Source of the DNA: a virus
Lineage: Duplodnaviria; Heunggongvirae; Uroviricota; Caudoviricetes
DNA length: 7,605 nt
IMG/VR virus record: IMGVR_UViG_2713896775_000002
Coordinates: 1-7,605 of that record
Strand: one strand, 5' to 3'
The translations under genes were made by a program, and so were the position numbers. The notes below the pieces were generated by a model. The model did not search any database. It was not told the origin of the DNA and saw only the letters and a list, made by a program, of their open reading frames with translations. This document shows, one piece after another, positions 1 through 7,605 of the stretch. Within the stretch, counting starts at the first letter, position 1. The number at the start of each line of letters is the position of its first letter.

Positions 1-49
1 CAACAGTCTGAACGTACCAGGAACAGCCTCCTTCAGGGCTTGAAGGATA

Positions 50-3000
50 TCAATGTTCGCTTCCTGTTAACTGCCCGACAAGTGCAACCAGTTCGCTTAC
101 CTGATTTTCCAGAGTGCTGATCCGGGTGCCTGCTGTTGCCAGATTTTGACGTAGCGTTGTGTTTTCCTCTTCCAGCGCGGTAACGCGATCATCTGTTTCA
201 CGGGCGACCTGAACAAGTAAACCCGTCACGGCGGAGTAGTCAACATTAAGATAGCGAGTTTCTTCGCGTAGCTCGTTGCCGTCAACGGTCGGACCTTGCA
301 ACTCTTCACCATAATGAGTAAACGATCCCACAGCTTCTGGTATCGCCTCCATTACTTCCTGTGCAATAACGCCAGCATAAGGCATCCCGTTTTCCCTGAG
401 CGTGTAGGTGTATCCGTTCATTTTACGGATTGCTTTCGTCGCGTCGCTGATAACGAGAATATCGTCTTTAAGGTCGCGGTCTGATGACTGATTCAGCGTT
501 GTGCAATTAATAGCGCCATTTACATCAAACAACTGGCCTGCTGACGTTTTTTGCGCATAAAACAGATACGCAGCAGACGTTCCAACCTCAAAAACGTTTT
601 GTCGAGTACTGGAACCCCACACCCTGACAGAAAACGGTAGTTCTGCATTACCTGAGTTCTGTAAAACAAAACGATTACCAGTCCCTGATTGCTTTGTAAG
701 GGTTAAATCAACGGTTGAGTTAACCTCATTCTTGTTGATAGTGAGCGTCTGCGCTGTAGCCCCGTTAACAGCACCTGTTTTGAGTTGAACCGCGCCGTCA
801 TTACCATTTAACAGTATCTCAGCTCCGCTAAAGAAATTTTTTAGCGACAGCATCTTACTTACGCCGACTGATGAACCCAACGCCCACACGAGAGAATTAC
901 CGGTGCTATCAAACCCACGTACAAAGCAATCCATTTTGCTATAGTCTGACGTGCTTCCAAGGACATCAATTCGCCCTCCGCCAGATTTTACCGGGTTAGA
1001 TGTGGTTAATGACCTGACAGCAAGATCGGTAGATGAATTGAGATCGTCTACTGTTAGTAATTTCTTCCATTCCTGCGTCGTTCCATTTTCAATTGTTCTT
1101 CCCCAAAAACCGGAATTGCGGCCTCCGAACTGCACAGCATAATTTTTACTAAATTGAACATGAATGCCGCCAAGAACCATAGAGCCTGCCGGGCCGTTTG
1201 TACTGCCTGCAATTGGTATAAATTTATTAATGTTATCAGTATGCTGCGTGTTCCAGTCTCGCCCTGTTTTTGTAAGCAGTCCTAATGTCGTGTCGAGCGC
1301 TTCGGTTAAAGTAAGATTTTTAAATTTAACTGCGCTACTTTCGCCAAGACTTAAGTTGTTTCGCGCATCTTCTACTGTTGTCGCACCTGTACCTCCTTGC
1401 CCAACAGCTAATGGCAACCAGCCAGTGCCATTATGACAACCCCACAAACCAGATTTGGAAACCTGTAAGCGTGGTGCGCCTGAAGAATACGTAGAATATA
1501 CGTAAGTTGTTTCTTTTCCCTCTTCAACCCTTTCTGTTGATACATCTCTCTTCCATTCAGACCAGGTACCGCTTCCTCCTTCATATATTCGTCTATAAGT
1601 AATTCCCGGATTATTATAAGGGTAGTACACCTGAACGCAGGAAGAAGCAGTGTTGGCTCTCGTTTGGAGCACTATTAAAGCGCCCGCCAGACCGATTGGG
1701 TAATTTAATTCTTCTGTTGCGTAAGCGCTCGTTGGTTGTTGATAGAAACCAGAATATTCACCGGTAAGGGTGTTTAGGTCAGTATTAGCAAGGCCAGCTT
1801 TTTGCTCATACATTACCCGCAAGTTCGCACGTGCTTGCTCGATAGTTCTTCCACCAGTACCACCCTGGGCTAAACCTAACGGAGACCATTGTCCAGAAGA
1901 AGAATCATAAACCCCCCAACTCCCGTTAGTATGGATTTCAAAGAAACGATCACCAGTTGGACCATACATACGAGTTGTTGATTCATTTTGACCAAAGCGG
2001 CTTAATTCATCTCTGCGGGTATGACGTATCCATTGCGGGCCAGAACTTTGGCAGTAAATGTACGAATACAATGATTTTGTATCTGAACCAACAAATAGAC
2101 CGGAATATCTTTTTGTTGACACTTCTGATCTAACTATATAACCAGAAATAAGATTATCCCCGGCACTAGACGCTACTGATGGATAACCTTTCGCTGAGAT
2201 GTAAATCCTGATAAATCCAATATAACCTGATGGCTCAACAGAGATATCAGTGCAGGTCATAGCAACTTCACCAAGACCAATATTGTTACCAACAACGGAT
2301 TGTGCCTGGTTGCGATAATTAAGTGCGTCCGCTGCAGATTTCGCCGCGTTTGTTTCACTGGATTTAGCATTAGTTTCGCTGCTCTTTGCTGCTGCCTCGC
2401 TATTTTTCGCATTGGTTTCTGATTTTTTGGCTGCTGTCGCGGAGTTTGCCGATGCAGTTTGTGAGGCCGCTGCCGCCTGTGCGCTGTTATCCGCATTCGT
2501 CTCAGACGTTTTTGCGGCCTTCGCGGAATTTCCTGCCGCCGTTGCCGAAGAGGCTGCACTACTGGCGCTCGAGGCTGCGCTCGTTTCTGATGATTTCGCT
2601 GCCTCTTTTGAGGCCGCCGCATCCCGGGCTGAGGTGGCAGCTTCTGACGCTTTCGTGGTCGCGGTGGATGCAGAAGTGGCTGCAGATTTTTGTGACGCTG
2701 CAGCATTCGTTTCTGACGTTTTCGCCGCACCGGCACTGGTAGCCGCCGCGCTTTTTGAGGACTCTGCAGCGGCAGCACTTTTTGATGCTTCAGTAGCCTT
2801 TGTTGATGCCGTTCCTGCGCTGGAAGACGCTGACTGAGCCGACGTCGCGGCCTGCCCGGCTGATGTGCTGGCTGCACGTGCTGAGCCTGCAGCATCAGTC
2901 GCATGGGTTGCCGCCTTACGGGCTGATGTGCCGGCATCGCTGGCTGACTTCTTCGCGGCTGCCGTGTTCTGTGCCACTGCGGACGCGTTACGCGCCACCT

Positions 3001-3334
3001 CTTCCACCATCAGTTCAAAGCGGCGCAGTGCCTCCGGACGGGCATCATCCTCCGTCATGGCACCGAGAAAATCATTCAGCGTACCCGGTTGTGAGTCTTC
3101 ATACACGGTGATGGTCCCGGCATGCGATGGCGGGAAGCCTTCCACCATCAGAATAACGCTGTACTGACCGTACTCAACGTCCATGCTGTAACGCCCGGCT
3201 TCATCCGGATTTTCTGAGGCCACCGTGTTCACCACCACCGTGGTGCTGTTACGTTTTGCTTTCAGCTGGATTGTGCAGTTCTGTACCGGTTTACCTGCAC
3301 CGTCTTTCAGTACACCTGAAATCTTTACTGCCAT
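50..3334 (-). CDS. stf: Side tail fibre protein (Stf-like): lambda-type N-terminus, Ala/Ser-rich shaft, non-lambda distal region, C-terminal intramolecular chaperone domain
   Basis: About 1094 codons ending at TGA 50-52. From the ATG at 3334 the N-terminus MAVKISGVLKDGAGKPVQNCTIQLKAKRNSTTVVVNTV...GFPPSHAGTITVYEDSQPGTLNDF matches the lambda Stf N-terminus as I recall it. The ORF track begins two codons earlier at an in-frame GTG (3340); I prefer the ATG because it matches lambda and has a G-rich stretch (GTGGGG) upstream. The C-terminus carries the intramolecular-chaperone motif (see 53..484). Confidence 0.85.
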   Translation of the reverse strand: MAVKISGVLKDGAGKPVQNCTIQLKAKRNSTTVVVNTVASENPDEAGRYSMDVEYGQYSVILMVEGFPPSHAGTITVYEDSQPGTLNDFLGAMTEDDARPEALRRFELMVEEVARNASAVAQNTAAAKKSASDAGTSARKAATHATDAAGSARAASTSAGQAATSAQSASSSAGTASTKATEASKSAAAAESSKSAAATSAGAAKTSETNAAASQKSAATSASTATTKASEAATSARDAAASKEAAKSSETSAASSASSAASSATAAGNSAKAAKTSETNADNSAQAAAASQTASANSATAAKKSETNAKNSEAAAKSSETNAKSSETNAAKSAADALNYRNQAQSVVGNNIGLGEVAMTCTDISVEPSGYIGFIRIYISAKGYPSVASSAGDNLISGYIVRSEVSTKRYSGLFVGSDTKSLYSYIYCQSSGPQWIRHTRRDELSRFGQNESTTRMYGPTGDRFFEIHTNGSWGVYDSSSGQWSPLGLAQGGTGGRTIEQARANLRVMYEQKAGLANTDLNTLTGEYSGFYQQPTSAYATEELNYPIGLAGALIVLQTRANTASSCVQVYYPYNNPGITYRRIYEGGSGTWSEWKRDVSTERVEEGKETTYVYSTYSSGAPRLQVSKSGLWGCHNGTGWLPLAVGQGGTGATTVEDARNNLSLGESSAVKFKNLTLTEALDTTLGLLTKTGRDWNTQHTDNINKFIPIAGSTNGPAGSMVLGGIHVQFSKNYAVQFGGRNSGFWGRTIENGTTQEWKKLLTVDDLNSSTDLAVRSLTTSNPVKSGGGRIDVLGSTSDYSKMDCFVRGFDSTGNSLVWALGSSVGVSKMLSLKNFFSGAEILLNGNDGAVQLKTGAVNGATAQTLTINKNEVNSTVDLTLTKQSGTGNRFVLQNSGNAELPFSVRVWGSSTRQNVFEVGTSAAYLFYAQKTSAGQLFDVNGAINCTTLNQSSDRDLKDDILVISDATKAIRKMNGYTYTLRENGMPYAGVIAQEVMEAIPEAVGSFTHYGEELQGPTVDGNELREETRYLNVDYSAVTGLLVQVARETDDRVTALEEENTTLRQNLATAGTRISTLENQVSELVALVGQLTGSEH
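53..484 (-). other. C-terminal intramolecular chaperone / self-cleaving domain of Stf (endosialidase-chaperone, peptidase S74-like)
   Basis: The last 144 residues begin SDRDLKDDILVISDATKAIRKMNGYTYTL...YAGVIAQEV and end in a predicted coiled-coil-like tail (ALEEENTTLRQNLATAGTRISTLENQVSELVALV). The S-D-R-x-L-K-x-x-I start and the overall pattern match the auto-cleaving C-terminal chaperone domains of phage K1F endosialidase and T5 L-shaped tail fibre, recalled from the literature and not searched. Confidence 0.65.
1343..1414 (-). repeat. Phage tail-fibre 'QGGTG' repeat motif, copy 2 (within stf)
   Basis: Stf residues about 643-666 read LPLAVGQGGTGATTVEDARNNLSLG, sharing the W..PL(A/G)..QGGTG.(R/T)T.E.AR.NL pattern with copy 1. 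It matches the short conserved tail-fibre repeat seen in many enterobacterial phage fibres. Confidence 0.6.
1814..1882 (-). repeat. Phage tail-fibre 'QGGTG' repeat motif, copy 1 (within stf)
   Basis: Stf residues about 487-509 read PLGLAQGGTGGRTIEQARANLRV. I verified the codons GCC CAG GGT GGT ACT GGT GGA on the minus strand at about 1850-1870. Confidence 0.6.
2320..3015 (-). repeat. Ala/Ser/Thr-rich low-complexity shaft region of Stf with degenerate tandem repeats
   Basis: Stf residues about 110-340 are dominated by A, S, T, K and E, with recurring (A)K(T/S)SETNA units at residues 206-213, 276-283, 305-311, 319-325 and 326-332. The DNA shows matching imperfect repeats (for example GCATTCGTTTCTGACGTTTTCGCC near 2703 and GCATTCGTCTCAGACGTTTTTGC near 2494). 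The compositional bias produces the spurious overlapping ORFs in other frames here. Confidence 0.75.
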
Positions 3335-3344
3335 ATTCACCCCA

Positions 3345-3372
3345 CAAAAAAGCCCGCCTGAACCGGCGGGCT
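3345..3372 (-). terminator. Rho-independent terminator downstream of lom, immediately upstream of stf
   Basis: 8-bp stem AGCCCGCC/GGCGGGCT (3351-3358 with 3365-3372, 6-nt loop), followed on the minus strand by TTTTTT (complement of the A-run at 3345-3350). The stf start lies about 12 nt further downstream. Confidence 0.7.
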
Positions 3373-3398
3373 GTCATAACACTGTGTTACCTGGCTAA

Positions 3399-3998
3399 TC
3401 AGAATTTATAACCGACACCCACGATGAAACCGTCAGTGCGCCAGTCACCACTGCCGGAGCCTTCATAAGCAATATCAATGGCCACGGATTCGGTCGGGTT
3501 AAACTGCACGCCAGCCCCCCACGCCAGAGACGTGTTGCTGCGGCGACCGTCATCACTTCCGGTCAGCACTTCGTGCGTTTTCCCCTTGTTGTCAGTTACG
3601 CGGAGATAATCCCCGGAGAAAGTCGAAACACGGCTGTAAGCCACACCCGCCATCGCATACGCGCTAAACCATTCATTCACGCGCACAGACGGCCCCGCCA
3701 TCACGCTGAACCAGCGGTTACGCACGGAATCTTCATGCCAGCGGGTATCGCTGTAATGAGTCAGCTGGCGATTCTTGTCTTCTGCATAGCTGAATGACGT
3801 CACCATCCCCAGCGTGTCCGTAAACTCATAGCGGTATTTCACGTTAATCCCGTTAAGATCATCGCTGCCGGGAACGTTCGTCGAGGCATGAAGATACCCC
3901 GCGCTCAGCGTGGACTGATGTTCAGACGCCCATGCAGGCGCACCGGATACGACCAGACAGATGGCTGCGGACAAAATGGCTGCACAAACTTTACGCAT
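3399..3998 (-). CDS. lom: Lom outer-membrane protein (Ail/Lom/PagC family beta-barrel), 199 aa
   Basis: N-terminal signal peptide MRKVCAAILSAAICLVVSGAPAWA with an AWA|S cleavage site. C-terminus ...DWRTDGFIVGVGYKF ends in Phe, as is typical of outer-membrane beta-barrels. The sequence closely matches lambda Lom as I recall it. RBS GAGAGG lies 6 nt upstream of ATG at 3998. Position between J and stf matches lambda. Confidence 0.93.
   Translation of the reverse strand: MRKVCAAILSAAICLVVSGAPAWASEHQSTLSAGYLHASTNVPGSDDLNGINVKYRYEFTDTLGMVTSFSYAEDKNRQLTHYSDTRWHEDSVRNRWFSVMAGPSVRVNEWFSAYAMAGVAYSRVSTFSGDYLRVTDNKGKTHEVLTGSDDGRRSNTSLAWGAGVQFNPTESVAIDIAYEGSGSGDWRTDGFIVGVGYKF
3927..3998 (-). other. Sec signal peptide of Lom (about 24 aa)
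   Basis: A basic N-terminus (MRK), a hydrophobic core (VCAAILSAAICLVV) and an A-x-A-like cleavage motif (AWA-SE). Confidence 0.7.
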
Positions 3999-4019
3999 AA
4001 TTACCTCTCGCTTTTCTGC

Positions 4020-4046
4020 AATAAAAAAGGCGTCATTCCTGACGCC
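4020..4046 (-). terminator. Rho-independent terminator downstream of J
   Basis: Perfect 7-bp GC-rich stem GGCGTCA/TGACGCC (4029-4035 with 4040-4046, loop TTCC). On the minus strand it is followed directly by TTTTTTAT. The plus strand also has a short T-rich tract (CTTTATT) after the stem, so it may act in both directions. Confidence 0.7.
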
Positions 4047-4068
4047 CTTTATTGGGGTTATAACAATT

Positions 4069-7000
4069 TCAACGAATACTGATGCCGGAAGCAGCCTTTT
4101 TGGTCACAATCACCGTACAGTCGGTGATATTGCCTGCCCCCTGATTGCCTTTCTGGAAAATCTTAAACTCCAGAGTGACGCTTCCCCTGCCACTCGGCAT
4201 ATCAATAACCGCACTGTAACTACCGGGAATGGCCCCTTTAGTTTCTCTGGATGCGATTAATACGCCGTTTTTGCGAACTTCAAAACCATACCCCGTGTAC
4301 CTTGTACCTCCCGGGTTATCACCACTTCCCGGATCATCATACGCTATACCGTTAAAGATAATGGGCGGAATAATGATTTGACGGTCAAAGTTATGATCAT
4401 CGCTGATGGTGACTGTAACCGTCCCGTCTGGTGTTTCCGTGTTACCCCACGTACCAGCCTTTTTCGGGAATGATTTGGATACTGTTTTAACAAAATCACC
4501 TCTGACCTGATTCGCCTCCAGCATGCCCTTAATCGTACAGTTTTCATTTATCGTGACGTTGTTGAGCGTCCCGGAGTTCGCATTCACACTGCCACTAATA
4601 TCCGCATTTTTAGCGGCCAGCTTTCCGTCCGGTGTCAGGGAAAATACCGGTGGATTTCCACCACTGGTAATGGTGGAGGCCGTCAGGCGTTTCAGGAACA
4701 CGTCGTTCATGAATATCTGGTTGCCCTGCGCCACAAACATCGGCGTTTCATTCCCGTTTGCCGGGTCAATAAACGCGATACGGTTAGCAGCAACCAGAAA
4801 CTGGCTCAGTTTGCCTTCCTCTGTATCCTCCATGCTGAGGCCAAGCCCCGCGACATAATGCTTACCGTCTTCGGTCTGCTCAATTTTGACGCCCCACATG
4901 GCATTCCATTTATCGTTGGCGTCTTTCCACTCTTTCGAAAACTCCTCCAGTCTGCTGGCGTTATCCTCCGTCAGGTCGACTTTTTCCAGCAGCTCCTTGC
5001 CGAGATGGGATTCGGTTATCTGGCCTTTGAAAAAATCCAGGTAACCTTCCGCATCATCGCTCGCCCGACCGACGGCCTCCACAAATGCCGATTTGCCTAC
5101 GGTGTTCACACTGCGGATATAAAAGTAATAATCATGGCCCGGTTTGATATTGATACTGGCGGCTATCCAGTACAGCGCCGTACCAAGATAGCGGGCTGTG
5201 GTTTCAACCTGCCTGATATCCGCAATCCGCTTTTCCGAGAACCAGAACTCAAACTGTACCGTCGGATCATAAACCGCAAGATGCGGCGTGGCGGTTATCT
5301 GAAAATAGCCCGGCGTCAGCTCAATCCGCGACGGCGCTGCCGGTGCGGCGATCCGGAACGATACCGATGCCGGATCGCCCTGCTGTCCCCATGCATTTAC
5401 CGCCCGGACTGTCAGCCTGTAATTTCCCAGCGCCAGCTGCCTGAAGCGATATGTGGTTTCCGTCGTCCGGGCCGTGCTGACCAGCCGCTCACTGCCGTCG
5501 TCCGCTGCCACGGTCAGGCGAAGCATAAAGCTCACACCCTTCACCACCTTCGGCGTGTCCCAGCGGGCCAGTACCTGATACTCCCCGCTGTCTGCGGTGA
5601 CTTCGGCAGTCAGGTGCTGCACCGCTGGCGGCGTGACACCATTCACCGTGCCGCTCTGGTCGCTGTCAAAGTGCGCCCCGTTATCCACGATGGCCTCTTT
5701 TTCAGGTACATGCTGCACGGCGGTGATGGCATACGTGCCGTCGTCGTTCTCACGGATACTCACGCAGCGGAACAGGCGCTGGCGCAGCGTCGGCAGCTTC
5801 AGCCCCCACACGCTGTATCCGGCAACGCCGTCAGGAACCCGGCTCACTTTTACCTTCACGCCGTCGGTGACGGACTGAACCTCCACGCTGACCGGATTGC
5901 CATTTCCGTCAACCAGGCTTATCAGCGTGGTGCCGGAGGATGGCAGCGTGATTTCACGGTCGAGCGTCAGCGTCCGGGTCTGGCTGTTCACCGCCAGCAC
6001 GCGCCCGCCGGTGCTGATACCGGCATAGTCATCATCGCAGATTTCAATGACATCGCCCGGTACATGGCGAAGCCCTTCAGCACCCACGCTGAAGTCCACG
6101 GTCTGCGTTTCCAGCAGCTCCGTTTTAATCAGCCACAGCCCGGCGCGGTGTGCCTGCCCCCGGCTGGTACAGCCAAAGGCATCCATCTTCGTGACATTAC
6201 GACCGTAACGGGCAATGGCCTGCGTATCTTCAACAAGCTCTGTCGCCGTCTCCCAGCCGTTGTTCGGGTCAATCCAGTTCACCTCAACGGCATTATGGCG
6301 GTCCTTCAGGGCGCTGAAGCTGTAGCGGAACGGCGCGCCATCATCCGGCATCACCACATTACTGCGGTTATAGGTCCATACCTTATCTGATGGTCGGTCC
6401 TGCACGAACGTCAGCGTCTGCCCGTTCCATACCGGCATACAGCGCATCGCCGAGCAGAAATCACTGAGAACATCCCACGCCTTACGCTGTGTGGTCAGCC
6501 AGGCATTACAGGTGATGCGCGGCTCCGTGCCGCCAAAACCATTCGGTACCAACTGGTCGCAGTACTGGCCGATAACGTACAGCGTCCATTTGTCCACATC
6601 TGCCGCACCAAGACGTTTCCCCATGCCGTAGCGCGGATGGGTCAGCATATCCCACAGACACCAGGCCATGTTGTTGCTGTATGCCGGTTTTAACGTTCCG
6701 TCCCAGATACCACTGTATTGCCGCGTCTGCGGGTTATAGTTCGACGGCACCTGCAGAATGCGCCCGCGAAGATGATAATTACGGCTCACCTGCTGGCTGC
6801 CGAACTGCTCCGAATCCACCTGTACGCCGACCAGTGCCGTGTTCGGGTAGCACTGTTTCACATCGATGATTTCGGTGTATGACGACCAGAGCGTTTTGTT
6901 CTGCAGCTGGTCTGTGGTGCTGTCCGGCGTCATCCTGCGCATCCGGATATTGAACGGGCGCGGCGGCAGGTTACCCACCACCACCGATGCCAGATACTGT

Positions 7001-7482
7001 GAGGTGGCTTTGCCTTTAATGGTGATGTCTTTTTCCGTCACCCAGCCACCGTTACGTTGTATCTGAACCAGCAGGCGGACTTCCGACGGATTCCGGTCCC
7101 CCTTTGAGGTGGTTTCCACCAGTGCCTGCACACCGAAGGTAAAGCGCAGTCGGTCGATGTTTGCCGACGTGATGGTGCGGGTGATCGGCGTGTCGTATTT
7201 CACTTCCGTACCCAGCACCGTCTCGGAGCCGGAGGATTCAAATCCCTCCGGCGGAGTCTGCTCCTGCTCACCGGCCCGGAACACCACCGTGACACCGGCG
7301 ATGTTGGTATTCCCCTCACTGTCCAGCACCGGCGTACTGTTCAGCAGCACGCTTTTTAATCCATCCACCGGACCTTCAATCGGCCCTTCACTGATGGCAT
7401 CAATCACACTCAGCAACTGCGTGGATTTCAGGTTGTCCTTCGCTTCGCGCGGGGTATGCCCCTTACTGCTGCCTTTACCCAT
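4069..7482 (-). CDS. J: Host specificity protein J (central tail fibre / tail tip protein), 1137 aa
   Basis: Uninterrupted 1137-aa ORF. The N-terminus [41 protein letters not shown] and most of the length match lambda J as I recall it, including fibronectin-III-like central segments. ATG at 7482 is preceded by GGAG with an 8-nt spacer. Size and position before lom match lambda. Confidence 0.95.
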
Positions 7483-7492
7483 TCGTCACGCT

Positions 7493-7524
7493 CCATAAAC
7501 GACAAAACCGCCCGCAGGCGGTTT
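7493..7524 (-). terminator. Hairpin plus T-rich tract between the I-like gene and J; possible weak intrinsic terminator or attenuator
   Basis: Inverted repeat AAACCGCC/GGCGGTTT (7505-7512 with 7517-7524, 4-nt loop). On the minus strand it is followed by TGTCGTTTAT, a moderately U-rich tract, and lies just upstream of the J ribosome-binding site. Confidence 0.4.
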
Positions 7525-7542
7525 CACATAAAATGTTTTGCA

Positions 7543-7605
7543 TCAGCGACCAATCACCACAACCTGACCACCATCCCCTTCGTCTGCCGTGCTGATCTCC
7601 TGAGA
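7543..7605 (-). CDS. 3' end of upstream tail gene, probably a lambda I-like tail tip assembly protein (partial; start lies beyond the window end)
   Basis: Open minus-strand frame from the window edge to TGA at 7543-7545, reading ...SQEISTADEGDGGQVVVIGR*. It lies immediately 5' of J, where gene I sits in lambda. Only 20 codons are visible, so the call rests on synteny. Confidence 0.4.
   Translation of the reverse strand, partial: SQEISTADEGDGGQVVVIGR

Follow-up and report, generated by a model that had tools for sequence, protein, structure and literature searches.

Does the side tail fibre protein (Stf) encoded in this 7,605-nt stretch of DNA (hereinafter designated the window) carry its own chaperone at its C terminus, and if so, at which bond is that chaperone cut off? 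We find that this lambdoid Stf very probably ends in an S74 (MEROPS/Pfam) intramolecular chaperone domain of 144 residues, by which it would be folded in cis and which would be shed as a 15.8 kDa piece once the chain has been cut between Ser950 and Ser951 in the trimer. That an S74 domain ends Stf is already known, and the identification as such holds no substantive novelty. Near-identical proteins bear the RefSeq name 'pyocin knob domain-containing S74 family peptidase', other databases call such proteins 'peptidase S74' or 'chaperone of endosialidase', and a tail-fibre atlas reports the domain as common across several fibre classes (PMC12143355). The Stf case adds no biology beyond established facts about the S74 domain. 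For annotation, the length to enter for the mature fibre is 950 aa, and its receptor-binding tip would be exposed only after the 144-aa domain has been shed.

A lambda-type Stf and its C-terminal domain

J, lom and stf are the three large genes of the window, all of them on the minus strand (Table 1), and their order is that of the tail end of a lambda-like prophage. The mechanically called stf open reading frame (50..3340, minus strand; 1096 aa) opens at a GTG at position 3340. Judged from the sequence, the true start is almost certainly the ATG at window position 3334, two codons inside the GTG frame, because the RefSeq coding sequence in a 98.5% identical prophage begins there and lambda Stf (PDB 9e7m) aligns from that Met. 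Residues are hereinafter counted from the ATG (1-1094), and GTG-based numbers are higher by two. The N terminus of Stf matches the Pfam family phage_tail_N (PF08400) with an E value of 3.9e-72 and, in a sequence search of the PDB, residues 1-94 of solved lambda Stf (9e7m) with an E value of 4.2e-52; by this N-terminal domain and by its position after J and lom, the protein is a lambda-type Stf. It shares with lambda Stf the J-lom-stf position, the N-terminal tail-attachment domain and a similar Ala/Ser-rich shaft, whereas lambda has a separate, trans-acting Tfa and the Stf described here has a cis-acting S74 domain at its distal end. Of the 5426 complete E. coli genomes compared, 820 contain the window region 1..1500.

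A strong intrinsic-terminator hairpin lies between lom and the start of stf (window 3351..3372, minus strand; AGCCCGCC-GGTTCA-GGCGGGCT, then TTTTT) and is also annotated as a terminator in the phages mEp460 and Ayreon; late transcription presumably has to read through it for stf to be transcribed. Further along the fibre, Stf residues 522-666 (GTG 524-668; window 1337..1771, minus strand) match the knob domain of an R2-type pyocin tail fibre (PDB 6cl5, E value 2.3e-06). The Ala/Ser-rich shaft of stf is also overlapped, at 2257..2937 and 2386..3167, by long ORFs of up to 226 aa in several other frames, the plus strand included, which are most likely by-products of skewed composition rather than genes.

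Table 1. Genes of the window and features of the distal end of Stf (residues counted from the ATG).
Feature	Window position	Strand	Description and basis
J	4069..7482	-	ORF list and RefSeq
lom	3399..3998	-	ORF list and RefSeq
stf (side tail fibre)	CDS 50..3334	-	1094 aa from ATG; stop codon 50..52
Adaptor, 48 residues at the end of the predicted mature fibre	485..628	-	Residues 903-950; VRVWGSSTRQNVFEV...FYAQK...VNGAINCTTLNQS; consensus of 22-homologue alignment
Predicted scissile bond	482..487	-	Ser950 (487..485) / Ser951 (484..482); alignment to tested sites and published cuts
S74 self-cleaving / C-terminal intramolecular chaperone domain	53..484	-	Residues 951-1094, 144 aa, 15.8 kDa, pI 4.4; Pfam, profile and fold matches
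Lys956, predicted general base of the Ser-Lys dyad (Ser + 5)	467..469	-	Invariant in 22-homologue alignment; aligned to K916, K1269 and K592
Conserved core motifs	326..415	-	GYTYT (974-978), AGVIAQEV (987-994), PEAVG (999-1003); nearly invariant in 22-homologue alignment
Long C-terminal helix	68..238	-	Residues ~1033-1089; AlphaFold helix 105-161 of 166-aa fragment, pLDDT 87-96

The C-terminal part of Stf matches the Pfam family Peptidase_S74 (PF13884) over GTG-based residues 953-1004 and profile positions 1-57 of 58, with an E value of 8.6e-12 and a score of 45.6 bits (gathering score 22), and the first position of the profile falls exactly on Ser951. From this Ser to the final codon before the stop, the coding sequence comprises 432 nt, or 144 codons, which form the very end of the 1094-residue protein; most homologues likewise carry the domain at the C terminus, the median distance between the Ser and the last residue being 120 residues. 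A search of NCBIfam profiles gave no useful match. The motif at the head of the domain, SDRDLK, occurs only once in Stf (residues 951-956, GTG 953-958; window 484..467), within NQSSDRDLKDDI (window 493..458). The earlier note had located it at about residues 951-960 and coordinates 461-490, which is right to within a few bases when counted from the ATG.

A six-residue motif could in principle arise by chance in a repetitive fibre protein that has no protease domain, and a loose version of the pattern, SDxx[LIVMFY]K, does appear in 5% of shuffled Stf sequences. The strict pattern SD[RK]xLK, however, appears in only 0.12% of 20,000 shuffles; together with the Pfam E value of 8.6e-12, the profile matches to solved S74 domains and the family-specific fold (both given below), this effectively refutes a chance match, the probability of which we consider practically nil.

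Similarity within the S74 domain extends beyond the head motif. GVIAQEV..LPEAV is common to the Stf domain and to the S74-type domain of MyRF, and GVIAQ is common to K1F as well. In the profile match, Tyr977 of Stf aligns with MyRF Tyr615, a residue required for accurate cleavage of MyRF (PMC8326128).

The Ser-Lys dyad and the predicted position of the cut

In a joint alignment, Ser951 and Lys956 share columns with the Ser and Lys of K1F endoNF (S911/K916), T5 pb1 (S1264/K1269), DT57C LtfA, S16 gp37 and MyRF (S587/K592; the solved MyRF sequence in the alignment carries S587A at the Ser position). For K1F and T5, gene 17 and ltf were taken from the respective genomes and aligned directly, and the positions of their dyads agree with the literature. 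Alignment to these two proteins had been named in the earlier note as one way to check its prediction, and the Ser and Lys are conserved in both, as they are in 184 of the 186 homologues that cover the site. Asp follows the Ser in 185 of the 186, and Lys956 is kept in all of them and in two more that cover the Lys only. The family is very large, comprising 3952 cluster representatives at E<=1e-3. Cys replaces the nucleophilic Ser, with the Lys retained, in two of the 186 homologues, P0128 (residue 544) and P0192 (residue 224), e.g. TQTCDRELKDDI; S74 self-cleavage may in these two rely on a Cys-Lys pair instead.

The local context of the dyad varies, reading SDRDLK in Stf, SDARLK in T5, SDRRIK in S16, SDLRAK in MyRF, SGIEYK in DT57C LtfA and SNGERK in K1F, and the only features shared by all six contexts are the Ser and the Lys five residues on. 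The S-D-(R/K)-x-L-K context quoted in the earlier note is accordingly not universal.

A PDB sequence search with the whole of Stf or with its C-terminal 156 aa found only S16 gp37, with SSDRRIKKDI placed on SSDRDLKDDI, and, weakly, MyRF; neither query retrieved K1F or T5 by this direct route. With a profile built from 22 homologues, S16 gp37 is matched at an E value of 2.2e-11 and the MyRF ICA at 1.1e-10, and the first residue of 3gud, the released chaperone of GA-1, is aligned with Ser951. A profile from approximately 190 homologues, run against four sequences, gave non-significant E values for K1F (0.05) and T5 (0.39), but its short local alignments to the two did land on the right motifs. 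It is through fold, short motifs and intermediate relatives that Stf is linked to K1F and T5.

Among the known systems, S16 gp37 (6f45) is the closest solved relative by sequence, with the same ..LNxS|SDRxxKxDI cut context as Stf and a similarity that reaches into the last 12 mature residues (GAIxCxxLNxS). Unlike Stf, S16 gp37 belongs to the T-even long tail fibres, and its exposed tip is the docking site of gp38, a separate adhesin encoded by the adjacent gene. No gp38-like gene comes after stf in the present case or in the phages mEp460, Ayreon and PhiR70_1; the S16 domain comprises 113 aa, compared with 144 aa and a longer coiled coil in Stf. T5 pb1 differs in that its overall similarity to Stf is non-significant and its preceding receptor-binding domains are unrelated. 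K1F endoNF (3gw6), whose C-terminal chaperone is the type example of MEROPS family S74, is the tailspike enzyme found in a T7-like podovirus, with a SNGERK context and large domain insertions. MyRF ICA (7dc3) belongs to a eukaryotic membrane-tethered transcription factor, in which the domain serves to release a DNA-binding trimer rather than to mature a fibre.

The published cuts precede the Ser: Thr1263|Ser1264 in T5 pb1 (PMC4690869), Pro586|Ser587 in MyRF as located by mass spectrometry (PMC8326128), and DLNVS^SDRRIKK, between two serines, in S16 gp37 (PMC7917993). For K1F, the T5 study describes the Ser as leaving with the chaperone, the same as in T5 (PMC4690869). Cleavage at Ser950|Ser951 is therefore expected in Stf and, by analogy with these proteins, the cut almost certainly falls just before Ser951. 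The predicted products are a 950-aa mature fibre of 98.9 kDa and a 144-aa acidic fragment of 15.8 kDa. The earlier note had arrived at the same bond, within NQS-SDRDLK, and at a mature fibre about 144 residues shorter than the ORF, which is the outcome to be expected from the T5, MyRF and S16 cuts.

A genuine S74 chaperone that is cut after the Ser instead (Ser951|Asp952) would leave a 951-aa fibre and release a 143-aa piece. The sole hint of such a cut comes from phi29, in which the Ser was modelled on the mature side, and the density for it there is described as weak or less convincing. By contrast, mass spectrometry places the MyRF cut before the Ser (PMC8326128), the Ser is lost together with the chaperone in T5 and K1F (PMC4690869), and S16 gp37, the closest solved relative, is cut at S^SDRRIKK in the same S-S context as is found in Stf (PMC7917993). 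We consider cleavage after Ser951 quite improbable and retain Ser950|Ser951 as the predicted scissile bond.

Predicted fold and release of the domain

The AlphaFold model of the last 166 residues of Stf (mean pLDDT 82.4) combines short helices and a small sheet with a long hairpin and, at the C terminus, a helix of 57 residues. When the model was compared with the PDB by Foldseek, MyRF ICA (7dc3), the K1F chaperone (3gw6) and the GA-1 chaperone (3gud) ranked first and nothing else specific was found; overall, the only specific fold matches are four solved S74-type domains, 7dc3, 3gw6, 3gud and 4uw8. The TM-scores of these matches, obtained with a monomer model of the Stf domain, are low (0.3-0.5) because a monomer is being compared with interlaced trimers. 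As modelled, the Stf domain has the architecture characteristic of the S74 fold, namely a small alpha/beta core that includes a hairpin and, after this core, a long, putatively coiled-coil helix. This C-terminal helix is predicted to form a trimeric coiled coil that drives trimerisation, and the equivalent helix is a coiled coil in MyRF and T5 (PMC8326128, PMC4690869). Stf also gives a weak match to the coiled-coil Pfam family APC_N_CC.

A maturation pathway can be proposed for Stf, each step of which is modelled on the solved relatives. The C-terminal coiled coil and the alpha/beta core would bring three Stf chains into register, and this register would in turn template the folding of the trimeric distal fibre. 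Within the trimer, Lys956 would activate the hydroxyl of Ser951 for attack on the Ser950-Ser951 bond, upon which the 15.8 kDa domain, with the N terminus SDRDLKDD..., would be released. The resulting mature fibre of 950 residues would end in ...AINCTTLNQS, its distal tip now exposed for receptor binding. The identity of the domain, its conserved dyad, its fold and the gene context emerge from the present analysis itself; the dependence of cleavage on the trimer, the exact bond and the independence from Tfa are what we infer from these relatives. Cryo-EM of virions that bear other S74-ending fibres shows no density for the S74 domain (PMC12143355).

The region just before the cut sets Stf apart from K1F and T5. 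Most of the S74 module's close relatives in E. coli retain the adaptor formed by residues 903-950, PhiR70_1 being an exception, and the adaptor is similar to a motif that recurs in T4 gp34, the proximal long tail fibre (profile matches to 4uxe and 5nxf, E value ~2e-3). Its final strand, GAINCTTLNQS, resembles the tip of S16 gp37, GAIYCRDLNVS, including the Cys. In K1F and T5, a folding sensor lies in the preceding stalk of a neighbouring chain, formed by R897 in the former and by R1250 and D1239, within an interdigitated region, in the latter (PMC4690869, PMC8326128). When the sensor Arg and Asp were looked for by alignment in the region before the Stf cut, none was evident: residues 918-950 contain no Arg, and the aligned positions are occupied by Ser or Thr.

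The lack of a counterpart to K1F R897 and T5 R1250/D1239, together with a T4 gp34-like motif in place of a K1F-type stalk upstream of the cut, would be compatible with a domain that folds and trimerises the fibre but then stays in place as a distal coiled-coil cap. However, MyRF also has no sensor Arg and cleaves without stalk contacts (PMC8326128), so the missing Arg weakens no feature that defines the family. Retention of Ser and Lys in 184/186 homologues would be hard to explain had catalysis been lost. In T5, moreover, the uncleaved domain blocks receptor binding (PMC4690869), and its retention would thus probably disable the fibre, whereas exactly the same domain is present in viable phages. 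A permanently capped fibre is accordingly very improbable in our estimation, and release of the domain remains the preferred reading.

Stf modules and tfa remnants in related phages and prophages

The viable, isolated lambdoid phages mEp460, Ayreon and PhiR70_1 encode Stf proteins of 1202, 1252 and 830 aa, respectively, and the C terminus of each is formed by the same 144-aa domain, with S|SDRDLK at the predicted cut. PhiR70_1 has another sequence immediately ahead of this cut, which indicates that the domain is shared among fibres with different tips. The listed titles of papers that mention mEp460 are those of genome or virome surveys, and none of these titles has Stf processing as its subject.

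A chaperone that acts in cis should make a separate Tfa assembly protein unnecessary, and the gene context can be compared with this expectation. The Pfam family Caudo_TAP is named for the separate tail fibre assembly protein of lambda; mEp460, Ayreon and PhiR70_1 have neither an annotated tfa nor a match to this family downstream of stf. Related E. coli prophages contain a 44-aa C-terminal remnant of Tfa located 48 nt after stf, which matches positions 90-130 of the 131 in Caudo_TAP only. An intact tfa or a gp38-like adhesin gene was sought downstream of stf in the three phages and in two prophages, and only the tfa stub and unrelated small ORFs were found. The tfa partner that immediately follows stf in a lambda-type arrangement is, in other words, reduced to a stub in the related prophages and missing from the three phages. 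The stub has the appearance of a scar left by a module swap in which most of tfa was lost, and the overall context fits a scenario in which the cis-acting chaperone would have made Tfa dispensable. In the related-prophage loci, the 44-aa tfa pseudogene fragment lies at 3867..4001 of locus L003 and at 5870..6001 of locus L001.

We further entertain, as a tentative proposal that we would not yet favour, that cleavage of Stf needs no stalk Arg as its trigger (coiled-coil trimerisation might, for instance, suffice, as has been proposed for MyRF), and that in this lambdoid lineage the cis-acting S74 domain has fully replaced Tfa, of which the 44-aa stub would be the scar. More remotely, the exposed tip GAINCTTLNQS may be capped by an unlinked adhesin, in a manner comparable to the docking of gp38 on S16 gp37. 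A fibre ending of the S74 type should fold without a helper gene, and such helper-free folding would make it a convenient module for retargeting lambda-based particles.

In strain RMDEC332 (locus L003), two separate tfa remnants downstream of stf flank a SAM-dependent methyltransferase gene (2818..3812), which lies next to the lambda attachment region on its bioA/ybhB side. This gene resembles cargo that has been inserted at the junction of the fibre module.

Follow-up and report, generated by a model that had tools for sequence, protein, structure and literature searches.

How is a phage side tail fibre assembled when a short glycine-rich motif, QGGTG, recurs in the middle of its sequence, and do such motifs mark the places where its modules are duplicated or exchanged? 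This question is raised by positions 1343-1882 of a 7,605-nucleotide stretch of tailed-phage DNA (the whole stretch analyzed, hereafter the window), where an earlier note had read two such motifs as signs of stacked or duplicated distal modules. The reading we favor, to which we give a probability of about three in four, is that the encoded protein, Stf, is a modular trimeric fibre with a duplicated connector that links globular domains and serves as a module joint, each QGGTG motif being the conserved core of one connector copy.

The stf gene and its lambda-type frame

According to the list of open reading frames of the window, stf (50..3340, minus strand, as are all Stf features below) is the sole long frame spanning positions 1343-1882 and encodes 1096 aa counted from a GTG codon, the start that our residue numbers assume. 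The real start is more probably the ATG at 3334; the resulting MAVKISG start, two codons further in, is that of most annotated relatives and of the solved lambda Stf N-terminus. In the same list, lom (3399-3998) and the tail tip gene J (4069-7482) are found upstream on the same strand, the J-lom-stf order being also annotated in phage mEp460. E. coli RMDEC332 carries a full-length match to stf with 99.3% DNA identity, at least 80% of the gene is covered in 116 genomes, and the protein already bears the RefSeq name "pyocin knob domain-containing S74 family peptidase". Stf belongs, as side tail fibre, to a lambda-like E. coli prophage and has the ordinary, previously annotated modular build of phage fibres; such a mosaic architecture is expected of a prophage fibre and raises no new biological question.

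The tail-attachment domain (aa 3-136; 2933..3334) belongs to Pfam PF08400 (phage_tail_N; E 3.9e-72, 241 bits for a cut-off of 26.6) and matches the solved lambda Stf N-terminus 9e7m_Ta (E 4e-52), making it a lambda-type anchor. The PF08400 domain and the J-lom-stf order are shared with lambda-family Stf (mEp460, PhiR70_1, Ayreon and the Rac/Qin stfR-type genes), whose genes are more than 90% identical to this stf over the first 980-1130 nt. Lambda's own Stf differs in its distal half and needs Tfa, whereas the present allele has two GGTG connectors and a knob as well as a predicted self-cleaving S74 chaperone, and its relatives have only a tfa remnant downstream.

At the other end, the S74 intramolecular chaperone (aa 953-1096; 53..484) is identified by Pfam PF13884 (aa 953-1004, beginning at D953; E 8.6e-12, 45.6 bits for a gathering cut-off of 22) and by a match to 6f45_A. 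The SSDRD residues (aa 951-955) lie in CTTLNQSSDRDLKDD (aa 946-960), and the conserved Ser-Asp cleavage context NQSSDRDLKDD aligns with SSDRRIKKD of S16 gp37; self-cleavage is predicted at NQSS/DRDLK, between the second serine and the aspartate. An independent homology block begins at aa 950, by the S74 boundary. Other S74 fibres and spikes, such as K1F endosialidase, the T5-type L-shaped fibre and the class TC12 lateral fibres of BASEL phages (PMC12143355), likewise end in a PF13884 domain, have its SSDRDLK context and carry permutable subdomains ahead of it, and the lateral fibre of phage FritzHoffmann is 76% identical to stf at the DNA level over aa 692-1052. These S74 fibres differ from Stf by their N-terminal anchor and by their inserted modules. 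Between the two ends, within aa 137-952, no match was found in Pfam and NCBIfam.

The duplicated element is a connector

The two QGGTG copies (aa 492-496, positions 1853-1867; aa 648-652, positions 1385-1399) are 156 residues apart, close to the 155 or so first estimated, and the wider ranges first assigned to them (aa 487-509 and 643-666) correspond to positions 1814-1882 and 1343-1414. Both are preceded, as had been described, by a W-x-P-L context, in WSPLGLAQGGTG and WLPLAVGQGGTG, and followed by xxTxExAR-NL; the Gly/Tyr/Trp-rich segment reported after copy 1, SSCVQVYYPYNNPGITYRRIYEGGSGTWSEWKR, is located there. The repeated 5-mer alone is not significant, since at least one turns up in 989 of 5000 shuffles of aa 366-950, and this frequency of about 20% is what would speak for two copies having arisen by chance in a fibre rich in Gly. 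The similarity is however far more extended. Self-BLAST aligns aa 425-507 with 582-663 (34% identity, E 4e-12), the Smith-Waterman score of aa 449-509 against 603-666 is 100, compared with 27 +/- 5.4 and a maximum of 56 in 2000 shuffles (z 13.6), the two connector family profiles match each other in hhalign with 99.9% probability (E 1.7e-31), and the same unit is present in hundreds of fibres. The alignment and profile scores refute chance, which retains a practically negligible probability.

What has been duplicated is a connector, about 61-64 residues long, in which a short beta-sheet is followed by "W-PL--QGGTG--T---AR-NL". Copy 1 (aa 449-509; 1814..1996), backed by hhalign and AF2, has four to five short beta-strands and then WSPLGLAQGGTGGRTIEQARANL, AF2 placing the strands at aa 455-486 and a helix at 500-507. 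Copy 2 (aa 603-666; 1343..1534), backed by self-alignment, hhalign and AF2, has beta-strands followed by WLPLAVGQGGTGATTVEDARNNLSLG, AF2 placing the strands at aa 604-636 and a helix at 656-662. The copies are 36% identical in protein and 50% identical in DNA, the longest exact run being 5 nt, inside the motif, which implies that the duplication is old and has left no DNA repeat.

The domains around the connectors are probably not duplicates

Following the N-terminal domain, an Ala/Ser-rich rod with SETNAK-type repeats (aa 137-365; 2246..2932, from reading the sequence) shows weak matches to coiled-coil or fibre rods, 8hqz_d and 7boz_a among them, and a 7-aa indel separates alleles there. DNA homology with most lambdoid Stf genes stops at aa 326 or 377. 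A first globular module, module 0 (aa 366-448; 1997..2245), precedes connector copy 1 and is modeled with five beta-strands and short helices (AF2 model 1; pLDDT 64 at aa 366-375, 78-89 over aa 376-448). Profile searches gave no sequence match between module 0 and the knob profile or the PDB, and its hhalign comparison with the knob was not significant. It has a local GC content of 38% and is swapped as a unit in strain GF130, with a junction at about aa 434-445.

Directly after copy 1, aa 510-602 (1535..1813) form a canonical pyocin-knob domain with a five- or six-stranded antiparallel beta-sheet fold. It matches the R1 pyocin fibre 6CL5, aa 524-602 aligning with R1 residues ~459-532 (Knob2) in an alignment of E 2.3e-6, and the same domain occurs in 145 of 149 representative matches. 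The pyocin knob is a mobile fibre domain (PMC12143355), and the Stf knob may bind sugars.

Connector copy 2 is followed by a linker (aa 667-689; 1274..1342) with AF2 pLDDT below 50, in the region where DNA homology to other alleles resumes (aa 678 or 691/692), and by module 2 (aa 690-768; 1037..1273), a divergent five-strand domain, possibly knob-like (hhalign; AF2 model 2, strands at aa 710-761, pLDDT 63-77). Its profile has no solved relative and no sequence match in the PDB; module 2 is common to mEp460, where no GGTG motif stands ahead of it. The knob HMM, built from the 149 representatives, detects only aa 510-602 in Stf and neither module 0 nor module 2 (score -1.8 for the latter), and the hhalign comparison of module 2 with the knob family is weak (probability 38%, E 3.3e-4, 48 columns). 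Module 2, as judged from such profiles, would be at best a divergent knob. Beyond it, a distal beta-rich domain (aa 769-952; 485..1036), the presumed receptor-binding tip, extends to the chaperone.

This map bears on the proposal that Stf has a knob module in duplicate, with a QGGTG boundary motif at the head of each copy and a separate receptor-binding function in each. One true knob does follow copy 1, aa 690-768 weakly resemble the knob profile, and R-pyocin fibres have two tandem knobs, with variable putative binding sites mapping to Knob2 and the foot (PMC6116203). However, the duplicated sequence is the connector rather than the modules, aa 690-768 are missed by the knob HMM and modeled with low confidence, and the usual position of a receptor-binding tip, before the chaperone, is taken by a separate 184-residue domain, so that we find two knob functions rather doubtful. 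The duplication that the earlier note suspected is genuine, but it concerns the connector and not the domains behind it, which hhalign and the knob profile separate; likewise, the two successive globular modules are present behind the motifs, but a third one, module 0, stands upstream of copy 1.

Likeness to R-type pyocin fibres and to lectins

The motif has a structural counterpart in the R1 pyocin fibre, where LPLARGGLGANTAAGARNNIG aligns with the motif of connector copy 2 (6cl5_A 256-276). With an offset of 317, the HNH and GAGVP residues at chain positions 244/246 and 279 become His561/His563 and Val596, the iron and magnesium ligands of R1 (PMC6116203); as these named ligands are reproduced exactly, LPLARGGLGANTAAGARNNIG is R1 573-593, i.e., the end of the Shaft (529-598), directly ahead of the lectin foot. 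The Shaft-end pattern of R-pyocins, LPL--GG-GA-T---AR-N-G with a globular domain next, is found in Stf, for which AF2 predicts a turn and helix at both copies (block pLDDT 74-79 for the first helix and 75-77 for the second); the models are of monomers, and their inter-domain geometry (TM 0.16-0.2) is meaningless. SU10 gp12 has two tandem motif copies, but its structure (7z47) gives none for the motif because only the first 90 residues were built. R1/R2 pyocin fibres (6CL5/6CL6; Buth et al., 2018, PMC6116203) are trimeric fibres in which slender segments alternate with knobs and in which the motif ends the Shaft before the next globular domain. They differ from Stf in that their HxH iron site is missing from the Stf connectors, their knob-to-motif segment is a helix-plus-turn Shaft rather than a lectin-like beta unit, their C-terminus is a lectin foot with a separate chaperone rather than an S74 chaperone, and their N-terminus is not the lambda-type siphovirus anchor of Stf.

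As a side observation, the beta part of the connector resembles the subdomains of monocot mannose-binding (beta-prism II) lectins. All 10 PDB matches of its family profile at E<=1 have the monocot mannose-binding lectin fold (pyocin L2 at 6.5e-8, then 1.5e-6, 0.0034 and weaker), and the reversed-sequence control gave no match in the PDB. In these bulb-type lectins, including pyocin L1/L2, three subdomains per chain form the prism, whereas the Stf connector has a single one of ~37 residues; furthermore, the QxDxNxVxY mannose signature is degenerate in Stf, which has HTNGSWGVY and SKSGLWGCH at these positions (H-N-S-G-Y and S-S-L-G-H). Some relatives come close to the signature, for example with IQNDGNWGAY in a connector repeat of P0173, and three-chain beta-prism II nodes are known in K1F endosialidase, T4 gp34 and CBA120 TSP4 (PMC8825819). 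A bolder proposal, which we put forward only tentatively, would be that the ~60-residue connector is a widespread block undetected by Pfam-A models whose beta part derives from a single monocot-mannose-binding-lectin subdomain, that three such sheets make a beta-prism II node in the homotrimer, that fibres keeping Q-D-N-x-Y may retain sugar pockets along their shaft, and that the GGTG helix-turn is a preferred splice point for knobs and tips. The lectin-like origin is a modest structural lead.

A widespread fibre repeat

The connector has no matching Pfam family, and no description of the GGTG motif itself was found in the literature. As a first homologue search returned 24 mostly partial proteins, an alignment-based search was used instead, and a profile of motif plus knob retrieved 594 representative proteins at E<=1e-3. 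The best 149 of these 594 contain 278 knob domains, with two or more in 60 proteins, and 138 motifs, 55 of which are located 10-20 residues ahead of a knob; in the same 149, the distances between motifs fall into clusters of 60-79 and 100-160 residues. The connector is thus a repeat with a wide occurrence among fibres. In some of them (P0022, P0141, P0235, P0259, P0173), it forms back-to-back arrays, with a copy about every 60 residues and no knobs, while others alternatively have knobs between connector copies.

The motif as one of several joints

The shuffling of modules at the motif, also put forward in the earlier note, is borne out by E. coli Stf alleles, whose exchange joints coincide with QGGTG among several other joints. 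The stf genes of mEp460 and PhiR70_1 share ~95-100% identity as far as the HGGTGA codons but are unrelated past codon 510, diverging inside the motif. Across E. coli alleles, 13 upstream and 10 downstream types meet at the motif in 19 combinations, among them a complete 2x2 set; combinations are in excess by 6 at the motif versus 1-4 at 14 control offsets, an enrichment that rests on a small, redundant and mostly partial protein set. In the present allele, DNA homology boundaries fall mostly away from the motifs (aa 326, 377, 434, 678, 691/692, 774/775 and 950). Two further boundaries hit the motifs exactly but were rejected as evidence for motif-directed exchange, since neither is a module swap: the one at aa 493 is a lom-stf deletion with ~3-nt microhomology, and the one at aa 645 an IS1 truncation.

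The motif could also be a purely structural shaft repeat, its coincidence with junctions reflecting only selection for chimeras at any domain boundary. Tandem connector arrays without knobs, the many junctions at other boundaries and the poor conservation of the motif DNA are in keeping with this account. A point against our favored reading is that the motif is too short and DNA-divergent (5-nt runs within this gene) to drive RecA-type homologous exchange alone. Against a purely structural role, the mEp460/PhiR70_1 breakpoint falls within the motif codons, combinations are in greatest excess at the motif, and relaxed Rad52-type recombination at short diverged homologies is documented in temperate phages (PMC3945230). 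We regard a purely structural role as a serious possibility, albeit not the probable one. The generic shaft repeat devoid of boundary function, which the earlier note had named as refuting its own proposal, is borne out by half: the motif does belong to a generic shaft repeat, one that forms knob-free arrays in other fibres, but it still stands at domain boundaries and at one of several recombination joints.

A Chi-like sequence in copy 1 was considered and set aside. Copy 1 holds ACTGGTGG (positions 1851-1858, coding strand), one base off Chi (GCTGGTGG), and one-mismatch octamers number 16 in the window for 7.3 expected, an enrichment readily explained by Gly-rich coding; exact Chi is absent from the window, and other codons encode the motif in copy 2 and in most alleles, making a recombination signal in the motif DNA very improbable. 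A parallel is offered by the conserved 'His boxes' of T-even distal fibres, which reportedly mediate adhesin swapping, as described by Tetart et al. in 1998. Both systems have variable fibre modules with short conserved motifs on their flanks, where recombination joints also lie; the motifs (GxHxH versus QGGTG...AR-NL) and the fibres differ, and the Stf joints are known from sequence comparison.

Proposed build of the fibre and its use

In the modular fibre that we favor, the tail-attachment domain would be followed by the Ala/Ser-rich rod, module 0, connector 1, the pyocin knob, connector 2, the linker with the divergent knob-like module, the distal beta-rich tip and the S74 chaperone, the latter being presumably cleaved off. 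In each connector, the ~37-residue beta part would contribute one sheet per chain, the three chains forming a short triangular beta-prism node on the fibre axis, and 'PL--QGGTG--T---AR-NL' would then make a tight Gly turn and a short helix, as at the Shaft end of R-type pyocins. The connector may in this way keep the three chains in register as they run between successive globular domains. As it is conserved while the flanking domains vary, it appears to be one of several joints for module insertion or exchange.

Joints are seen at the rod end, between module 0 and its connector, at the GGTG motif, where module 2 begins, at aa 774/775 and at the S74 boundary. Delivery to gut bacteria is an aim of current engineering of lambda-derived particles fitted with chimeric Stf (PMC11338833). 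The value of such a map of natural joints is mainly practical, as it tells engineers where distal modules swap without disrupting trimer assembly.

A connector duplicated within the side tail fibre

Two QGGTG motifs about 155 residues apart in the side tail fibre protein Stf had been taken as a sign of stacked or duplicated distal modules. Both motifs are real: copy 1 (aa 492-496; window 1853-1867, minus strand) and copy 2 (aa 648-652; window 1385-1399, minus strand) lie 156 residues apart, with W-x-P-L upstream and xxTxExAR-NL downstream of each. As a repeated pentapeptide is present in 20% of shuffles of aa 366-950, it is weak evidence by itself; the similarity extends over the whole connector. 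Indeed, self-BLAST aligns aa 425-507 with 582-663 (34% identity, E 4e-12), Smith-Waterman alignment of aa 449-509 with 603-666 gives a score of 100 (shuffles, 27 +/- 5.4), and the family profiles of the two connector copies match in hhalign with 99.9% probability (E 1.7e-31). On the DNA, the copies are just 50% identical, with longest exact runs of 5 nt, in the motif. The connector duplication is old and at the protein level; it is not a DNA repeat.

There is hence a true internal duplication, but the repeat unit is the connector of 61-64 residues, '(D)RF-Q---T-i-sp----l-i---G-WG-y------W-PL---QGGTGA-T---AR-NL', and the globular parts between connectors are not copies of each other. The interpretation of the earlier note is thus partly right and must be re-centred on the connector. 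In the AF2 model of aa 366-790, whose pLDDT averages 69.8 and reaches 74-89 in blocks over aa 376-505 (module 0 and connector 1), the connector is predicted as four or five short strands leading through a turn to a short helix (aa 500-507 and again aa 656-662).

Pyocin-like and lectin-like features

Following connector copy 1, aa 510-602 are a canonical pyocin knob. An HMM of the knob, derived from 149 representatives, reaches 136 bits there and has no match elsewhere in Stf; in phmmer, the stretch aa 524-668 matches 6cl5_A, the fibre of R1 pyocin (E 2.3e-6), and the best Foldseek matches of the knob domain are 6cl5, 6cl6 and 6ct8 (probability 1.00). Tandem knobs and shaft motifs have been described in R-pyocin fibres (PMC6116203), and the pyocin knob has been listed as a mobile pseudo-domain across several fibre classes (PMC12143355).

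In the 6cl5_A alignment, the R1 HNH and GAGVP residues occupy chain positions 244/246 and 279, which an offset of 317 converts to His561/His563 and Val596. Since these are exactly the iron and magnesium ligands, respectively, named for R1 (PMC6116203), the R1 motif LPLARGGLGANTAAGARNNIG corresponds to residues 573-593, the final portion of the Shaft (529-598), directly ahead of the C-terminal lectin foot. A solved structure thus shows the counterpart of the Stf motif at the point where a shaft passes into a globular domain. The HxH iron site of the R1 Shaft is absent from the Stf connectors.

Regarding the beta parts of the connectors (aa 449-486 and 603-641; window 1883-1996 and 1418-1534, minus strand), their family profile of 37 positions matches, in the whole PDB, only monocot-mannose-binding-lectin (beta-prism II) proteins, including pyocin L2 (6.5e-8), pyocin L1 (1.5e-6), neoculin (0.0034), a mycobacterial lectin and garlic/snowdrop-type agglutinins, while a reversed-sequence control against the PDB gave nothing below E 0.33. 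Since K1F endosialidase, T4 gp34 and CBA120 TSP4 have trimeric beta-prism II nodes to which each chain adds one sheet (PMC8825819), a three-chain prism is a reasonable model, and the matches suggest that the connector may be such a node. Compared with monocot mannose-binding lectins, this Stf has a degenerate sugar-binding signature.

Distribution of the connector

When aa 481-610 were run with HMMER against the full set of 1.84 billion representatives, 594 proteins matched at E<=1e-3. The best 149 of these 594 hold 278 knob domains (up to seven per protein; at least two in 60 proteins) and 138 motifs, 55 of which sit 10-20 residues ahead of a knob and the others ahead of something else. Motif-to-motif spacing in the best 149 peaks at 60-79 residues (back-to-back connectors) and at 100-160 residues (connector plus knob). 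Several homologous fibres (P0022, P0141, P0235, P0259 and P0173) contain arrays of connectors only, so the motif belongs to a generic fibre repeat; among Pfam-A models, the connector has no match. A generic shaft repeat without boundary function was what the earlier note named as refuting its reading; the motif nevertheless regularly borders a globular domain.

Recombination at and away from the motif

The idea that breakpoints coincide with QGGTG finds partial support in allele comparisons. The stf genes of mEp460 and PhiR70_1 share 95% identity over nt 1-1527 and hardly differ at all before the HGGTGA codons; matches fall off within the motif (27/30, then 19/30) and are random beyond codon 510. 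In E. coli alleles, one upstream connector occurs with differing downstream modules and vice versa: after removal of two frameshift artefacts, 13 upstream and 10 downstream types form 19 combinations, with one complete 2x2 set. The combination excess is 6 at the motif vs 1-4 at 14 control offsets, in a small sample with many partial proteins, which makes enrichment of joints at the motif suggestive rather than proven. Two homologues (P0011 and P0017) have an additional module of ~150 residues between copy 2 and module 2 (aa 690-768), and this additional module is terminal in PhiR70_1. However, most points at which DNA homology between this allele and others breaks off lie away from the motif, at aa 326, 377, 434 (a module 0 swap in strain GF130), 678, 691/692, 774/775 and 950.

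The two boundaries exactly at the motifs were rejected as evidence for exchange there. The one at aa 493, on copy 1, is a lom-stf deletion in a widespread decayed prophage beside ydfJ, which fuses truncated lom to stf codon 493 (first G of GGTG); in E. coli CAVP888 (locus L001, 3990-4010) the junction has ~3 nt of microhomology (ATGG|TACTGG), and the same junction occurs in many genomes (matches H99-H111). The other, at aa 645, is an IS1B truncation of the same allele in a decayed prophage of E. coli ETEC1722 (by trkG/ynaK; locus L010, 2248-3000), which, four residues ahead of copy 2, mimics a motif-associated breakpoint.

The octamer ACTGGTGG (window 1851-1858, minus strand), encoded by T-G-G of motif copy 1, is one base off Chi (GCTGGTGG). 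The window holds no exact Chi and 16 octamers with one mismatch (7.3 expected), 14 of them on the coding strand; this enrichment probably just reflects how rich the coding sequence is in Gly.

The stf allele and its surroundings

The stf ORF (50..3340, minus strand; 1096 aa from GTG), which contains window 1343-1882, has lom (3399-3998) and, before it, a J-type tail-tip gene (4069-7482) upstream. This J-lom-stf order is the arrangement of lambdoid phages and is annotated likewise in mEp460. Two short ORFs embedded within the well-supported stf, 1164-1436 (plus) and 1408-1584 (minus, different frame), overlap this stretch and are unsupported. The allele is common: E. coli RMDEC332 matches it at 99.3% over the full length, at least 80% of stf is covered in 116 genomes, and its central region is found in 122 of 5426. 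RefSeq names are 'prophage tail fiber N-terminal domain-containing protein' or 'pyocin knob domain-containing S74 family peptidase'.

The ORF call begins Stf at GTG (window 3332-3340; MNMAVKISG), and an ATG lies two codons downstream (MAVKISG). The latter start is that of the solved lambda Stf N-terminus and of most annotated relatives, so that residue numbers here and in the earlier note may exceed those of the mature annotation by 2. GC content is 38% over module 0 (window 1921-2280), 43-48% across connectors, knob and tip, and 57-63% in the N-terminal domain and Ala-rich rod (window 2401-3120), a compositional mosaic explained in part by Ala codons. The Ala/Ser-rich rod has, at window about 2276-2440 (aa about 300-355), SETNAK-type heptad-like repeats, and a 7-residue indel (ASETNAK, strain GF130) distinguishes alleles there; rod length thus changes by whole repeat units.

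About 49 nt downstream of S74-terminated stf alleles, just past window position 1, lies a remnant of tfa (tail fibre assembly) without its N-terminus (loci L007 3827-3958, L008 4314-4448, L009 4333-4464 and L011 4541-4699). As S74 fibres carry their own chaperone, it looks like a scar left by a former distal module that depended on Tfa.

Concluding remarks

The best-supported reading of the connector's role is structural. Connectors would alternate with globular domains along the fibre, the Gly-rich turn and helix re-registering the three chains ahead of each following domain, as where the pyocin Shaft ends. Going by what is established for the family, folding presumably starts at the S74 chaperone of the C-terminus, and the chaperone would then be cleaved off. 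Because the connector is conserved while the modules on either side vary, chimeric fibres joined at this point probably fold, which would account for its recurrence as a joint; the short, diverged DNA homology of the motif may also promote exchange. Subdomains of S74-terminated fibres are described as permutable (PMC12143355) and chimeric lambda Stf proteins work (PMC11338833); the locus fits the already described fibre architecture of knobs, shaft motifs and permutable modules. Otherwise adding little new, the analysis has its value in a practical map of joints and a modest lectin-like lead.

Follow-up and report, generated by a model that had tools for sequence, protein, structure and literature searches.

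Receptor-binding domains of the gpJ family

In the textbook picture, the C-terminal ~150 residues of the J protein are a cassette that lambdoid phages swap at a conserved linker. The receptor of phage 434 is OmpC, and lambda acquires OmpC binding when it carries the tail-fibre gene of 434 (PMC3509688, PMC11101478). The primary report (Hantke, 1978) names 434 and protein Ib in its title. When natural variants were substituted for just the portion of lambda gpJ beyond residue 964, the particles were retargeted to OmpC instead of LamB (PMC11338833; Brödel et al. 2024), which demonstrates that in these relatives the C-terminal gpJ cassette alone suffices for the receptor swap. The opening of the tail tip upon binding was described from lambda-LamB structures (PMC11101478). 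An A8-OmpC complex has likewise been deposited in the PDB (9WCB).

The receptor-binding domains (RBDs) of the gpJ family fall into discrete classes. One contains the RBDs of phage 434, mEp460 and the locus described below, the second contains those of phage 21, BP-4795 and A8 (78-90% mutual identity), and lambda represents a third. The phage 21 RBD is 45% identical to the lambda RBD, and both use LamB, whereas the A8 RBD is 82% identical to that of phage 21, yet binds OmpC. Phage 21 natively uses LamB, and the substitution I1025T lets it reach OmpC; the I1025/V1026 numbering of the phage 21 paper fits the 1160-aa phage 21 J compared here. Since phage 21 is that far from lambda and still uses LamB, divergence alone predicts no receptor switch. 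It is the class of an RBD, not its divergence from lambda, that informs on the receptor.

Gene layout of the window and the mosaic structure of J

The window, that is, the whole analysed stretch of 7,605 nucleotides (positions 1 to 7,605 of the IMG/VR record IMGVR_UViG_2713896775_000002), comes from a lambda-like E. coli prophage and contains its tail-end genes, I'-J-lom-stf. According to the list of open reading frames, every substantial gene is on the minus strand. These are the 3' end of a tail assembly gene (above 7482), J, encoding the tip attachment protein or central tail fibre (4069..7482; an ORF of 1137 aa plus the stop codon), lom, encoding an Ail/Lom outer-membrane protein (3399..3998; 199 aa, Pfam Ail_Lom 411.8 bits), and the side-tail-fibre gene stf (3340..50; 1096 aa). 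The ORFs agree with the tail cluster order (…K, I, J, lom, stf) in the annotation of E. coli RMDEC332, 434 and mEp460. RMDEC332 is the nearest complete genome, with 98.5% identity across all 7605 bases, and there the block ends a full lambda-like tail operon, adjoining bioA/ybhB. An intrinsic terminator-like hairpin with a T run is observed between J and lom on the minus strand (4023..4046; GGGCGTCAGGAATGACGCC followed by TTTTTTAT), and a terminator is annotated at the equivalent J/lom position in the records of 434 and mEp460. No Rfam families or tandem repeats were detected when the window was scanned for them.

The J ORF is intact and contains the full domain architecture of gpJ, from the hub domains to the C-terminal Ig-like RBD, with all Pfam domains above the cutoff (Phage-tail_3, FNIII-A_GpJ, Ig_J, Ig_J_second, Phage_Tail_Tip, Ig_GpJ_C). 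Its closest phage record is mEp460 (JQ182728, AFM76055), with 98.3% identity over the whole J, followed by 434 (96.8%) and lambda (88%). The identity to lambda J (NC_001416) is distributed very unevenly. Residues 1-985 (4528..7482, minus strand), which comprise the hub, FNIII, Ig, helical shaft and straight-fibre parts, are identical at 951 of 985 positions in the global alignment (96.5%, with 92.9-98% in individual sub-blocks). Residues 986-1137 (4072..4527, minus strand) are identical at 55 of 152 positions (36%). A two-rate maximum-likelihood scan locates the change point just after residue 984 (p = 1e-70 in Fisher's exact test).

This is almost exactly where the original prediction had placed it, in claiming that J is nearly identical to that of lambda up to about residue 985 and diverges substantially over the final ~150 residues. 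The region it had singled out, 4072-4530, corresponds to residues 985-1137 of the 7482..4069 ORF, and all the peptides that it quoted are present. The identity of the terminal region to lambda is well under the 90% at which this region would have counted as lambda-like. The same region was also said to be more AT-rich than the rest of J, and this is indeed the case. The GC content of codons 986-1137 is 0.480, with GC3 of 0.480, compared to 0.574 and 0.694, respectively, in codons 1-985. Elsewhere in J no 456-nt segment has so low a GC content (the minimum being 0.515), and that of lambda's own receptor-binding segment is also higher (0.558).

On the DNA level, positions 4513-7605 of the window are 94.8% identical to lambda. 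The BLASTN homology ends at position 4513 and restarts at approximately 3500, within the 3' portion of lom. The block with no DNA homology to lambda is thus ~1 kb long and spans the RBD and most of lom. Directly upstream of the breakpoint lies a conserved linker (residues 958-985; 4528..4611, minus strand) that is common to the window, 434, lambda, phage 21 and A8 and is likely to be the site of recombination between RBD classes. J of the window is therefore a mosaic, in which a lambda-type body and a 434-class tip are joined at the conserved linker. The swap is the classical h434 host-range cassette. It has been known from the 1970s onwards, its relatives are understood at the structural level, and it agrees with the cassette exchange described above.

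The 5' four-fifths of lom lie within the block that is not homologous to lambda. The encoded protein is 99.5% identical to Lom of mEp460, 94.5% to that of 434 and 46% to lambda Lom. The RBD and lom were considered as one co-inherited unit, and this was rejected: the lom type of the window occurs in 165 phage records, including those with other RBD classes (e.g., LC645428, LC727854), as against 74 records for the 434-class RBD. The lambda lom is the rarer type. The side tail fibre of the window diverges from Stf of 434 after ~250 aa. Compared to mEp460, the central part of Stf differs, and the homology is broken between positions 1267 and 2211 of the window.

The 434 class of receptor-binding domains

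The divergent segment is a true homologue of the lambda RBD. Firstly, residues 1001-1136 match the Pfam family PF12421 (Ig_GpJ_C, tip attachment protein J, C-terminal receptor binding domain) with 87.7 bits at a cutoff of 26.2. Secondly, when the last 152 aa alone were compared to PDB sequences, the best match was the A8 gpJ chimera (9WCA, E 2e-27; Brödel et al. 2024), a member of the same family that docks on OmpC (9WCB) but belongs to another class, and lambda gpJ was also found (8XCJ, 8IYK; E ~3e-18). Finally, the AlphaFold2 monomer model of the RBD is all-beta, and, although its confidence is low (mean pLDDT 56, as only a shallow 434-class alignment was used), its four top Foldseek matches are 8xck, 9wca, 9wcb and 8xcj (E ~1e-9, TM ~0.6). 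All of these are central-fibre structures of lambda and A8, 9wcb being the A8 fibre complexed with OmpC.

In the multiple alignment, the strands GD.VK, GT.TV, DD..FDRQ, NG, DMP.G.G and KK...GIS are conserved across the classes, and class-specific indels are located between them. The original prediction had noted that short islands are retained despite the divergence, and GT.TVT..DD..FDRQI, DMP.G.G and KK...GIS do survive in all classes. In the 434 class the first, second and third variable stretches are longer and the last one is shorter: relative to the lambda RBD, there are insertions of 2, 6 and 1 residues, and the last loop is 4 residues shorter. The pLDDT of the model is too low for confident placement of loops, so that all loop-level statements here are tentative.

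The lambda gpJ RBD (8XCJ/8XCK, LamB-bound) is a homologous Ig-like domain at the same C-terminal position. However, its identity to the window RBD is only 35-36% (lambda residues 986-1132), with four indels, and the GC content of the window segment is lower; thus the window RBD is not of the lambda class. The RBDs of phage 21 and BP-4795 belong to the same family and have the same upstream linker motif, at 41% and 44% identity, respectively, and the A8 RBD is 42% identical. In contrast, the comparison with 434 that the original prediction had called for revealed 143 identical residues of 152 (94.1%) in an ungapped alignment (OL657226, UMO75286), and that with mEp460 150 of 152 (98.7%). The J protein of 434 has the same length of 1137 aa, and the order J-terminator-lom is the same. 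What sets the window apart from 434 is the downstream divergence of Stf and nine substitutions in the RBD: N991T, T1000A, S1004A, A1009V, D1055N, R1099G, I1108V, Q1110H and G1115R. Positions D1055, R1099 and G1115 among them are in predicted loops.

The window RBD thus belongs to the host-range class of phage 434 (h434). The whole J gene aligns as one piece with those of mEp460, Perceval, 434, lambda h434 imm21 and others at 95-97%; for 434 and lambda h434 imm21, it is a single alignment with 95% identity. For the last 462 bases of J, there are 74 matching phage records, at 90-99%. Searching the phage collection at the translated level likewise yielded 74 records that are 90-99% identical to the RBD, and none of the remaining records exceeded 45%. 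Entries P0022, P0025, P0034, P0047, P0050, P0055 and P0059 were considered as possible new classes and rejected, as they are fragmentary, chimeric or frameshifted. The engineered OmpC-binding chimeras A8 and 1A2, that is, the variants of Brödel et al., were considered as candidate members of the 434 class and also rejected, given the low identity of A8 and the phage 21/A8-type sequence of 1A2 in the supplement.

The 434-class RBD is very common among E. coli prophages. Of 5426 complete E. coli genomes, 2083 (38%) contain the segment, with up to 7 copies per genome, and the exact DNA allele of the window recurs in other E. coli genomes. In a scan with one genome per species the segment was found only in Escherichia, with the exception of one 1350-bp contig of a 'Collinsella' metagenome-assembled genome, which is probably mis-binned. 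Database names extend its range to Shigella and E. albertii.

HK97, N15 and phi80 had also been proposed for comparison. Their J proteins are homologous to that of the window only in the N-terminal ~720-860 residues, with additional short weak segments in HK97 and phi80 that end before residue 1000, and they have no homologous C-terminal domain. BLASTP of the window RBD gave no match in J of N15, phi80 or HK97. The gene 3' of the window J is lom and not cor, and thus the locus is not of the FhuA-dependent lambdoid type (the phi80/N15 type with cor).

Receptor assignment and allele variation

The best-supported receptor of the window J is OmpC, because its RBD is 94% identical to that of 434. 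Judging from this sequence relationship, J very probably binds OmpC rather than LamB. The original prediction had derived a receptor other than LamB from the divergence of the C-terminal region from lambda. The conclusion is supported, through the identity to 434, but the reasoning from divergence is insufficient by itself, as the example of phage 21 demonstrates; the conclusion holds only because the segment belongs to the experimentally characterised 434 class. The same example, two RBDs that are just 45% identical and both use LamB, would be the precedent for a domain that still binds LamB despite its divergence. However, the close relative of the window RBD is that of 434, a phage documented to use OmpC and not LamB, and the identity of the window RBD to the LamB-using classes, at 35% and 41%, is no higher than that to A8 (42%), which uses OmpC. 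We consider continued binding to LamB extremely improbable.

Another possibility is that the OmpC dependence of 434 is caused by its side tail fibres and not by J, in which case the true receptor of the 434-class J would be another question. The sequenced lambda h434 imm21 hybrid has J, lom, stf and tfa of 434 together, and, since it carries the last three as well, this hybrid alone fails to isolate the effect of J. Moreover, Ur-lambda has side fibres that themselves bind OmpC (PMC12617516). On the other hand, in lambda the side fibres merely speed up adsorption and are dispensable for plaques (PMC12617516), whereas 434 needs OmpC for infection, as indicated by the title of Hantke (1978). Reviews credit the switch to OmpC to the substitution in J, and structure 9wcb features direct docking of a gpJ-family RBD on OmpC. 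Finally, the window itself combines the RBD of 434 with a Stf that is different beyond approximately residue 250. A decisive role of the side fibres seems very unlikely.

With J as the determinant, the proposed mechanism is as follows. By homology with lambda, three copies of the Ig-like RBD would sit at the far end of the central fibre, and four distal loops of each RBD would enter the extracellular mouth of a trimeric porin, which for the 434 class would be OmpC and not LamB. Binding would splay the three RBDs apart, the straight fibre would twist in response, and the tail tip would open, leading to DNA ejection. For the window allele, we infer both this opening mechanism and the use of OmpC by analogy. 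Taken as a whole, a mosaic J with a lambda-type body and a 434-class RBD that targets OmpC, its loops opening the tail tip on binding, is in our opinion highly likely. This names the likely receptor of the prophage, and has little import beyond correct annotation.

The identity to 434 leaves some room for a drift in specificity, so that the domain might be restricted to particular OmpC variants, or might bind a different porin, e.g. OmpF, and not the K-12 OmpC that serves phage 434. Nine substitutions relative to 434 could contribute to such a drift. Variation within the 434 class recurs at few positions (1049-1050, 1055, 1099, 1101, 1110 and 1115), and in the low-confidence model these recurrently variable sites lie in predicted loops, in the stretches that contain indels between classes. 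Two OmpC-directed gpJ chimeras differ in their usage of 23 OmpC variants (PMC11338833), and in phage 21 one mutation (I1025T) is enough to shift receptor use. However, the RBD is 94% identical to that of 434 with no indels, and its exact DNA allele was found again in other E. coli genomes. Of the codons that differ from 434, most have synonymous changes: 24 as against 9 non-synonymous ones in the RBD, compared to 89 and 27 in the rest of J. As the two ratios are similar, there is no sign of positive selection. Thus a drift away from OmpC of K-12 is unlikely, and the 434-type use of OmpC remains the preferred reading.

A literature search on mEp460 found no receptor determination among the titles and abstracts covered, a search on ECOR13 found no receptor data, and one on the PhiR phages gave only papers on other subjects. 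One could speculate that the mEp460-like sub-allele is tuned to a different subset of the highly polymorphic OmpC alleles of E. coli, or to another porin, although we regard this as unlikely. If true, it would mean that the variable loop positions of the 434 class record a fine-scale arms race between phages and porins, and that the low GC3 of the module (0.48 vs 0.69) marks it as an import from a phage lineage with lower GC content.

Receptor-binding domain of J

All classes of J receptor-binding domain share the motif GD[I/F]VK at the domain start. In the window it takes the form GDFVK (J residues 995-999, window 4486-4500, minus strand, as J itself). In phage 21, use of OmpC was opened by the substitution I1025T inside this motif; the 434 class, whose predicted receptor is OmpC, has phenylalanine where phage 21 has I1025.

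The codon composition changes within J. GC3 is 0.48 in the receptor-binding segment (window 4072-4527) and 0.69 in the remaining part of the gene. The corresponding segment of lambda's own J has a GC content of 0.558. This contrast suggests that the 434-class cassette was derived from a lower-GC lineage. An open frame of 510 aa lies antisense to J (window 4858-6390, plus strand). The simplest explanation for this frame is that it arises incidentally from J's high GC3 on the other strand.

Misleading database matches

A receptor-binding domain 96% identical to that of the window is encoded on the 1350 bp contig JAGZNZ010000056.1, binned to a metagenome-assembled genome of 'Collinsella sp.'. Almost certainly this contig is prophage DNA from Escherichia that was binned wrongly. 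Several database proteins carrying the domain (P0022, P0025, P0047, P0050, P0055, P0059) are chimeric or frameshifted fragments; in one chimeric entry, the C-terminus of J is joined to the N-terminus of the side fibre. Such entries are probably products of faulty assembly where lambdoid prophages are repeated, and could misdirect automated homology searches.

Genes following J

The lom gene (window 3399-3998, minus strand) encodes a protein with 99.5% identity to Lom of mEp460, 94.5% to Lom of 434, and only 46% to Lom of lambda. This is the commoner of the lom types among phages, being observed in 165 phage records. It co-occurs with several classes of J receptor-binding domain, so there is no linkage between this lom type and the 434-class domain.

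The side-tail-fibre ORF (window 50-3340, minus strand; 1096 aa) combines an N-terminal domain of the prophage tail fibre type with a Peptidase_S74 domain, an intramolecular chaperone, towards its C-terminus (aa 953-1004, window 329-484, minus strand). A long Ala/Ser-rich stretch on the same strand, at about window 2350-3040, has GC up to 0.62 and AT skew of -0.48. This ORF, too, is mosaic. Homology to lambda stf reaches down to window 2493, and that to 434 down to window 2913; homology to mEp460 extends down to window 2211 and is observed again across window 1-1267.

Chromosomal setting

In the closest complete genome, E. coli RMDEC332 (NZ_CM177021 1591749-1611353), the genes ybhB, bioA and bioB lie a few kb from the tail end of the prophage, which is the classical neighbourhood of the lambda attachment site. 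Remnants of tail fibre assembly genes are found between these genes and the prophage tail end.
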